Source: an uncultured Ruminococcus sp.
Lineage (GTDB): Bacteria; Bacillota; Clostridia; Oscillospirales; CAG-272
DNA length: 64,000 nucleotides
Direction of reading: 5' to 3'
Assembly (NCBI GenBank): GCA_964463375.1
Contig: CAYXBQ010000005.1
Coordinates: 32,698-96,697 of the forward strand
In this document: positions 1 through 64,000 of the stretch, in pieces
How the letters are laid out: each line of letters starts with the position of its first letter
Position numbering within the stretch: position 1 is the stretch's first letter
Made by a program: the position numbers and the translations under genes
The notes under the pieces: generated by a model
Database searches by the model: none
What the model saw: only the letters and a program-made list of their open reading frames with translations
What the model was told of the DNA's origin: nothing

Positions 1-672
1 GGATTTGCAAAGCTGGACAGCGATATGCAGTCGTTCCTGGGCAATGCACTGAAGATCGGCATGAAGCTGATCATAGTGCTGGTGGCGGTATCCATGGTGG
101 GTGTCAAGACGACAGCATTGGTGGCAGCACTGACTACCTGTGGTGCTGCTATCGCGTTGGCACTGCAGGGCGGGCTTTCCAACATTGCGGCCGGGGTCAT
201 CATCGTACTGTGCCGTCCCTTCCACATTGGGGATTTCATCACAGTGAACGATATTTCCGGTGTAGTCAAGGAGATCGGGCTGTATTACACCACGCTGATC
301 ACCCCCGACAACCAGCGGATCACCATTCCCAATGGTTCCCTTTCCAACAGCACCATCACCAATCTGTCTACGGAAGCTACACGCCGGATCGACTTTGATT
401 TCAGCGTAGCCTATTCCTCCGACATCGATCTGGTCAGAAAGGTGTTGCTGGCTACGGCTGCCAATGACGAAAACATTTTGCAGGATCCGGAACCGGAGGT
501 GGTGATCGCCGGTCATGGAGACAATGCGATCCAGGTCAAGCTGCGGTTGTGGGTGGCCTCGGAAAACTACTGGGCTGTGTACTTCTCGCTGTACGAAGAC
601 GTGAAGAAGGCCTTCGATCAGTTCGAGATCGAGATCCCCTTCCCCCAGTTGGATGTGCATATGCGTCAGTAA
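1..672 (+). CDS. MscS-family mechanosensitive channel (5' end lies outside the window)
   Basis: Frame 1 is open from base 1. A Gly/Ala-rich pore helix TTCGAAIALALQGGLSNIAAGVIIV is followed by the MscS beta-domain FHIGDFITVNDISGVVKEIGLYYTTLITPDNQRITIPNG. Confidence 0.85.
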   Translation, partial: GFAKLDSDMQSFLGNALKIGMKLIIVLVAVSMVGVKTTALVAALTTCGAAIALALQGGLSNIAAGVIIVLCRPFHIGDFITVNDISGVVKEIGLYYTTLITPDNQRITIPNGSLSNSTITNLSTEATRRIDFDFSVAYSSDIDLVRKVLLATAANDENILQDPEPEVVIAGHGDNAIQVKLRLWVASENYWAVYFSLYEDVKKAFDQFEIEIPFPQLDVHMRQ

Positions 673-690
673 AATTCGATACAATATTGA

Positions 691-720
691 AAAGCCATCA
701 GGAACGCTGGTGGCTTTTTA
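691..720 (+). terminator. Rho-independent terminator after the MscS gene
   Basis: Stem aaagccatcag / ctggtggcttt with one mismatch, followed by a T-run, 19 nt after the stop codon. Confidence 0.5.
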
Positions 721-789
721 CTTATGTACACAGATCGAAACGATCAACTGGAAATTCTACCATCGGTTATTTGATTCGGAATACATTGA

Positions 790-954
790 ATCACTCTTAA
801 CAATCATATAACGCAAGAGGAATTCGGAAAGCTTTTGGGCGTTTCCGCACAGGCGATCTCGAAATGGGAACGAAAGGAATGCTATCCCGATATTACCTTT
901 CTCCCCGATATTGCTTCGCTTTTGCATTGCAGCGTGAATGATTTGTTTGTATAA
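790..954 (+). pseudogene. Truncated XRE-family helix-turn-helix remnant with no ATG/GTG/TTG start
   Basis: My own translation of frame 1 gives ITLNNHITQEEFGKLLGVSAQAISKWERKECYPDITFLPDIASLLHCSVNDLFV*. 'TQEEFGKLLGVSAQAISKWERKECYPD' is the classic HTH_3 helix2-turn-helix3. The usual first helix and a start codon are missing, and a TGA lies directly upstream at 787. Confidence 0.45.
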
Positions 955-1046
955 GTTATAATTGCCAGTCTGGTAACAAGCATGACAGAACAAAACCCAG
1001 TGATCCATGAAAGAAACACTGGGCTTTTGATTATTTGGGGGATTTA

Positions 1047-1877
1047 TTACACGGTATACCAATGTTCCGGGTCGTCCAGTGCCATTCTTCCCTTTTCCAG
1101 GATGCCCATGATGGCGATGGTCTGGGCGTGGTCTACCTTTACGTCACCGGTGCGGAAGAAATCTACCAGATCCACGATGAAGTTCGGGAAATAGTCGGTG
1201 CAGTCCGGGATCACAGCGACCTGGTCGTTGGCATACTTGATCTGGAGGTTGAAGGAACCGCTGCCGTAGGTGTTCATGGTGGCTCTTCTGCCGTCGGCAA
1301 AGTCGATCAGCAGACCGGGAGCCTTGGCGGTGCCGATGCTCATGACACGGCGCACATCGCTGCCCATCAGGGTCACGATGGGTTCCACCTGGTGGATGGC
1401 GTAGATCGGGAACACGCCGGGGCCACGGGAGCTGATGAAATCAATGCCGTTCTTTTCGGTGGCACGGATCTCATTGGCAAAGCGGAGTGCCGAGGAGGAG
1501 AAGCAGGGGGTATTGTGGGCTTCCGCATTGGCAAAGATCTCTTCGGCTGCCTTCCGAGAGGTGGCAAAGGTCTTGTCCACGTAGGTGCGCTTGCCGGATG
1601 CCAGAGGAAGTGCGCACAGCTCCGGGTGCATTTCCGGGTTGTCCGGGGACAGCACCACCAGGCAGTCGTTTTCTTCGATCACCTCTTCGATGGAGGTAGC
1701 GTGCTTGACACCAAACTTTTCGCACCACTGTTCGCTGGTCATGCCGCTGTGGGGGGATGTGATCTGGCCATAGGCAGAGCCTACAGTCACTTCTCCGTTC
1801 GAAGCATCGGCAAACAGCTTCGGGTAGTTATTGGCGTGCCACTCGTCTAAGTAATAATCAATAAATCCAACTTTCAT
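1047..1877 (-). CDS. Gfo/Idh/MocA-like oxidoreductase family protein
   Basis: 276 aa. The N-terminus MKVGFIDYYLDEWHANNYP is typical of a Gfo/Idh/MocA-annotated subfamily. SD aaagga lies 8 nt upstream. The gene starts 32 nt downstream of the stop of the beta-helix gene on the same strand. Confidence 0.6.
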   Translation of the reverse strand: MKVGFIDYYLDEWHANNYPKLFADASNGEVTVGSAYGQITSPHSGMTSEQWCEKFGVKHATSIEEVIEENDCLVVLSPDNPEMHPELCALPLASGKRTYVDKTFATSRKAAEEIFANAEAHNTPCFSSSALRFANEIRATEKNGIDFISSRGPGVFPIYAIHQVEPIVTLMGSDVRRVMSIGTAKAPGLLIDFADGRRATMNTYGSGSFNLQIKYANDQVAVIPDCTDYFPNFIVDLVDFFRTGDVKVDHAQTIAIMGILEKGRMALDDPEHWYTV

Positions 1878-1909
1878 GGGATATGTTCCTTTCGTTTGGC
1901 TTGGGATAT

Positions 1910-4039
1910 TTATTTCTGCCGTCCCATTTGGTCGATGGGTAGGTTGGCGAAATCGGGGATGGCCTGGAATACGGGGCTATCCGGGGCAAACTGCCAGGTT
2001 TCCGTATCCAGTCCGGCTTCTGCTGCGGTGGTATACACAGGATTGTTTGCCACGGTGCTATAGGTGTACACCGACTGGGCAATGCGACCCAACCTGCCTT
2101 CCGCATCGATGACAATATTATTTTGTACGCTGCAATAGGTGGGGTTCACGGGGAAGTCCGGGTCGTCGTATTTGTCGAAATCCAAAATGATCTTGGACAG
2201 CAGAGGATACTTTTCCTTCCAGATCCCTTCTGCATAGGGTACGGCCTTCAGGTGCTGCCAATGGGGGGCATCGGGTTTGTTGACGGCTGCTCTTGCCCAA
2301 CCGTCATTCACAAAGCCGTCTCGGTTCCGGTCATCGTAAGAAATGGGCGTACCGCAGTGGATCAGCACATTTTTCTCCACGGTATTCTCTCGACCGCCAC
2401 CGACCAGGAAACCGTTCTTGCCCACGTCGATCAGCAGGTTGCCGTATGCAGTCTGGCCGGAGTGACCGTCGTCCCAGTAAATGCCGTCCGGATGGAATTC
2501 GCCCTGGCCGATCCGCTCTAAACGATTGTAGCGGATCACGCAACCGTTGGCAGCCCAGTCGTATCCGGCATAGATGGCACCGGCATCGCTGGACATGAGC
2601 ACCATGTCGTGGATGTAGTTGTATTCGAGGATATGCTCGTTGCCGCTGTACATGATGGCGGCATGGGGAGAGTTACAGATCTCGCAGTGGTCACAGGTAT
2701 TGCCTACACCGGAGAGGCGTACGCCGGGCTGGTAGGTCTGGTATACCTCGGAAAAATCGTGGATATAGCAATTGGTCACTCGGTTGCCGCCGGGAGTCAA
2801 GGTCTGTCTGTCACCACCGGAGAGGTAGATGCCACCCTTGCCGGTGTGGGTCACTTCGCAGGTGTCCACCAGGTTGTTATTCCCTTCGATGTGCATGGCA
2901 TCTCCGGCGATATTCTTCACCAGAATATTCTGGAAGGTCATATTTTCCCCTCGGCAGGAGATCCCGTCTCCCATGGTACACCGCAGAGTCAGATCCCGGA
3001 AAGTCATGTTGCAGGTGTCTTCACAGGAGAGCAGCGGTCTGTCCTGGCAGTAGAAGTCGATGGTATCGGCGTTTTCGTCGGGGTAGAAATACAGCTTGCC
3101 GGTCTGGCGATCCAGGTACCATTCATATACCGTATCCAGTTCTTCCGGTACGTTGTAGAAGTAGTAGTTCGCACCCGGTCTGGCACCGTAGCGGCTAACG
3201 TACTTCGGGAAGAAGCGGCGGTTGGTGGTGTCCACGGTGATGGGCGTGGAAGAATCGGCCCAGTCCCACATAAAGTAGCCGAATGCCCATGCAGTGGACG
3301 GATCCGCCCAACGGGAAATATAGGCATTTGTCTTACGGTCGATGATGTAGATACCGCCACGATGGTCTTTGCGGTCGCCCCAATCCCGGTAGTAGTTTTG
3401 GGGTGGAAACTCGGCACAGTCGCCTACATCTGCTATGGCATCTAACTTTAGATAGCCTTCGTTGGGATAGCGGGCGATGGTCATGCGATGGTCTCCGCAG
3501 AAGGCTTCACAACGGCTGCCACCGGGTACATCTGTGTATTTACCGGCGGTATGGAAGGCACCGATGGCCTGCATTTCGCCCCAATCGGCATAGGACAGAC
3601 CATAGGCTGTCAGATCCACCATGTATATCTTATTCCGGATCTCCGGAGAAAAGCGAGTTGCCATAGCTTCGTCCGGTGCGCACCATTTGTCTTTTGGGAT
3701 CGTCAAACCGCCATGGAGCACAGCACCCTCTTCCCCCTGCCAGGTGATATGACAAGCTGCGGCGCAATCCTCTTTGGTGAAAACAAAATCGGCGGGCGAA
3801 TAGGTGTCGGCAGGCAGATGGATCGTGATCTGAGCCGAACCATCGGCTACCGAACCATCGGCTGTCGAACCATCGGCTGTCGAACAGTCGACTGTCAAAC
3901 AGTCGGGACTTTTTATCAGCTCCCGCACCATTTTACGGGCTTCCTGGATACTGCCTGTGATTTTGCATGAATCAGAGTCTATTCCTGCAATTTCAGCGGT
4001 ATTCGAGGCGTTTTTTATCCAAATATGCATAAGCTTCAT
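1910..4039 (-). CDS. Right-handed parallel beta-helix repeat protein (glycosidase/lyase-like), no signal peptide
   Basis: 709 aa. Repeated beta-helix turns are visible (NILVKNIAGDAMHIEGNNNLVDTCEVTH, GGIYLSGGD, NRVTNCYIHD, NEHILEYNYIHD, AGAIYAG). SD aaggag lies 7 nt upstream. Confidence 0.7.
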   Translation of the reverse strand: MKLMHIWIKNASNTAEIAGIDSDSCKITGSIQEARKMVRELIKSPDCLTVDCSTADGSTADGSVADGSAQITIHLPADTYSPADFVFTKEDCAAACHITWQGEEGAVLHGGLTIPKDKWCAPDEAMATRFSPEIRNKIYMVDLTAYGLSYADWGEMQAIGAFHTAGKYTDVPGGSRCEAFCGDHRMTIARYPNEGYLKLDAIADVGDCAEFPPQNYYRDWGDRKDHRGGIYIIDRKTNAYISRWADPSTAWAFGYFMWDWADSSTPITVDTTNRRFFPKYVSRYGARPGANYYFYNVPEELDTVYEWYLDRQTGKLYFYPDENADTIDFYCQDRPLLSCEDTCNMTFRDLTLRCTMGDGISCRGENMTFQNILVKNIAGDAMHIEGNNNLVDTCEVTHTGKGGIYLSGGDRQTLTPGGNRVTNCYIHDFSEVYQTYQPGVRLSGVGNTCDHCEICNSPHAAIMYSGNEHILEYNYIHDMVLMSSDAGAIYAGYDWAANGCVIRYNRLERIGQGEFHPDGIYWDDGHSGQTAYGNLLIDVGKNGFLVGGGRENTVEKNVLIHCGTPISYDDRNRDGFVNDGWARAAVNKPDAPHWQHLKAVPYAEGIWKEKYPLLSKIILDFDKYDDPDFPVNPTYCSVQNNIVIDAEGRLGRIAQSVYTYSTVANNPVYTTAAEAGLDTETWQFAPDSPVFQAIPDFANLPIDQMGRQK
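3836..3910. repeat. 15-bp in-frame tandem repeat (about 5 copies) inside the beta-helix gene
   Basis: Copies are cgaaccatcggctac, cgaaccatcggctgt, cgaaccatcggctgt, cgaacagtcgactgt and caaacagtcgggact. On the minus strand they encode ...DCLTVDCSTADGSTADGSVADGS... Confidence 0.9.
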
Positions 4040-4217
4040 TTTCGTGCTCCTTTACCATGAAAAGTGAAAAAACCACAGCTATAGTTTATCATATTTCGCT
4101 GAAAAACGCAAGGGCTATTCCGGATTTTTCGGGATCAATTTCCGGATTCTTCCTTGCAATTTCCATATTGCACAGGAATTTCGGTGTCTGGGTGCTGTAT
4201 TTTGATACTTTTCCATT

Positions 4218-4247
4218 GTTGACAAGGCACCGTCTTATGTAGTATAA
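4218..4247 (+). promoter_or_regulatory. Sigma-A type promoter of the aconitase-icd operon
   Basis: TTGACA, 18-nt spacer, TATAAT (ttgacaaggcaccgtcttatgtagtataat), about 110 nt upstream of the ATG at 4360. Confidence 0.55.
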
Positions 4248-4359
4248 TAAGTGTATATTTTTGTGAATCCTCGCTGCTCTTTTATCGATGGAAAAAAAGA
4301 TTCTGCATAAGTGCAGTTCGTTTCCGTCAAAAGCAGGGGGAATGGAAGGAGAACATAGT

Positions 4360-6291
4360 ATGGGACTGACACTGGCTGAAAAGATCCTGAAAGCCCATGT
4401 GGTGGATGGTGAATTTGTGAAGGGGAAAGAGATCGGTTTGAAGATCGACCAGACCTTGACCCAGGATGCGACGGGTACCATGGCGTATATCGAATTTGAA
4501 GCAATGGGCATCTCGCAGGTAAAGACCGAGCGTTCGGTAGCCTATATCGACCACAACACGTTACAGAACGGATTTGAGAATGCGGATGACCACCGGTTCA
4601 TTGGCTCCTGTGCCAAAAAGCACGGGATCTACTTCTCTCGTCCCGGCAACGGTATCTGCCACCAGGTGCATCTGGAACGGTTCGGCGTGCCCGGGAAGAC
4701 CCTGATCGGCTCTGACAGCCATACGCCTACCGGTGGTGGTCTGGGGATGCTGGCTATGGGTGCCGGCGGATTGGACGTGGCTGTAGCCATGGGCGGCGGT
4801 GCATACTACATCACCTACCCGAAGATCACCAATATCGTTCTCCATGGCAAGCTGCAGGACTGGGTGTCTGCCAAGGACGTGATCTTAGAGGTGCTGCGCC
4901 GGATGACCGTGAAGGGTGGCGTTGGCAAGATCATCGAATACACCGGGGATGGCGTGCAGACACTGAGCGTACCGGAAAGAGCGACCATCACCAATATGGG
5001 TGCTGAACTGGGTGCGTCTACTTCCATCTTCCCTTCTGACGACGTGACTAAGGCCTTCCTGGAAGCACAGGGGCGTGGGGACGTGTGGGTGCCGCTGTCT
5101 GCCGATGCAGATGCTGTATACGATGAGACCATCGAGATCGACCTGTCTGCGCTGGAACCCATGGTTGCCAGACCCCATTCGCCGGACAACGTATGTAAGA
5201 TCACGGAGCTGGGGCGGATGAAGGTAGACCAGGTATGTATCGGTTCCTGCACCAACAGCTCGCTGGCAGACATGATGAAGGTGGCATACATTCTCCGTGG
5301 CAAGACCGTACATCCCGATGTATCGCTGTCCATTGCGCCCGGCTCTAAGCAGGTGCTGACCATGCTGGCGGACAACCATGCCCTGGAAGACATGATCGCT
5401 GCCGGTGCTCGTGTGCTGGAATCTGCCTGCGGTCCCTGCATCGGTATGGGACAGTCTCCCAACTCTGCCGGTATTTCTCTCCGTACCTTCAACCGGAACT
5501 TTGAAGGACGCAGCGGTACCAGAGACGGGCAGATCTATCTGGTGTCTCCCGAAGTGGCTGCGGCTTCTGCCATTTGCGGCTATCTGGCGGATCCTCGTGA
5601 GCTGGGTATTATGCCCCAGATCCCCATGCCGGAGAAGTTTATGATCAACGACAATATGATCGCACTGCCGGCACCGGCTGACGAAGCAGACCAGGTGGAG
5701 ATCCTGCGTGGTCCCAACATCAAGGATTATCCGGCCACCGCACCTCTGGCAGACAGACTGGAATGCCCGGTTTCTCTGAAGGTCGGCGACAACATCACCA
5801 CCGACCATATCATGCCGGCCGGTGCCAAGATCCTGCCCCTGCGTTCCAATATCCCGGCCATCTCGGAGCACTGCTTTACCGTTTGCGATAAGGAATTCCC
5901 CCAAAGAGCCAAGGCACTGGGACAGAGCATCGTAGTTGGCGGCGTGAACTACGGACAGGGTTCGTCCAGAGAACATGCAGCTTTGGCACCGCTGTACCTG
6001 GGGATCAAGGCGGTACTGGTGAAATCCTTTGCCCGGATCCATCGTGCCAATCTGCTGAATGCCGGGATCATGCCCCTGGAATTCGTGAACGAAGGGGACT
6101 ATGACACCATCGATGCCGGAGATACGCTGGTGATCGAAGGACTGCGGGATGCTGTGGCCGATGGCAAGGACATCGTTGTGGTGAACCAGACCAAGGGACA
6201 CACCATTCCTGTAAAGTGCGAGCTGAGCAGCCGGATGCGGGATATTCTGCTGGCCGGTGGGCTGCTGGATTATACAAAGCAAAATGGCTGA
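4360..6291 (+). CDS. acn: Aconitate hydratase
   Basis: MGLTLAEKILKAHV start with SD ggaagga. Fe-S ligand region IGSCTNS and ...ACGPCIGMGQ, swivel domain VVGGVNYGQGSSREHAA. The upstream ATG at 4288 lacks an SD. Confidence 0.9.
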   Translation: MGLTLAEKILKAHVVDGEFVKGKEIGLKIDQTLTQDATGTMAYIEFEAMGISQVKTERSVAYIDHNTLQNGFENADDHRFIGSCAKKHGIYFSRPGNGICHQVHLERFGVPGKTLIGSDSHTPTGGGLGMLAMGAGGLDVAVAMGGGAYYITYPKITNIVLHGKLQDWVSAKDVILEVLRRMTVKGGVGKIIEYTGDGVQTLSVPERATITNMGAELGASTSIFPSDDVTKAFLEAQGRGDVWVPLSADADAVYDETIEIDLSALEPMVARPHSPDNVCKITELGRMKVDQVCIGSCTNSSLADMMKVAYILRGKTVHPDVSLSIAPGSKQVLTMLADNHALEDMIAAGARVLESACGPCIGMGQSPNSAGISLRTFNRNFEGRSGTRDGQIYLVSPEVAAASAICGYLADPRELGIMPQIPMPEKFMINDNMIALPAPADEADQVEILRGPNIKDYPATAPLADRLECPVSLKVGDNITTDHIMPAGAKILPLRSNIPAISEHCFTVCDKEFPQRAKALGQSIVVGGVNYGQGSSREHAALAPLYLGIKAVLVKSFARIHRANLLNAGIMPLEFVNEGDYDTIDAGDTLVIEGLRDAVADGKDIVVVNQTKGHTIPVKCELSSRMRDILLAGGLLDYTKQNG

Positions 6292-6312
6292 GGCCGTGAA
6301 GGAGATATAACT

Positions 6313-7512
6313 ATGGCAAAGATCAAGATGACCACGCCCCTGGTCGAGATGGATGGGGACGAAATGACCCGTGTGCTCTGGAAGATGATCAAGGACATTC
6401 TGCTGGAGCCCTATATTGAACTGAACACCGAATACTACGACCTGGGTCTTCCTTATCGTGACCAGACCAACGACCAGGTGACCATCGATGCGGCGGAAGC
6501 CACCAAGAAATATGGCGTTGCTGTCAAGTGTGCCACCATCACGCCCAATGCGGCCCGTGTGGAAGAATACAATCTGAAGGAAATGTGGAAGTCTCCCAAC
6601 GGTACGATCCGGGCCATTCTGGACGGTACGGTATTCCGTGCGCCCATTTTGGTCAAGGGGATTCAGCCTTACATTCCCACTTGGACCAAGCCCATCACCA
6701 TTGCTCGTCATGCATATGGCGACATTTACAAGAATGTGGAAATGCAGGTGCCGGCCGGATCCAAGTGTGAGCTGGTCTGCACGGACGAGAACGGCAACGA
6801 GACTCGCAAGGTGATCCACCAGTTCGGGCAGTCCGGCGGTATCATCCAGGGTGTACACAATGTGGATGCGTCCATCACTTCCTTTGCACGCTGCTGCTTT
6901 ACCTATGCACTGGACAAGAAGCAGGATCTGTGGTTCGCTGCCAAGGACACCATTTCCAAGACCTACGACCATCGGTTCAAGGATATTTTCGCCGAGGTAT
7001 ACGAAAACGAATTCAAGGCAAAGTTCGAAGAAGCTGGTATCGAATATTTCTACACGCTGATCGACGATGCTGTGGCTCGTGTGGTGCGTTCCGAAGGTGG
7101 GTATATCTGGGCCTGCAAGAACTACGATGGGGACGTGATGAGCGATATGCTGGCAACGGCCTATGGTTCTCTGGCTATGATGACCTCTGTGCTGGTGTCT
7201 CCCGATGGGGTCTACGAATACGAAGCGGCACACGGCACGGTGCAGCGGCACTACTACAAGTATCTCAAGGGTGAGACTACTTCCACCAATTCCGTGGCGA
7301 CTATTTTTGCCTGGTCCGGTGCGCTGCGGAAGCGTGGGGAGCTGGATGGCAACACGGAACTGATGGCATTTGCAGATAAGCTGGAAGCGGCTACCATTCG
7401 CACCATTGAAGAAGGCGTGATGACCGGAGATCTGGCATCCATGTCTACGCTGGACAATGTGCAGAAGGTGGATTCCGAGACCTTCCTGCGGGAGATCGCT
7501 GCCAGACTGTAA
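6313..7512 (+). CDS. icd: NADP-dependent isocitrate dehydrogenase (eukaryote-like homodimeric type)
   Basis: 399 aa. [31 protein letters not shown] and [16 protein letters not shown] motifs. Starts 21 nt after the aconitase stop. Confidence 0.9.
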
Positions 7513-7539
7513 TTGCTTTGACTGTTGATATATAACAAG

Positions 7540-7572
7540 AAATGGGTACCATTGCGGTAGCCCATTTTTTTT
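7540..7572 (+). terminator. Terminator of the acn-icd operon
   Basis: aatgggtacc attgc ggtagcccat followed by T8. Confidence 0.6.
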
Positions 7573-7580
7573 GCAATAGA

Positions 7581-7614
7581 AAAACCGCCTGTACCATTAT
7601 TTGACGGGCGGTTT
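7581..7614 (-). terminator. Terminator of the minus-strand PPIase lipoprotein gene
   Basis: aaaccgcc / ggcggttt stem. On the minus strand it is followed by tttttc. Confidence 0.55.
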
Positions 7615-7631
7615 ATATAGTTTGGTGAAAA

Positions 7632-8726
7632 TCAGCCGTTCACTTCGGTGATGACTGCCAGCTCTGCTACGGCTTTCATCACGTCTTCCCAATTCAGGGT
7701 AGCACGGATGGCATCTTCGCCATAGTAGCTCTCAAATTCTTCCGTAGACATACCGTACATATTGGCAAGGAAATCCAGGCCTTCGGTGTATTCGGCATCG
7801 GTCAGCTCGGTACCCAAAGCCTTCATCAGCGAATACTGGATCAGATCCTCCTTGACATAGGATTCGGCATCGCTTTTCAGCTGGGCATCGGTGGTGCCGA
7901 CATAGTTCGTCAGGAAGGTGTCATAGTCCACGCCGTACAGTTCGGCATAGTATGCGTACATGGCCTTGGATTCATTGTACAGTCGATCTACTTCCCCATC
8001 CGGATATGCGTGGATCGTGCTGTTCTCTAAGATCTGGCTCCACAGAGAGGAATACATGGCACTTTCGTTTTGATAGGCCTCCTGGGCTTCCACGGAATCC
8101 CGGTACAGGATGCGGAACTCTTCTACGTTGTTGTAGCCGTAGGTCTCCTTCACAAATTCGTCGGTCAGCTCCGGTACGATGTATTCGTCTCCGTAGATGG
8201 CGTGAACGGTGCAAACAAAGGTAACTTCCTTCCCTGCCATATCGTTGCCGTAGTTTTCCGGGAAGGTCACGTCAAAGGAAAACTCCACGCCGGGCATTTG
8301 GCCTTCAAAAGCCTCTGCAAAGCCTTCGATATAGCCGGAATTGGCAGAAACGACGATCTCCGCATTGTTGTCGGTACCACCTTCAAAGGCTTCTCCATCC
8401 AAATATCCGGCGTAGGCAGCACGGACGGTATCGCCTTCTTTTACCTGCCGGTCTGTGATCTCGTTATAGTGGCCATAGGAGTTCAGCAGATCGTCGATCT
8501 TGTTCTCCAGCTCTGCTTCGGTGATGTCCACGATGGTCAGGTTCGCCGCAAGACCCTCATAGGTGCCCAGCGTAACATAGGCGGACAGGTCTTCGTTTTC
8601 ATAATCAAAGCCGGCGGTGTTCAGTTCTCCGCTTTCCACGTTGTCCGTTTTGATGGTATCTCCGCCAGAGCAAGCCGTAGCGGTCAGCAGTGTGGCCAGC
8701 AGCAGACAAATCAGTTTTTTGTTCAT
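7632..8726 (-). CDS. Lipoprotein with a trigger-factor-like FKBP PPIase domain and C-terminal chaperone domain
   Basis: Lipobox MNKKLICLLLATLLTATAC|SGG. FKBP block VKEGDTVRAAYAGYLDGEAFEGGT...GYIEGFAEAFEGQMPGVEFSFDVTFPENY...GKEVTFVCTVHAIY resembles the trigger factor PPIase domain. Confidence 0.7.
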   Translation of the reverse strand: MNKKLICLLLATLLTATACSGGDTIKTDNVESGELNTAGFDYENEDLSAYVTLGTYEGLAANLTIVDITEAELENKIDDLLNSYGHYNEITDRQVKEGDTVRAAYAGYLDGEAFEGGTDNNAEIVVSANSGYIEGFAEAFEGQMPGVEFSFDVTFPENYGNDMAGKEVTFVCTVHAIYGDEYIVPELTDEFVKETYGYNNVEEFRILYRDSVEAQEAYQNESAMYSSLWSQILENSTIHAYPDGEVDRLYNESKAMYAYYAELYGVDYDTFLTNYVGTTDAQLKSDAESYVKEDLIQYSLMKALGTELTDAEYTEGLDFLANMYGMSTEEFESYYGEDAIRATLNWEDVMKAVAELAVITEVNG

Positions 8727-9012
8727 AACATCTCATTCCTTTATATGAATATAGATCCGCTCAGTAGCCGATCCCAACTAACTTATTATACCACAGTTTT
8801 CGTCGTATGTCACGCTATTTTTCTCATTGTTTACAATTCCGTTACACATTCTCCCAACATCAAATCGTTTTTGGCAAGCATTACAGCGGAATTTGGTTTA
8901 TATAGGGAGCATTGTCTGCGTATTTTTGAAAAACTTTTCCAAAAACCCTACCACTACGCACAAAAATATGGTATAATGTACGCAGGAAACCTATGAAAAG
9001 AAGGAACCCATT

Positions 9013-10080
9013 TTGGCAAGACCGAAGAAAGATTATCGAGAAGGACTGCCGCCGCTGGTAAAGGATTTTGCGACCTACAAGCTGACCATCCAGGGGTGCA
9101 GTGAAAAAACCGTGCAGGAATATCTGTTGGATCTGCGGACATTTTTGCGATACATGATGGCGGTGCGCAGTGGACTGCCGACCGAGGGAGACGAATTTGC
9201 ACAGATCGACATTTCTGCGATAGACAAGGATTTTTTGGCTTCTATCACCACGGGTGAGGTCTACGATTTTTTGGGGTACACCAAACGAGATCGGGAAAAC
9301 GAAAACAAGACCATGGCTCGCAAGCTGTCGTCGATCAAATCCTTTTACAAATATCTGACGGTAAAGCAGAAGCTGTTTGAGACCAATCCGGCTATCACCA
9401 TCGAAACGCCGAAGCAGAAAAAGCAGCTGCCCAAGCATCTTACGCTGTCGGAAAGCGAAGACCTATTGGATGCGGTGGAAACGGATAGTGCCTCCAAAAC
9501 CAAAGAGCGGGATTTTGCGATCCTGACGCTGTTTCTCAACTGCGGTATGCGTTTGTCGGAGCTGGCGGGGATCAGTCTACCGGATCTGGACACAGAGCTG
9601 CGTTCGCTGCGGGTCATGGGCAAAGGGGCAAAGGAACGGGTCATTTATTTGAACGATGCCTGTCGAGAAGCGTTGGAAGCCTATATGCCCATCCGCTTAG
9701 CTACACCGACCAAGGGGGACAATGCGTTGTTTTTGTCCAACCGGCAGCAGCGGATCAGCGTGAAGACGGTGCAGTGGATGGTGTACAAGTACCTGAAATC
9801 GGCGGGGCTGGAATACAAACATTACTCTACCCACAAGCTGCGGCATACGGCGGCTACGCTCATGTACCAGACCGGGCAGGTGGATATTCGAGTGCTCAAG
9901 GATATTTTGGGGCATGAACAGCTGAACACCACGCAGATCTACACCCATGTGGCCAATGCGGATATGGAATCTGCTATGGCAAAAAATCCGCTGGCACACC
10001 ACAAAGCGGCTTCTTCTACAGAAGCGTCTGTGGAGGACACTGAAAATGGGGAAGAAGCAGATCCAAATGATGCACAATAG
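9013..10080 (+). CDS. Tyrosine recombinase, XerC/XerD family (TTG start)
   Basis: SAM-like N-domain followed by the catalytic region: RDFAILTLFLNCGMRLSELAGI, HKLRHTAATLMYQ, LGHEQLNTTQIYTHV. It has an acidic 30-aa C-terminal tail. An extended -10 tggtataat lies at about 8966. Confidence 0.8.
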   Translation: MARPKKDYREGLPPLVKDFATYKLTIQGCSEKTVQEYLLDLRTFLRYMMAVRSGLPTEGDEFAQIDISAIDKDFLASITTGEVYDFLGYTKRDRENENKTMARKLSSIKSFYKYLTVKQKLFETNPAITIETPKQKKQLPKHLTLSESEDLLDAVETDSASKTKERDFAILTLFLNCGMRLSELAGISLPDLDTELRSLRVMGKGAKERVIYLNDACREALEAYMPIRLATPTKGDNALFLSNRQQRISVKTVQWMVYKYLKSAGLEYKHYSTHKLRHTAATLMYQTGQVDIRVLKDILGHEQLNTTQIYTHVANADMESAMAKNPLAHHKAASSTEASVEDTENGEEADPNDAQ

Positions 10081-10110
10081 CATTATAAATACATACCATG
10101 GAGGATACTT

Positions 10111-12384
10111 ATGAAAGAGTATATTCTGCATTTACAGGCACCGGCTACCGGCTGGGAGGATGGTACCCCGCTTGGCAATGGTGCCCAGGGGATGCTGTTC
10201 TGGGGAGACCCGCTGAAGGAACAGATCACGCTGAACGAAGAGACAATTTGGGCCGGTGGTCCTATGGACACCAAAAAAGACGACTATCGTGCGATCATCG
10301 ATCATGCACGGCAGCTCTTTTTGGAGGGACGGGAATGGGAGATCGATTCTTACATCGATACGGCGGGAGAAGATCTGTTCATGCGGATCCAATCCTATGA
10401 ATACGCCGGCAATCTGTGGATCGAGGATCTGGCTGCTGCCGATTGCACGATCACGGACTATCGACGGGATCTGGATCTTGTTCGGGGGAAAGCAGTGATC
10501 TCCTATCGCAAGAACGGCGTTTTGTACACCAGAGAGGCGTTTTCTTCCCATCCGGCGGGGCTGCAATGCGTGCGGTTCACGTCTGACGAACCTTTCTCGG
10601 TGGCACTGTCTTACACCAGAGAATGCATGGACAAGCTGGATGTACAGGAAGGCTGGCTCGTGGCACACTGCCATACGGCGACTGGGGAAAACAAATTCCG
10701 CACCTGCGTGAAGGTGGAGACCGATGGAACCCAGGTTGTTTGTGGGGATTCTCTGCACATCACGGGGGCAAGCCAGGTGGTCATGTACATCGGGACCTAT
10801 ACGGCATTCCGGCATGATTGTCTGGAATCTGCTTCGGCTGCCGGGATGATGAAGGCGTCTGCCGGATGGGATGCACTGCTGGCAGAACACATTGCGGACT
10901 TCTCTGCCATCATGTCCCGTACGGATATCGATCTGGTACCCCAGGGAGATGCGCTTGCCGATATGCCCATTCCGGAACGGTTGGCACGGCTGAAGGAGGA
11001 CGAAAATGCCACTGATGCGGGGCTGATCTCGCTGTACTATCAGTTCGGGAAGTATCTGCTGGTTTCGTCCAGTAGAGAAGATTCGTTGCCGGCCAATCTG
11101 CAAGGTGTTTGGTCGGAGGGCATGCAGTCGCCCTGGAATGCGGATTACCATACCAATATCAATCTGCAAATGAACTATTGGCATGCCGAGGAAGCCGGAC
11201 TTCCGGAATCGGTGGAGGCACTGTTCACCTATATGAACGACTACCTCCTGCCCGGTGGACAAAAGGTTGCTGCGGAGAATTACCATGCTCGTGGGATGGT
11301 GGTACACCATGTCAGCGATATTTATGGCTTTGCGGCGGCTGCTGACGGTCCTTGGGGAATGTGGCCCATGGGCGGTGCTTGGCTGGCATACCACATGTGG
11401 GAACACTGGCTGTACACGGGGGATGTAGATTTCCTGCGGCATACGGCATACCAGTACATCCGGGAAAGTGCGTTGTTCTTTATGGATATGCTCTTTGACG
11501 ATGGACATGGTAGACTGCTGTCCGGACCTTCTACTTCTCCGGAGAATCGGTTCCTTGTGCAGGACGATAAGGGTGAGGTGCAGTGTGCCTACATCACCAT
11601 GTCGCCTACGATGGACACGGAGATCATTGGTGGTCTGCTGCGGTTCTATGGGGAGACGGAAAAGGTACTGGGCATCCACCCGGACGATGGTGTGACGGCT
11701 GTAGAAATGGCGAACAAGCTGCCGCCGCTTTCGGTGGGCAAGCATGGTCAGCTCATGGAATGGGTGAAGGATTACGACGAGGCAGAACCGGGACACAGAC
11801 ATATCTCCCATGCCTTTGGCCTGTATCCGGCTGCTCAGATCACCAGAGCAACGCCGGAGCTGTACAAGGCGATCCGTGTCACGCTGGACAGACGACTGGC
11901 CTCCGGCGGTGGGCATACCGGTTGGAGCCGGGCTTGGCTGATCAACCTGTTTGCACGTCTGCGGGATGGCGAAGCGGTGTACCAGAATGTGCGGGCACTG
12001 TTCACACGTTCTACCCTGCCCAACCTGTTTGACACCCATCCGCCGTTCCAGATCGATGGGAATTTCGGTGGTGCGGCCGGCATTGGCGAGATGGTGATGC
12101 AGAGCCACGAAGGCTTCATTTCCCTGCTGCCTGCGCTGTCGAAGGAGCTGCACACGGGTTCCTTTACCGGTCTTTGCGCTCGTGGTGGCTATACGGTAGA
12201 TGCGACCTGGAAAGACGGGGGCGTGGTAGCGTTCGCGGTGTCCTCTGCGGATAACAAGGCGGTAACGGTGGAAGTGCCAGTGGCAGATGGTACGGTATAC
12301 AAGGATGCTGCGGGGAAAAAATATGTGGTTTCCGGCGGGAAGGTAGTGCTTAATGGCAATTCTTCGTTGACTATTGACAAATAA
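10111..12384 (+). CDS. Glycoside hydrolase family 95 (alpha-L-fucosidase-like)
   Basis: 757 aa. N-terminus APATGWEDGTPLGNGAQGMLFWGDPLKEQITLNEETIWAGG and LPANLQGVWSEGMQSPWNADYHTNINLQMNYW are GH95 signatures. No signal peptide. Confidence 0.85.
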   Translation: MKEYILHLQAPATGWEDGTPLGNGAQGMLFWGDPLKEQITLNEETIWAGGPMDTKKDDYRAIIDHARQLFLEGREWEIDSYIDTAGEDLFMRIQSYEYAGNLWIEDLAAADCTITDYRRDLDLVRGKAVISYRKNGVLYTREAFSSHPAGLQCVRFTSDEPFSVALSYTRECMDKLDVQEGWLVAHCHTATGENKFRTCVKVETDGTQVVCGDSLHITGASQVVMYIGTYTAFRHDCLESASAAGMMKASAGWDALLAEHIADFSAIMSRTDIDLVPQGDALADMPIPERLARLKEDENATDAGLISLYYQFGKYLLVSSSREDSLPANLQGVWSEGMQSPWNADYHTNINLQMNYWHAEEAGLPESVEALFTYMNDYLLPGGQKVAAENYHARGMVVHHVSDIYGFAAAADGPWGMWPMGGAWLAYHMWEHWLYTGDVDFLRHTAYQYIRESALFFMDMLFDDGHGRLLSGPSTSPENRFLVQDDKGEVQCAYITMSPTMDTEIIGGLLRFYGETEKVLGIHPDDGVTAVEMANKLPPLSVGKHGQLMEWVKDYDEAEPGHRHISHAFGLYPAAQITRATPELYKAIRVTLDRRLASGGGHTGWSRAWLINLFARLRDGEAVYQNVRALFTRSTLPNLFDTHPPFQIDGNFGGAAGIGEMVMQSHEGFISLLPALSKELHTGSFTGLCARGGYTVDATWKDGGVVAFAVSSADNKAVTVEVPVADGTVYKDAAGKKYVVSGGKVVLNGNSSLTIDK

Positions 12385-12394
12385 CAAATGATCA

Positions 12395-12440
12395 AATTGC
12401 GCCTATCTGTGCAAAAAACATAGACAGGCGCAATTTTTTC
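12395..12440 (+). terminator. Terminator after the GH95 gene
   Basis: attgcgcctatctg ... cagacaggcgcaat stem followed by T6. Confidence 0.6.
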
Positions 12441-12542
12441 GATTTTTTATTAAGAAAGTATTGACATATGCGGTGAAAAGTTGTACAATAAGTACAGTGT
12501 ATTGTATTACATGGATTTTACTTTTGGAAAGGTTTTTGTACC

Positions 12543-14042
12543 ATGAAAAAAAGACTATTCACGTTGCTGTTAGCTGCGCTGCTGGTATCCTCTGCGCTTA
12601 CAGCCTGTGGCAATTCCGATGCGGAAAAAACGAACGATACCACAAGCACCAATGTGGCAGATACTACAGCTGCCGTGGAGACTGATGCACTCACCGATTA
12701 TGAACAGCGGCAGTTGATCTCTGACGATCTGCCGGAGAACGATTTTGGTGGGCAGGAATTTCGGGTGCTGACAACGGACCACGATTCCTATAACTCTGTG
12801 ACCTTCGAGATCATCGCCGAGGAGCTGACCGGGGATGCCTGCAACGATGCTGTGTTCAATCGAAATGTGGATATCGGCGAACGATTCAACATGACCATTG
12901 TTGGTATGGCTGAAAAAGAACCCTACAAGCTGGTAAACAATGCGGTCACAGCGGGTACGGATGAATACGATCTAGCCGGGGTGTACAACTTCCAGTCGTA
13001 CTATTTGATCACAGCGCAGAGCCTGCTGAACTGGTTGGAGATCCCGCACGTGAATTTGGAGAAGCCGTGGCACAATGCCCTGTCCAACGATGCCGCAACC
13101 ATCAATGGACGGCTGTACACCATTTGCTCCGACTATGCGATCACCTCTATGACATATACCTATGCTACATTCTTCAATGTGAGAATGTTGACAGACTACG
13201 GTTATCCGGCAGAGGATCTGTATGACATGGTGCGGAATGGCGAATGGACGATCGACAAAATGTCTGAAATGGTCGCCGGTATGTACACCGATACCAATGG
13301 GGATGGCAAGAAGGATGCGGACGACATCTACGGATACGGCTATGAGCTCACGAACCCGGCAGACGTTTGGACCACTGCCTTTGGGGAACATCTTTCCTCC
13401 GTTACGAAAGATAACGATATCGAGATCAACTTTATGACCGACAAGATGGTATCCATTCTGGAAAAGCTGATGGATTTCCACTACAACAACGAAGGTGTAT
13501 ATTTGCCCGCCACGCAGTATGACGAAGAAAAGTACTTCTTGAACGGTAAGTTTGCTATGGCTCCTCTGCGTTTCCACACGGCTTACACGACGCTGCGGGA
13601 AATGGAAGACACCTATTCCATGCTGCCCTACCCCAAGTGGGACGAGGATCAGGATACATATTACACCAATGCAGACGACAAGTTTACCGCCTTTGGTGTA
13701 CCGATGACGGCCTATGGCAATCTGGAGTTTGTGGGTACGATCTATGAAGCCCTGTGTGCGGAAAGCTACAAGAAGGTATATCCGGCGTACTATGACATTG
13801 CGCTGAAGGGCAAGTACTCCTCTGATGCCGGGACTGCGGAAATGGTGGATCTGATCATGGCTGGCCGATACTTTGATTTCTCCTTCCAGTTTGGCGAAAC
13901 GATCTTCCAGAACCTGCCCTACCAGATCCGGAACATGCTCCGTGCCAAGAACACCAATTTGGCCTCTACCTATGATTCTATGGAAAAGAAGCTGTGGACA
14001 CAGATCGATGAAAAGCTCCTGCCTCTGTACGGGATCGAATAA
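12543..14042 (+). CDS. Extracellular solute-binding lipoprotein (ABC sugar-transporter SBP type), no adjacent permease
   Basis: Lipobox LLAALLVSSALTAC|GNS. About 500 aa. Paralogous to 30693-32114 (shared DxYDLxGxYN, PWxxxxxxD, MLPxPKxDxxQDxYYT blocks). A TTGACA/TACAAT promoter lies at about 12462-12490. Confidence 0.75.
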   Translation: MKKRLFTLLLAALLVSSALTACGNSDAEKTNDTTSTNVADTTAAVETDALTDYEQRQLISDDLPENDFGGQEFRVLTTDHDSYNSVTFEIIAEELTGDACNDAVFNRNVDIGERFNMTIVGMAEKEPYKLVNNAVTAGTDEYDLAGVYNFQSYYLITAQSLLNWLEIPHVNLEKPWHNALSNDAATINGRLYTICSDYAITSMTYTYATFFNVRMLTDYGYPAEDLYDMVRNGEWTIDKMSEMVAGMYTDTNGDGKKDADDIYGYGYELTNPADVWTTAFGEHLSSVTKDNDIEINFMTDKMVSILEKLMDFHYNNEGVYLPATQYDEEKYFLNGKFAMAPLRFHTAYTTLREMEDTYSMLPYPKWDEDQDTYYTNADDKFTAFGVPMTAYGNLEFVGTIYEALCAESYKKVYPAYYDIALKGKYSSDAGTAEMVDLIMAGRYFDFSFQFGETIFQNLPYQIRNMLRAKNTNLASTYDSMEKKLWTQIDEKLLPLYGIE

Positions 14043-14163
14043 AACTGCATAAAAAATCATGACCGGGGTCTCTTTAGGCTCCGGTTTTTACGTGGTATAT
14101 CTTGATTTTTGTCGGAAAATATGGTATACTATGGGCGTAATTTATCTTAGGGGAGAAACGAAA

Positions 14164-14433
14164 ATGAAAGCTATCGTTACCGTTGTGGGGTTTGACACCG
14201 TGGGCATTATGGCCAAGGTCAGCACTGTCTGCGCCGAGCACCACGCCAACATCATCGATGTTACCCAGTCCGTGCTGAAGGATATGTTCACCATGGTCAT
14301 GCTCATTGATATTTCGGATTTGACCGAGGATTTTGCCGCATTGCAGCAGGCTCTCTTTACGCTGGGTGACCAGATCGGTATGAAGATCCACGTGATGCAT
14401 GAGGATATTTTCAACTCCATGCACCATATCTGA
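14164..14433 (+). CDS. ACT domain protein (UPF0237 family)
   Basis: [40 protein letters not shown] aggggag. The longer track ORF starting at 14059 has no SD. Confidence 0.8.
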
Positions 14434-14462
14434 GCAGCACATACAGAAAAGGAAGTAAGAAA

Positions 14463-15821
14463 ATGATCAATACAAAAGATATTATGGAAACGATCCGCAT
14501 GATCGAGGACGAGAACCTGGACATTCGGACCATTACCATGGGGCTTTCCCTTCTGGACTGTGCGGACAGCGATATTGATGTGTCCTGTCGGAAGATCTAT
14601 GAAAAAATGACCCGGAAGGCAGAACGTCTGGTACCAGTGGGGGAAGAGATCGAGCGGACCTATGGGATCCCGATCATCAACAAGCGGATCTCGGTTACAC
14701 CGATCGCACTGCTGGCTGCGGTATCCGGCGGGGATCCGGTGAAGTATGCCAAGACTTTGGAAAAGGTGTCCCAGGCTGTGGGCGTGAACTTCATTGGTGG
14801 GTTCAGTGCGTTGGTACACAAGGGCTTTGCGGCCGGTGACCGGGAGCTGATCGCTGCTATTCCGGAAGCACTGGCGGTGACCGATCACGTATGCTCCTCT
14901 GTCAACGTGGGCTCCACCAAGGCGGGGATCAACATGGATGCGGTGCGGCTCATGGGCGAAGCGGTCAAAAAGGCAGCAGAGTTGACCAAGGATCGCAACT
15001 GCATTGGTCCTGCTAAGCTGGTGGTATTCTGCAATGCGCCGGAGGACAATCCCTTTATGGCGGGTGCATTCCATGGGATCGGCGAACCGGACTGCGTGAT
15101 CCATGTGGGCGTATCGGGGCCTGGCGTGGTGCGTTCTGCATTGACCAAGTATCCGGATGCGGACCTTTCGCAGGTGGCAGACGTGATCAAGAAGACGGCA
15201 TTCAAGATCACTCGTATGGGGCAGCTGGTGGGCACAGTGGCTTCGGAGAAGTTGGGTGTTCCCTTTGGTATCGTAGACCTGTCTCTGGCACCGACACCGG
15301 CTGTGGGGGACTCTGTGGCGCATATCTTAGAGGAAATGGGTCTGGAGATCTGCGGTACCCATGGGACGACGGCGGCGCTGGCTCTGTTGAACGATGCAGT
15401 CAAAAAGGGTGGCGTGATGGCATCCTCTCATGTGGGCGGTCTGTCCGGTGCCTTTATCCCGGTTTCGGAAGATGCTGGTATGATCCATGCGGCGCGTATG
15501 GGCGATTTGACCATCGAAAAGCTGGAGGCTATGACAGCAGTTTGCTCGGTGGGGCTGGATATGATCATCATTCCCGGCGAGACAACACCGGCTACCATCT
15601 CTGCTATCATCGCAGACGAAGCGGCTATTGGTATGGTCAATAGCAAGACTACGGCGGTGCGTGTGATCCCGGCTATTGGCAAGCAAATCGGCGAGGAACT
15701 GGAATTCGGCGGGCTGCTGGGCAGTGGTCCCGTGATGCCGCTCCACAACGATCGTTCCAGCCAAAAGTTCATCGATCGTGGCGGACGTATCCCGGCACCG
15801 ATGCAGTCTTTAAAGAACTAA
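14463..15821 (+). CDS. UPF0210 / DUF711 (PFL-like) family protein
   Basis: 452 aa. N-terminus [26 protein letters not shown] is typical of UPF0210. Always paired with the ACT protein in Firmicutes (recalled from memory). Confidence 0.8.
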
Positions 15822-15830
15822 ATAGGTATA

Positions 15831-15921
15831 GAAAAAAGAGATAGCCATGCGAACCGACACCCAAAGGTTAGAGTATGATCTAACGAATGGGATGTCGGTT
15901 TTTCGTGGGTATCTCTTTTTC
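15831..15921. terminator. Nested long hairpin, probably a bidirectional terminator between convergent operons
   Basis: Outer stem aaaaagagata / tatctcttttt. Inner stem aaccgacaccc / gggatgtcggtt followed by T5. The outer stem supplies a T-run on the minus strand. Confidence 0.5.
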
Positions 15922-15928
15922 TTTGTGT

Positions 15929-16984
15929 TTATTCAGCCAAATACCGCTGGTATCTTCCCTCGATCTCCTCTACGGACATTTCGTTCCGGCGCAGGAGGAT
16001 GCGGAATTTGTAGGTCAGGGAGTGACCGGCTTCGATGGTCAGGCCGCCTTTGAAGTGGAGGTTGTTGGCTGCGAACAGACCATAGTCCCGGACGTGCCAG
16101 GTGGTGGGATACCGTTCGTTGTCCTTGTGATCAAAGACGGTGATGCCAAAGAATTTTTCGCCGATCGTGCCGGCATAGTCGCACCATTCGGCTTCCTTAC
16201 TCCAGCATTCGCCTTCCCCATGTCCCCCACGGGAGTTGGTGATCACGCCGCTGCCAGTGTCGGCTCGCAGTTCGTCCCGCATACGGATCCCCAGAGGACC
16301 GGCTTCTTTTGTGGGGCCAAATTCCACTTTGCCACAGTCGGCAGTGAAGGTGATCTCCATATCCAGCATGCGGCAGGCCTGGGACTGGTTGTACATGGTA
16401 TAGCGGGTGGTCTCGTGCAGCAGTGGATTATTGTCGTGGTCAGTCCACAGGTTGTGGGTGGTGAAGGAGGTGCAGGCGTTGCCGTTTACGACCTGGTCGA
16501 TCTTTTCGCAGTGGATGATCCCGCAGTTATCCGGTTCGTTCCACAGATCCACGTCGTTTACGTCGCCGACAGCTACAAAGATCGAGCGGTGGTGGGGATG
16601 CTCCTTGGCGGTGAAATCCAATCTGGTGAACATATCGCCGTCGTCATCGGTGAGGGGACCGAAATAGGGCTTCCACAGAGCGCTATCCCAACAGTACCCG
16701 GCGATGGGCTTATCGGCGATGGAGATGGTCAGGCGATTCTTGGCCTCTTCCACCTGGCAGAAAATACTATTCATCTTGCCATACACCGGGGAGAGTGTCA
16801 GCTCTTCCTCTGCGGCGGCGGTCAAAATGGTGCATACGGTACCACAAGGCAGGATCTGGGCGGGAAAATACCGTCCGTCGGTGGTGGCAAAGCCGCACAG
16901 GGGATTGTCACTCACTGGGATCTCAGCGGTGAGGAATACGGGTTCCTCCTGTATTGGGGTGGTCGCTTTATATACAATGGACAT
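15929..16984 (-). CDS. PmoA-like DUF6807 family protein
   Basis: Start MSIVYKATTP has SD gagaggaga. WKPYFGPLTDDDGDMFTRLDFTAKEHPHHRSIFVAVGDVNDVDLWNE matches the remembered PmoA-like/DUF6807 core (HPHHR). The 70-codon upstream extension in the track overlaps the preceding gene. Confidence 0.65.
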   Translation of the reverse strand: MSIVYKATTPIQEEPVFLTAEIPVSDNPLCGFATTDGRYFPAQILPCGTVCTILTAAAEEELTLSPVYGKMNSIFCQVEEAKNRLTISIADKPIAGYCWDSALWKPYFGPLTDDDGDMFTRLDFTAKEHPHHRSIFVAVGDVNDVDLWNEPDNCGIIHCEKIDQVVNGNACTSFTTHNLWTDHDNNPLLHETTRYTMYNQSQACRMLDMEITFTADCGKVEFGPTKEAGPLGIRMRDELRADTGSGVITNSRGGHGEGECWSKEAEWCDYAGTIGEKFFGITVFDHKDNERYPTTWHVRDYGLFAANNLHFKGGLTIEAGHSLTYKFRILLRRNEMSVEEIEGRYQRYLAE

Positions 16985-16986
16985 AA

Positions 16987-17838
16987 TCAATTCTCCTCTC
17001 TGGGAAAGAGCTCCCGCATATAGGCAAGGATCTCCGGTACGTTTTTCTGAAAATCGGTGAAGGAGCATTCTGCCGATACACCACCGGTATAGCCCATGCG
17101 GCACAGTGCTGTGGCAAAGCGTTGGTTGAAGCGAATGTCTCCTGTGGTAGGCTGACCGGGGCAGGTGCGATCCGGTGCCTCTGCCATGTGGCAATGCCGG
17201 AGTCGGCCGGTGCAGGCTTCAATGACCTCCGGCTCTGTGTTTTCTTCGGCCATATGGAATGCGTCAGCCAGCAGCTGGACACCTGCACGATCCAGCAGCT
17301 TGACCTCCGCATCGGATTCCGGCACGGTACGGTACACATTGGTCTCTCGGGCACGCAGGGGTTCGATCACCATGGTCACGCCACGGGGTTCGGCATAATC
17401 GGCGAAAAACTGCATGAAACGACGCAGATTGGCAAGTCCCACTTCCCTGTCTATGGTCTCCGGGATGGAGCGGGCGGCACCACTGCCGAATACCGCATAC
17501 CGGATCCCCAGACGGGACAGCACGTCGATCAGGTGCTTGACATAGGTCTCGATCTTGTGCCAGTCGTTGCCGGGATCTGCCAGCTTGTATTCGCCGGGGA
17601 ACAGGCTGTTGACGGCGTACAGACCCAGCGGCTTTTTGGCATCCTCGGCCAACAGCCAGTCCAGCTCTGCATCGGTCAGGCCGGCAAGCATCATGCCGCC
17701 GCATTCGGTATAATCAAAGCCGCAGTCCATGACGTAGTGGCACTTGACCGCCAACTGTTCTGCCGCAGACTGGGGCACCTCGGCCACGCCTTCCGGCATA
17801 AAGGAACCGCCGGGGATACAGCATCCAAGCTTTACCAT
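16987..17838 (-). CDS. Sugar phosphate isomerase/epimerase (xylose-isomerase-like TIM barrel)
   Basis: ATG at 17838, 8 nt after SD aaggag. Typical blocks GIRYAVFGSGAAR, VTMVIEPL, LLADAFHM. Its stop lies 2 nt before the DUF6807 ATG. Confidence 0.7.
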   Translation of the reverse strand: MVKLGCCIPGGSFMPEGVAEVPQSAAEQLAVKCHYVMDCGFDYTECGGMMLAGLTDAELDWLLAEDAKKPLGLYAVNSLFPGEYKLADPGNDWHKIETYVKHLIDVLSRLGIRYAVFGSGAARSIPETIDREVGLANLRRFMQFFADYAEPRGVTMVIEPLRARETNVYRTVPESDAEVKLLDRAGVQLLADAFHMAEENTEPEVIEACTGRLRHCHMAEAPDRTCPGQPTTGDIRFNQRFATALCRMGYTGGVSAECSFTDFQKNVPEILAYMRELFPREEN

Positions 17839-17862
17839 ATTGCTCACTCCTTTTTCGTTTTG

Positions 17863-18519
17863 TCAGATATAGGAACGATCCATGCCAACGGCTTTCAAAA
17901 ATTCCCGTGCGATGATGGCACTGCCAATGGGACCGGGGTGTACTCTGTCCCAAGCTACATAGGAGGAGTGCCGGTATTGCAGGTACTCGTCGAAGGCCTG
18001 CTGCACGTTTACAAACACGGTGTTGTATTTCTTCGCTACTTCGGCGCAGATGGTGATATATTCGTCGGTAGCAGCACGCATACGGTCTTCCCGGTTGGAT
18101 TCGATGTAGTAAGGGGAGATGAGCACCATACCTTTGACCACGGGCAGTGTACGTTCCAACATTTCGCTGAGGTTTTGCCGATATTCTGCGGCATACACGT
18201 GGGAGGAACGAATGGCGGGAGAGTCAAAGCGCCGCCAAATGTCGTTGATCCCGATCATAACGCTGACCCAGTCGGGCTTCAGGTTCATCACGTCGTTCTG
18301 CCAACGGTTGCGCAGATCCAAGCTGGTATTGCCGCCGCAGCCGGTATTGGAGATCCAGAACAGCTTGTCCGGATACACCACGTTCAGAATATTTTCGATC
18401 TGTCTCACATAGCCGGTACCGGTACCTGCCCACAGACCCTCGCCTACCGGTCTGCCTCTGTCCGCATCGGTGGTGGAATCTCCTGTAAAGACGATCCGGT
18501 CTCCATTTTCAAAAAGCAT
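17863..18519 (-). CDS. SGNH/GDSL hydrolase (probable carbohydrate esterase)
   Basis: Block I VFTGDSTTD, block II NTGCGGNT, block III IGINDIW, block V WDRVHP. Confidence 0.8.
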   Translation of the reverse strand: MLFENGDRIVFTGDSTTDADRGRPVGEGLWAGTGTGYVRQIENILNVVYPDKLFWISNTGCGGNTSLDLRNRWQNDVMNLKPDWVSVMIGINDIWRRFDSPAIRSSHVYAAEYRQNLSEMLERTLPVVKGMVLISPYYIESNREDRMRAATDEYITICAEVAKKYNTVFVNVQQAFDEYLQYRHSSYVAWDRVHPGPIGSAIIAREFLKAVGMDRSYI

Positions 18520-18964
18520 AGCTGCCTCCTTGTATGTATCGTGTTGAATACGTAAAATTCTTTGTATATGGATCCATATTTCTATAGCAGATGGACACCA
18601 TATCGGTATCTACATTATACCATATTCTCCGGCAAAAACAATAGAATTTGCAAAATCCGTTGGAATTTTTTTGGCTGTTTCAGGCTCCTCTGCACAATAG
18701 AAACTGTTGTTCTTTCGTGTGCGACAAAAAACGTGTCTCCTTAAATCCATAAGGAAACACGTTTCCGACACGCATGAAGGTATTGTATAAAGTTTGGTGT
18801 TTTTGGTGAGCGCATAAATCGCAATTGTAAATTCGTGTATTTCGTACAAGAACTCGCTGATGAATCGGTTTCTTGTGTGTTTTTTGCCAAAATGTATTGC
18901 TTTTTGAGGGTAAAGATGCTATAATGGTGACAACTTCCACACAACCAGAAAGGTGGTACTTTTT

Positions 18965-20512
18965 ATGGCATATCAGCTTTATCCTGTACAGCCATGCGAC
19001 CTTTGGCAGTATGGTTCTCTGCCGGGGGAAAAGGAGCGTGTCAGATATACGGTACAGATCGACGGAAAGCCTGCTACAACGAACAAGGCCAGAGTGTCCG
19101 CTATGCCGTACAACAGACGTTGGCCGGGACACCAGCGGGATCTGGAGCAAACGGAGATCATCGATTTTCTATCCTTCTCCATGGATGCGCCGGTGACGAT
19201 CGATATTCTGCCGCCGGAACCCTTTACGGATGTTGTCATTCGCCCCCATTCGTTGGGGATCACACCAGAGATCACGCCGGACGGACACATCCGCTTTACC
19301 CTGCCCCATGCGGCCTATTGCACAGTGGAACCCTACGGTCGGCGAAATGCGCTGCACATTTTTGCGGATCCGGCACAGGACTATGGTGTTTCCGCAGAGG
19401 ATGCACATACGCTGTATTTTGCGTCGGGCGTGCATGAGGTGGGACAGATCGAGTTACATTCCGGAGATACACTGTATTTAGCGGACGGTGCGGTGGTGTA
19501 CGGCTGCATTACGGCCATAGATGCGGAAAGCATACGGATCATAGGCCATGGGATCCTGGACAACAGCCACAATCGAGAGCATATCCTGTATGAATCCCAC
19601 ACGGAGAACAACGATAGTGCCGTGAACAATGCGACCCGGCAGCATACGATCCAGTTGGAGTATTGTACCAATGTGTTGATCGATGGTATTACGATCCGGG
19701 ATTCGCTGGTGTACAATGTGCGGCCCATCGGTTGTCGAGGGCTGACCATTCGCAATGTGAAGATCATTGGCTGCTGGCGGTTCAACTCCGATGGGATCGA
19801 TATGCACAACTGCGAGGATGTTTGTATCGAACACTGTTTCTTGCGTACCTTTGACGATTCCATTTGCGTAAAGGGCTTCGATTGCTACTACGAAGGCGAT
19901 GTGGAGGCGGCGGTGCAGGCAGCGATGTACCGGAATGGGCAGGCCTACGATGTGTTCCGGCGTGTGCTGGTGCGGGACTGCGTGATCTGGAACGACTGGG
20001 GCAAGTGTCTGGAGATCGGTGCGGAGACACGGGCTGAGGAGATCTGCGATATTGTGTTCGAGGATTGCGATGTGATCCACACCTGCGGGACGATCCTGGA
20101 CTGTTGCAACGTGGACTATGCGGATGTACATGACGTGACCTACCGACGTATTCGGGTGGAAGTGGACGAGGATGTGCCGATCCCCCGGATCCAGAATTTG
20201 GACAGTGTTCCCTATGGGGAGATCGTGCCGGGGTACACGCCGACCTTGATCGGGGCGTATGTGCTGTTCCATCATGAATATTCCGCTGGTGGAACAAGAC
20301 GAGGCAAGAATCGGTCGTTGGTATTTGAGGACATTCATGTGTACGGTGGCGGTGTGCCGGTCTTTGATTTTGCGGGCTACAGCGATGCATTTGGCTGTAC
20401 AGATATTGTGATCCGGAATGTGTATCACGATGGTGTATTGCTCACGGAGCCGGAAAGCTATCATTTGTCCGTTGGCGCACATTGCCAAAATATTCGGTAT
20501 ACCCATTCGTAA
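18965..20512 (+). CDS. GH28-like beta-helix glycosidase, paralogue A
   Basis: ATG at 18965, 8 nt after aaaggtgg. RFNSDGIDMHNCEDVCIEHCFLRTFDDSICVKG resembles the GH28 NTDG / DD-x-x-K catalytic region. No signal peptide. Confidence 0.65.
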   Translation: MAYQLYPVQPCDLWQYGSLPGEKERVRYTVQIDGKPATTNKARVSAMPYNRRWPGHQRDLEQTEIIDFLSFSMDAPVTIDILPPEPFTDVVIRPHSLGITPEITPDGHIRFTLPHAAYCTVEPYGRRNALHIFADPAQDYGVSAEDAHTLYFASGVHEVGQIELHSGDTLYLADGAVVYGCITAIDAESIRIIGHGILDNSHNREHILYESHTENNDSAVNNATRQHTIQLEYCTNVLIDGITIRDSLVYNVRPIGCRGLTIRNVKIIGCWRFNSDGIDMHNCEDVCIEHCFLRTFDDSICVKGFDCYYEGDVEAAVQAAMYRNGQAYDVFRRVLVRDCVIWNDWGKCLEIGAETRAEEICDIVFEDCDVIHTCGTILDCCNVDYADVHDVTYRRIRVEVDEDVPIPRIQNLDSVPYGEIVPGYTPTLIGAYVLFHHEYSAGGTRRGKNRSLVFEDIHVYGGGVPVFDFAGYSDAFGCTDIVIRNVYHDGVLLTEPESYHLSVGAHCQNIRYTHS

Positions 20513-20527
20513 TAAGGAGGATATAGT

Positions 20528-22042
20528 ATGATCACGTGGTCTCGCTTTACGCACGAATATACCAAATCCTACTACAAATATGTAGAGCCGTTGTCGGCGG
20601 ATTATACCGTTTGGGTACAGGGCGAAGAAGTGCCGGTATACACCTGTCGGATTTCTGCCTATCCGCTGAACCGGGTATGGCCTGGATTCCAGCGGCCTAT
20701 CGACCAAACGGAGCTGGCATCCTTTGTGAATCTGGTCAGTGACGAACCGGTAACGCTGACGATCGAAGCGAAAAGACCCTACGACCGGCTGCTCATCAAG
20801 CCATACTCCCGTGGGATCGTACCCGGTGAAAAGGATGGAAAAATCACCTTCACGGTGCCGGTGGACAGTCAGTTGGTATTGGAAACGGACAGCTATCACC
20901 ATTGCCTGTACATCTTCAACAGCCGACCGATCCCCTGCCCTGACCCAGCAGATGTGACCCATTATTTTGGACCTGGTATCCATATGCCCGGCAAGGTCAC
21001 GTTGCATACCGGAGACAGTGTGTATGTAGACAAAGATGCGTTGGTATTTGGCTGTCTGTATGCGGAAGATGCGGAGGACATTCATATTTTCGGCAATGGT
21101 GTGCTGGATGATAGCAATGAGGCACGGTTCCACAACTATTGCTATGAGCCGTATACAAATGGAAACTTGAAGTTTTATGATTGCAAGAATCTACGGGTCG
21201 AAGGGATCCTGTGTAAGGATTCTGCCATTTGGTGTCTCAATTTGTTCCACTGCTTGGATGTGCAAGTGGATGGGATCAAGATCTTTGGGCAGTGGCGGTA
21301 CAACACGGATGGGATCGACATTGTGAACTGCCAGCACATCACGATCCGCAACAGCTTCATCCACTCCTTTGACGACACCATCACCATCAAGGGGATCGAC
21401 CGATATGCAACGACCAACAACGAGCATATTTTGACGGAGCATTGTGTGCTGTGGTGCGACTGGGGCAAGACCTGCGAGGTGGGGATCGAGACAGCGTGCC
21501 AGCGGTATCGGGATATCACCTTCCGGGACTGTGATCTACTCCGTGCGGGCAATACAGCGATGGACATCATGGATGGGGATTGTGCGGAGATCTCAGATAT
21601 TACCTTTGAAAATATCCGTGTGGAATACGAACGGTTCTATACGGGGTCTCAGTATCAAGGATCGGACGACACGGTGTACACACAGCAAAATACCATCGAG
21701 ATCGCTGCACTGGTGGGTTTTTCCAATCCGATATGGCGCAGTCCGGACACGGTGGCGACCTGGGGGATCCCTGGAACGCTGCTTACGCCACTGGAGCTGT
21801 CGGAGATACGCTGTGGTGTGATCCATGATGTGGTGTGTCGAGACATTGCGGTATATTATGATACGGCGATCGGTTTGCGGGAAGATGGGCGGTATCCATT
21901 GCCTATTCGCATTTGGTCGTGCCGGGATGGGGTGCGCTTTGCCAATATTCTGGTGGAGAATGTATCGGTCAATGGAGTACGCCTCACAGAGGAGACAGCG
22001 GTATTGGAAGTACGGGACACCGATGGATTTGTGTTCCGATAA
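20528..22042 (+). CDS. GH28-like beta-helix glycosidase, paralogue B
   Basis: SD taaggagg. RYNTDGIDIVNCQHITIRNSFIHSFDDTITIKG. Collinear similarity to paralogue A, including the N-terminal domain (SAYPLNRVWPGFQRPIDQTE versus SAMPYNRRWPGHQRDLEQTE). Confidence 0.65.
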   Translation: MITWSRFTHEYTKSYYKYVEPLSADYTVWVQGEEVPVYTCRISAYPLNRVWPGFQRPIDQTELASFVNLVSDEPVTLTIEAKRPYDRLLIKPYSRGIVPGEKDGKITFTVPVDSQLVLETDSYHHCLYIFNSRPIPCPDPADVTHYFGPGIHMPGKVTLHTGDSVYVDKDALVFGCLYAEDAEDIHIFGNGVLDDSNEARFHNYCYEPYTNGNLKFYDCKNLRVEGILCKDSAIWCLNLFHCLDVQVDGIKIFGQWRYNTDGIDIVNCQHITIRNSFIHSFDDTITIKGIDRYATTNNEHILTEHCVLWCDWGKTCEVGIETACQRYRDITFRDCDLLRAGNTAMDIMDGDCAEISDITFENIRVEYERFYTGSQYQGSDDTVYTQQNTIEIAALVGFSNPIWRSPDTVATWGIPGTLLTPLELSEIRCGVIHDVVCRDIAVYYDTAIGLREDGRYPLPIRIWSCRDGVRFANILVENVSVNGVRLTEETAVLEVRDTDGFVFR

Positions 22043-22056
22043 AGAGTAAGCAAAAC

Positions 22057-22092
22057 AAAACCGGGTATGGTTAAGCCATAGCCCGGTTTTCG
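22057..22092. terminator. Bidirectional terminator
   Basis: aaaaccgggtatgg ttaag ccatagcccggtttt, flanked by A-run and T-run, between convergent genes. Confidence 0.65.
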
Positions 22093-22103
22093 TTATGGGG
22101 TCA

Positions 22104-22385
22104 TCACGGCAGCAGTTCTGCTAACACTTCCGTGAGCGTGCAAGGGGTCACTGTGCCTCGGCAAAGCTGCCAAAATAGCTGCAATGCCAGCTGCCGATCG
22201 GTGGTCACATTCTGTACGGTACTTTCTTCTTGCTGGTGGTTGATCTTGGTCAGCTTTACGGCTATAGAATAATACCGCAGACCATTGGGCAGGGTGTCTT
22301 CCAGCAGGATGTATACGATCGTACCAACACAGGGAATGTTGATCGTTTGGGTACAGACCTTTTGCTGTAGCTGTGTGTAGAGCAT
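22104..22385 (-). CDS. Small conserved hypothetical protein (93 aa, possibly DUF6514-like)
   Basis: ATG at 22385 preceded by aaggaggtg. C-terminal ...VTPCTLTEVLAELLP. The longer 138-aa track ORF runs into AT-rich non-coding DNA. Confidence 0.5.
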   Translation of the reverse strand: MLYTQLQQKVCTQTINIPCVGTIVYILLEDTLPNGLRYYSIAVKLTKINHQQEESTVQNVTTDRQLALQLFWQLCRGTVTPCTLTEVLAELLP

Positions 22386-22726
22386 TGTGTTCACCTCCTT
22401 CTTATCTGAGTTACTTGGTTTTTGGCCTTGCAAATAACCATGAATAGTATACCATAGAATCTGCATCTGTGCATTAAATCTGGAAAATTTTTCAACTTTT
22501 TTGAAAATTTTTTGTACCACAATATATTGCGTTTCTACAGTTATAAAAATACCATACGTTGTAAAATTTGATTTTGTAGAACAGCATTATTCGCGTTTTG
22601 AATTTCATGACATTTTTTTGTGTCAGGAAAATGGGCGGATTTTGGGCTTTTTTAGTGGCAAAAACAGCAAAAAAAGAACCACGTTCCCTCCTGTCACAGG
22701 GACGTAGTTCTTCCATATTTTTGTGG

Positions 22727-23923
22727 TTATTTCGCTTGTTTTGTATCCAATTCGTTGCCGTATCGATCGTATAAAATCGCATTGTCCTTTTTCGATTTAT
22801 GCCACACGTTGGTCTCTCCCGCCCAGATGAGCGCTTCGTTGGAGCCGGCACAGCCTATGGTAATACTTTCTCCGGCAGGCAATACGGTACCTTCCGGGAA
22901 GACGAACAGTTCACTGCCTCGGTCGGAATAGAGATAATAGCCGGTCAGGTCGGTGGTATCGCCGGTATTCTCAATGGTGATCGTCTGGTCCTCAATGGAT
23001 ACAGCGGTGATCGTGAGACTGGCCGTGGGAGGAACTTCGATTTTTGCATTGGTGATATACCGAAAGGTGTCTTGCAGATCGATGCACCAGCCCAGGTCTG
23101 CGTCTTCTGTTAGGCGTACTTCCCCAGTCTGGCGTAGGCGAGCGATGACCTTTTCATTTGCGGTGTCCGGATCGGTCTCGGTGTTACAGCAAATGATGGA
23201 AAGGTTTGGTGTACATGCATCTAAGAAAGCTTGACTGGTGGCACCTTTGCGGCCATGATACGGCACCTTTAGTATGTCGCAGTCCAAACGATAGCCGGTG
23301 GAAAGCAGATCTGCTTCTTCGAGCTCCTTCATATCGCCTGTGAATAATACCGTTTCTTCGCCACATTCTAACCGTAGGATCAACGAATTGTTGTTTTCTT
23401 CATCCGGATACAACGTGATGGGACATAGTACGTCCAAATACAGACCTTCGTCTCCAATGGGCACGGACTGACCTGGTGTCAGGGTCTCATAGGGGATCTC
23501 GTTCGCCAAAGCGGCATAGGTGTCCGGTGCTTCGTTCAAGGCGGCGGTGTACAGTTTCCCAATGGAATATCGCTGCCGGATACCGTTCCAGCCACCGATA
23601 TGATCCTTGTCCGAATGGGTCAGGAACACGGCTTCGATGGCTTCTGTATCCATATAGGCAAGGGCTGCTAAGATCTGGGGGACGGAGCTGTCCTCGCCGG
23701 TATCGATCAGGTAGGTCTTGCCGTCGGCTTCCAGGATCGTGCAGTCCGCTTTGCCGGCATTCACAAACAACATCCGCACTGTGTGGTCACCGCTGTCCAT
23801 GGCAAAGGTGTCCTCCGACAAAGTGGCAGGATCGATGTTTGCATGGGGCTGCGTATCGGTGGTGGGATCTGCGCTACAGCCGGTCAGAAGCAGCACCAGC
23901 AGCAGTGTTACAGCTTTTTTCAT
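22727..23923 (-). CDS. Lipoprotein with a ComEC-type MBL-fold hydrolase domain and a C-terminal lamin-tail (LTD) domain
   Basis: Lipobox LLVLLLTGC|S. MBL motif AVFLTHSDKDHIGG. C-terminus TITIENTGDTTDLTGYYLYSDRGSELFVFPEGTVLPAGESITIGCAG is an LTD-like beta-sandwich. SD aaggaag lies 7 nt before the ATG at 23923. Terminator hairpin at 22672-22715. Confidence 0.7.
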   Translation of the reverse strand: MKKAVTLLLVLLLTGCSADPTTDTQPHANIDPATLSEDTFAMDSGDHTVRMLFVNAGKADCTILEADGKTYLIDTGEDSSVPQILAALAYMDTEAIEAVFLTHSDKDHIGGWNGIRQRYSIGKLYTAALNEAPDTYAALANEIPYETLTPGQSVPIGDEGLYLDVLCPITLYPDEENNNSLILRLECGEETVLFTGDMKELEEADLLSTGYRLDCDILKVPYHGRKGATSQAFLDACTPNLSIICCNTETDPDTANEKVIARLRQTGEVRLTEDADLGWCIDLQDTFRYITNAKIEVPPTASLTITAVSIEDQTITIENTGDTTDLTGYYLYSDRGSELFVFPEGTVLPAGESITIGCAGSNEALIWAGETNVWHKSKKDNAILYDRYGNELDTKQAK

Positions 23924-23938
23924 GGACAAACTTCCTTT

Positions 23939-25771
23939 TTATGGCGTATCCGCATTGGCCAGCAGACAGAAACGATAGAGCACATCCGCCATTTCTCCAC
24001 GTTGTACATCGCCCATGGGGATCAGGGTATATTGGTACTTCTCCGGCACAAGGCCATTGGTGTAGCAATAGTCTACCCCACTGAGCGCCCAATCCGACAC
24101 GGTGGTGCGGTCGATGGTCTGCAGCTGCATGGTCGTTTCGATTCCATATTTCATGCTACGGCAGACCGAAGCCAAGACGGCGTACATTTCTTCTCGGCTG
24201 ACCGTTCCCTCCGGATCAAACTGACCATTGCCAATACCCGTCATATAGCCGCAGGCCGTGACCCAATCCACATAGGGGGCATACCAGCTTGTGGGATCCA
24301 CATCGGTATACAGAATTTTGCCGGTGTAGGTCGTGGGATCATATCGGTGCAGACGGCTGAGTATGGTGGCAAACTGGGCTCTGGTCATGGGACTGCTGGG
24401 ATCAAAGGTGGTCTGCGACAGGCCGTTCATGATGTTGTTCTCATAGAGATATTCCACCGCACGATAGTACGGGGAAACACGGGACACATCGGAGAACGGC
24501 AGGAACACGTTTTCAATGATCGCTTTCTCTTCGGTATAGCGCATGGGAATGGACTCCATATAGGAGGTAGTATTGCGGTCGGGTGTGTCGCCTACTAAGT
24601 AGTCCATTTGGTTTTTCCAATAATTCGCCCAAATATCGATGCCATAGATGTTCATCCCGGCATCCTCCAGAGAGAGCAGCTCTGCCCTTTCCCCGCTGGA
24701 TGGGTTGACGCGCCAGATGGTCGTTGGGGTGTTCAGGTATATGTACCCATTGTAGATACCCAGACCGGTGTACAGTCCCTTCCAATAGGGATCGTCGCCG
24801 CTGCAGGGACCTGCCGGATCCACATACCAATGCTCGGTGAAGGTAAAGATGGTCCGCCGGTTGAAGCCGGAGAAATATATGCGGTACAGTGTTCGGTCGG
24901 CATCGTCCACATAATACCAGGTGTCGTTGAGATACAGCATCCGGGTATCGCTTGCCTGCCAGAAGGCGTCGCTGTAGCGGTCGTCTTGACAAACATACAT
25001 GCTGCTCCAGCCCCAATGGGGACCTTGACCGAAGTCCTGCTGCATAGCCTCGTCGGACAGCAGAAAATGGTTGTGGAGCACCTGCCCCGGCCTATCCGGC
25101 TTGGGATCGTCGTATACCAGATCCACATGGTACCATTCCCCATCGATCTGCACCAGATTCCAGGAATGGTTCATTTCCTTGCTGACCACCATGAAGCAGG
25201 GGATGTTCAGCTCTCGCATGATGGCGATGTAACACAGCGAATAGGCCTGGCACACGCCCTTGCGTTCTTCCAGAAAATGGTATACATCATAAATGGATTC
25301 ATCTGCGTCGTAGGCATAAGAGGAGATCAGGTAGTCGTGTACATACAATGCCTTTTCCGCATCAGACAACGCCATGGCTTCCACTTCCTGCACCAGATAG
25401 GAGATCTCCTGCTCGTAGAACGCTTCACACTCTGTTCGGCGGGTGTAGGACATATTGTATGTAAAGGACAGGGAGATCACCAGTCCATCCTGGTTGTACC
25501 GGTACACCAGCTTTTGATCGGCATAGAAAAACTCCGGGCTATTGTACATGACATCCGTGAAGACGTGCATGATCTCATAGTCCTTGATCCGCCACATGGA
25601 AACATCTAAGTAAGACTGCTGTGCATCGATGGCTTCGTATATGGCGTTATACACTTGTCTATAGTTTCGAATGGTCTCGGAGGCCGGTTCGATCGTATAG
25701 ACAGCCGCTGTAGACCATGCCATGCCAATGGACAGTCCCACAGCCAAAAGAATACCGAACAGTTTTTTCAT
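23939..25771 (-). CDS. Secreted transglutaminase-like cysteine protease-fold protein with C-terminal SLH domains
   Basis: Signal peptide present. Cys-His-Asp core: KGVCQAYSLCY, NHSWNLVQIDGEWYHVDLVYDD. Three SLH-like repeats follow (FSDVS...MTRAQFATILSRL, YTDVD...VSREEMYAVLA, ...VQRGEMADVLYRF). Confidence 0.75.
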   Translation of the reverse strand: MKKLFGILLAVGLSIGMAWSTAAVYTIEPASETIRNYRQVYNAIYEAIDAQQSYLDVSMWRIKDYEIMHVFTDVMYNSPEFFYADQKLVYRYNQDGLVISLSFTYNMSYTRRTECEAFYEQEISYLVQEVEAMALSDAEKALYVHDYLISSYAYDADESIYDVYHFLEERKGVCQAYSLCYIAIMRELNIPCFMVVSKEMNHSWNLVQIDGEWYHVDLVYDDPKPDRPGQVLHNHFLLSDEAMQQDFGQGPHWGWSSMYVCQDDRYSDAFWQASDTRMLYLNDTWYYVDDADRTLYRIYFSGFNRRTIFTFTEHWYVDPAGPCSGDDPYWKGLYTGLGIYNGYIYLNTPTTIWRVNPSSGERAELLSLEDAGMNIYGIDIWANYWKNQMDYLVGDTPDRNTTSYMESIPMRYTEEKAIIENVFLPFSDVSRVSPYYRAVEYLYENNIMNGLSQTTFDPSSPMTRAQFATILSRLHRYDPTTYTGKILYTDVDPTSWYAPYVDWVTACGYMTGIGNGQFDPEGTVSREEMYAVLASVCRSMKYGIETTMQLQTIDRTTVSDWALSGVDYCYTNGLVPEKYQYTLIPMGDVQRGEMADVLYRFCLLANADTP

Positions 25772-25863
25772 GAATCAGAAAAGGATCCTTCCCATGTGTA
25801 TAGATCACGCTTGTGCCAATCCATGGGAAGAGATTCGTGCAGCACAGGTGGTTTGTGTAACGT

Positions 25864-26382
25864 TTACCGGATGATGCGGATGTAGTCGGGCTTTCTGTCC
25901 AGATCCGGGTGCAGGTCACCTTCGATATTGCCCAGGATCATGCAGCCGATACCGAAGACTTCCTGGGTGATGCCCCACTTTTGCAGCAGTGCCTTCCCTT
26001 CTTCGGTCTCAAACATCTGCTTGGCACGGTGGATGAAGCAGCAGCCCAGGCCGCAGGCGTATGCAGCGTTCAGCATATTGCCCATGATCAGGCAACCGTC
26101 TTCCATAGGTGTGCAGCCGTCTTTGATCCCCAGCACGATGACCACGGTGGGTGCGCCGTAGAAGGGATCGTTGTCGCCGCCCATGGCGTTCAGGTGAGAA
26201 AGGATGTCACGGGTCTCTTTATCCTGTACAGCTACGATCAGTGCGGATTGGGCATTGCGACCGGTGGGGGCGTGGGTGCCGCATTGCAAGATGATGTCCA
26301 GCTTTTCGGGATCGATCTGTTCGCTTGTGAACTGGCGGCAGCTCTTGCGGGCTAGCATATTCTGAATGGCTTCGTGATTCAT
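25864..26382 (-). CDS. Nitroreductase family protein
   Basis: ATG at 26382 after aggaggtacc. RKSCRQFTSEQIDPEKLDIILQCGTHAPTGRNAQ is the nitroreductase N-terminal signature. Confidence 0.8.
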   Translation of the reverse strand: MNHEAIQNMLARKSCRQFTSEQIDPEKLDIILQCGTHAPTGRNAQSALIVAVQDKETRDILSHLNAMGGDNDPFYGAPTVVIVLGIKDGCTPMEDGCLIMGNMLNAAYACGLGCCFIHRAKQMFETEEGKALLQKWGITQEVFGIGCMILGNIEGDLHPDLDRKPDYIRIIR

Positions 26383-26573
26383 AAGGTACCTCCTGTGTAT
26401 TTGAACAAATTTGTGTGCTGTATACGGTGTGTTGTCAACACTGTGGACATGGCTCATTCGCAGTTTTTCCACATTTCTCCATAAAATACCACAAGCCGGT
26501 GCCTGCCAAAATACGAGCAGGTCCGGCTGTGTATGGATCCAAAGATGCTATAGAATGATTGAAAGTCCTGTGA

Positions 26574-27377
26574 TTACTTTACGTCAAAGGGATCGATCAG
26601 GTTATGCATGTTCACCATCAGTTCCGGTACGGGAACGGTGCGGCCGCACTCGAATGCTAAGTATCTGTCGTAGCCCTTTTCCCGGATGGCCTTGAACACG
26701 TTGGTGTAGTTGATCTCACCGGTGCCGGGTTCGTTTCTGCCGGGGTTGTCACCGATGTGGAAGTGACCGATCAGATCGATGTTGTTCTGGATGTTGCGGA
26801 TCACGTTGCCTTCGGAGATCTGCTGATGATAGATATCGAACAGGATCTTACAGTTGGGGCTATCTACAGCCTTGATCATAGCCACGGCCTGTTCGGTGGT
26901 CACCAGGTAATAGCCCATGTGGTTCACCAGGATGTTCAGGGGTTCCAGCACGATCATGATGCCTTCGGCTTCTGCGATCTTGGACAGCTCCTTCAGCGTG
27001 CCAACGCAGGTGTTGAACTGTTCTTCGCTGGAAACGTCGCTGCGGAGATTACCAACAGTGGCGCAGATATTGGGTACACCCATGATCTTAGCAGCGGCAA
27101 CAGATTCCTTGAAGGACTGGATGAAGATCTCCCGGGTATCTTCCCAAACCATGCCGTGGGACCATGCCATCTGGGTATTGTAATCCGGATTTTCTCTGGA
27201 CTGGATGATGATACAGGTGGAAGTCACGCCGGTCTCATCCAGGGTAGCCTTTGCCTTAGCCAGATCCAGATGTGCCCAACCCAGCTGTTCTACTGCCTGA
27301 AAACCATACTTTGCGCCGGTGCGAACGTTCTGATACCAGTCGCCGCCAAACCAGCCGCCTGCTGCGGAAAATTTCAT
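26574..27377 (-). CDS. Hydroxypyruvate-isomerase-like sugar phosphate isomerase/epimerase (TIM barrel)
   Basis: 267 aa. MIVLEPLN, LFDIYHQQISEGN, HFHIGDNPGRNEPGTGEINY. Confidence 0.75.
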   Translation of the reverse strand: MKFSAAGGWFGGDWYQNVRTGAKYGFQAVEQLGWAHLDLAKAKATLDETGVTSTCIIIQSRENPDYNTQMAWSHGMVWEDTREIFIQSFKESVAAAKIMGVPNICATVGNLRSDVSSEEQFNTCVGTLKELSKIAEAEGIMIVLEPLNILVNHMGYYLVTTEQAVAMIKAVDSPNCKILFDIYHQQISEGNVIRNIQNNIDLIGHFHIGDNPGRNEPGTGEINYTNVFKAIREKGYDRYLAFECGRTVPVPELMVNMHNLIDPFDVK

Positions 27378-27651
27378 AATGGACCTATCCTTTCTGCATA
27401 TCTATTGTATGCACAAGCACACATGCGGTATGCGCATCGTGTACCTGGAGTGATTGGAAATATTCTGTATTCGGAGATCGGAGCCAAGACCAGCTCCATT
27501 CCTACGCACAACCATGTGCGATAGAATCTGGTATTATTGTACATGATTGGCGGCCGTTTGTCAACAGGAAATGACAAATTTACCCGGGAGAAAGTGGAAA
27601 ATTTTTCTTGTGGGGGGTGCTATATGGGAAAAACGCACAAAATCCAGCGAT

Positions 27652-28557
27652 TCATCGGGAACTGCCGCTTCTATGGAAATAGTCGGTGAGCCGCATTTGG
27701 CAAATCTGTAGGACTGTATCGACATCGTCCACGGTCAGGCCATCGTATATTTCTTGCCGCAGCGAAAACATTCGTGTAGTTTGATCATAGGTGAAGAAAC
27801 CACTTTTGCAAAGTGCGGCTACGGGATTGCGGATCAGGTTGCTTTCGATCTCCTTGTCCGTTGCAGCCGGGTCGGCATACACACAGTTCCCTTTTTCGAC
27901 CGGCAGACCGTTTTGGATCCGTTCTGCATAGTATCTTCTGAAAAAGGCAGCCGCCTCTCGGATCGAGAGCTGTCCGCCGCTTTGCAGGGCTGCTATGATC
28001 AGGATCGGCTTATAGGAGCGTGCCATCGCCATTGTCTGGAAATATCGCAGGAAGGCATCGCTTTCGGCAGTGGCGATGGTGTTGACTGCCTTATGGGAAC
28101 CTGCACGGATCTGTTGTCCCAGGCTTTCGTATAGTTTGCCGATCGACTTTTCTTGAAAATCCAGAGAAAGCATATTGTCATCCAGCCAACAGCTACGCAA
28201 ATAGTTGTTCACACGGATATTGCTGCCACGCATGGTCTTGTCCGCCATAAGGATCTGGTGCTTGTCTTCATAGGTAAGAACGTGCAGGATATAGTAGGGT
28301 ATGGCACGATCGATCTCTCGCAGCAGACGTTTGTCCAACGTTTTGTTGCGTAGCTTGGTCTCAAAAACCTCGATCTCTGGAAAAGCACCAATGCGTTCTA
28401 TACCAAAGGTTTCCCGAGAAAGCTTGTTTCGCCACCAGAGTTCCTGTATCTGCTCCGTATACAGCGTGCGATAGTTTGGCTTTCGGATGGCCCGTAAAAA
28501 GATCATCTTTTGTGGGATCCGGCTATTTACTTCGGTTTGGGCTGGCAGCATGAGCAT
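27652..28557 (-). CDS. Orphan DUF4391-like protein fused to a DUF3427-like winged-helix C-terminal module
   Basis: N-terminal half: LPAQTEVNSRIPQKMIF..., FPEIEVFETKLRNKTLDKRLLREIDRAIPYYILHVLTYEDKHQILMADK..., matching the remembered DUF4391 pattern. C-terminal half: ARSYKPILIIAALQSGGQLSIREAAAFFRRYYAERI...ICQMRLTDYFHR. SD agagga lies 7 nt upstream. Confidence 0.55.
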   Translation of the reverse strand: MLMLPAQTEVNSRIPQKMIFLRAIRKPNYRTLYTEQIQELWWRNKLSRETFGIERIGAFPEIEVFETKLRNKTLDKRLLREIDRAIPYYILHVLTYEDKHQILMADKTMRGSNIRVNNYLRSCWLDDNMLSLDFQEKSIGKLYESLGQQIRAGSHKAVNTIATAESDAFLRYFQTMAMARSYKPILIIAALQSGGQLSIREAAAFFRRYYAERIQNGLPVEKGNCVYADPAATDKEIESNLIRNPVAALCKSGFFTYDQTTRMFSLRQEIYDGLTVDDVDTVLQICQMRLTDYFHRSGSSR

Positions 28558-28648
28558 ATGGTCGTCCTCTTTTACAAAATATAGGATATCTTATATTATT
28601 GTAACATAATGGATCGCATTTTGCAATAGGATGCAAAAAAATGCAACC

Positions 28649-30688
28649 TCATGCCATATGGCTATCCACATGGATCCCGTCTGCTGTGCGCTGTACCGAT
28701 ACGGTGAGCTTGCCCTGCGGCGTGGTGATAAAGCCTTTGGCATACTGCATGTTGGCGGGAAGCTGGGGATGGATCTCGTATTTTGCAAAGTCGGGGGTCA
28801 GGGGCTTGATCCCTAAGATGCCGGAGAACAGCTGTCTTGCCGGGGCACCAAACATGGGATGGCAGTGGGAGCCGTACAACCAATGTTCCCAGATCGTAGT
28901 GGCACCGTGTCGTTTCATGTACAGGTAGGAGCCGGGGCCATCGTTTTCCATGAGCTTTCCGAACACATCGGCGTGACCCGTGGCAAACAGCAGGTCACAG
29001 AGAATATCGGTGGCGAGAAAACCAGTATCAAAATGGCCGAGCGTATCATAATAGGCTACGCATTCGTCGGCATTGACAAGTCCCAGCGATGCACCGTAGA
29101 CCAGTCTGCCCTGCCCTTTTTCGTAGTCCCCAGAGAAATAGGTGGCTTTGATCGCTGCCAATGTATCAGCCTCCAGCTGGCCATAGGCGTAGGTCTCTCC
29201 CAGCGCGTCGGCGATCTCGTGCAGCATTTCTAAGGATTTTACCAGATAATAGCTGTTCACCAACGGTTCCGGGATGGTGCATTTTTCCAGCGTACACCAG
29301 TCGCCGAGGCACCAGCCGCCTTCTTCCTCCCGTACGACCAGCCCATTCTCACTGTGTGCCAACAGGTAGCCGATCCATTTTTGCATGGCTGGGTAGGCTT
29401 TTCGCAGGATGTCGGTGTCGCCAAAGGTCTTCCAGTACTGATACGGAACGATGATCACGGCACAGCCCCAGCCGCCAGGGCCGCCACCACCGCCCATGAA
29501 CGGTGCCGTATGCTGGATATGTCCGGAATCCGGATCCTGACAGTCTAAGATATCCTGGATCCATTTGCGGTAGAAGGCACGGCTGTCCAGCAGGAGCATG
29601 GCGGTCTGGGCTGTGATCTGGCCATCGCCGGTGTAGCCCAGTCGTTCTCTGTGAGGACAGTCGGAGGGAAAGCTGCCGTGCATATTGTCCAGCTCGGTGC
29701 GGATGTACGCATCAAAGAGGAAATTGCAGCCTTCGCTGTCCGACTCGAACCCGGCGGTCACAGCCACATCGGCATGGACGACCACGACTTCTGCTTCGGC
29801 AAATTCTCCGTCGATATCGAAATAGCGGAAGCAGTGCCACACGAATTTGGGCTCGAAGATGCGTTCTGTGCCGTCGCACACGAAGGTATCGGTCATGATC
29901 TGCGGTTTACCGGTGGAACAGGTGTAGCCGGCACCGGTGGAGGCAAAGTCGAGAGCACCATCTTTTTGTTCTTCGGCAAAACGGAGGGTGATCTTTCCCG
30001 TATAACCAGGCTTGGTTTTGATCCGCACATAGCCGCTGATATTTTCCCCTGCATCGTAGATATTGCCGCATGGCTTGGGTACAATGGTTCGAATGATCCG
30101 GTCCGGTGCGCCGATCTCCGGGCACAGGAGGGAATTGGGAGCCGGCAGAAGCATTACAGGGTGGGTCTCTATGGAAACGGTCGGGTCGATGATCTCGCCA
30201 ATGAACAGGTTGGAGTAGACGATCTCGCTGTTTTGCCAGGTCTCGCTGCCGTCGGAGACGATGGTGTGGTCGGGCCATGCAAGGGCATACAGGCACTTCA
30301 CCCGGTCGCCAAAGGACATCTCTCCCTCGGCGATCCGTTCCTCCTGCACATACCAACCGCCACCCAGCTGGATCTCCAACAGGTTTTCGCCATCCTGCAG
30401 CAGGTCGGTCAAATCGAAGGTTTTGTAGTAGATGCGATGGGTGAAATGGTCGTGGCAGGGGTAGGTGATCTTCTGAAATGTACGGGGTTCATAATCGGTG
30501 GGGTTTGGGGAGAGTAGATCCTGACCCAGCTTTTGGCCGTTCAGTCTGGCCTCAAAATAGCCTAAGCCTGTGATGTACAGGGTGACAGCTTCGTTTTTGT
30601 TGGCGTGGAATTTGCGCTGGATGATGGGGGAGGCACAGGGGGTGTTTGGTGCGATCCAATGGGCGGTTTGTAAAAGATGCAGTGACAT
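28649..30688 (-). CDS. GH78-like alpha-L-rhamnosidase
   Basis: LYITGLGYFEARLNGQKLGQDLLSPNPTDY and SDCPHRERLGYTGDGQITAQ (DCPxRE-x-GWTGD motif), six-hairpin domain. The ATG lies 4 nt after the SBP stop. Confidence 0.75.
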   Translation of the reverse strand: MSLHLLQTAHWIAPNTPCASPIIQRKFHANKNEAVTLYITGLGYFEARLNGQKLGQDLLSPNPTDYEPRTFQKITYPCHDHFTHRIYYKTFDLTDLLQDGENLLEIQLGGGWYVQEERIAEGEMSFGDRVKCLYALAWPDHTIVSDGSETWQNSEIVYSNLFIGEIIDPTVSIETHPVMLLPAPNSLLCPEIGAPDRIIRTIVPKPCGNIYDAGENISGYVRIKTKPGYTGKITLRFAEEQKDGALDFASTGAGYTCSTGKPQIMTDTFVCDGTERIFEPKFVWHCFRYFDIDGEFAEAEVVVVHADVAVTAGFESDSEGCNFLFDAYIRTELDNMHGSFPSDCPHRERLGYTGDGQITAQTAMLLLDSRAFYRKWIQDILDCQDPDSGHIQHTAPFMGGGGGPGGWGCAVIIVPYQYWKTFGDTDILRKAYPAMQKWIGYLLAHSENGLVVREEEGGWCLGDWCTLEKCTIPEPLVNSYYLVKSLEMLHEIADALGETYAYGQLEADTLAAIKATYFSGDYEKGQGRLVYGASLGLVNADECVAYYDTLGHFDTGFLATDILCDLLFATGHADVFGKLMENDGPGSYLYMKRHGATTIWEHWLYGSHCHPMFGAPARQLFSGILGIKPLTPDFAKYEIHPQLPANMQYAKGFITTPQGKLTVSVQRTADGIHVDSHMA

Positions 30689-30692
30689 AGTG

Positions 30693-32114
30693 TTAGTTTT
30701 CCTTTATGTATTCGATCAAGGTTTGTAAGCCGGCTTCGTAGGAGGACTGCTTGGAGGCCCAGGCGGAGGCAATGTCGGGATCGTCGTTCTTCACCATATC
30801 CAGGAAGGAACCCAGACCGTTCAGGGCGACGGAATAGATGAAGCCAAAGTCGAACCAGATGCTGTCCCGTACGATATTGAGCATGCCTTCGCTTTCGGTA
30901 TCTCGGGCGTATTTGTATTTGAGCACAGTGTCATAATATTTCGGGATCACAAGCTCGTTGCTGGTGCGACAAAGGGCATCGAGGATAAGGCCGGAGTAGG
31001 CCAGATCCTGTGTAGAGGCGGGGATGCAGAATACGGAAAGGTCGTCCACTACAGTTGTGTAATACCGATCTTGGTTGGCATCGTATTTGGGAAACGGGAC
31101 CATACCAAAGTCCGTATCGCTCTCCCGCATCAGCTCGGCATACCGCAGCGGTGCCTGGAAGAAAAGTGCTCTATTTTCTGTAAAGATCTTTTGATCCACA
31201 TCGGGTGTAAACTGCTTGGCTTCATGGGTGGGATTCAAAAAATCGTACAGCTTGGCATAGGTGTCGATCATGCGCTCGGAATACAGGCTCAGCACCGGGT
31301 ACCCATCGTTGTCAAAGGTACAATAGGAGATCCCCAGATAGGAGGCCAGGTCACGGATGTTGTAGAAGATCATGCCCCAGCGATCCTCTTCGTTGTAGGT
31401 ATTGTTCTGGTCTACATCATAGGAAACCGCTGCACATGCCTGCCGCATGGTATCGAAATACCAGGTGTCGTTCAGCACAAGGTCGTAGGGGGAATCCAGA
31501 TTGTAGTCACTTATGAGAGAGCGGTTGAAGAACACGACCTCCAGGTTTTCCCACATGGTCAGAGATGCATCGCCCAGGCAAAAGTACATTTTTCCACCGA
31601 TCGCCACGTTGTCATGGAAACCGGCATACCACCATGGCGAGGAGAAATCGATATCGGAGGTGTACAGGTCGGTGAGGCAGTCCTGTGTGATCAGGGAGGT
31701 GATGTAGGCATTGTAGCCTGCCACCAGGTCATAGGCATCGTCACCGGCGACGACTGCTGCGGTGATCAGCTCGGTAAAGGTACTGCGATCCGACCAGGTA
31801 CCGGCGGCCGTGATGGGCTGGATAGATACGCCATATTCGTTTTCGACCGTCAGATTTCGTTCCCAGACGGCATCATCGACCAGATCCCCAGAAGATTCTG
31901 TGATGTCGAATTCATACGAACGATCTGTCCGGCACAGGATACGGTAGGCACGGCCTTCGAAATCGTATTGCGGGGCAGGTTCTTCGGCAGTCTCTTGGTT
32001 GGCATTTTCCGTGGTTTCGCTTTCCGGTACCGTTGTCTCCGGTGTATCCGGGCTACAGGCTGCCAGAGAAGCCAACATACTAATCACGAGGAAAAGTGCT
32101 ATAGATCGTTTCAT
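30693..32114 (-). CDS. Extracellular solute-binding lipoprotein (paralogue of 12543-14042)
   Basis: ATG at 32114 after ggaggtaataaaa. Lipobox FLVISMLASLAAC|SPD. Confidence 0.75.
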   Translation of the reverse strand: MKRSIALFLVISMLASLAACSPDTPETTVPESETTENANQETAEEPAPQYDFEGRAYRILCRTDRSYEFDITESSGDLVDDAVWERNLTVENEYGVSIQPITAAGTWSDRSTFTELITAAVVAGDDAYDLVAGYNAYITSLITQDCLTDLYTSDIDFSSPWWYAGFHDNVAIGGKMYFCLGDASLTMWENLEVVFFNRSLISDYNLDSPYDLVLNDTWYFDTMRQACAAVSYDVDQNNTYNEEDRWGMIFYNIRDLASYLGISYCTFDNDGYPVLSLYSERMIDTYAKLYDFLNPTHEAKQFTPDVDQKIFTENRALFFQAPLRYAELMRESDTDFGMVPFPKYDANQDRYYTTVVDDLSVFCIPASTQDLAYSGLILDALCRTSNELVIPKYYDTVLKYKYARDTESEGMLNIVRDSIWFDFGFIYSVALNGLGSFLDMVKNDDPDIASAWASKQSSYEAGLQTLIEYIKEN

Positions 32115-32224
32115 TTTTATTACCTCCTGGTAAATTTTTTCCTTCATTATAGCATGTCTTGCAGCGATATGCTATAATATATCTATCGAGCAATAGGACA
32201 AATCTATCATGGTGGAGGATACAT

Positions 32225-33097
32225 ATGGCGATACACAGCAGCATTGCGCTTCCCTTTGGAGGCAAAAATGAAGACGATTTTGATCTGACCCTGCAGCGAT
32301 GCGATACCGATCATGAAACAGCTTGCCCGCTGCATTGGCATGACTGCTTTGAGATCATCTATGTGCGATCCGGTGTATTTCATGTGGTGCTTGGCGACAA
32401 AGAGTTTGTGCTTACGGAAGAGGATATTGCCGTGATCCCGCCCCGGACGATCCATGCGACCAGCAGCGGTATGGGAGAACGCTTTGATTCCATTGTATAT
32501 GGATATACCGAATCGCTGCTGTACACGCCGGATCTATCGATCTCCAATCTGCAATACCTGGCGCCATTTCGAAAGCTGCGCCCCTATGCGGATTACATTT
32601 TGCGTGGGGACAGTGCGTCGGTCGTACAGCTACGGGATCTGCTTCGGCAGGGAGCGGAGATCTATGAAAGCCATGATGCCATGCGTGTATTGAATATGCG
32701 GATCAATATATTATCCGTCCATGCCCTGCTCTATTCGATCTATGCATTCACGTCGCAGGATGCCCATTTGTCCTCGTATTTGATCGACACGCAGAACTAT
32801 ATTGAAAAGCATTTACCTGACGATATTTCGCCCTATACTATTGCCCGGGAGATCCACATCAGCTACAGCCATTTGGCCCGCGTGGTACAAGCAGAGATGG
32901 GCATGACGATCTCGGAGCTGATCACCTCCATGCGGATCAATTCTGCAGAGCAGATCTTCATGGAGCATCCGACCATTTCTGTAACGGAATGTGCGTTGGC
33001 TGTGGGATTTTCAGACGTGAGTTATTTTATCAAGCAGTTTCGCAAGCACAAGGGGATGAATCCACGGAGCTTTTTGAAGATGATACAGAAGATATGA
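32225..33097 (+). CDS. AraC-family transcriptional regulator (cupin sensor plus HTH)
   Basis: ATG at 32225 after ggtggagg. Cupin HWHDCFEIIYVRSG. C-terminal AraC HTH ...ECALAVGFSDVSYFIKQFRKHKGMNPRSF. Divergent from the SBP-GH78 operon. Confidence 0.85.
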   Translation: MAIHSSIALPFGGKNEDDFDLTLQRCDTDHETACPLHWHDCFEIIYVRSGVFHVVLGDKEFVLTEEDIAVIPPRTIHATSSGMGERFDSIVYGYTESLLYTPDLSISNLQYLAPFRKLRPYADYILRGDSASVVQLRDLLRQGAEIYESHDAMRVLNMRINILSVHALLYSIYAFTSQDAHLSSYLIDTQNYIEKHLPDDISPYTIAREIHISYSHLARVVQAEMGMTISELITSMRINSAEQIFMEHPTISVTECALAVGFSDVSYFIKQFRKHKGMNPRSFLKMIQKI

Positions 33098-33261
33098 TAT
33101 AGGAAACGAGATGTCCATACAAAGGTTTTCGGTGGGTTCCAACCAGAAAAAACAGAATTTCCCATTCATAAGTCAGTCACAATAGGTTCATAATATGACC
33201 AGAGAACAGAGCAATCGGTTCTCGAAAACAAAATTCACACAAAAGAATGGAGAAAACAAGT

Positions 33262-33465
33262 ATGGCACAGAAGACAAACAAGATCGTAGTTCCGGAAGCG
33301 AAGGCTGCTATGGAGCAGTTCAAGATGCAGGCGGCCAACGAAGTCGGCGTGCAGCTGAATCAGGGTTACAACGGTCAGCTCACCAGCCGTGAGGCCGGGT
33401 CTATCGGTGGTCAGATGGTCCGGAAGATGATCGAGTCCTACGAAAACACCATGAGTGCCAAGTGA
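33262..33465 (+). CDS. Alpha/beta-type small acid-soluble spore protein
   Basis: MAQKTNKIVVPEAKAAMEQFKMQAANEVGV...GQLTSREAGSIGGQMVRKMIE is the canonical SASP signature. Confidence 0.9.
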   Translation: MAQKTNKIVVPEAKAAMEQFKMQAANEVGVQLNQGYNGQLTSREAGSIGGQMVRKMIESYENTMSAK

Positions 33466-33518
33466 TCTCCCGCAATCCCATGTGAGCGCTGATCTGTACC
33501 GGTCGGCGTGAGCCATCG

Positions 33519-33566
33519 AAAAAGCAGACTGCTCTTCCCTTTCCGGGGAGAACAATCTGCTTTTTA
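33519..33566. terminator. Bidirectional terminator between the SASP gene and the end of the AKR operon
   Basis: aaaagcagact...aatctgcttttt imperfect hairpin flanked by A-run and T-run. Confidence 0.55.
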
Positions 33567-33575
33567 CTTATAAAA

Positions 33576-34448
33576 TTATTTTTCTTCCAGTGCGTCTGCC
33601 GGGGCTTCTTCCGGATAGAAACCGCTGAAGCCGGTCTCTTCCATGGCGTCGATGGTCTTGATGTCTTCCGGACGCAGATTGAAGCCGAACACATGCATAT
33701 TTTCCACGATCCGGGTCTGCGTGACAGACTTCGGCAGGGGCAACAGTCCCTTTTCCAGTGCATAGCGGATGCAGAGCTGTGCCGGAGAGCAGTCGTGCCA
33801 TCTGGCGATCTCGTCGATCATGGGGTTGGCCAGCAGACGACCGCAGCCCAGTGGGCTCCATGCTTCCACTAAGATATTGTTGGCTTTGCAATATTCTACC
33901 ACTTCGTTTTGGGTGTAGCCGGGGTGGAACTCGATCTGGTTCACCATGGGCAGGATCTCGGCGGTCTTTTTCAGGGCTTCCAGGTGAGAAGGCAGGAAGT
34001 TGGATACGCCAATGGCACGGATCTTGCCGTCCTTATACAGCTTTTCAAACCCTCTCCAGGTATCGGCGTTGATCTCTTCCCAATTCTCAGCGACTTTGGC
34101 AACGGCCGGCCAGTGGATCAGATACAGGTCGATATAATCCACGCCCAGCGCACGGAGTGAATCGTCACAGGCTTCGATGGTCTTGTTGTACCCTCTGTGG
34201 GTGATCCAATGCTTAGTCGTCAGAAAGATCTGCTCTCTCTGTACGCCAGAGGCACGGATGCCTTCGCCTACGCTGAATTCATTGCCATAGGCTGCGGCGG
34301 TATCGATGTGGCGGTATCCCTGCTGCAGGGCGTAGCTTACGCAGCTCGTGGCTACGTCTGCCGGGGTTTGCCAGGTACCATAGCCAAGGCAGGGAATGTG
34401 TACGCCATTGGCGAGGGTATAGGTATCGGTTGCAGATTTCATCATCAT
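33576..34448 (-). CDS. Aldo/keto reductase
   Basis: LGYGTWQ, YRHIDTAAAYGNE, IFLTTKHW, DYIDLYLIHWP. Confidence 0.85.
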   Translation of the reverse strand: MMMKSATDTYTLANGVHIPCLGYGTWQTPADVATSCVSYALQQGYRHIDTAAAYGNEFSVGEGIRASGVQREQIFLTTKHWITHRGYNKTIEACDDSLRALGVDYIDLYLIHWPAVAKVAENWEEINADTWRGFEKLYKDGKIRAIGVSNFLPSHLEALKKTAEILPMVNQIEFHPGYTQNEVVEYCKANNILVEAWSPLGCGRLLANPMIDEIARWHDCSPAQLCIRYALEKGLLPLPKSVTQTRIVENMHVFGFNLRPEDIKTIDAMEETGFSGFYPEEAPADALEEK

Positions 34449-34483
34449 AATAGGTTCTTTGCTCCTTTGCTATGTTGTCTGGT

Positions 34484-35242
34484 TTAGTCCAAACCAATGG
34501 AACGGAGGTAGTCGTAGCTCTTCTTCAGGCAGTCGAAGGGGTCTTCCCCGTTGCAGTTGTCCTGTTCTACATAGGCATACTGGGACCCGGCATCGACGAA
34601 AGCGGCTGCGATCTTTTCAAAGTTCAGCACATTGCCGCCGCCGACCCAGGACATTTTCCGGTCGTTTCCGTCCACGAACATATCCTTGAAGTGTACGCAG
34701 GGCAGTCTTCCTTGCAGGCGCTTGATCTCCTCCAGAGGTTCGTAGCCACCGTACTTCACCCAATAGGTATCCAGTGTGAAGCCCATGATGTCGGCCGGGA
34801 ACGCATCTGCTAAGTTTTCCATCACGGTACGACCATCGGCACATTTGCTTTCATATTCCCAGTTGTGGTTGTGGTACATGAACAGCTTGCCGGCTTCCCG
34901 AATCTTCTTGGCAGCCGGGGTGGCTTCTTCCACGAACTTCGGCAGACCTTCTACGCCGCCAAAGAAACCGCCGATCCCGATGTAGTTGCAGCCGAAAGCA
35001 GAATGCTCTGCGATCACGGCATCGGTTTCGTTCACAATGCGGTTGTAGTTGTAGTGGGTGATCCCGCAGGTCAGGCCGTTCTTTTTCAGCTGTTCGCCGA
35101 GCCAGGCCGGATCATAGGCGCAGGTACCGGAGATCTGCACGGTGGTGTAGCCGATATCTGCCACTCTTTTTAGGCTTTCTGCAAAATCGTCCAGGTTCGT
35201 ACAGAAATCCCGGATGGTATAAAACTGAGCACCGATTTTCAT
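34484..35242 (-). CDS. Sugar phosphate isomerase/epimerase (TIM barrel)
   Basis: 252 aa. MKIGAQFYTIRDFC..., LFMYHNHNWEYE, HFKDM. Confidence 0.7.
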   Translation of the reverse strand: MKIGAQFYTIRDFCTNLDDFAESLKRVADIGYTTVQISGTCAYDPAWLGEQLKKNGLTCGITHYNYNRIVNETDAVIAEHSAFGCNYIGIGGFFGGVEGLPKFVEEATPAAKKIREAGKLFMYHNHNWEYESKCADGRTVMENLADAFPADIMGFTLDTYWVKYGGYEPLEEIKRLQGRLPCVHFKDMFVDGNDRKMSWVGGGNVLNFEKIAAAFVDAGSQYAYVEQDNCNGEDPFDCLKKSYDYLRSIGLD

Positions 35243-35262
35243 TTTCGTTTATCCTTTCTGCG

Positions 35263-36174
35263 TTAGAAGATTTCGCTTTCTTCCTGCCACTCCATATAGG
35301 GCTTTCCGTCCGCATCGAAACGCACTTCCAGCACCACATAGGTGGAGGTAAAATATTTGTCGCCACTGCCGCCCCAGCGATCTCCGACATAGTAGATCTT
35401 GCCGTCTACTTCCAGCATAAAAGCGCTTTGGGACAGGTATGTGGTCTCGTCACCGATATTTTGTAGGGGCGTCCAGCGTCCGTCCAGGCGTGTGGCTTTC
35501 GACCACTTGGCCTGGTTGGGAGCCCAACCGGTACAGTAGGAGGAGATCATATAGTATTCGCCATTGTGGGTAAACAGTGCAGGCGCTTCCCGGAATTCAT
35601 GTTGGAACAGGGTGCGTACGTGTTCATCCACATTGAGGCAATCCTCGGTCAGACGATAGATATGCAGGTCGGCATTGTCTCTGGCGGCAGAGATGAAATA
35701 GGTATCCCCCACTGCATCTGTGAACAGTGTGCAGTCACGGGACATGTGGCCATAGGGATTGAAGCTGCCATGGTAGGTGAAGCCACCGTCCGGTCTATCG
35801 GAGGAAGCGATACAGCAGCGGGCATCCAGGTAGTTCACGCCGTTTTCGTAATGGGCCCACAGTACGAACTTGCCGGTCTTGGCGCAGTACACCGCCTTGG
35901 GACGCTCGATATTCACTTTTCCGTTCGCGGCATCCGGATTGGAGAGTTTTAGATCGAACCGGCCGTCGGTATAAGCTGTGGGGGTCTCTGTGGTCAAGAT
36001 ATGGGAGCAGAACTGCCAGTTCTTGAGATCTTTACTTTTGTAGCAGGAAACGTAGATATTGTCTCTGCGGTCTTCGCCGTACCAATAGAACCAGCCGGCA
36101 TGGTGCAGCATATGGCCGCCGTGGGCATGGATCACGTTTCCGTCGATGTCATAATAAGGGGCACCGTTGCGCAT
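35263..36174 (-). CDS. GH43 five-bladed propeller, subfamily-24-like (exo-beta-1,3-galactanase-like)
   Basis: IHAHGGHMLHHAGWFYWYGE, ERPKAVYCAKTGKFVLWAH, SRDCTLFTD, REAPALFTHNGEYYMISSYCTGWAPN, YVGDRW. Confidence 0.65.
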   Translation of the reverse strand: MRNGAPYYDIDGNVIHAHGGHMLHHAGWFYWYGEDRRDNIYVSCYKSKDLKNWQFCSHILTTETPTAYTDGRFDLKLSNPDAANGKVNIERPKAVYCAKTGKFVLWAHYENGVNYLDARCCIASSDRPDGGFTYHGSFNPYGHMSRDCTLFTDAVGDTYFISAARDNADLHIYRLTEDCLNVDEHVRTLFQHEFREAPALFTHNGEYYMISSYCTGWAPNQAKWSKATRLDGRWTPLQNIGDETTYLSQSAFMLEVDGKIYYVGDRWGGSGDKYFTSTYVVLEVRFDADGKPYMEWQEESEIF

Positions 36175-36183
36175 GGGTATACC

Positions 36184-37332
36184 TCACTTTGCTTCATGGG
36201 TGTCTGCATCGGATTGTTCCGGTGTCGGATAGACGGCGTTTCGCACATCTGCTTCGGTAATCCGCATCAGGTCGTCCTTGGTGACTGTTTCCAGCGCAGC
36301 GACCCGATTGGCTTGGGTCGTGAGGATCTTCTCAAAGGTATTGCGCACACCACGGGCATTGCCGAATTCGCCGGCTGCTTCCGACACAGCGGTGAAATAT
36401 TCTGTGAGCACAATCTTGGCTGCCTCGTCTAAAACATAGCAGCTCTTTTCACATTGGAGAGCAAAGATCCCCGTCATTTCTGCGGCGGTATAGTCGTCGA
36501 AATGGATGTACTTATTGAAGCGGGAGCGCAGGCCGGGGTTGGAATCCACGAAATCTTCCATCAGCTCCGTATACCCTGCCACGATGACCACCAGATCGTC
36601 TCGGTTGTCCTCCATGGCTTTCAGAATGGTATCTACCGCTTCATAGCCAAAATCGTTTTCGGATTTGGAGGTCAGCGTGTATGCTTCATCGATAAAGAGC
36701 ACGCCGCCCATAGCTTCTTCGGTGACCTTAGCGGTTTTGATGGCCGTTTGTCCGATGTATCCTGCCACCAGCCCACTGCGATCCACTTCCACCAAATGAC
36801 CCTTAGACAGCAGATCCAGAGAGTGGTACACCCTTGCCATCAGGCGGGCGATCATGGTCTTGCCGGTGCCGGGGTTGCCGGAGAACACCATATGCAGAGA
36901 CATATCGGCGGTAGGCAGATCGTGGTCCCGGCGCATTTTGTACACCGTTGCCATATTGATCAGATCCCGCACTTCCCGCTTGACGCTTTCCAGCCCGATG
37001 TAGCTATCCAGTTCTTTTTTCAGATCCTCGATATTTTCCTTCGGCGGCAGTTCCTCTTCCGTTTGGGTCACTTCGCCGTCCCCTGCATCGGCTGCCTTGG
37101 TTTTCGGCGGTTCCTGGGTCTGGGTCGGTTGTATGGGCTGCTTGGCTGTCGATCCTGCTGCCGGTACTGCCGGTCGATCGGGCTTTTGTGTCTGACCGAC
37201 TGTGGGTCGTTCTGTTGCAGTTTTCGATGTGCCCCAGATATCATCGCTCAGGCGTTTGATATTGTTCTGGGTCATCTGCTTGATCAGATCCAGCTGCATG
37301 GCGATGATCTCGTCTCGCTTATCGGGAGCCAT
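36184..37332 (-). CDS. AAA+ ATPase of the SpoVK/CbbX type with a disordered Pro/Thr/Gln-rich N-terminus
   Basis: YIGLESVKREVRDLINMATVYKMRR, Walker A GNPGTGKT, Walker B VLFIDEAY, then DLVVIVAGY...NPGLRSRF. The ATG directly abuts the fucU stop (taaatg). Confidence 0.8.
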   Translation of the reverse strand: MAPDKRDEIIAMQLDLIKQMTQNNIKRLSDDIWGTSKTATERPTVGQTQKPDRPAVPAAGSTAKQPIQPTQTQEPPKTKAADAGDGEVTQTEEELPPKENIEDLKKELDSYIGLESVKREVRDLINMATVYKMRRDHDLPTADMSLHMVFSGNPGTGKTMIARLMARVYHSLDLLSKGHLVEVDRSGLVAGYIGQTAIKTAKVTEEAMGGVLFIDEAYTLTSKSENDFGYEAVDTILKAMEDNRDDLVVIVAGYTELMEDFVDSNPGLRSRFNKYIHFDDYTAAEMTGIFALQCEKSCYVLDEAAKIVLTEYFTAVSEAAGEFGNARGVRNTFEKILTTQANRVAALETVTKDDLMRITEADVRNAVYPTPEQSDADTHEAK

Positions 37333-37767
37333 TTACTTCACAACACCCTTCTTCAGCAGGATATTGGCATAGATAGCGCTTTCGCCGGTGACGACCACAG
37401 CATAGGCTTTCTTGGCACGATCGTAGAAGGCCTGTCTTTCCAAAAACTGGGGTTCCTGGGTGGTGTGGTTTGCTAAGATCTTTTTGTATTCGTCCCAGAT
37501 CGGGATATCTAAGTCCCGGTCGGATTCGGTCTTATCCATCAGGTATACGCAGTCTGCGTAGGTGTCCAGGGGGATCAGCTGCAAAATGGCTTCCAACAGC
37601 TCCGGTACGCCGGTGCCGTCCGAACGCAGTACGATATTGTCTTCTGCGTGGCCTACGCTATGACCGGGAAAGTTGCCGTCGGAGATGACGATCTCGTCGC
37701 CGTGACCCATCTTGGCCAGTGTGTAGATCAGTTCGGGGGATAAAATCTTCGGAATACCTTTTAACAT
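37333..37767 (-). CDS. fucU: L-fucose mutarotase (RbsD/FucU family)
   Basis: MLKGIPKILSPELIYTLAKMGHGDEIVISDGNFP. 144 aa. SD aaaggag. Confidence 0.85.
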   Translation of the reverse strand: MLKGIPKILSPELIYTLAKMGHGDEIVISDGNFPGHSVGHAEDNIVLRSDGTGVPELLEAILQLIPLDTYADCVYLMDKTESDRDLDIPIWDEYKKILANHTTQEPQFLERQAFYDRAKKAYAVVVTGESAIYANILLKKGVVK

Positions 37768-37961
37768 GGTGAGATCTCCTTTATTTGTTCAGCGATTGTT
37801 TTTGTTTCTGTATAGCAGGCGGTATTTCGCCTATACCAAAAGTATACCACAAAATTCCCGTATTGTGAAGGGGATTTTGTGAAATTTTTGTTTTTTTACA
37901 GAAAAAATGGGTGCCATGTCATCCATGTGAACTGCATGAAACAACCTGCACCCAATCGTCT

Positions 37962-38669
37962 CTATTTTCTGTTTTGCACAGCCAGCAGGAATCGAACGAA
38001 GATCCGTTCACTGATCCAGTCCGGTTCGACCTCCGGGTGCCACTGTACGCCTGCATAGAAGGGATGGTCACGCAGGGCAAAGGCCTCGATCACGCCATCC
38101 GCTGTGTGTGCCAGCATCTCTGCACCGGCGGGAATACACTTGACCGACTGGTGGTGATAGCTGTTCGTTACGATCTCTGTGGTGCCCAGTATATCTGCCA
38201 ACCAGCCGTTCACCTGCACGGTGTGGCGGGGTCTGCCGATCTCATCCTTATACAGGTGCTCCGTCAGGCAGCATTGGCTATGGATGTCCTGCCAAAGAGA
38301 ACCGCCGATGGCCACGTTCATGGACTGGATACCACGACAGATCCCGAAGGCGGGCTTGCCGTTTTCTGCCACCAGCTTGCCCAGGGTGCATTCCAGCTTA
38401 TCCCGGACGGGGGTGATACCGTCGGACAGACCGTGCTCGTTGGTCTCCCCAAAGAGGACGGGATCCAGGTCGGCACCGCCGGTGAAGAGAAAGCCGTCAA
38501 AATGCTCAGCTGCCCAGCGAAGGTAATCTTCTTCCGTATCCATGGGCAGGATCACCGGTGCCACATCGACACCACAGACCTTGCCAAAACGCAATAATGC
38601 ATCCCAGTACCGCTTTTCCAATATATCCGCTGAGCCGCTTCTACAGCAGGTCATTGCAATGGAAACCAT
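37962..38669 (-). CDS. Class-I glutamine amidotransferase-like hydrolase (gamma-glutamyl-GABA hydrolase / peptidase C26 family)
   Basis: GFLFTGGADLDP, AFGICRGIQSMNV, SYHHQSV, GVQWHPE. Confidence 0.8.
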   Translation of the reverse strand: MVSIAMTCCRSGSADILEKRYWDALLRFGKVCGVDVAPVILPMDTEEDYLRWAAEHFDGFLFTGGADLDPVLFGETNEHGLSDGITPVRDKLECTLGKLVAENGKPAFGICRGIQSMNVAIGGSLWQDIHSQCCLTEHLYKDEIGRPRHTVQVNGWLADILGTTEIVTNSYHHQSVKCIPAGAEMLAHTADGVIEAFALRDHPFYAGVQWHPEVEPDWISERIFVRFLLAVQNRK

Positions 38670-38710
38670 ATGCTCCTCCTTTGGGTTCTACAGTATTTGA
38701 TTCGATCCAA

Positions 38711-39640
38711 TTAGTCCAGCCAGATGGGGTTGGTCCATGCGTGCTTGCCGTCCTTATCGATGATGGTCATGCGCACGTACTTGTAGGGACCTGCCCAGTT
38801 TGCCAGATCGATCTCTGCGTGGGTCATCTTGCCATCGGCAGCGGTGATCTTTCTGGTGGGGTGCATATCGCTGTGCAGACGGATGGCAGCGACTTCCGAG
38901 CAGTCGATCACAGCCTTGCCGTTTTCTACATAGAAATCATAAATTTCCGGGCCGCAGGAGGAGTAGAACTTCCCTTCTTCCAGTGCCTTCAGGATGGCGT
39001 TGATGTTGTTTTCTGCATTGACCATGACCCAGCCCTTGCAGTGGTGGTGCATACCGTGGCCGTCATCGGTGGCTACGCCGTAGATGTGGATGTCCTGACC
39101 CAGCAGCTCGTCCCAGTATGCAGCGTCGGTATCCATATCGTCTTCGATCGCGCAGCCGCTGTTCCAGATCTCCATAGCGAAGTTGCCCTGCAGCTTTTCG
39201 AAGTAGCGAGCGGGGGTGCTGCTCCATTCCGGATGGCAGTAGATGGTCATGTTCTTCTTGGCGTGGATCTCGTCCAGATAGGGCTGGTAGTCTTCCTGAC
39301 CGGTGGTCTTTGCGGAATCCATGCGTTCGTCTTGGTCAAAGCCGTTGCCGTCTTCCTTAGCGGGGCCGATGCAAACGGTGTGGAAGCAACGGAAGCCGTG
39401 GTCGTGGGCAAAGGTGCCGTCGAATTCCATGCCGGGGATGATGGTCATAGGTACTTCTGGTGCGAAGTTGGTGTAGTTATAGTTGCGGTGGTCGGTCAGC
39501 GCCAGGAAGTCATAGCCGTGGTCGTAGTGATAACGGATCACTTCATCGGGTGCGCCGGCGCCGTCGGAACGCTTGGTATGGCAGTGGAGACCGCCCTTGA
39601 GCATTTTTACGTTGCCGCCGAAAGCCTGTTGTCTGATCAT
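38711..39640 (-). CDS. PHP-domain (CehA/McbA-like) metallohydrolase
   Basis: GGLHCHTKRSDGAGAPDEVIRYHYDHGYDFLALTDHRNYN, with later His-rich sites (YCHPEW, TDDGHGMHHH). Confidence 0.7.
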   Translation of the reverse strand: MIRQQAFGGNVKMLKGGLHCHTKRSDGAGAPDEVIRYHYDHGYDFLALTDHRNYNYTNFAPEVPMTIIPGMEFDGTFAHDHGFRCFHTVCIGPAKEDGNGFDQDERMDSAKTTGQEDYQPYLDEIHAKKNMTIYCHPEWSSTPARYFEKLQGNFAMEIWNSGCAIEDDMDTDAAYWDELLGQDIHIYGVATDDGHGMHHHCKGWVMVNAENNINAILKALEEGKFYSSCGPEIYDFYVENGKAVIDCSEVAAIRLHSDMHPTRKITAADGKMTHAEIDLANWAGPYKYVRMTIIDKDGKHAWTNPIWLD

Positions 39641-39813
39641 ATGATAAATACCTCATTTCTGTATACATAGGGCACCTTGCCCTGCTTATGGGTATTATAC
39701 AACCTTTTTGGCAAAATTGCAATAGCTTTTTGGGAAAATGTGGGGTGAAAAATACAGGAAGAACGATGCTGTGGGATTTGGTGATTTAGGCTGGGGAAGG
39801 AATTTTCAAAAGC

Positions 39814-39864
39814 TTGACAAAATACCGTTCCTATGGTAAAATAAGAGTACATAACCATAGGAGG
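39814..39864 (+). promoter_or_regulatory. Cassette A promoter and conserved leader
   Basis: TTGACA (39814-19), 17-nt spacer, TAAAAT (39837-42). The 15 nt AATAAGAGTACATAA are identical to cassette B, followed by the SD taggagg. Confidence 0.6.
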
Positions 39865-39873
39865 TTCGGCAAA

Positions 39874-40068
39874 ATGGAAGGTACAAAAATATACAAAAGA
39901 AAAAAATATGCACAAGTTTCATTGTTAGTGACAAAGGGGGGCAAAGAAAAAATATCGGAAAGAGCAAAAGAATTAGATATTTCTATGACTAAACTTATCA
40001 CTAGAGCTTTAGAAACCCAATACCATCTTGGTCTGATGGAAGAAGAACCGATAAACCAGCCCCGTTGA
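39874..40068 (+). CDS. Ribbon-helix-helix (Arc/CopG-like) DNA-binding protein, cassette A
   Basis: 64 aa. Beta strand AQVSLLV, helix 1 GGKEKISERAKELD, helix 2 ISMTKLITRALETQY. A weak terminator (agccc/gggct plus T5) overlaps the stop. Confidence 0.65.
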   Translation: MEGTKIYKRKKYAQVSLLVTKGGKEKISERAKELDISMTKLITRALETQYHLGLMEEEPINQPR

Positions 40069-40092
40069 GGGCTTTTTCTTTTGGAGGAAATC

Positions 40093-40281
40093 ATGCAATA
40101 CACTACAGATATGTCCATCACCTTCCTGCTGTTGGCTGTCGGCTGTGCTTACATTTCCGGCAGAATTCACTCTGTCCGGCTACACGGCGATGCAACTGTG
40201 CTGAAGCCCGCTCTCATCTTGTTCCTTGCTTTGTTTGTCGCCGGGAATATTGTCGGCATCCACGCACTGCCTACTCTGTGA
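40093..40281 (+). CDS. 62-aa two-TM hydrophobic peptide
   Basis: MQYTTDMSITFLLLAVGCAYISGRIHSVRLHGDATVLKPALILFLALFVAGNIVGIHALPTL. SD ggagga is only 4 nt upstream. Followed by hairpin gagccgtttaggctc plus a T-run. Confidence 0.45.
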   Translation: MQYTTDMSITFLLLAVGCAYISGRIHSVRLHGDATVLKPALILFLALFVAGNIVGIHALPTL

Positions 40282-40625
40282 CCCTTCGAGCCGTTTAGGC
40301 TCTATTTTTATACCCAAAATTAACTTCGAAAGGATTATAATCATGAAAACTTACACTAAGAATCGGCTGGAAGCTACGTTATACTGAAGAACATAGAATT
40401 CCCCCGAATCTGCGGATCGTATTCTCCCGCTGGGGGAATTTCCCATGTCCGAATCCCCATAACTTCCCGGAAGCTTGGGTGAAATTCAAGGACGAAGAAG
40501 TCCAACTCCCACCGAATGCTATAGAGTGTAGAGGCTTCTGCGGAGAATGCGTGCAGAGTGAACACAACTGTTGGGAAATGCGTAAAGGTAACGCCGTCTG
40601 GTTCCATCAACATTGATCATAAGCC

Positions 40626-40676
40626 TTGACAAAACGTCCCCTCTGTGATACAATAAGAGTACATAAACAGAGAGGA
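40626..40676 (+). promoter_or_regulatory. Cassette B promoter and conserved leader
   Basis: TTGACA (40626-31), 17-nt spacer, TACAAT (40649-54), then the same AATAAGAGTACATAA leader and the SD agagagg. Confidence 0.6.
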
Positions 40677-40685
40677 TGTGGTGGA

Positions 40686-40880
40686 ATGGCGTTTGATCAA
40701 AATAAGTACATCGAAGAGTATAAAAAACAAAATTATGATAGGATAAGGATTCAAGTGTATGAGGATAGCCGAAAGAAAATTAAAGAATACGCAATTAAGA
40801 ATAATGTGTCAGTATCCCAGCTCATAATCCGAGCACTTGAAAAGACGTACCTATTAGATCTGACCGGCGATCTCGATTAA
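40686..40880 (+). CDS. Ribbon-helix-helix DNA-binding protein, cassette B
   Basis: 64 aa. YDRIRIQVYEDSRKKIKEYAIKNNVSVSQLIIRALEKTY. Terminator aaagccc/gggcttt plus the shared tail TTTTTCTTTTG. Confidence 0.65.
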   Translation: MAFDQNKYIEEYKKQNYDRIRIQVYEDSRKKIKEYAIKNNVSVSQLIIRALEKTYLLDLTGDLD

Positions 40881-40948
40881 CCTTTACAAAGCCCAACAAC
40901 ATAGGGCTTTTTCTTTTGCCCAAATTTAACTTAAAGGAGAAAATAATC

Positions 40949-41080
40949 ATGACAATAAACAGAAATGGCGAAACCTATAAGCTGACCCCACAGGAGCTGT
41001 TTCAAGCCTACGAAGAACAGAAGCTACTCTTTCTTTTGGATTCATCCACACAAAAATACCGCCAGCGGATCATAGCTTGA
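40949..41080 (+). CDS. 43-aa hypothetical ORF of cassette B
   Basis: My own translation gives MTINRNGETYKLTPQELFQAYEEQKLLFLLDSSTQKYRQRIIA*. SD aaaggaga. The preceding CCCAAAtTTAACTT..AAAGGA..AATCATG block is repeated at 40312-40345 in cassette A. Confidence 0.35.
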   Translation: MTINRNGETYKLTPQELFQAYEEQKLLFLLDSSTQKYRQRIIA

Positions 41081-41106
41081 TCAGCGGACGGTATTTCCCA
41101 TTTCTA

Positions 41107-42630
41107 TTATTTTTCGTAGATCACTTCTACATTCGCCAAAGCTTCGTTCTCTTCCCCAATGGTGATGGCTTGCCAGTCGGCTTCTGTGCCGGGGTAGTAG
41201 ATCTTGGCAAGGCGGGGGCATTCGGAAAAGGCAAATTCATCGATGGCGGTGATGGGAGCCCCAAAGGATACACGCTCCAGGCTATAGCAGCAGCTGAACA
41301 GATAGCTGGGCACCTTGGTGATGCCGCTGCCCAAATGGACGGAACGCAGCGCTGTGCAGCTGTTGAAGGCACGCAGACCGATCTTGGTCACGGTATCCGG
41401 AATGGTGATCTCGGTGAGGGCGTAGCAGTTGATGAAGGTGCGGGGGCCTAAGGTGTGGATGTTTTTCCCGAAATGCACGGTGGTCAGGGCTTCGCAGTTG
41501 TAGAAGGTCTGTTCGCCCAGCACTTCCAGACAGTCGGACAGCGTGACGGTCACCAGATCCTTGCAGTTTAGGAAGAAGTTTTTGTCCAGCTCCCGGACGA
41601 TGATCCCATCCACCATGTCCGGCACCACGAATACCTCCCAGGAGCCGGTGTAGTCATCCTTACGCAGGGAGAGCACGCCGTCCTCGGTGATGGAGTACCA
41701 CGGCTCTTCGGCAGTCGTGGTCAGGTACACCTCTTCCAGACCGGTGAGCATTTGCGCCTTTTGGTAGGTGGCATCGGCGGCTTTGGCTTCGGCATCTCGG
41801 AAGGAACCCAGATCGTTGAAGATGGCGATGGCTTCGTCATAGGCGGCTTCCTCCACCAAAGATGCGGCTTTGCCATACCGGATCGAGGGGATGATCAGGG
41901 TGACAGTTAGGATCGTCAGCAGCAGCGCACCACCGATGGCGGAGAATATGGCGATCATTTTCAGCCGGTCGCTTTCCACCTTGGAGCGCGCCACGTTGGC
42001 CTTTTTGCTATGGGGATTCTTGGCTGCCTCTACATCATGGAGTCGCTTTTCTTCGGTGAGGTATGCTTCGTCAAAGTGCTTCTCCAGCCAGGCGTGTTCG
42101 GTGTGGCAGTGTCCGCAGTGGGTGGCCTCCTGTAAGTTGATCTGCCCACAGGTACAGCGCCACAGCTTGCCATCCTCAATGGTATCGGGACGGAACACCG
42201 GCTGCACCACACCGGCGCATTCCCGACAGATCTGCTCGTACAGGGGATCGGTCTGCCACAGGATCGCCTGCTCCGGCAATGCCACGGGGTCACGGCCTTC
42301 TCGTTCCCACAGGGATCCTTCCCCCTGCCACACCTGCTCTACCCGGCTTTGCACGTACACAGCTTCTGCCGGTGCGGGCACGGTCATATCCTCGGTCAGC
42401 GGCAGTGTCACGGTTTCTGTACCCACAGCGGCACGGCGGGCATCGGTGAACTGGATGGTCAGGCAGCAGCGGAGCGGTGTCTTATCGGTGCAGGGGGTCA
42501 TGTGGATGTGCAGGGTGCGCTTGCCATCTTCTTCGGTGATGGTATTTCTTTTGACTTGTACCGGGCATAGGGGGAGATATTCCTTTTGTTCCCGGTCACT
42601 GATGATCTTTTTTTCCTCTTGCTTTTCCAT
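41107..42630 (-). CDS. Single-pass membrane protein: cytoplasmic zinc-ribbon N-domain, TM, extracellular BspA-type leucine-rich repeats
   Basis: CRECAG...WRCTCGQINLQEATHCGHCH, TM MIAIFSAIGGALLLTILTVTLIIPSI. C-terminal repeats of about 23 aa follow (FLNCKDLVTVTLSDCLEVLGEQTFYNCEALTTVHFGKNIHTLGPRTFINCYALTEITIPDTVTKIGLRAFNSCTALRSVHL...). Confidence 0.75.
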   Translation of the reverse strand: MEKQEEKKIISDREQKEYLPLCPVQVKRNTITEEDGKRTLHIHMTPCTDKTPLRCCLTIQFTDARRAAVGTETVTLPLTEDMTVPAPAEAVYVQSRVEQVWQGEGSLWEREGRDPVALPEQAILWQTDPLYEQICRECAGVVQPVFRPDTIEDGKLWRCTCGQINLQEATHCGHCHTEHAWLEKHFDEAYLTEEKRLHDVEAAKNPHSKKANVARSKVESDRLKMIAIFSAIGGALLLTILTVTLIIPSIRYGKAASLVEEAAYDEAIAIFNDLGSFRDAEAKAADATYQKAQMLTGLEEVYLTTTAEEPWYSITEDGVLSLRKDDYTGSWEVFVVPDMVDGIIVRELDKNFFLNCKDLVTVTLSDCLEVLGEQTFYNCEALTTVHFGKNIHTLGPRTFINCYALTEITIPDTVTKIGLRAFNSCTALRSVHLGSGITKVPSYLFSCCYSLERVSFGAPITAIDEFAFSECPRLAKIYYPGTEADWQAITIGEENEALANVEVIYEK

Positions 42631-42772
42631 TTCTATATCCTCATGCTACAGCAGCGCTTTTCGTTTTTCTTCATTGTAGCACACTCTGCTGCCAGATTCA
42701 ACAGAAATTTGTAAATAGTCGGTATTTCTATGCAATATAGCGTTTTTACAACAGTTGTTTTGCGATTCGCAG

Positions 42773-43342
42773 CTACGCCAGTTCTCCCAGTATCGGTACC
42801 GCATCCGGGCATAGCAGGCGACAGTGCTCGTTTATGTAATAATACATCGAGCTGGGACAAAGCTTGCCGAAATGCTCGCCGGCGAAGTAGGTCTCTCGGT
42901 CTAAGGAAAGATAAAAGCCGCCGGAGGGATCCTGCCAGGCACTGCTGATCCCATTGTAGCCACTGGCACGCAGGCAGGCACAGGTGGAGAGCAGCTGGCT
43001 AAGCTCCCGGAAGCCGTAGATGATGTGGCCGCTGTAGTACCGTTTTTCCGGCTCGTATTTGCGGTATTCGGTGATGGTCCGTTCGCCGCCGGTGCGCATC
43101 CGGGGCTCCTCCCGTTTCTCCATTTTGGTCACGAACAGCTCGCATCCACCTCTGCGGCTCGGATACATCTGCACGTACACCCGGCTATGGGTCGCATCGA
43201 AGCCGCAGCTGGATTTGGCCTTTTGCAGGATCGTGCGCAGGACCCTACGGGTCTCTTGGCCATCCTGGATCGACAGGTCATCCATTTCGCCCGGTGCCAG
43301 CATGACCTTCAGCTGGGTCTCGTTGATCATGATCAGTTCCAT
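42773..43342 (-). CDS. mecA: MecA-like adaptor protein (ClpC adaptor family)
   Basis: ATG at 43342 after caggagga. N-terminus MELIMINETQLKVMLAPGEMDDL, acidic/basic linker. The C-terminal domain ends YYYINEHCRLLCPDAVPILGELA, as in MecA. Confidence 0.55.
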   Translation of the reverse strand: MELIMINETQLKVMLAPGEMDDLSIQDGQETRRVLRTILQKAKSSCGFDATHSRVYVQMYPSRRGGCELFVTKMEKREEPRMRTGGERTITEYRKYEPEKRYYSGHIIYGFRELSQLLSTCACLRASGYNGISSAWQDPSGGFYLSLDRETYFAGEHFGKLCPSSMYYYINEHCRLLCPDAVPILGELA

Positions 43343-43527
43343 CGATATTTCCTCCTGATTGCTGCGCCCGGGCATTCTATTTCGCTATGGGAAAAACGGC
43401 GGGGCAGCGCTTACTATATTATAATCCATCTGCCGGGAAAATGGTACCCCTAAATTTTTGGTAATTCTTTTGTCACAAAATGGCAACAGAAAAAGCCACC
43501 TTTCGGCAGCTTCTTTCCATACCTATT

Positions 43528-44802
43528 TCATTGTTCCATCAGCTGACGAACCGTAAGGAGCATTTGCGCTGCCTGGGCTCGGCTGACGGGAGAATCCGGG
43601 GACAATGCGCCGTCGCCTGTGCCTTGCAGGATCCCTAAGCTGTTCAAGGCATATAAAGAGGGGCTGGCCCAGGTGGGGATCGCAGAGGTATCGGCAAAGG
43701 TGGGGACCACGTCCGGGGTCTCGGCTCCTAAGATACCGTTCAGGATCACGGCAGCTTCGGCACGGGTGATGCTATCCTGGGGCCGGAAATACACTGCTCC
43801 ATCCTGCACAGTCCCTTGTATGATCCCCAGGCTATAGGCACGCTGGACGTATCCGGTGGCGGTGGGGGTGATGCTGGCGTTGTCGGCAAAGACGGTGGTA
43901 CAGGGGGCTATGTCTCCGGCTCCCAATGCTTTCATGACGGTCATGAGATAGGCTTCTCTGGTGATGTTTTCATCCGGGTGAAAGTACACCTGACCGCCTT
44001 CGGCATATACGTCCATGGCCGTTTCTGCCACCATGACCAAGGCGGCGTTCTGGGCCCAATGGGTCTGCATATCCGCTAAGACCACCTGACAAGCCGGTTC
44101 GTCGATGGATACCTCCATGGTTTGCACAGGTGAATAGTTGCCGTAGCTGTCTCGTACCCGGTAGGTGAAGCTGTCGGAGCCGATCATGCCATCGTAGGGG
44201 GTATATTGGTAGCTGCCGGTGGCGGTATTGGTCAGGGTGACAAGGCCATGCTGGGGATAGGACACGATCTCGTAGGTCAGTGCATCTCCTTCGGGATCCG
44301 AACCGGGCAGTGTGCCCCAGGTGGTGATGTTCTGTTGGGTCCATGCGGATACGGGAACGGTGTCGGTGGTGGGAGACTGGTTGACGGTTTGGGTGAAGCG
44401 TATGGCGCAGTTGTGGCTATAGGCGTTGTCTCCTCGGAAGCGGAAGGAAGAGGAAGTGCAGTCTCCGTGGGGGACAAAGCGCAGCAGAGACACATTGCGG
44501 ATCTGGATCTCCTGATTTACAGCCACTGGCAGGGTGCCAAAGTACAGGGTACCATCTCGTGCGGGGGGCAGGGATGTGATCGTGATGGTGTGTGGTGTAT
44601 AGCCGATGGCATTGGCAAAATCGGTGGTGGTGAACGGGATCTCGGTGGCACAAAGTCCTGTTTGGATCATGTCGCAGGCGTTGGACAGGCATTCCAGACC
44701 CGGTGTCAGCACGATGTTGCCAAGGGCGGCGGTGGATGTGGTCATGCCGGTGAGCAGTAAAGTGGCGAAGATGGCGGATAGAGAGCGTTTGTTTTGTCGC
44801 AT
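43528..44802 (-). CDS. Secreted cadherin/Ig-like domain protein with SLH domains
   Basis: Signal peptide present. DPEGDALTYEIVSYPQHGLVTLTNTATGSYQYTPYDGMIGSDSFTYRVRDSYGNYS is a Big_9/VCBS-type block. SLH repeats follow (ITREAYLMTVMKAL, ITRAEAAVILNGIL, VSRAQAAQMLLTV). Confidence 0.75.
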   Translation of the reverse strand: MRQNKRSLSAIFATLLLTGMTTSTAALGNIVLTPGLECLSNACDMIQTGLCATEIPFTTTDFANAIGYTPHTITITSLPPARDGTLYFGTLPVAVNQEIQIRNVSLLRFVPHGDCTSSSFRFRGDNAYSHNCAIRFTQTVNQSPTTDTVPVSAWTQQNITTWGTLPGSDPEGDALTYEIVSYPQHGLVTLTNTATGSYQYTPYDGMIGSDSFTYRVRDSYGNYSPVQTMEVSIDEPACQVVLADMQTHWAQNAALVMVAETAMDVYAEGGQVYFHPDENITREAYLMTVMKALGAGDIAPCTTVFADNASITPTATGYVQRAYSLGIIQGTVQDGAVYFRPQDSITRAEAAVILNGILGAETPDVVPTFADTSAIPTWASPSLYALNSLGILQGTGDGALSPDSPVSRAQAAQMLLTVRQLMEQ

Positions 44803-44955
44803 AGGGCAGTTCTCCTTTGGTGAATGGTATAGAATGGTATATATGCACAGAAATCTGTGGGAATCACAGGTGGATTCTATTTACAATTTAGGTCTTGTCA
44901 AACGGGGAAAAAAGGTGTATAATTATTGCATACCATATCAAAGAGGTGTAAACAT

Positions 44956-46026
44956 ATGCTGAATATCAAAATCGAAAAGAATCCCGCACCCAAGGCAAAG
45001 CCCACCGGCAAGCTGGGTTTTGGCAAGGTGTTTACCGACCATATGTTTCTGATGTCCTACTCTGTGGAGCAGGGCTGGCATGATGCACGGATCGTTCCCT
45101 ACGGCCCCATCTCCCTGGATCCTTCTGCCATGGTGTTCCACTATGCACAGGAGCTGTTCGAGGGCATGAAGGCATACCGTACGGCAGACAACAAGATCCA
45201 GCTGTTCCGGCCTGATAAGAACATCGAAAGAATGAACAACACCTGCGACCGTCTGTGTGTGCCCCAGATCGATCCTGCCGATGCGCTCCAGGCCATCAAG
45301 ACCCTGGTAGACGTGGACAAGGATTGGGTCCCCACCGACGATGGTGCTTCTCTGTATATCCGTCCCTTCATCATCGCTACCGATCCCATGTTAGGCGTGC
45401 ACCCGTCTCACACCTATCTGTTCATCATCATCCTGTCTCCCAGCGGATCTTACTATGCTGCCGGTCTGGATCCGGTGAAGATCTATGTGGAACGGGAATA
45501 TGTGCGCTGCGTTAAGGGCGGTACCGGTATTGCCAAGGCCGGCGGTAACTATGCGGCTTCCCTGAAGGGTCAGGAAAAGGCTGAAAAGATGGGATACGCA
45601 CAGGTGCTGTGGCTGGATGGCGTACACAGAAAGTACATCGACGAAGTGGGCGCTATGAACGTATTCTTCGTGATCGATGGCGTTGTGATCACGCCTGACC
45701 TGACCGATGGCAACATTTTGCCCGGCGTGACCCGTCGTTCCTGCATCGAGCTGCTCCAGAGCTGGGGCGTGCCCGTGGAAGAACGGAAGCTCTCCATCGA
45801 CGAAGTGATCGAAGCACACAAGAACGGCAAGCTGAACGAAGTATTCGGTACCGGTACGGCTGCGGTCATCTCTCCTGTTGGCGAACTGTTTGATAATGGT
45901 GAGAAGATGGTCATCAACAACAACCAGATCGGGCCTATCTCCCAGAAGCTGTACGATACCATCACCGGTATCCAGTGGGGCAAGCTGCCGGACGATATGG
46001 GTTGGACCGTTCCCGTATGTGACTGA
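44956..46026 (+). CDS. ilvE: Branched-chain amino acid aminotransferase
   Basis: GFGKVFTDHMF, YAQELFEGMKAYR, GGTGIAKAGGNYAASL, LPGVTRRS. Confidence 0.9.
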   Translation: MLNIKIEKNPAPKAKPTGKLGFGKVFTDHMFLMSYSVEQGWHDARIVPYGPISLDPSAMVFHYAQELFEGMKAYRTADNKIQLFRPDKNIERMNNTCDRLCVPQIDPADALQAIKTLVDVDKDWVPTDDGASLYIRPFIIATDPMLGVHPSHTYLFIIILSPSGSYYAAGLDPVKIYVEREYVRCVKGGTGIAKAGGNYAASLKGQEKAEKMGYAQVLWLDGVHRKYIDEVGAMNVFFVIDGVVITPDLTDGNILPGVTRRSCIELLQSWGVPVEERKLSIDEVIEAHKNGKLNEVFGTGTAAVISPVGELFDNGEKMVINNNQIGPISQKLYDTITGIQWGKLPDDMGWTVPVCD

Positions 46027-46054
46027 CGAACGGTTGCGTTCGAACGGTTGCGTT
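46027..46054. repeat. Perfect 14-bp tandem duplication immediately after the ilvE stop
   Basis: cgaacggttgcgtt occurs twice. Each copy can fold as GAACG-gttg-CGTTC. Confidence 0.9.
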
Positions 46055-46081
46055 TATCCCTTTCCTGTAGAACTTGATTAT

Positions 46082-46118
46082 AAAACCGCTTTGTTTACCT
46101 AGAACAGAGCGGTTTTTT
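46082..46118 (+). terminator. ilvE terminator
   Basis: aaaaccgct...agcggtttttt. Confidence 0.65.
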
Positions 46119-46183
46119 GTATCCACTCTGCCCTGCCCTACATATGCTGAAAGCAGAATCTCACGATGCTGTAGGAGGGATTT

Positions 46184-47263
46184 ATGCATACGGTCTTTCA
46201 GGGATACACGATGGTCCACGACGACATACCCACTTTTTTTGCCGGTGCCAATACCGGGCATGGATTTGTGGGGGCTTATGGGGACTTTGCAAAAGAGGAG
46301 AAACTGCGGCAGCTTTGGATCCTCAAAGGTGGAAGTGGTACGGGGAAAAGCACGCTGATGCGTAAGATCACAGTCGATGCGGCGGGACATAGTCTTGTGC
46401 AGTATTTGTGCAGTTCGGATCCCACTTCGCTGGATGCAGTGGTGGTAGATGGGGCGTACGTGGTCTTGGACGGAACGGCGCCACACGTGTGGGAGATGGC
46501 CTATCCGGGGGCGGTCTCAGAGATCGTATATCTTGGAAAATATTGGGATGCGGTGGTGCTGCGGGAACGGCGGGAGGAGATCGTCCGTATTTCCCGGGAA
46601 AAGAAAGCGGCATACGATAAGGGATACCGGGTATTGGCGGCGCTGTCGGTTTTGGAGACGGAAACGTACGATGCGGCCATGGCGATGTTGGATCGGGAAA
46701 AGATACAAAAGTGGGGACAGCGGCTATTGCGGGCATTCCCAAAAGCGGAACGAAGCGGTGGCGTGTGGGACTATCGCACCTGGTCGATTGGAATGCGGGG
46801 GCTATGGCGTACGGATGGACTATGGCATGGATGCGATCGGCATTGGGTGATCGAGGATGCGTATGAAACGGCTCCTTGTCTACTTACTATCTTAACGGAA
46901 TTGTGTCAGGCGGCGCAGATACCGGTGCTGCTCTCTCGACATCCGATCAACGACCGGATCGTGGAAATGGCCATTCCGGCATTGTCTCTACACTTGTCGA
47001 TAGGAGATACCGGCGAGGGTGCTGACAAGACCATATGTATGCAGCGGTTTTTGCAAAAAGACCTGTTGCAGTCCCCAAAGGGGGCGATCCGGTTGACCTG
47101 TCGGTGTATGGTGGAGATGTTGTCGCTGGCGGTGGAACACTTTGCTGTGGCGGGAGAGCGGCATATGGCACTGGAGGAGATCTACAAATCTGCGATGGAT
47201 TTTGTAAGGCTGCGGCGGGATACGACACTGCTGCGGAAACAGATCGTAGCGGAACTGTCGTAA
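46184..47263 (+). CDS. P-loop ATPase of unknown function (PRK06851-like family)
   Basis: FFAGANTGHGFVGAYGDF...LWILKGGSGTGKSTLMRKI...LCSSDPTSLDAVVVDG..VVLDGTAPHVWEMAYPGAVSEIVYLGKYWD matches the family as I remember it. Confidence 0.55.
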   Translation: MHTVFQGYTMVHDDIPTFFAGANTGHGFVGAYGDFAKEEKLRQLWILKGGSGTGKSTLMRKITVDAAGHSLVQYLCSSDPTSLDAVVVDGAYVVLDGTAPHVWEMAYPGAVSEIVYLGKYWDAVVLRERREEIVRISREKKAAYDKGYRVLAALSVLETETYDAAMAMLDREKIQKWGQRLLRAFPKAERSGGVWDYRTWSIGMRGLWRTDGLWHGCDRHWVIEDAYETAPCLLTILTELCQAAQIPVLLSRHPINDRIVEMAIPALSLHLSIGDTGEGADKTICMQRFLQKDLLQSPKGAIRLTCRCMVEMLSLAVEHFAVAGERHMALEEIYKSAMDFVRLRRDTTLLRKQIVAELS

Positions 47264-47384
47264 TCATGTACGAAAAAACATATGTCACAAAAAGTTTATA
47301 GACCGGTATCAGTTTTCCCTTGATTTCTGTGGGTGTTGGTTGTATAATGAGGACAAATGAAAAATAAGAGAAGAAGGTCGTATT

Positions 47385-47795
47385 ATGAATTCTTTACGCA
47401 ACAAATTACAACGGTTTCTGTGGGGGCGGTACGGGATCGATCCGCTATATTTTGGACTGCTGGGACTCTATGTGATCCTGGTGCTCCTACAGGCCCTTCT
47501 GGGATGGGATATCCTGGCACCGCTGGCCGGGTTCGTGGTGGTCTATGCCTTTTGGCGTACGCTGTCCAAAAACCATGCAGCCAGACGGCGGGAGAATGCG
47601 CTGTTTCTGAAGCTATGGAATCCCATTGGGAGGGAATTGGTACTGCTGAAGGATCGCTTTCGGGATCATAAAAACACCCGCTATCGCCACTGCAAGCACT
47701 GCCACGCCATCCTCAAGCTGCCCCACAAAAAGGGAAATCACACGGTCGTATGCCCCAAATGCCATGAACGGTTTTCGGTGCATATCCTGTTTTGA
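47385..47795 (+). CDS. Membrane protein with a C-terminal zinc ribbon
   Basis: Two TM helices (LYFGLLGLYVILVLLQALLGW, ILAPLAGFVVVYAFW) followed by RHCKHCHAILKLP...VVCPKCHERF. Confidence 0.6.
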   Translation: MNSLRNKLQRFLWGRYGIDPLYFGLLGLYVILVLLQALLGWDILAPLAGFVVVYAFWRTLSKNHAARRRENALFLKLWNPIGRELVLLKDRFRDHKNTRYRHCKHCHAILKLPHKKGNHTVVCPKCHERFSVHILF

Positions 47796-47824
47796 CATCA
47801 TTTGATCTTGCAAAGGAGGTTTCT

Positions 47825-49234
47825 ATGGAATATCGAGACTTTTTACAAAACGCCGCCCATGTGGTGCCCAGCCCTCGACAGCTTCGGTGGTACGACATGG
47901 AGTTCTATGCTTTCGTGCATTTTACGGTGAATACATACACCGATCGGGAGTGGGGTCTTGGTGACGAGCCGGAATCCATCTTCAACCCGGTGGATCTGGA
48001 CTGCGACAGCTGGGTAGAAGCGGTGAAGTCTGCCGGCATGAAGGGGATCATTCTGACTGCCAAGCACCACGATGGCTTCTGCCTATGGCCCACCAAGACT
48101 ACGGAACACTGCGTCCGCAACAGTCCCTGGAAAAACGGGCAGGGTGACGTGGTGAAGGAGTGTGCGGAGGCTTGCCGCCGTGGCGGGATCAAGTTTGGGG
48201 TGTATCTATCTCCCTGGGATCGCAATGCGCCGCAGTACGGTACCGATGCCTACAACGATTTCTACTGTGCGCAGCTGACGGAGCTTTTGACCGGATATGG
48301 GGAGCTGTTCGAGGTTTGGTTCGACAATGCCTGTGGAGAAGGTCCTTCCGGCAAGAAGCAGGTGTACGACTTTCCACGGTATATTGAACTCATTCGTAAG
48401 TACCAGCCGGGTGCGGTGATCTACAACGACCATGGACCGGACGTGCGTTGGTGTGGCAATGAAGCGGGTACGGCCAGACGGGCAGAATGGGCTGTGGTTC
48501 CCCACGAGCTTTGCTTCCATGCGGACAAGCAGACCGGTGCCGGGCCGTTGGCGGGAGATATTTCCTGGATCTTTAACTGGGACGAATGCATTGGGGATCT
48601 GCCGGTGATCCAGTATTCTCGTGGGCTTGCCTTCTGCGGTGCGGAGATCGATATGTCCATCCGACCGGGTTGGTTCTATCACGAAAACGAAGAGCCCCAT
48701 TCGCTGGATCGGCTGTTCAACACCTATCTGAACGCCTGCGGTGCCAACACGGGGTTCAACCTGAACATCCCGCCCATGCCCAATGGTAAGTTCAACGACA
48801 AGGATGTTGCCAGACTCAAAGAGCTGGGGCAGGCTATCCGGGGTGCATTTGGGGAAGATAAGGTAGTTCCCTGCACCGTGGAAAAGCTTTCTCTGACGGA
48901 GGACAACCAGTTGGCGGCTCGACCCATGTATGCAGCAGCTGCGGATGCTACGGCAGCGGACACCTCTTCCACCAGCGATACGCAGTGCCTGTTACGGCTG
49001 CATTTGCCGGAGAAGACCAAGATCGCGTATATACGGCTGCGGGAGAATATTGCTGTTGGTCAGCGGGTGGAAGGCTTCCGGATCCTGAACGGCGGCAGTC
49101 CTGTGTATCGTGGATATACCATTGGTCACAACCGGATCTGCCCGGTGCAGGTGGAAACGGACACGCTGGATATTCTGATCACCTCTGCCAGAGACGTGGT
49201 GGAGCTGCGGGATATTACCGTTTATAAGGCATAA
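47825..49234 (+). CDS. GH29 alpha-L-fucosidase
   Basis: ATG at 47825 after aaaggagg. TAKHHDGFCLWPT, GVYLSPWD, VWFDNACGEG. C-terminal beta-sandwich. No signal peptide. Confidence 0.85.
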   Translation: MEYRDFLQNAAHVVPSPRQLRWYDMEFYAFVHFTVNTYTDREWGLGDEPESIFNPVDLDCDSWVEAVKSAGMKGIILTAKHHDGFCLWPTKTTEHCVRNSPWKNGQGDVVKECAEACRRGGIKFGVYLSPWDRNAPQYGTDAYNDFYCAQLTELLTGYGELFEVWFDNACGEGPSGKKQVYDFPRYIELIRKYQPGAVIYNDHGPDVRWCGNEAGTARRAEWAVVPHELCFHADKQTGAGPLAGDISWIFNWDECIGDLPVIQYSRGLAFCGAEIDMSIRPGWFYHENEEPHSLDRLFNTYLNACGANTGFNLNIPPMPNGKFNDKDVARLKELGQAIRGAFGEDKVVPCTVEKLSLTEDNQLAARPMYAAAADATAADTSSTSDTQCLLRLHLPEKTKIAYIRLRENIAVGQRVEGFRILNGGSPVYRGYTIGHNRICPVQVETDTLDILITSARDVVELRDITVYKA

Positions 49235-49302
49235 GCGCATATATATTATCCAAAATTTAAATTTTGTCTAATTTGCAAATCACGCAACAGGAGATATAGG
49301 AT

Positions 49303-50166
49303 ATGAAAGTTGGTAATTCTACAGGATCGTATTGGTATGGCGGCGAACCGGAAGGTATCTTTGGTCGCATGGTGGAGCTGGGGTATGAAGCGGCAGACTG
49401 GGGGATCTCGGACACCAAAGCGGACATCTACCACGACGATGCCATCATGGAAGACTACTGCAAAAAGGTACGGGCAGCGGTGGAAAAGACCGGGATCATT
49501 CTGTGGCAGGCACATGGTCCCTGGCCGACCGATGATAAGACACCCGAATCCCGTGCCATCGAATGGGGCTATTTCCACCGGGCTGTGTACATGTGCCATC
49601 TGGCTGGCTGTCCCCGACTGGTGATCCATCCCCAGATGCCCTACGGTTGGGGTGCAGAAGAGGATGCCGATTTTTCCGAGCAGCTGACCATCGATCTGAT
49701 CCGGGATCTGCTGCCGGACTGCGAAAAATATGGCGTGACCATTTGTCTGGAGAATATGCCCATGATGGCACACCGGATCTCGCCTATCCCGAAGATCGTG
49801 GAAGCGGTGAAAAAGATCGATTCTCCCTATGTGGGGATCTGTCTGGATACCGGGCACGTGAATGTGTATGGTACCGATCTGGGGGAGATGGTCCGTTGTG
49901 CGGCACCGTATCTGCAGTCTCTCCACGTACACGATAACGATGGAAAGTCCGACCAGCACCAGCTGCCCTATCTGGGTTCTGCCAACTGGGAAAGCTTCGC
50001 TGTGGCACTGGGGGAGATCGATTTCAAGGGTCCGCTGATCCTGGAGACCTGTGGTGTACTGCCCCGCTCCGGCTCTATGGAGCTGCAAACCATGTTCGAA
50101 AAGTTCACGGTATCGGTGGCTAAGCATTTGGCTGAACAGGTGGAAGCTGCCCGGAAGGCACACTAA
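49303..50166 (+). CDS. Sugar phosphate isomerase/epimerase (TIM barrel)
   Basis: TICLENMP, GICLDTGHVN, LHVHDNDGKSDQHQLPYLG. Confidence 0.75.
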   Translation: MKVGNSTGSYWYGGEPEGIFGRMVELGYEAADWGISDTKADIYHDDAIMEDYCKKVRAAVEKTGIILWQAHGPWPTDDKTPESRAIEWGYFHRAVYMCHLAGCPRLVIHPQMPYGWGAEEDADFSEQLTIDLIRDLLPDCEKYGVTICLENMPMMAHRISPIPKIVEAVKKIDSPYVGICLDTGHVNVYGTDLGEMVRCAAPYLQSLHVHDNDGKSDQHQLPYLGSANWESFAVALGEIDFKGPLILETCGVLPRSGSMELQTMFEKFTVSVAKHLAEQVEAARKAH

Positions 50167-50230
50167 ACAAATATCTAATGCACAAGCGGCGATTTGGATA
50201 ATTCCAAGTCGCTGTTTTTTATGCAATAGA

Positions 50231-50273
50231 AAAGATCCGACCTAGCTTGTAACCATAGATCGGATCTATTTTT
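50231..50273. terminator. Bidirectional terminator
   Basis: agatccga...tcggatct with A-run and T-run on both sides, between convergent genes. Confidence 0.6.
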
Positions 50274-50279
50274 ATGCGA

Positions 50280-52238
50280 CTATTTTACCAATACATGTAC
50301 GCCGTAGGGTTCGACTTCCATGATGCCGGGGCCATAGGTCTTGCCGGTGAGCACGTCTTCCATGGGGGTATCCAGCCGGATGGTCGCTTCGCTGTTGCCC
50401 ACTTCGCAGAGTACCAGGCCATTTGCCGTCTCGCCCTTGCGTTCGGCTGCTACCAGCATACCGGTCGTTTCGTGGGGTATGACACCAGCTTCTGCCATCG
50501 CATGTTTGTAAAACTTATCGAGAGCAGCCTCATCGGGGATCGTACCACACAGGATCACAGCACCCTTGCCATAGGGGATCTTGCCGAGGATGGTCTCACC
50601 GTTCAGTGCGCTGTGTCCAGCCGTGACGGATGCCCATGCTTCACCATGTTCCGGCAAAGTATAGCATTCCACCCATCTTTGACAGCTCAGCACTTCTCCA
50701 TCACACCAATGGGTCTGCAATACCGAACCGTCGGTGGGGACAGAATAGTCAAGCCGGATACCGATCATATCCTCGAGCATTCCCATAGCACGGTCGATGT
50801 AGTGTGCGCCAATATCGTTTCGCACATCTGTGAGCGGTCCTGCGATCCAGATGCCACCGTTTTCGACCCATGCACGGATGCGCTCTGCCATATCACCATC
50901 TTCGAGTGTCATGAGCAGGGGGGAGATGAGGAGCTTATAACCGTCCAAGGTATGCTTTGCACCGATCACGTCCGGGCAGATGCCTGTGCGCAGGAGAGCC
51001 TTGTGCATTCCGATGACCTCAGACGAATAGTTGAGTCCAGCCACCACGGGCTGCTGTTCAAACAGATTCCAACTACGGGAGGTGAAGTGCAGAGCAACGG
51101 GAGATTCGACCTTGGTCTCGTTGATAAAATCAGCAGCTTTACCAAATTCGTCAGCGGTCTGCTGGATCTCACCGAACACATGACAGGGGCGACCTTCGGG
51201 GGACAGCACCGAACCGTGAGTCAACTCATGCCCTGCCCAATGCTGCCGCCACAGCCAGTACATATTCGCCTCTCCACCCAATGCGATGGGCAGCCATGAA
51301 TTGACACGGCAATAGCCCTCCGGCTTGAGCGTCTGGCTGATGCTGACCGAACCGTTCCATGTGGTGGCAGTTTCGGTATTCCAGAAGGGGCGATCCTTGA
51401 GGGTGCGCAGGAAATCGAACCAGAACACGACCTCATGCAGGTTGCCCGGAACGTTGTAGTGATTGAACTGCACCACGTCCAGTGGCTCTGTCATGCCCTC
51501 GTAATCCAAACCGTTGAACGGCATCATATCCGTGCCGATGGGTGCGCTCGTATACTGCCGCAGGATGGCTGCTTGACGATGCATGAAATCCATATCGGCT
51601 TTGTGGTGCGCCAGTCTCCAATCCAGGTTGATGTGGGGGTTATGCCATGCGTTTATGGCGGGGGGAACGTCTTCGAAGTGGTCGTAAGCCTGGCTGAACA
51701 GATTCAGATTCCATCTGGCGTTCAACTCTTCGATGGTGCCATATTTTTCCTTTAGGAAATCGTGGAATGCCTTGACGCAGTGAGGACAGGTGCAGCCAGG
51801 TCCCCATGTGTAAATCTCGTTGTCGAGCTGCCAGCCGATGACCGCCGGATCGTTGCCGAATTCCCGACCCATCGCATGTACGATGGCATCGGAGGCTTCG
51901 AGATAATGGGGGTTATTGGAGCAGCAATGCCGTCTGCCGCCGTGGTTTGTACCGGGATGCAGAACATCGGGATAGGCACGGGACAGCCAAATGGGGGGTG
52001 TGGCGGTGGGGGTGCCTAAGATCACGGCAATACCGGCTGCGTGCAGAGCATCCACCACGTAGTGCAGCCAATCGAAATCGTACATACCACGTACCGGCTC
52101 CATTTTGCGCCAGGCAAATTCACCGATACGGGCGCAGGTGATCCCGGCTTCCTGCATCATATGGATGTCGTAGGCGATCTCTTTGGTATCCCAGTCTTCC
52201 GGATAGTAGGCACAGCCTAAGAAAGGTTTTATGATCAT
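50280..52238 (-). CDS. GH42 beta-galactosidase
   Basis: ATG at 52238 after ggaggattatt. GCAYYPEDWD, ARIGEFAWRKMEP, LGTPTATPPIWL, WQLDNE. The 73-codon extension in the track has no SD and is not GH42-like. Confidence 0.85.
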   Translation of the reverse strand: MIIKPFLGCAYYPEDWDTKEIAYDIHMMQEAGITCARIGEFAWRKMEPVRGMYDFDWLHYVVDALHAAGIAVILGTPTATPPIWLSRAYPDVLHPGTNHGGRRHCCSNNPHYLEASDAIVHAMGREFGNDPAVIGWQLDNEIYTWGPGCTCPHCVKAFHDFLKEKYGTIEELNARWNLNLFSQAYDHFEDVPPAINAWHNPHINLDWRLAHHKADMDFMHRQAAILRQYTSAPIGTDMMPFNGLDYEGMTEPLDVVQFNHYNVPGNLHEVVFWFDFLRTLKDRPFWNTETATTWNGSVSISQTLKPEGYCRVNSWLPIALGGEANMYWLWRQHWAGHELTHGSVLSPEGRPCHVFGEIQQTADEFGKAADFINETKVESPVALHFTSRSWNLFEQQPVVAGLNYSSEVIGMHKALLRTGICPDVIGAKHTLDGYKLLISPLLMTLEDGDMAERIRAWVENGGIWIAGPLTDVRNDIGAHYIDRAMGMLEDMIGIRLDYSVPTDGSVLQTHWCDGEVLSCQRWVECYTLPEHGEAWASVTAGHSALNGETILGKIPYGKGAVILCGTIPDEAALDKFYKHAMAEAGVIPHETTGMLVAAERKGETANGLVLCEVGNSEATIRLDTPMEDVLTGKTYGPGIMEVEPYGVHVLVK

Positions 52239-52398
52239 AATAATCCTCCGTTGGTCAAGGCAGCACCATGGCAGAATTCGCAGTGCAGCCTGTTTCATTG
52301 GATATAGTATACCACATTTTCCGGCAAATTGGAAGAGGAAAATGGCAAAAATACAAAAAAAGCGACTATCGTGAAGATAATCGCTTGAATAATTTGGA

Positions 52399-53751
52399 TC
52401 ACAGCTCGCCGGAAATGTGGGTGTAGATCTGTTCTCGGATCGTGGTGATGGTCGCATAGGTCTGGGCGATCCAGAGTAGGGTGATGACGATACAGATCAC
52501 GCCAATGGATTCCACATCCACCAGGGCGTATCGATAGGCACAGGCGGCGATAGTATTAACTACGGCTATGGCAGCATTGAGCAGCAGACGGGATCCGGCT
52601 AAGTTGGTCAGCTCCACATTTTGTGCTTGTCTGCTGTAGGGCAAGCCGGGGACTTCGGCACGATCGGTCAGGTGCTGGCGGATCACACGGAAGTATACCA
52701 CTAAGAACAGCAGCAGTCCAGCCAATGCGGCGATGTATTCCAACAGTTCGGTTACGGCCATGGCGTAATAGCGATCGTAGGCTTTGTCGATCCACTCCAC
52801 AGCTTCGACTTGGTAATCGTCGAAGTAGCGGATCTGCTGGATCAGGTTCCATATGGACAATCCGGCTCGAACGATGGCAAAGGGGATCACGCCGTAGGCC
52901 AGCTTTTCATACTTCCCTGCGTACACAGCGGCGGCGACGAGGAACCCGGCGGATATGGCACCCACCATCACGTTCACGCCATCCACGATGCAGAACAGCG
53001 ATGTGACCACGGCGAGCAGGTAGCAGAATGCTACCTTTCGCATACGCATGGCACAGAACAGGCCGGTCTGCGGCAGGATGTCGGTCTCGTACTTCCTTTG
53101 CAACCGGGTGAGGAAGGCTTGTTCCTTCCGGATGCCGTTCCAGTATTTGTATGTACGAACGTACCACACCAGACCCACGATCAGAACGATCAGACCCAGC
53201 AGCACGTACAGGAACGGTTTGTAGTAGGAATATTCGATAGAGATCGTATTCACCGTACCCACGTAATCGAACAGCTGTAATGCCGTCAGCTCCGGGGCGA
53301 TGGAACAGGCCACCCGCAGGATGTAGAACACCAATGTATGTCGCAGCCAGCTTTCGCCACGTTCCTTGGGTTTGCGGTTCTTGCGCTGGATCTTAGCATA
53401 CACGGCCTCGCTCTGGTACCACATACCGGCGAAATCGAAGCCTTCCTTCAATTCTTTGATGGCCGGGATGAAATACAGCAGCTCAAAAATGGAGAAGACA
53501 AAGGTAAGCAGCAGCATACCGGAATCCGAGACCATGGGCCAAAACAGGATGGCAAAGCATTTTGCAAGCTCTATTAGCCCCAGTTTCCAAAAGCGATCCT
53601 TGGCTTCGGAAAGGTGATCTACGAACAAGGCGGTCTTTGATAGTCCTTTTACGATCAGGAAGAAACCAATGCAGTCCGGCAGGAGGTCCAGTATGTGGAC
53701 CACGGGGTTTATCAGGAATAGAAAACCCACAAGAATATATCCGATCCCCAT
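52399..53751 (-). CDS. Polytopic membrane protein of unknown function (450 aa)
   Basis: ATG at 53751 after aaggag. About 10 hydrophobic segments. N-terminus MGIGYILVGFLFLINPVVHILDLLPDCIGFFLIVKGLSK is paralogous to the upstream gene. Confidence 0.65.
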   Translation of the reverse strand: MGIGYILVGFLFLINPVVHILDLLPDCIGFFLIVKGLSKTALFVDHLSEAKDRFWKLGLIELAKCFAILFWPMVSDSGMLLLTFVFSIFELLYFIPAIKELKEGFDFAGMWYQSEAVYAKIQRKNRKPKERGESWLRHTLVFYILRVACSIAPELTALQLFDYVGTVNTISIEYSYYKPFLYVLLGLIVLIVGLVWYVRTYKYWNGIRKEQAFLTRLQRKYETDILPQTGLFCAMRMRKVAFCYLLAVVTSLFCIVDGVNVMVGAISAGFLVAAAVYAGKYEKLAYGVIPFAIVRAGLSIWNLIQQIRYFDDYQVEAVEWIDKAYDRYYAMAVTELLEYIAALAGLLLFLVVYFRVIRQHLTDRAEVPGLPYSRQAQNVELTNLAGSRLLLNAAIAVVNTIAACAYRYALVDVESIGVICIVITLLWIAQTYATITTIREQIYTHISGEL

Positions 53752-53761
53752 ATTTTCTCCT

Positions 53762-54493
53762 TTATTTCTTTTTTGTCTTTTTCTTTTTGGTGCCACGGCG
53801 TTTGGTCTTCTCCGCTGCCTTTTTTTCCGCTTCTTCCAGTGCTAACTCCATAGACTGCTTGCGATAGGCGTTCTTTTTGTCCTCCACGCGGTCGAATGCG
53901 TCACTGAGTTTATTGAACAGCGGGATCTTCGAGCGGCGGTTTTCCATGGGGTCCCCTTCAGCAGGATACAGCATACCGAAGCAGGAATGGAACAGCAGGA
54001 TATTGACGATCATGCAGACCCAGAAATACAGGTACACCAGCAGACTCACGTAGGATACCACTTCCGGTGCCGCCTGGGCAAGCAACAGCGTACCGAAATA
54101 CAGCACGTAATAGGTGATGCTCATGACCAGGTTCCGCAGTGCTTTTTCGGCAAGCCCCGGACATTCTGCCCCCGTAGCGATCCCACGGACACCCAACAGG
54201 ATACAAACATGCATCCCCAGTGCGGACAGTGCCTTGATGATATCCATGATCATATCCAGCGGGCTGCCATTTTCCAGCTTATGCAGGGACAGCAGCACAC
54301 CGGCAGACAGGGCCAGTATGGTAAAGATCACACCGGCCACTGCAGCTCCTTGGAAATAGCGATTGTACTCTGCCAGCTTGGTGAAGGCGTACAGCATCAC
54401 CAGGGCTCCGATCACGTCGGCAAAAAAGTAGGCTTCCGAAATGGTAAAGGCGAAGGTCAGGAAATATCCGAATAGTAACAGTCCAAAACCCAT
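53762..54493 (-). CDS. Polytopic membrane protein of unknown function with a Lys-rich C-terminal tail (243 aa)
   Basis: ATG at 54493, 5 nt after the secA stop. MGFGLLLFGYFLTFAF...FADVIGALVMLYAFTKL. Tail EEAEKKAAEKTKRRGTKKKKTKKK. Confidence 0.6.
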   Translation of the reverse strand: MGFGLLLFGYFLTFAFTISEAYFFADVIGALVMLYAFTKLAEYNRYFQGAAVAGVIFTILALSAGVLLSLHKLENGSPLDMIMDIIKALSALGMHVCILLGVRGIATGAECPGLAEKALRNLVMSITYYVLYFGTLLLAQAAPEVVSYVSLLVYLYFWVCMIVNILLFHSCFGMLYPAEGDPMENRRSKIPLFNKLSDAFDRVEDKKNAYRKQSMELALEEAEKKAAEKTKRRGTKKKKTKKK

Positions 54494-54498
54494 ATGGA

Positions 54499-57261
54499 TC
54501 AGTCGTCCTCGCCGTCGTTTTCCAGACCGGCGCCGCAGCACTTTTTGTACTTCTTGCCGCTGCCGCAGGGACAAGGATCGTTCCGACCGACTTTACCCTT
54601 ATTCACAACAGGCTTCTTTGGCTCTGCTTTGGATTCACCACCGGCAAAACCTTCGGACACAGGCTTAGCCACTTCCACACGCTTCAGCTCTGCCTGGGGC
54701 TTGGGGATCACGGACAGCAGCATACGAACGGTATCGTTGCGGATCTCCAGCACCATTTCGTCGAACATATCGGCACCCACCAGACGGTACTCGGAGATGG
54801 GGTTCCGCTGTGCGTAGGCTTGCAGACCGATGGTCTCCATCAGGGAATCCATTGCTTCCAGGTGATCCATCCACTTCTTGTCTACGTTTTGCAGCAGGAT
54901 GATCCGTTCGATCTCCCGCATCTGTTCTTCGCCGAACAGCTCGGTTTCCTTCTTATGATACAGCGTTTCTGCCCGATCCAGCAGGGTCTTTTCGATCTCG
55001 GCACGGATGGCAGCGGGCTCGCCGGTCATGTTTTCAAAATCATCGGGCATGCATAGCAGACCCATATAGTTGTTCTTGAGGCCGGGCAGATCCCATGCGG
55101 ACATATCGTCCTCGTGGAGAGAGCTTGCTACGGCATCCTTGATGGAGGCAGTGATCATGCCACGGATCTTGTCCTTCAGGTCGCCGTTGTCCAGCACCTC
55201 AGAACGCTGGTTGTAGATCACGGTACGCTGCTGGTTCATGACATCGTCGTAGGCCAGCACGTTCTTACGACGGTTGAAGTTCTGGTCTTCCAGCTTCTTC
55301 TGCGCCGATTCGATGGAGCCGGACAGGATCTTGGCATCGATAGCCTGGTCTTCTTCCAGACCCAGCTTATCCACAATGCCTGTGATCCGGTCGGAGCCGA
55401 ACAGACGCATCAGGTCATCCTCAAAGGACAGGAAGAACCGGGATTCGCCGGGGTCACCCTGACGGCCGGAACGACCACGGAGCTGGTTATCGATACGGCG
55501 GGATTCGTGCCGTTCGGTACCGATCACGAACAGACCACCGGCTGCTCTGACCTTTTCGGCTTCCGGGCGGATCTCGTCTTCGTACTGCTTGTACAGTTCC
55601 TTGAAGTGCTTTCTGGCCTCCATGACTTCCTCGGTCACAGACTGGGAAGAACCGGTGGCCAGGGCGATCATGCTTTCCTCGTAGCCTTCCTTACGCATCT
55701 GTGCCTTCGCCAGGTGTTCGGCGTTACCACCCAGCAGGATGTCCGTACCACGACCAGCCATGTTGGTGGAGATGGTCACAGCACCCAGCTTACCGGCCTG
55801 TGCTACGATGTCGGCTTCTTTTTCGTGATACTTGGCGTTCAGCACGGTATGGGGGATGCCGGTTGCCTTCAGCTTCCGAGACAGCTCCTCGGACTTTTCG
55901 ATGGACACGGTACCAACCAGTACGGGCTGGCCCTTTTCGTGACACGCCTCGATCTGCTTGATGATGGCATTGTACTTGCCGTTGCGGGTCTTATATACAG
56001 CATCCGGATGGTCTACACGGATCATGGGACGGTTGGTGGGTACTTCCACAACGTCCAGGTTGTAGATTTCACGGAATTCGTTTTCTTCGGACAGAGCCGT
56101 ACCGGTCATACCGGACAGCTTGGTATACATACGGAAGTAGTTCTGGAAGGTGATGGTGGCGATGGTGCGGTTTTCCTTCTGGATCTTTACGCCTTCCTTG
56201 GCTTCGATGGCCTGGTGCAGACCGTCGGAGAACCGTCTACCGGGCATGATACGACCGGTGAAGGTATCTACGATCAGCACCTCGTTGTCCTTGACCACGT
56301 AGTCGATGTCTCTGGTCATGATACCATAGGCCTTCAGCGCCTGGTAGATATGGTGGGAGATCTCGGCGTTTTCGGGGTCAGAGAGGTTTTGTAGGCCGAA
56401 ATACTTTTCTGCCTTTTCCACACCGGACTTGGTCAGCGTGGTGCTCTTGGCCTTTTCGTCTACGATATAGTCGGCATTTACGTCGTCATGGTCTTCCTTG
56501 CGGTCCAGCTCTTTGATCACGAACTTGGACAGACCTCTTACAAAGCGGTTGGCCATATCGTACAACATATTCACATCGCTACCCTGACCGGAGATGATCA
56601 GCGGGGTTCTGGCTTCGTCGATCAGGATGGAGTCCACCTCGTCCACGATGGCGAAGTTGTGGCCTCTCTGCACCCGCTGGTTGGCGTAGGTCACCATGTT
56701 GTCACGCAGGTAGTCAAAGCCGAATTCGTTGTTGGTACCGTAGGTGATGTCGCAGTTGTAGGCCTTTTGCTTATCCGGCTTCTTCTGATCATGCACCACC
56801 AGACCGGTGGTCAGGCCAAGAAATTCATGTACACGGCCGATCTCTTCGCAGCCCACTCTTGCCAGGTAGTCGTTGACGGTGACCACGTGTACCCCTTTGC
56901 CGGACAGAGCGTTCAGATAGGACGGCAGTGCGGCCACGATGGTCTTCCCTTCACCGGTCTTCATTTCGGTGATACGACCCTGGTGCAGCAGGATACCGCC
57001 CATGAGCTGTACGTCGAAGGGACGCTTGCCCAGCACACGGTCGGCGGCTTCTCTGGCCAGTGCAAAAGCATCCGGCAGAATGTCGTCCAGGGTATCGGTG
57101 CCGGCCAGTCTGGCCTTGAATTTATCGGTCATCTGCGCCATTTCGGCATCGCTCATCCGTTTATATGTGTCCGCAAGGGCATTGATGCGGTTGACCTGCG
57201 GCATGATTTTTTTGATCTGGCGGTCACTATAGGTACCAAAAATATTCGTAATCAGTCCCAT
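54499..57261 (-). CDS. secA: Preprotein translocase ATPase SecA
   Basis: MGLITNIFG start chosen by analogy with other SecA proteins (alternative ATG at 57297). DEAD motor motifs MKTGEGKT and DEVDSILIDEARTPLIISG. C-terminal zinc finger GRNDPCPCGSGKKYKKCCG. Confidence 0.9.
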   Translation of the reverse strand: MGLITNIFGTYSDRQIKKIMPQVNRINALADTYKRMSDAEMAQMTDKFKARLAGTDTLDDILPDAFALAREAADRVLGKRPFDVQLMGGILLHQGRITEMKTGEGKTIVAALPSYLNALSGKGVHVVTVNDYLARVGCEEIGRVHEFLGLTTGLVVHDQKKPDKQKAYNCDITYGTNNEFGFDYLRDNMVTYANQRVQRGHNFAIVDEVDSILIDEARTPLIISGQGSDVNMLYDMANRFVRGLSKFVIKELDRKEDHDDVNADYIVDEKAKSTTLTKSGVEKAEKYFGLQNLSDPENAEISHHIYQALKAYGIMTRDIDYVVKDNEVLIVDTFTGRIMPGRRFSDGLHQAIEAKEGVKIQKENRTIATITFQNYFRMYTKLSGMTGTALSEENEFREIYNLDVVEVPTNRPMIRVDHPDAVYKTRNGKYNAIIKQIEACHEKGQPVLVGTVSIEKSEELSRKLKATGIPHTVLNAKYHEKEADIVAQAGKLGAVTISTNMAGRGTDILLGGNAEHLAKAQMRKEGYEESMIALATGSSQSVTEEVMEARKHFKELYKQYEDEIRPEAEKVRAAGGLFVIGTERHESRRIDNQLRGRSGRQGDPGESRFFLSFEDDLMRLFGSDRITGIVDKLGLEEDQAIDAKILSGSIESAQKKLEDQNFNRRKNVLAYDDVMNQQRTVIYNQRSEVLDNGDLKDKIRGMITASIKDAVASSLHEDDMSAWDLPGLKNNYMGLLCMPDDFENMTGEPAAIRAEIEKTLLDRAETLYHKKETELFGEEQMREIERIILLQNVDKKWMDHLEAMDSLMETIGLQAYAQRNPISEYRLVGADMFDEMVLEIRNDTVRMLLSVIPKPQAELKRVEVAKPVSEGFAGGESKAEPKKPVVNKGKVGRNDPCPCGSGKKYKKCCGAGLENDGEDD

Positions 57262-57435
57262 TACACTGTTTTGCACCGGTGTGGTTTTCCGGCGCATTCT
57301 CCTCTGTTGTTTTTATATTGTATGGCTCTTTGGTTTGCTTACACGTTATCCTTAGTATTATACTACTTTTTTGTGGATATTGGTAGTTGTAATTGTAAAT
57401 TTATTGCATACGAGCAACTTTTTTTCGCAAAAAAC

Positions 57436-57464
57436 TTGCCAAACGGCATCGCTTGCGTTATAAT
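57436..57464 (+). promoter_or_regulatory. Sigma-A type promoter of trmL
   Basis: TTGCCA, 17-nt spacer, TATAAT. Confidence 0.5.
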
Positions 57465-57498
57465 ATCCTTCGATATGGATCGAAAGGAAGTGTTATTT

Positions 57499-57996
57499 TT
57501 GTCTGCACTGCTCAATATTGTACTCCATCAGCCGGAGATCCCACAGAATACCGGCAACATTGCCAGGACTTGCGCCGCTACAGGAGCATCTCTGCACATC
57601 ATCAAGCCCATGGGGTTCACCATCGATGATCGCAAGCTCAAGCGGGCGGGGCTGGATTACTGGCATCTGCTGGACATCACCTACTATGAGGACCTCGACG
57701 ATTTCTATGCACGGAATCCGGAGGCGGCTGTGTATTACTTCACCACCAAGGCACCCCGTGCGTACACCGAAGTGGCGTACCCGCTGCCGACGTATATCAT
57801 GTTCGGTAAAGAAACGGCAGGGCTACCGGAGGATCTATTGCAGGCCCATTTGGATCACTGCGTGCGCATCCCCATGCGGGAATCCCTGCGGAGCCTGAAT
57901 CTGTCAAACTCTGTTGCCATTGCGGTATATGAGGTACTGCGGCAGCACGATTTTCCTATGCAGCAGCTGGGATCGGATCACCTGACGGGAAAATGA
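57499..57996 (+). CDS. trmL: tRNA (cytidine/uridine-34 2'-O)-methyltransferase TrmL (SpoU family)
   Basis: LNIVLHQPEIPQNTGNIARTCAATGASLHII, SLNLSNSVAIAVYE. TTG at 57499 lies 9 nt after aaaggaag (alternative ATG at 57475). The track ORF 56488-57996 is a chimera with the secA antisense frame. Confidence 0.8.
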   Translation: MSALLNIVLHQPEIPQNTGNIARTCAATGASLHIIKPMGFTIDDRKLKRAGLDYWHLLDITYYEDLDDFYARNPEAAVYYFTTKAPRAYTEVAYPLPTYIMFGKETAGLPEDLLQAHLDHCVRIPMRESLRSLNLSNSVAIAVYEVLRQHDFPMQQLGSDHLTGK

Positions 57997-59574
57997 TCAC
58001 AGCATCGGTGCGATGATATCTAAGATACACCGATACAGCCGACGTAGGAAGGGGACCTTGCAGTCTTCCAAATGGATCTCTCGGCTGGCGGCCAGCATAT
58101 GCTGACAGTCGGTCTTGATATCCTGGATCACGGGAGTTTTGTACATCCACACGCCGCACTCGAAATGGAGGAACAGGCTGCGGAAATCCAAATTCACACT
58201 ACCCACGGTGGCGTACAGGTCGTCGCAGACAAAGGTCTTGGCGTGTACAAAGCCGGGGGTATATTCATATACACGCACGCCGTTTTCCAGCAGGTATTTG
58301 TAGTAGGATTTGGTGGTCTCGTTGATGGTCTTTTTGTCCGGGATCCCCGGTGTGATGATCCGCACGTCTACGCCGCTTTTGGCCGCACAGCACAGAGCCT
58401 GCTTCATCTGTTCATCGATGATCAGGTACGGTGTGGTGATCCAGACATACCGGGTGGCCTGGTACAGCATATGCAGGTAGATATTCTCTCCCACCGGCTC
58501 ATTGTCCAACGGATTGTCGGTATAGGGCTGTACGATGCCATGCCCTGGGGGGATCTGACGAGTGGCCGGGCGGTATTTTTCGTAATGATTTTCTTCCGGT
58601 CTGGCAGGTGGCTTATCCAGGTAATCCCACATAGTCAGGAACATGAGGGTAAAGCTCCAGGCTGCCTCGCCGCGCACCAGTACAGCATTGTCCTTCCAGT
58701 AGCCGTGGGGGTGTGTCTCGTTGATGTATTCGTCGGCGATATTGACCCCGCCGGTGAAGGCTGTATATCCATCGATCACGCAGATCTTGCGGTGGTCCCG
58801 GTTGTTTTGGCGGGCATCCAGCACAGGCACAAAGGGATGGAACACATGGCATTGGATCCCGCATTCCTGTAGCTCCTTCGGATACTGGCGACTTAAGCGG
58901 GTGATGCTGCCGAAATCGTCGTAGATCACACGGACATCCACACCGGCTGCTGCCTTTTGCACGAGCACACTGCGGATCGCTTCCCACATTTTGCCGTGAC
59001 CGATGATGAAATATTCTAAGAAGATATAATGCTCTGCTTTTTCCAGCTCCGGGATCAGCGCTTCTAAAAACGCTTCGCCGGTGGGATAATAGGTGCTTTC
59101 CGTATGTCGGTACGGCGGACACATGCTCATGCGATCCATGTACGCAGCCTGTCTTCCGGCGTCCGGATTTTCGGCATACAATTCCCGCAGCACATCCGAC
59201 TGATCCTCTTTCTGGGATTCGGTGATGGAGGTGATGCGGCTCATGGTCTGCTTGACTTTTTTCGACAGTGTATTGGCACTGAAAATGTAATACATGCCCA
59301 CGCCAACCGGCTGAAACAGGAATACGACCACGATCCATGCGATCTTATAGCCGGGATTGAAGTCGGTGCTGATCACGTGGCAGGCACCCAAAAAGGAGAT
59401 CACAGAGGAGATGGAGACCAGGATGTAGTAATGTTCCGTAAACCGCAGGATCCAGACCGCAATGAGCACGATCTGCAGTAGGATGAGGATCCCCACCAGC
59501 ACGACACGGCTGAACAGCAGCTTTATCAGCGGACGAAGGATATTGCGGCTTTTTCGTTTTTTGTCTTTTGGCAT
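57997..59574 (-). CDS. cls: Cardiolipin synthase
   Basis: Two N-terminal TM helices and two HKD motifs (HRKICVIDG, VHAKTFVCDD). The ATG at 59574 follows aaaagga. Confidence 0.85.
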   Translation of the reverse strand: MPKDKKRKSRNILRPLIKLLFSRVVLVGILILLQIVLIAVWILRFTEHYYILVSISSVISFLGACHVISTDFNPGYKIAWIVVVFLFQPVGVGMYYIFSANTLSKKVKQTMSRITSITESQKEDQSDVLRELYAENPDAGRQAAYMDRMSMCPPYRHTESTYYPTGEAFLEALIPELEKAEHYIFLEYFIIGHGKMWEAIRSVLVQKAAAGVDVRVIYDDFGSITRLSRQYPKELQECGIQCHVFHPFVPVLDARQNNRDHRKICVIDGYTAFTGGVNIADEYINETHPHGYWKDNAVLVRGEAAWSFTLMFLTMWDYLDKPPARPEENHYEKYRPATRQIPPGHGIVQPYTDNPLDNEPVGENIYLHMLYQATRYVWITTPYLIIDEQMKQALCCAAKSGVDVRIITPGIPDKKTINETTKSYYKYLLENGVRVYEYTPGFVHAKTFVCDDLYATVGSVNLDFRSLFLHFECGVWMYKTPVIQDIKTDCQHMLAASREIHLEDCKVPFLRRLYRCILDIIAPML

Positions 59575-59757
59575 ATTTTCTATTCTGATCCTTTTCTCGG
59601 AGAAACACAAAGAGACAAGAAAAAACGCCCCCATTGTGCTAACCTATATCATACACGATTCTGCGGAAAAAGTCAAGTCAATTTCCTCTTGTTTTTTGCA
59701 AAGTTTTGTGCTATACTACCATTGGTACCCTATTTTACCATCATGGAGGACATAAAC

Positions 59758-60375
59758 ATGAAAATTTTGTTTCAGGGTGACAGCATCACCGACGCAGGCC
59801 GGGACAGAAGTGATCCCACCAATTTGGGCAACGGTTATCCCAAATATGCCGCTGCGCTGATCGCCGCCAGACATCCCAATGTGGACTTCACCTTCTACGA
59901 TCTGGGCATCAGCGGGGACAGAGCCGAGTGTCTCCGGGATCGTTGGCAACAGGACTGTATTGCATATGATCCGGATCTGGTTTCCATTCTCATTGGTGTC
60001 AACGATACCTGGCACAGAGCGGCGGACGAAAACTGGATGCCCCACGAATATTTTGAAGAGTGTTACCGGTACTGCCTGGAGGAGATCAAGCAGAAGACGC
60101 ATGCCAAGATCCTGATCCTGGAGCAATTCATCGTACCCACCGGTGCGTTGGCCAATGGACGTGCCGATCTGGATGCCAAGATCCAGGTGACCAGAAAGCT
60201 GGCAAGAGAATATGCCGATGCCTTTATTCCGCTGGATGGGCTCCTTGCACAGGCAAGCATGCACGTGGATCCAACGCTGTGGGCTGCGGATGGCGTACAT
60301 CCTACGGCGGCCGGTGCCCAGTTCATTGGGGATCTGTATGCCGATGCGGTGGACAAGCTGTTCCCGCTGCTGTGA
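59758..60375 (+). CDS. SGNH/GDSL hydrolase
   Basis: MKILFQGDSITDAGR, GISGD, IGVNDTW, ADGVHPT. SD ggagga. Confidence 0.8.
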   Translation: MKILFQGDSITDAGRDRSDPTNLGNGYPKYAAALIAARHPNVDFTFYDLGISGDRAECLRDRWQQDCIAYDPDLVSILIGVNDTWHRAADENWMPHEYFEECYRYCLEEIKQKTHAKILILEQFIVPTGALANGRADLDAKIQVTRKLAREYADAFIPLDGLLAQASMHVDPTLWAADGVHPTAAGAQFIGDLYADAVDKLFPLL

Positions 60376-60400
60376 TGCAGAGTTTTGAGGAGATATGACT

Positions 60401-61126
60401 ATGCAGAATATCTATGTTGAGGGACACCGGGGCTATTGTGCGCTGTATCCGGAGAATACCCTGCTTTCCTATGAAAAGGCCATTGAGCTGGGTGTGGATG
60501 CCATCGAATTTGATGTATGGCTGTCCAGCGACAAGCAGCCGGTGTTGATGCACGATGGAGACACGGGGCGTACCTGTGGGGTTCCGGGGCATTTGCGGGA
60601 TCGGACGCTTGCTGAAATCAAGAAGCTGGATCCCTGCTTCCGGGCGAAATTTGGGGAGCAGTTTGCCGGGCAGGTGGAGGTGCCTACGCTGTATGAGCTG
60701 CTTACCCTGGTGAAGGAGAAGAAGCCCTCTCTGAAGCTGGGAGTGGAGATCAAGGAATATACAGAGGAAACGGTGGACATCACCATCGCTGCTCTGGAAA
60801 AGTACGGCTTTGACATTCGCACGGACTGCTGGTTCTATGCATTCAACGGACGGATAATTCGGTATCTGAAGGAAAAATACGGTGCCCGCACCATGGGGTA
60901 TCCGGACATCCAGATGCAGGAGTTCTGCGGCTACGAATGGTATGACGAGATCGGGCTATCCATGATGTTCGTACACTCGGAGCTTTGTGCGTTCTATCGA
61001 GCCAAGGGGCTGCCGATGCATATGTACTGCGCCGATTCGGAAGCGGATGTACGGCTTTGCATCGAGCAGGGTGCTTCGCTGATCACAGCCAATGATCCTC
61101 GTGCGCTGCTAGGGATCGTGCGGTAA
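60401..61126 (+). CDS. Glycerophosphodiester phosphodiesterase family protein
   Basis: GHRGYCALYPENTLLSYEKAIELGVDAIEFDVWLSSDKQPVLMHD. The ATG at 60401 has better SD spacing than the one at 60395. Confidence 0.8.
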   Translation: MQNIYVEGHRGYCALYPENTLLSYEKAIELGVDAIEFDVWLSSDKQPVLMHDGDTGRTCGVPGHLRDRTLAEIKKLDPCFRAKFGEQFAGQVEVPTLYELLTLVKEKKPSLKLGVEIKEYTEETVDITIAALEKYGFDIRTDCWFYAFNGRIIRYLKEKYGARTMGYPDIQMQEFCGYEWYDEIGLSMMFVHSELCAFYRAKGLPMHMYCADSEADVRLCIEQGASLITANDPRALLGIVR

Positions 61127-61177
61127 TTTGCCAAAGGAAAAGACGACACGCTTTTGTGCCGTCTTTTTGCTTGCGAT

Positions 61178-61804
61178 TCAAATGAACTGTCCGGGGCAGT
61201 TTTGCTTTTCTTTGGCGGGAAATGTGCCGTCGAATGCTTCTGCGGCTGCTTCGTCCACAAGGTAGCAGTCCGGCGGGGTATAGGTGCCGGTGATGCCTTT
61301 TAGATAACCATCCTCCAATTCCTTACACAGGAAGAAGGAAGCATCTGCGTCCTCTGGCAGGTCGTGGTAGCGGAGGCCGAAGGTGCTGGCATATGTGAAG
61401 CCGCTTTTGCCATAGAAGTCGATATTCCCTTCAAAGCACAGGGCTTTTATGCCATATGCCTTTGCCTGTTCTACGGTATAGTCCAGCAAGAGCTTGCCGT
61501 AGCCCTGGCGTTTGTAGGCGGGGGCTATGCAGAGCGGACCCATCGCTGCAATGGGGATCTCTCTGCCGTCGTCGGCTTGTATAGCGGCGTGGACGAACAC
61601 GTTTTGACCGATGATCGTACCATCCTTTTCCAGAACAAAGTTCAATTCCGGGATGAAGGCATGGTGACCACGCATTTCGTGCAATACATAGTGCTCCAGG
61701 CAACCGGGGCGATACACATTCCAGAATGCTTCTCGGACGAGGTTTTCTACTGTGCGCTGTTCTTCTTTGCGTTCCAAACGGATGCTATAGTCATTTGTAT
61801 GCAT
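61178..61804 (-). CDS. GNAT-family N-acetyltransferase
   Basis: Acetyl-CoA pocket PLCIAPAYKRQGYGKLLLDY. 208 aa. SD caggagga. Confidence 0.8.
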   Translation of the reverse strand: MHTNDYSIRLERKEEQRTVENLVREAFWNVYRPGCLEHYVLHEMRGHHAFIPELNFVLEKDGTIIGQNVFVHAAIQADDGREIPIAAMGPLCIAPAYKRQGYGKLLLDYTVEQAKAYGIKALCFEGNIDFYGKSGFTYASTFGLRYHDLPEDADASFFLCKELEDGYLKGITGTYTPPDCYLVDEAAAEAFDGTFPAKEKQNCPGQFI

Positions 61805-62015
61805 TGTTTTTCCTCCTGCAAATTGTTGACAACAATATAGTGTTTGCGGTATTCTTACACTATGGGAGGTCTGCGTGGGGATCGTATACGCCGGCCTCCC
61901 GGTCAGTCAATGACCATGGGGCTGCACACAATCTCCACAGATCGGATCGATTTTTTCAAAAAGTGCTCTCCTCAAAAATGATGTTGTACAATGCTCGTTC
62001 TGCATCGTCCATTTT

Positions 62016-62043
62016 ATTATACTCGTTTTTCGCCTTTTGTCAA
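62016..62043 (-). promoter_or_regulatory. Near-consensus sigma-A promoter about 200 nt upstream of the GNAT gene
   Basis: The minus strand reads TTGACA (62043-38), 16-nt spacer, TATAAT (62021-16). Confidence 0.5.
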
Positions 62044-62085
62044 TGCATTCGAGGAGCAATTCACATTTTATTTACGTTTCACATG

Positions 62086-62121
62086 CAAAAACAGACGTTG
62101 ATCGCTCTCCGTCTGTCTTTT
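62086..62121 (-). terminator. spoIVA terminator
   Basis: The minus strand reads aaaagacagacg gagagcgatcaa cgtctgttttt. Confidence 0.65.
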
Positions 62122-62127
62122 GCTTTG

Positions 62128-63663
62128 CTATAGAATGATGCACACCAGACCACTGGCACCTTCGTTGAGGATACGGGACAGGGTCTCGCCGAATTTTCCT
62201 CTGGCATCCTCCGGCATATGGCTCATTTTTTCCTGAAGGCTGTCTTCCACCAGATCGTATAAGCTGCGACCCAACATATTGGTGTCCCAAATGCCGTCCG
62301 GATTTTCGGTGAATTCTTTGCTCAAATACCGCACCAGCTCCTCCGACTGCTGCTCTGTGCCTACCATGGGATGGACTTCGGCGGATATATTGGTCTTGAT
62401 CAGGTGAATGGATGGGGCTGTGGCACGCAGGCGTACACCAAAGCCACCGGCTTCTTTGACGATCTCCGGTTCTTCCAACAGCAGATCATGGACCTCCGGC
62501 ATGACCACACCGTAGCCCTTGGTGTTCACGTCCCGAATGGCGTTGGAGAATTTATCGTATTCCTTTTTGGTCTCGGCAAGGGTACACAGGGCGGTCAGTA
62601 GTTCTGTTTCGCTGTCGATGGAGATGCCGGTGCGCTGGGACAACAGATGGTAGTACAGGGTCTCCGGCAGGTCGAGATGCATGTGTACACTGCCCTCTCC
62701 GGCGTGGATCTGGTCGATGACGGCGGTTGTATCGCTGTTTTCGCCGATATAGGGGAGAATGCTTTTGGTCACAGATTCTTGCAGTTCCTGACAAAAGGCA
62801 GCATTCATCCCTTGCAGCTTTTGGATATGGGCGGCTGTCGTGACTATACTTTGGATGATCCCCTCTTGCAGGGCTGTTTCTTCTCGGAATACACCCATCC
62901 AGGTGGGCAGCTGTACGGTGATCTCCCGCATGGGGAATTCCAGCAGCACCATTTCCAAGATGTGGGCGATGTCCTCCGGCGACAGCTCTAAGCAGTTCAC
63001 CAATGCTACGGGAACACCGTATTTTTCCTCCAGATGCAGGGCAAGCTGGATGGATTCTTCCCTATCCGGCGTGGCTGAGTTGCAGATGATGGCAAAGGGC
63101 TTGCCGATTTCGGTCAGTTCTTTGGCGATGCGTTCTTCGGCACCGATGTAGTTATCCCGTGGAATATCGCCGATGGTGCCGTCGGAGGTGACCAGCATAC
63201 CGATGGTGGCGTGTTCGGTGATGACCTTGTGGGTCCCCATTTCGGCGGCTTCCGCAAAGGGGATGGGCTCCGGTGACCAGGGTGTATGCACCATGCGGGT
63301 CTGGCCGTTTTCGTCTGTTCCCAGCACCTCCGGGATCAGGTAGCCCACGCAGTCGATCATTTTCACCCGGCAGGTGGTGGGGCTATCGCCTTCACCGGTG
63401 CGGATCTCCACCGCTTCGTCCGGTACGAATTTGGGTTCCGTGGTCATAACGGTGCGCCCGCCGGCACTTTGCGGGATTTCGTCTCGGGCTCTGTTGCGGT
63501 CGTATTCCCCCGGTATGGCCGGGATCACCACGGATTCCATGAACCGGCGGATGAAAGTGGATTTGCCGCTGCGCACGGGGCCTACCACGCCGATGTAGAT
63601 CTCGCCACCTGTACGCTCTGCTATGTTTTTATAAAGATCCTGACTGGCTGTGATACTGGACAT
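62128..63663 (-). CDS. spoIVA: Stage IV sporulation protein A (spore coat morphogenetic ATPase)
   Basis: ATG at 63663 after gggagg. DLYKNIAERTGGEIYIGVVGPVRSGKSTFIRRFME is the SpoIVA Walker A region. 511 aa. Confidence 0.9.
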   Translation of the reverse strand: MSSITASQDLYKNIAERTGGEIYIGVVGPVRSGKSTFIRRFMESVVIPAIPGEYDRNRARDEIPQSAGGRTVMTTEPKFVPDEAVEIRTGEGDSPTTCRVKMIDCVGYLIPEVLGTDENGQTRMVHTPWSPEPIPFAEAAEMGTHKVITEHATIGMLVTSDGTIGDIPRDNYIGAEERIAKELTEIGKPFAIICNSATPDREESIQLALHLEEKYGVPVALVNCLELSPEDIAHILEMVLLEFPMREITVQLPTWMGVFREETALQEGIIQSIVTTAAHIQKLQGMNAAFCQELQESVTKSILPYIGENSDTTAVIDQIHAGEGSVHMHLDLPETLYYHLLSQRTGISIDSETELLTALCTLAETKKEYDKFSNAIRDVNTKGYGVVMPEVHDLLLEEPEIVKEAGGFGVRLRATAPSIHLIKTNISAEVHPMVGTEQQSEELVRYLSKEFTENPDGIWDTNMLGRSLYDLVEDSLQEKMSHMPEDARGKFGETLSRILNEGASGLVCIIL

Positions 63664-63910
63664 AAAAAACCTCCCGTCTTTTCGTCTGCTCCAATATATG
63701 CGTGTCCCGGCCTGTTTAGACGTGAGGAAATCCATGGAGCGACCGCTATATTTTGTAACATTTGTGTGCTATAATGGAGAAAACAAAAAATGGAGCATCC
63801 ATCGATTTGACCTCGATTTTACAATAGGTCGGTTTTCGACTTTACATCCCCTTTGTATACTAAAAGCGTACACAAAATCACAAATGCAATATGCAAAGGA
63901 GAATAGCAAA

Positions 63911-64000
63911 ATGAAAAAATTCGTTTCGATTCTGGCTGCCGCTTGGTTACTGGCGGGCTGCTTTACCGGATGTGCCGGCAATGGTAATACGGTGTCCACC
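63911..64000 (+). CDS. Lipoprotein, N-terminal fragment (continues beyond the window)
   Basis: MKKFVSILAAAWLLAGCFTGCAGNGNTVST. SD aaaggaga. Confidence 0.6.
   Translation, partial: MKKFVSILAAAWLLAGCFTGCAGNGNTVST

Follow-up and report, generated by a model that had tools for sequence, protein, structure and literature searches.

A solitary DUF4391-winged-helix gene among carbohydrate genes of a Ruminococcus genome, probably a surviving accessory subunit of a helicase and type III restriction-modification cluster

In the window, by which we mean the whole 64-kb stretch of Ruminococcus DNA analysed here, a gene for a 301-aa protein that joins a DUF4391 domain to a predicted C-terminal winged-helix module stands apart from all the genes that usually accompany its homologues. 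The gene is not a new kind of system. It belongs to the long subfamily of a known but uncharacterised protein family, whose members normally reside in a defence cluster built from an SNF2 helicase and a type III restriction-modification (R-M) system. The best explanation, which we hold with some confidence, is that an accessory subunit of this defence module has survived alone in the window and is still functional, acting either in trans or in a role of its own.

The ORF is complete, with an ATG start and one stop codon, and all five peptides quoted for it in the initial annotation were found in its translation. Its start codon is consistent with the M-L-x-L-P N-terminus common to all homologues, and the good Shine-Dalgarno sequence that had been reported is a GAGGA located 7 nt before the ATG. 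The two spacers that had been given for the gene were exact. The 91-bp upstream spacer (28558-28648) ends at the stop codon of the rhamnosidase gene (28649..30688) and is AT-rich (31% GC), with two putative promoters, TTGCAA-17-TACAAT (carrying a TG extension) and GTTACA-16-TATATT. The 274-bp downstream spacer reaches the start of the AP_endonuc_2 gene (26574..27377), whose own putative promoter (27564..27536, 11/12 matches) lies within it. The features of the locus are as follows.

27652..28557, minus strand: long DUF4391-winged-helix ORF (Pfam, homologues, AlphaFold model)
28093..28557, minus strand: DUF4391 core domain, aa 1-155 (Pfam PF14335, short paralogue, model)
27655..28080, minus strand: C-terminal 'RSYKP' winged-helix module, aa 160-301, as predicted (models, Foldseek, other architectures)
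28565..28569, minus strand: Shine-Dalgarno GAGGA (direct sequence reading)
28578..28626, minus strand: two overlapping sigma-70-like promoter matches (consensus matches only)
27378..27651, minus strand: downstream spacer with the neighbour's putative promoter inside

The N-terminal half is DUF4391, as had been proposed from its sequence patterns. PF14335 matched at E = 5e-26 (92.5 bits against the 29.9-bit Pfam cut-off), aligning aa 2-155 with profile positions 1-170 of 232, and was present in all 26 listed full-length homologues. Full-length coverage of the model was not reached. Its last ~60 positions correspond to a helical tail in the short form of DUF4391, and in the long form the rest of the model is replaced by the winged-helix module. 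The two forms are 34% identical over aa 1-193, beyond which the short form consists of the helical tail only. The N-domain is basic (pI 9.6) and is predicted to be α/β, with strands at 9-13, 37-46, 62-69, 89-96, 99-110 and 113-121. Together with the Pfam score, the 27 full-length homologues, their 54 invariant columns and a confident AlphaFold model place the gene far beyond chance.

The 301-aa protein had no match in NCBIfam, PADLOC or PHROGs, the short DUF4391 likewise matched no PADLOC model, and no catalytic domain was recognisable in the 301-aa protein using Pfam, PADLOC and NCBIfam. Foldseek comparison of the whole AlphaFold model with the PDB gave nothing at E < 0.01 (CorA matches had a TM of ~0.13), and the DUF4391 N-domain had no significant structural neighbour in the same database. 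A reading of this domain as a PD-(D/E)xK nuclease, suggested by the conserved E61, E63, D83 and K99, was rejected because neither the order of the strands nor the placement of the motifs agrees with it and no structural match was obtained. Sequence-profile searches of the PDB with the full-family, C-domain and broad C-module profiles returned chance-level matches only (influenza HA2, E >= 0.03; fibronectin-binding protein, 0.011). In a match to LsoA (E = 9e-4), neither aligned stretch was significant, and the match was gone with a broader profile. In the searchable literature we found no experiment or structure for any DUF4391 protein; 'DUF4391' appears there in a gene-content table entry and in an apparent slip for DUF7941, neither of which is functional information, and 'PF14335' is absent.

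The AlphaFold2 model, built on a 27-sequence alignment, has two domains (pLDDT 91, pTM 0.88), the α/β N-domain (1-153) being connected through a short, low-confidence linker to the C-domain (160-301). In the C-domain, a lead helix (160-175) is followed by H1 (182-192), a β-strand (196-198), H2 (199-215), H3 (234-251), two wing strands (255-258 and 263-266) and C-terminal helices (268-298). This H1-β1-H2-H3-β2-wing-β3 topology is predicted to be a winged helix with extra flanking helices, and the isolated C-domain, modelled separately, adopted the same fold. In Foldseek searches against the PDB, the C-domain retrieved winged-helix domains only (Cdc6/ORC WHD, forkhead, MarR, MukE, JetB and Csa3), with probabilities up to 0.92 but with all E-values at or above 0.098; given these weak E-values, the predicted winged helix is a fold-level assignment only. 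The module shares the H-β-H-H-β-β topology of Cdc6/ORC, forkhead, MarR and the kite proteins MukE and JetB (TM up to 0.55 on the target), but, unlike them, it has additional helices on its flanks and motifs of its own (RSYKP, NP..AL and YY). Identity to these proteins is 10-16%, and even the broad C-module profile found no relative by sequence among solved structures. Across the module the conserved signature reads M.M..SYKP.L, Y/FF..FY..R, E, NP..AL and C..L..YY/YF. The window copy of the module has a net charge of 0 and a pI of 6.8 (family median pI 5.6), and its structural neighbours include the protein-binding winged helices MukE and JetB. DNA binding is therefore not assured, and the neutral to slightly acidic charge suggests that the module could bind a protein or a modified base instead of generic DNA.

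The module is not confined to DUF4391 proteins. A search of 1.84 billion cluster representatives with the C-domain profile located it in 474 at E <= 1e-3 (196 of them at E <= 1e-10), standing alone, at the N-terminus or at the C-terminus of proteins ranging from ~130 to 1,517 aa. Fusion partners were taken from Pfam scans of 117 module-bearing proteins. They included restriction-type domains (GmrSD_N/GmrSD_C with or without Macro, Mrr_cat and REase_MTES_1575), NADAR, helicases and a methylase (ResIII, SNF2, Helicase_C and a C5 DNA methylase), and also ParA-type ATPases, serine recombinases, a sigma-70 factor, an RNAP alpha-CTD protein and DUF6339. In BFVD, the module was also recovered on a DUF262 (GmrSD-like) protein encoded by a phage (TM 0.91, E = 1e-8), and in a very common human-gut class of ~338 aa it lies behind an unrelated N-domain without a Pfam match. 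The C-module is thus a widespread shuffled domain that is absent from Pfam. Elsewhere, it is attached to restriction enzymes of type IV (modification-dependent) and to domains that process ADP-ribose.

These architectures bear on the initial annotation of the C-terminal half, which had been likened to the DUF3427-type modules of nuclease and helicase defence proteins. A separate domain, of predicted winged-helix type and carried by such proteins, is indeed present; its identity as DUF3427 did not hold. Neither the C-terminal ~140 aa of the window protein nor the C-domains of 14 other family members had any Pfam match at E <= 10. DUF3427 (PF11907) in particular was unmatched at that threshold in 15 family C-domains, and also in the 117 other module-bearing proteins, scanned at E <= 0.01 or 0.001. 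DUF3427, the target-recognition domain of SauUSI, is described as PUA-like in secondary structure and not as a winged helix (PMC6765204), whereas helices dominate the predicted C-domain, whose strands form a two-strand wing and which lacks this β-rich character. What the two have in common is that DUF3427 of SauUSI/McaZI-type enzymes and the C-module are both accessory, non-catalytic parts of restriction or defence nucleases and helicases (PMC6765204). That the window gene combines DUF4391 with a DUF3427-type modification-sensing domain, as a new minimal stand-alone sensor, is accordingly highly improbable. Like DUF3427 (PMC6765204), the C-module does occur with the kinds of partner seen in modification-dependent restriction enzymes (GmrSD, Mrr), but PF11907 was never matched, the predicted fold disagrees with the reported PUA-like structure, and the proposed new architecture is that of a conserved family which is normal inside SNF2/type III R-M clusters.

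This family comprises 27 full-length long-form proteins of 294-303 aa (44-98% identity), in which conservation is equal in both halves and the 54 invariant columns are spread across both. The window copy retains all 54 invariant residues; its best match among GTDB species representatives is 61% identical. Gene contexts were recovered for ~18 long-form lineages, ~14 of which (43-69% identical) share one cluster. Its order is an HKD(PLD)+SNF2 helicase (~1,075 aa), the long DUF4391-winged-helix gene, a short DUF4391 (199-215 aa), cargo, the type III Mod (an N6_N4 methyltransferase of 620-680 aa), further cargo and the type III Res (ResIII+RE_endonuc, ~1,020-1,040 aa). PADLOC identified the partners as 'HKD+Snf2' (E = 9e-121), MTase_III (E = 1e-224) and REase_III (E = 1e-287). 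DUF4391 had been expected as the third gene of clusters encoding a helicase and an N6-adenine methyltransferase; the type of cluster was right, but the long gene comes second, directly after the SNF2 helicase. It starts 1-30 bp past the SNF2-HKD gene or overlaps it, and on plasmids there is a 4-bp overlap between the short form and the helicase gene. Such close spacing suggests stoichiometric partnership with the helicase-nuclease.

The variable slots of the cluster hold candidate defence cargo. In metagenomic clusters this included PDC-S32 / AbiJ_NTD4, PDC-S15 / FRG, DUF3644+EC042_2821 and RhuM, and on plasmids an ATP-dependent endonuclease with DUF2130 and an RNA-binding-domain protein. One lineage (L041) has an eroded or rearranged cluster. 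The core system with the short DUF4391 only is much more widespread than the long form, occurring in Alphaproteobacteria, Bacteroidales, Clostridia and on enterobacterial and roseobacter plasmids, whereas the long form is mostly confined to Ruminococcus/Ruminococcaceae-type gut and rumen bacteria. The long form is therefore an add-on.

Two known arrangements can be set beside the window gene. With the SNF2(HKD)-DUF4391-type III Mod-Res clusters, exemplified by WP_049015597.1 from a Citrobacter freundii plasmid, the window protein shares the N-terminal 155-190 aa, and its homologues reside in exactly these clusters. It differs from the short form in having a 140-aa winged-helix module, as predicted, in place of the helical tail, and from the clusters in lacking every partner. 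The likeness to Class 1 DISARM (DrmD SNF2, DrmC PLD, DrmMI N6-methyltransferase) concerns the homologues' cluster, in which the helicase combines HKD/PLD with SNF2, has DISARM DrmD as its next-best PADLOC models and is accompanied by an N6/N4 methyltransferase. However, this cluster lacks DrmA and DrmB (DUF1998) and instead has a type III Mod/Res pair and DUF4391, the latter being without a PADLOC model, and none of the cluster is present in the window.

From the gene order and the domain architectures, the most economical model for the long DUF4391-winged-helix protein in its clusters is that of a non-catalytic adaptor or recognition subunit, which would give the helicase-nuclease extra target or ligand specificity. 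In this model the DUF4391 core would do the docking, with either the helicase-nuclease or the short paralogue as its partner, and recognition of the target or ligand would fall to the winged-helix module.

In the window, the gene is solitary. The initial annotation had seen no helicase, methylase or nuclease nearby, and tblastn searches with 23 partner proteins from four clusters agreed, the only match across the 64 kb at E < 0.01 being the ORF itself. Relics of partner genes were found neither in the 64 kb by tblastn nor in the two spacers by six-frame reading, and a relic of the short DUF4391, expected in the 274-bp downstream spacer, was not found there. The cluster context typical of the homologues, i.e. 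a position downstream of SNF2 together with the methyltransferase and Res genes, is missing. Instead, the gene is indeed stranded among sugar genes, its neighbours being glycoside hydrolases and housekeeping genes. Those on the same strand encode a sugar-binding protein, a GH78 rhamnosidase, an AP_endonuc_2/TIM-barrel isomerase, a nitroreductase and a transglutaminase/SLH protein. The ten largest ORFs of the window include GH95, GH42, GH28, a beta-helix protein, aconitase and SecA, the remainder being a cardiolipin-synthase-type PLD, SpoIVA, a BspA-LRR protein and one ORF without a match. An AraC regulator is present in the sugar cluster.

This solo context is reproducible. An identical protein in the same surroundings was found on five other contigs and a 98%-identical variant on a sixth (L006), the six contigs coming from six sequencing runs. 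A related genome, in which a neighbouring protein is 90% identical, is syntenic with the window from the AP_endonuc_2 promoter downstream; homology starts at window position ~27573, 79 bp past the stop codon of the DUF4391 gene. Upstream of this break the related genome has an unrelated secreted protein, and it keeps the downstream operon and its promoter without the DUF4391 gene. The GC3 of the gene (0.58) is slightly low, below that of all nine other genes tested, neighbours included (0.62-0.71). The synteny break and the low GC3 together place the gene at a rearrangement or acquisition boundary, and it either arrived alone or is the remainder of a deleted cluster. A search for insertion scars or terminal repeats around the gene gave only 12-14-nt chance matches, and no synteny was detected between the window and cluster-bearing loci, including one (L038) in which a rhamnosidase adjoins the Res gene.

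The gene also stands alone, independently, in two further gut-bacterial lineages. The second solo lineage (61-62% identical), found on several contigs and in a Ruminococcus MAG, follows GH43 and NUDIX genes and lies between the NUDIX and an α/β-hydrolase gene. The third (46% identical) was found in a human-gut Ruminococcaceae MAG and on two metagenome contigs, with a variable upstream junction. In a neighbour-joining tree, which carries no bootstrap support, the three solo lineages were interspersed with cluster-borne ones, and the solo L016 is 85% identical to the cluster-borne L002. A giant DEAD/RecQ-like + UvrD helicase beside L016 was considered as a substitute partner and rejected, as L044 and L046 share the gene and not the upstream region. 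A second DUF4391 locus was not found in two MAGs with other solo copies, using a peptide pattern that misses some short forms and on assemblies that are incomplete.

The solo copy is under purifying selection, as the following comparisons demonstrate.

Window against L006 (97%-identical strain), solo: dN/dS 0.083; 20 synonymous and 6 non-synonymous differences, binomial p = 7e-9 against neutrality
L014 against L034, solo in the same context: dN/dS 0.24; dS 0.41
Cluster-borne pairs, clustered, as comparators: dN/dS 0.09-0.16

An intact gene under purifying selection is best read as a functional solo gene. We therefore consider it unlikely that the gene is an inert relic, a recently stranded and functionless piece of a deleted defence island that has not yet decayed. 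The absence of all partners, the synteny breakpoint with its slightly atypical GC3 and the eroded or rearranged cluster of L041 would suit such a relic, but the rejection of neutrality in the window-type copies, the persistence of the second solo lineage at the divergence listed above, the intact ORF on every one of >14 solo contigs, and the retention of all invariant residues and start signals argue against it. Of the options raised in the initial annotation, a remnant and a trans-acting partner both remain candidates, and it is the decaying form of the remnant that purifying selection disfavours.

Selection on the solo state would also fit a domesticated regulator, in which a partnerless DUF4391, serving as a sensor or for oligomerisation, and the winged helix would form a one-component-type DNA-binding protein controlling the neighbouring carbohydrate genes. 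The layout of a sensor-like domain followed by a predicted winged helix, the co-direction of the gene with the string of rhamnosidase, sugar-binding-protein and AP_endonuc_2 genes, and the position of the second solo lineage behind GH43 and NUDIX genes are all consistent with this role. Even so, it is rather unlikely: the surroundings of the gene are unrelated across the three solo lineages, this genome is full of glycoside hydrolases, the close relative has the downstream operon and promoter without this gene, the sugar cluster already has its AraC regulator, and the winged helix is not basic.

Orphan methyltransferases are solitary components of R-M systems, and the window gene resembles them in being a single gene of a multi-gene defence system kept alone under selection. 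Unlike them, it encodes no recognisable enzyme domain, so that what is gained by retaining it on its own is not evident. By analogy with such methyltransferases and with antitoxins, the solo protein might act as an immunity or anti-addiction factor that neutralises or titrates incoming SNF2-HKD or type III modules. Solo retention in three lineages interspersed with cluster-borne ones, the lack of a recognisable catalytic domain, and the position directly after the nuclease-helicase gene, which fits a tightly coupled binding partner, are in line with such a role. We nevertheless regard it as decidedly improbable, since it is pure analogy and most such systems work with the short DUF4391 only, so that the long form is no obligatory antidote. 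Taken more broadly, an autonomous, cluster-independent function, whether as a sensor of modified or foreign nucleic acid or in immunity against SNF2-HKD or type III modules, is a less likely, tentative reading.

Under the explanation we favour, that of a surviving accessory subunit, the window copy would have parted from its partners either because the remaining cluster genes were lost or because the gene was transferred alone at the rearrangement point. It would then most likely act in trans on a helicase or R-M system encoded outside the 64 kb, or keep a binding activity that is independent of its partners.

DUF4391, itself wholly uncharacterised, belongs to a widespread, unnamed defence module, consisting of an HKD-SNF2 helicase and a type III R-M system with cargo hot-spots, which spans Clostridia, Bacteroidales and Proteobacteria, conjugative plasmids included. 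The C-module is a candidate recognition domain and deserves a Pfam entry. An autonomous function, if true, would explain why the gene has been retained alone at least three separate times; the 'RSYKP' module would in that case represent a novel recognition domain, shuffled widely among type IV restriction enzymes (GmrSD, Mrr) and NADAR/Macro conflict systems. Repeated solo survival under purifying selection offers a simple functional handle, as work on the protein does not require its 1,000-aa partners.

Downstream of the orphan gene, which couples a DUF4391 core to a C-terminal winged helix, synteny with the related genome L125 starts exactly at window positions 27528-27573, a segment that is 85% conserved in that genome. 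Among the genes of this conserved neighbourhood is one for a metallo-β-lactamase-fold protein in L125 and L126, with homologous DNA at window ~22718-23833. The only PLD/HKD-family protein of the window has the architecture of a cardiolipin synthase and is not a nuclease partner of the orphan.

Window 27536-27564, minus strand: near-consensus promoter (TTGACA-17-TACAAT, 11/12 matches) preceding the AP_endonuc_2 gene
L125:7076-8317 and L126:3772-5013: metallo-β-lactamase-fold protein, weak Pfam match to Anti-Pycsar_Apyc1, plus an LTD domain
Window 57997-59634, minus strand: PLDc_N, PLDc and PLDc_2 domains

The 'SYKP' winged-helix module of the orphan was also observed at the C-terminus of a protein class of ~338-340 aa that is very common in the human gut. 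In this class the module follows an unrelated N-domain (~200 aa; pattern MLVILSQKVD..YHYP.RY..GD.F.YYQGNR), which, from its sequence, looks β-rich and reader-like. Neither the N-domain nor the C-terminal module had a match in Pfam. Separately, phage-collection record MT836075.1, a 13-kb 'Bacteriophage sp.' contig of human faecal origin that carries no annotation, encodes at 4717-5169 (match H16) a DUF4391 core with 38% identity over aa 1-150. This copy may be phage-borne, or the contig may be a defence island that was binned wrongly.

Loci L064-L090 and others, e.g. L071:7377-8396 (proteins P0040, P0045, P0046, P0050, P0056): ~338-340-aa SYKP class

In the third solo lineage, the DUF4391-winged-helix gene of L016 is transcribed divergently from a gene encoding a giant helicase fusion, the N-terminal region of which looks exonuclease-like when judged by eye. 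The fusion gene is not conserved beside the solo genes of L044 and L046.

L016:4576-9372, minus strand: 1,598-aa fusion of a DEAD/Helicase_C (RecQ-like) helicase and a UvrD-type SF1 helicase

One SNF2-DUF4391-Mod-Res cluster was rearranged. Here, an SNF2 3' end is followed by a split additional DUF4391 copy (111 + 147 aa) and by the long and short genes. Next come a 7-kb housekeeping stretch (acetyltransferase, RecG, glycosyltransferase, SASP) and, on the opposite strand, a Res 3' end. This arrangement looks like an intermediate of inversion or erosion. In the Citrobacter plasmid cluster, WYL-domain regulators were observed upstream.

L041:584-2887 and 9985-10230: rearranged cluster

The SNF2-DUF4391-Mod-Res clusters have two variable slots, one separating the short DUF4391 gene from Mod and the other separating Mod from Res. 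Their contents, read in L001, L002, L004, L008, L038, L040, L123 and L124, differed. Several slot ORFs had no match at all; the recognisable cargo comprised the following.

AbiJ_NTD4/PDC-S32
FRG/PDC-S15
DUF3644 with EC042_2821
RhuM
ATP-dependent endonuclease with DUF2130
RNA-binding-domain protein

The variable slots look like a hot-spot for defence cargo within a restriction-modification operon.

Follow-up and report, generated by a model that had tools for sequence, protein, structure and literature searches.

An AT-rich islet with two ribbon-helix-helix cassettes in an uncultured Ruminococcus traces by homology to a phage-like mobile element

Small ribbon-helix-helix (RHH) autorepressors are exemplified by Arc and Mnt of P22, CopG of pMV158 and omega of pSM19035. 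A second point of reference is the mosaic immunity region of the lambdoid phages, in which the operators change along with the repressor. Plasmid R388 has a negative-feedback network of small autorepressors and goes through a transcriptional overshoot on transfer (PMC3937220).

The locus discussed here lies within a stretch of 64,000 nt from an uncultured Ruminococcus sp. (the window) and resembles each of these systems in part. Its two RHH genes are like Arc, Mnt, CopG and omega in size (about 45-75 aa), in the order strand-helix-helix, and in standing right behind a strong promoter with repeats that overlap the promoter core; as with omega, one element has several related promoters. They differ in having an extra N-terminal helix (residues 5-16) and no Pfam or NCBIfam match above cut-off, in the absence of adjacent ant, rep or par genes, and in candidate repeat arms that are 16-40 nt apart and overlap the Shine-Dalgarno sequence (SD). 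What it shares with R388 is a mobile element whose operons each begin with their own small repressor, so that a burst of expression followed by shut-off would be expected after transfer. However, R388 is an IncW plasmid that has been characterised and its kinetics measured, whereas we infer the logic of the islet from its anatomy alone, and here a terminator stands between the repressor and the downstream genes. As in the lambdoid immunity regions, regulator genes are swapped for distant alleles between conserved flanks, but here the candidate operator lies in a conserved flank. With cryptic prophages and other mobile-element remnants the islet shares truncated genes, atypical GC and presence or absence by strain; it differs in being only 1.2 kb long and in retaining two intact regulator genes. 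None of this overturns current understanding, and the locus is real but, repressor gene swapping aside, fairly ordinary.

The islet occupies 39804-41045, as judged from a dip in GC content (0.35-0.48 against 0.54-0.59 in the flanks), from blastn to element loci and from comparison with strain L021. It sits between two host genes on the reverse strand, a PHP-domain gene to its left (38711-39640) and an LRR_5 gene to its right (41107-42630). The right edge falls at 41041-41049 and the left edge somewhere within 39723-39812. The host side of the right junction is marked by a hairpin on the reverse strand at 41054-41096 (19-nt arms, 84% complementary), the terminator of the LRR gene, which L021 has as well. 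Three segments of the window align by blastn with L001, a longer element from a metagenome: 39813-39873 with L001 863-923 and 40060-40142 with L001 1150-1233, both at 95% identity, and 40380-41040 with L001 5694-6355. The islet is homologous to a longer element elsewhere, its genes break off at the junctions, it varies among close relatives and its composition is atypical. On sequence comparison these features together mark it as what is left in the chromosome of an uncharacterised, phage-like mobile element. An earlier note on this DNA had offered two ideas, a decayed plasmid or ICE fragment and an autonomous small regulatory locus. The first holds in the sense that the islet is a mobile-element remnant, phage-like or conjugative, with homology to longer elements; the second is not supported. 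A universally conserved core locus, which by that note would have refuted its reading, is not what the strains show: the islet is polymorphic in both presence and content. Strain L021 keeps about 85 nt of it, including promoter A: after window 39804-39844 come 44 unmatched nt, and host sequence resumes at 41050. No fully empty site turned up among the strains, and even L021 retains that promoter.

The intact metagenomic relatives (L001 and L064-L066) explain the odd appearance of the locus. In them about 5 kb separates the two cassettes, which belong to an array of small genes that all point in one direction on one strand, in the order DUF3849, cassette A, two-TM peptide, an 88-aa gene, about 4-5 kb of small genes, GP88, cassette B and a 92-aa gene. 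DUF3849, ahead of cassette A, and GP88, ahead of cassette B, each end about 25 nt before the -35 element and have no terminator. Aligned against this order, the window has suffered a single internal deletion of about 5 kb, which begins at codon ~11 of the 88-aa gene, extends to codon 131 of GP88 and brought the cassettes side by side; on the right, truncation of the 92-aa gene at codon ~30 finished the pattern. Between them these two losses gave the locus its "tandem" layout and its micro-ORFs. What had been read as a tandem arrangement designed as a unit is a deletion product, and it should serve as a caution against seeing design in remnants.

The truncated genes can be followed codon by codon on the forward strand. 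The first micro-ORF, which begins at 40343 and not at 40344 as previously given, is the 5' end of the 88-aa gene; with its ribosome binding site (RBS) block CCCAAAATTAACTT..AAAGGA..ATG it occupies 40315-40387. Only the first 10 codons (MKTYTKNRLE) of this 14-aa ORF (40343-40387) are homologous to the full-length gene, which in L064 and L066 begins MKIYTKNRLESQ, and the deletion junction lies within the fragment at about 40374-40386. There follows a truncated pseudogene at 40386-40616, the 3' fragment of GP88 (PF17338; residues 132-207 of 207), which is 96% identical to the GP88 protein of L001, itself a Pfam GP88 match at 2.8e-27. The 45-aa ORF at 40479-40616, in a frame open from 40386, is this same 3' end of GP88, of which the last 76 codons survive. 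The second micro-ORF is likewise the 5' end of a longer gene: the RBS block CCCAAATTTAACTT..AGGAG..ATG and the truncated 92-aa gene lie at 40919-41080, and the first 30 codons of the 43-aa ORF (40949-41080) are identical to those of the 92-aa gene, which is full length in L001. From about 41041 the frame enters the host terminator sequence, which provides its tail.

PHROGs, Pfam and PADLOC searches of about 40 element proteins recovered only GP88, DUF3849, DpnD-PcfM, DUF6273, SprT-like, MazF/PemK, ParB-like and sigma factor matches. Hallmarks of phage or conjugation were absent from them, and up to 20 kb of element DNA showed no gene for capsid, terminase, relaxase, T4SS or integrase. Relatives of GP88 occur on 80 IMG/VR contigs and in the uncultured gut phage MT835544, and one RHH cassette, L073, comes from a 73-kb viral contig. 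The GP88 of MT835544 is 42% identical and has no RHH gene adjoining it; a 353-aa gene seemingly common to this phage and the element proved to be a coincidence. DNA and protein searches with the islet and one RHH protein gave 0 matches in PLSDB and INPHARED, the RHH alignment found no relatives in IMG/VR, and a scan of GTDB genomes gave one unrelated partial match in a deltaproteobacterial MAG. The JGI metagenomes yielded three loci, L054 being the only useful one. Followed outward by homologue search, a 26.8-kb contig ends after an unknown 402-aa protein. The literature on DUF3849 and PcfM held nothing relevant that we could find, and Rfam has 0 families in the window or the islet.

Within the islet, everything the earlier note had listed for the two cassettes is present, all of it on the forward strand. 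Promoters A (39814-39842) and B (40626-40654) each consist of TTGACA, a 17-nt spacer, an extended -10 TG and TAAAAT or TACAAT respectively, matching 11 of 12 consensus positions; promoter A is conserved in L025, L066 and L021. The identical 15-mer AATAAGAGTACATAA has just two copies in the 64 kb (39840 and 40652), against a chance expectation of 0.05 even with two mismatches allowed. RHH-A (39874-40068) and RHH-B (40686-40880), both of 64 aa, are 38% identical over 48 aa (E=5e-10). Intrinsic terminator A (40058-40083) has a 5-bp GC stem, whose loop holds the stop codon, and the tail TTTTTCTTTTG; intrinsic terminator B (40888-40918) has the 7-bp stem AAAGCCC/GGGCTTT and the tail TTCTTTTG (-9.1 kcal/mol, z -2.1). 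Sixteen nucleotides of tail, AGGGCTTTTTCTTTTG, are identical at 40068 and 40903, and the hairpins that share it have a dG of about -6 to -9 kcal/mol. The CCCAAA..AATCATG block forms a 54-nt repeat with 70% identity (40296 against 40902). Cassette A further contains the 62-aa two-TM peptide gene (40093-40281), whose SD, GGAGG, directly abuts the tail of terminator A and which is followed by an intrinsic terminator of its own (40288-40312; -9.2 kcal/mol, z -3.6). Between each terminator and the gene that follows it, no promoter-like site was found. Cassettes A and B have in common their promoter, opening codons, terminator tail and the RBS block downstream; such repeats reflect common descent and neither chance nor convergence, and by this measure the two cassettes are paralogues inside one mobile element.

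We believe the best explanation overall is probably a remnant in which two autorepressor cassettes have come to lie side by side. Each cassette would be a negative-feedback transcription unit. A near-consensus extended -10 promoter would drive a short leader and a small RHH repressor, the repressor would bind an inverted repeat (about -21 to +14) and so shut off its own promoter, and a weak, leaky intrinsic terminator would pass a fraction of the transcripts into the promoterless block of genes downstream. Entry into a naive cell would then bring a burst of early-gene expression followed by shut-off. The cassettes in the window are presumably left-overs of this arrangement that may still be expressed; no consistent selection on them is visible.

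The inverted repeat is central to this argument. Repeat A (39829-39862, forward strand) has the arms TCCTATGGT (39829-39837) and ACCATAGGA (39854-39862), which enclose the -10/+1 region and the 15-mer (39840-39854), and its right arm overlaps the SD GGAGG (39860-39864). Repeat B (40640-40675, same strand) has the arms CCTCTGT (40640-40646) and ACAGAGAGG (40667-40675); it encloses the -10 element and the 15-mer (40652-40666), and its right arm is the SD region. Folded as hairpins the two reach -17 kcal/mol (z -2.6) and -18.5 kcal/mol (z -2.1). The combination of promoter, inverted repeat over the -10, RHH gene and terminator recurs in five cassette types that are independent in sequence (A, B, L017, L054 and L073). 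Most cassette types have a repeat bracketing the -10, with arms spaced 16, 19-20, 26 or ~40 nt apart and some of the stems bulged. An autoregulatory operator at the inverted repeat is a plausible candidate, and the repeat from spacer to SD is a testable small regulatory design. In the RHH proteins, position 21 of the beta-strand is R or K in all four B-type alleles and S in three of the four A-type alleles and in L017 and L073; the inner arms read (A/G)TGGT..ACCA(T/C) in A-type cassettes and L017 and a shorter GTGG..CCAC in L073. A simple covariation of beta-strand and operator is not clean, as only position 21 follows arm type. A-type alleles with the same arms have the very different strands QVSLLVT, DISILLP, GISIRVK and TDILLP, and the nearly identical strands GISIRVK and EISIRIK are paired with different arms, an observation that speaks against the operator model.

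It is possible, though in our opinion rather unlikely, that the inverted repeat serves mainly as an RNA hairpin. Read-through transcripts from the upstream DUF3849 or GP88 gene would sequester the RBS of the RHH gene because they carry both arms, and RHH would be translated only from its own promoter's transcripts because these start inside the loop. Variable arm spacing and bulged stems are more easily reconciled with a nucleic-acid hairpin than with a rigid protein site, and the arms differ by type, as do the loop lengths, yet remain complementary. In all five sequence-distinct types the hairpin is the minimum free energy structure (-16.5 to -23.9 kcal/mol, z -2.1 to -3.7) and has the SD in paired form, and the own-promoter leaders fold weakly (-5.4 and -9.8 kcal/mol). 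The upstream genes that stop short of the -35 without a terminator suit this reading too, as does the fact that most beta-strand residues are not followed by the arms. On the other hand, with a leader of 25-30 nt any palindrome centred on -10/+1 will overlap the SD, and the read-through transcripts are hypothetical. The spacer-to-SD pairing is absent from two distant cassette types, L069 and L071, which have instead promoter-internal palindromes of the kind typical of operators. Such a hairpin would insulate the feedback loop and is compatible with the two-autorepressor explanation. A single-strand promoter of the Frpo type was considered and rejected: the stem is just 6-13 bp and the -35 and -10 are left unpaired. 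Scanning IMG/VR for the promoter pattern gave 27 matches; all are strong promoters of a generic kind in unrelated phages, none with an RHH gene, so the promoter consensus alone is not diagnostic.

The part of this locus that departs most from the ordinary is what happens between the flanks. Strain against strain, the flanks share 85-100% identity and the RHH coding cores 40-60%; when elements are compared as well, sliding identity is 0.9-1.0 in the promoter/leader and terminator and 0.40-0.67 in the cores. The strain represented by L024-L026 has the same deletion junctions as the window with different RHH alleles, the B allele being frameshifted. By these identities the RHH coding core has been replaced by distant alleles between strains and elements while its flanks stayed conserved, which bears out the suggestion of a modular recombining element. 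This amounts to a natural cassette-like exchange of regulators, even at a fixed chromosomal site. A bolder version, which we hold to be doubtful, makes the RHH genes exchangeable specificity cassettes, with the promoter/leader and terminator arms as recombination handles; elements and chromosomal remnants would trade alleles and so re-sort immunity or incompatibility, and the promoter-spacer/RBS hairpin would restrict the repressor to self-promoted transcripts. If this were true, the chromosomal remnant would be an active player, a reservoir of alleles or a defence against incoming relatives.

Allele swapping could also be read as an arms race, in which the host keeps orphan RHH repressors as a domesticated immunity locus that silences the promoters of incoming relatives. 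The window strain has kept its two RHH ORFs and the two promoters intact, and the replacement of alleles at a fixed chromosomal site with the deletion junctions retained shows repeated recombination with incoming relatives. The TM gene points likewise to recombination, with a dS of ~0.45 between strains whose host flanks are 97-100% identical. But RHH-B is frameshifted in the L024-L026 strain, L021 has lost nearly everything, and plainly dead fragments are retained along with the regulators, so we regard domestication as improbable.

The earlier note also raised a toxin-antitoxin or abortive-infection module, with RHH-A as the antitoxin or repressor of a toxic two-TM peptide, and this we find very unlikely. 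The order is suggestive, an RHH gene and then a small hydrophobic peptide, and the substitution pattern of the peptide shows its gene to be genuine and held by purifying selection: dN/dS is 0.03-0.09 at a dS of ~0.45, it has 7 variants in its 90% cluster, and it is present in the intact elements L064-L068. In L064, moreover, the -35 element was lost together with the RHH gene. However, a terminator lies between RHH-A and the peptide gene, and a peptide gene is missing altogether from cassette B and from those of L017, L054 and L073. The two genes have also been lost independently. L001 has the RHH gene and a truncated TM gene, while L064, L065, L067 and L068 keep the TM gene with no RHH gene, which in L064 is deleted in frame as read from the sequence and in the other three corresponds to the same short gap in the gene tables. 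That the TM peptide occurs both alongside an RHH gene and in its absence speaks against a toxin-antitoxin pairing. There is no toxin or antitoxin match above threshold in PADLOC, Pfam or NCBIfam, neighbours included, and the peptide itself matches nothing in these three; the islet has no Rfam antisense RNA, and the peptide's neighbours are small unknown genes with no endolysin among them.

This leaves the identity of the RHH proteins. RHH-B, with the N-terminus MAFDQNKY and the C-terminus SQLIIRALEKTYLLDL, is a typical family member; RHH-A lacks five N-terminal codons, has a C-terminus that matches the L066 allele, and is a divergent allele of the family (4e-21 by hmmsearch with the family profile). 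Curated models (Pfam RHH_1, Arc, CopG_antitoxin and NikA-like, NCBIfam RelB) all stay below cut-off, for instance RHH_1 at 13 bits against 20.5 and NikA-like at 15.9 against 27, and any single one of them touches only 1-8 of 50 RHH relatives. A housekeeping role on a plasmid, as CopG in copy control, ParG/omega in partition or MobC/NikA as a relaxosome accessory, is hardly credible: sub-threshold matches to NikA-like, CopG antitoxin, MobA and TraJ and a top Foldseek match to ParG favour it, but no rep, parA or relaxase gene adjoins the cassettes in L001-L019, L054 or L064-L073, and PLSDB has no match for DNA or protein. The AlphaFold2 model of RHH-B (pLDDT 90) places an N-terminal helix at 5-16, an extended segment at 17-27 and helices at 28-38 and 43-55. 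Foldseek matches the model to ParG, AtaR, Arc, AmrZ and CopG. RHH proteins superpose with an rmsd of 1.0-1.3 A over ~38 residues, and for AmrZ, CopG, AtaR and Arc the full spread is 1.0-2.3 A (TM 0.5-0.6), with E-values > 0.6 because the protein is so small. Model and matches support the RHH superfamily fold, an N-terminal beta-strand followed by two helices, and the family profile matches AvtR (2e-4) and AmrZ (7e-3) as well as CopG, Arc and VapB. The two proteins are members of a large unnamed RHH subfamily brought to light by this locus. It has 1275 cluster representatives at E<=1e-3, none named in any source beyond "hypothetical protein", and its members sit behind near-consensus promoters in mobile elements of gut metagenomes.

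The locus consists of proposed ribbon-helix-helix (RHH) autoregulatory units within a mobile-element remnant, and its interest lies in an unnamed RHH family, in the swapping of alleles between conserved flanks and in a repeat that reaches from promoter spacer to Shine-Dalgarno sequence (SD). Reading the islet (39804-41045) directly and listing its ORFs, we recovered every sequence feature that the earlier note had described. The predicted promoters of cassettes A (39814-39842) and B (40626-40654) are the top-scoring promoter-like sites of the region; each has an extended -10 (TG) and a spacer of 17 nt and matches 11 of 12 consensus positions. Within the 64 kb, 39840 and 40652 are the sole positions of the 15-mer AATAAGAGTACATAA, for which 0.05 matches with at most two mismatches are expected. 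RHH-A (39874-40068) and RHH-B (40686-40880), 64 aa each, share 38% identity over 48 residues (E=5e-10). The terminator tail AGGGCTTTTTCTTTTG has identical copies at 40068 and 40903, the hairpins are short (about -6 to -9 kcal/mol), and the block downstream of the cassettes is a 54-nt repeat with 70% identity. GC content is 0.35-0.48 in the islet versus 0.54-0.59 outside. In the two window cassettes GAG separates the -10 element from TACATAA (39845-39847, 40657-40659); all other cassettes seen have GTG, AGG, TAG, GGC, AGC or GGA at these three positions. The exact 15-nt identity is therefore specific to the window strain, and it may come from conversion between the two cassettes.

Each cassette runs from a near-consensus extended -10 promoter through a leader of about 25-30 nt to the RHH gene and a weak terminator. 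The ribosome-binding site of the next gene lies directly 3' of each terminator, with no promoter-like site between the two. An inverted repeat brackets -10/+1, its left arm in the spacer and its right arm at the SD. The arms are TCCTATGGT / ACCATAGGA in cassette A and CTCTGT(G) / (C)ACAGAG in cassette B; at other cassette-bearing loci they are CCTCG..GTGGT / ACCACGAGG (L017), CAGCCT / AGGCTG (L054) and TGCGCCC / GGGCGCA (L057). The more distant types L069 and L071 have other promoter-overlapping palindromes, for example GTGTTATA-ATGG-TATAACAC across the -10 element. The best-supported reading is an autorepressed promoter with a leaky terminator: the RHH protein would repress its own promoter through the repeat, a candidate operator, and the terminator would meter transcription into the downstream gene block. 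Autorepressed-promoter logic is documented for plasmid R388 (PMC3937220), which the window cassettes would resemble; here the logic is read from sequence anatomy.

A serious rival is that the repeat acts as an RNA hairpin, sequestering the SD in read-through transcripts from an unterminated upstream gene. In folding, this hairpin is the minimum free energy structure in 5 of 5 types (A, B, L017, L054 and L057; z -2.1 to -3.7). All four B-type alleles have R or K at strand position 21, whereas three of four A-type alleles, L017 and L073 (from a 73-kb contig), whose inner arms are alike, have S. We keep the hairpin as a rival because this position is the sole protein-DNA correlation, because very different beta-strands otherwise accompany the same arms, and because arm spacing ranges from 16 to about 40 nt. 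The hairpin is compatible with autorepression.

The proteins that would carry out the autorepression have no match above threshold among curated models. The matches below threshold, all weak, were to NikA-like, CopG antitoxin, RHH_1, DUF6364 and RelB. A word-indexed search gave 8 clusters for RHH-B, and RHH-A retrieved itself alone; searching exhaustively with a profile revealed a large family, of which 1275 representatives score at E<=1e-3 and 74 of them at E<=1e-10 (consensus MAFDxxxYxxxYxKxNYDxIxxxVPKGxxxxxKxxAxxxGxSVxQLIIxALExxYxLDLS). Its members match various RHH models, below cut-off throughout, and source annotations call them nothing except "hypothetical protein". Among PDB sequences, this profile has matches to AvtR, AmrZ, CopG, Arc, VapB26 and Mnt. 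An AlphaFold2 model of RHH-B (pLDDT 90) has three helices (5-16, 28-38 and 43-55), the first two joined by an extended segment (17-27), so that the predicted fold is RHH plus an extra N-terminal helix. Its closest structural matches are ParG, AtaR, Arc, AmrZ and CopG, several with rmsd 1.0-1.3 A over about 38 residues; the E-values are poor, as expected for so small a protein. In the PDB sequence search the profile scored highest against de novo designed helical repeat proteins, through many weak repeated matches in each; this is an artefact of composition by which automated annotation could be misled. Two long proteins match the profile in several separate stretches, P0041 (2134 aa) in 8 and P0115 (288 aa) in 4; these may reflect RHH-like modules in repeat or an artefact of low complexity.

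The idea of a modular recombining element proved correct, since the RHH genes diverge between conserved flanks both across strains and in the element relative L001. Five metagenome contigs (L011-L015) have an identical islet. Loci L024-L026 share both junctions with the window and carry a different RHH allele (65 aa) in cassette A and a third allele in cassette B, frameshifted in an A9 run (L025 6840-6990, minus strand, corresponding to window ~40686-40880); the run may be phase-variable, or the frameshift may be an artefact of sequencing. Identity between window and L025 is 0.97-1.0 across host DNA, 0.85-0.97 across the islet outside its RHH genes and 0.40-0.62 in both RHH genes, and a similar profile is seen among the B cassettes of window, L025 and L001 and in the cassette A alignment. 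The two-TM peptide gene (62 aa, 40093-40281) has dN/dS of 0.03-0.09 at dS ~0.45, also when the two host-resident copies are compared with each other, and is therefore a real, constrained gene. Such a dS despite near-identical host flanks rules out divergence in place and means that recombination exchanged parts of the islet for those of other element lineages. In L021 (assembly GCA_964623635.1) the host LRR and PHP genes are 297 nt apart: promoter A is kept as far as the -10, followed by 44 unmatched nt and then host sequence from 41050. Within those 44 nt (L021 6582-6625, minus strand) an inverted repeat, GTATGGG..CCCATAC, immediately follows what is left of promoter A, which may therefore still drive a short transcript.

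The description as a decayed fragment also holds, the islet matching L001 by blastn and its genes being truncated at the junctions; a tandem unit and an autonomous locus do not survive the comparison. There are three matches: promoter and leader A (window 39813-39873, L001 863-923, 95% identity), terminator A with the start of the TM gene (40060-40142, L001 1150-1233, 95%), and the 3' end of GP88, cassette B and the 5' end of a 92-aa gene (40380-41040, L001 5694-6355, 88.8%). Frame 40386-40616 corresponds to residues 132-207 of the 207-aa GP88 protein (96% identity). On contigs found through a TM-peptide variant, the intact order is DUF3849, cassette A, TM peptide and an 88-aa gene beginning MKIYTKNRLESQ, and onward; it follows that the 14-aa ORF of the window (40343-40387) represents the initial 10 codons of this 88-aa gene. 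Codons 1-30 of the 92-aa gene make up the 43-aa ORF as far as the host terminator hairpin (41054-41096), into which its frame runs. The micro-ORFs are thus gene stumps. Since the two RHH cassettes of L001 lie 5 kb apart, the window pair was made by a ~5 kb deletion plus truncation. Two RHH family genes (64 and 69 aa) stand in true tandem, 43 nt apart under one promoter, in L071 (412-858) and L072 (696-1142); natural tandem pairs therefore occur in other elements, whereas the pair here was made by deletion. A 15-nt direct repeat, GGAATTTCCCATGTC / GGTATTTCCCATTTC (87%), lies in the GP88 fragment (40435-40449) and in host DNA just beyond the right junction (41090-41104), and CTTTTTCTTTTGGA (40072) resembles CTCTTTCTTTTGGA at that junction (41027). 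Both pairs may be microhomologies used in rearrangements.

The toxin-antitoxin reading is disfavoured, because no defence or toxin matches were found, a terminator lies between the RHH-A and TM genes, and the two genes are lost independently in relatives. In L064 (2205-2334) an in-frame deletion in cassette A leaves a 15-codon RHH stub (MAFGLMKEEPVNQPR); the -35 element is gone too, and the downstream TM gene is intact. The gene tables of L065, L067 and L068 have the same short gap.

On the contigs of close RHH-B relatives the RHH gene sits within long one-directional arrays of small genes, in the order DUF3849, DpnD-PcfM, GP88, RHH, 92-aa, 178-aa and further genes, with DUF6273 downstream; a third variant has GP88, RHH, SprT-like, 92-aa. 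Such small-gene arrays, with DUF3849, DpnD/PcfM and SprT-like members, are a typical feature of early or establishment regions in phages and conjugative elements. The element DNA examined (up to 20 kb) showed no gene for a capsid, terminase, relaxase, T4SS or integrase. GP88 relatives occur on 80 IMG/VR contigs (6.5-215 kb) and in one uncultured gut phage; the nearest on those contigs, L073 (71% identical), carries a cassette of the same family and architecture. In L017 (10753-12328) a MazF/PemK-like toxin gene and a 353-aa gene end the array just before a host-like ArgR gene, which may mark an element-host junction. On the 53-kb metagenome contig L054 (2008-5336 and 11864-14967), the RHH cassette has in its vicinity genes for a sigma factor, for a phrog_8308 protein of 879 aa and for proteins that match parts of giant polyvalent proteins of the methyltransferase type.
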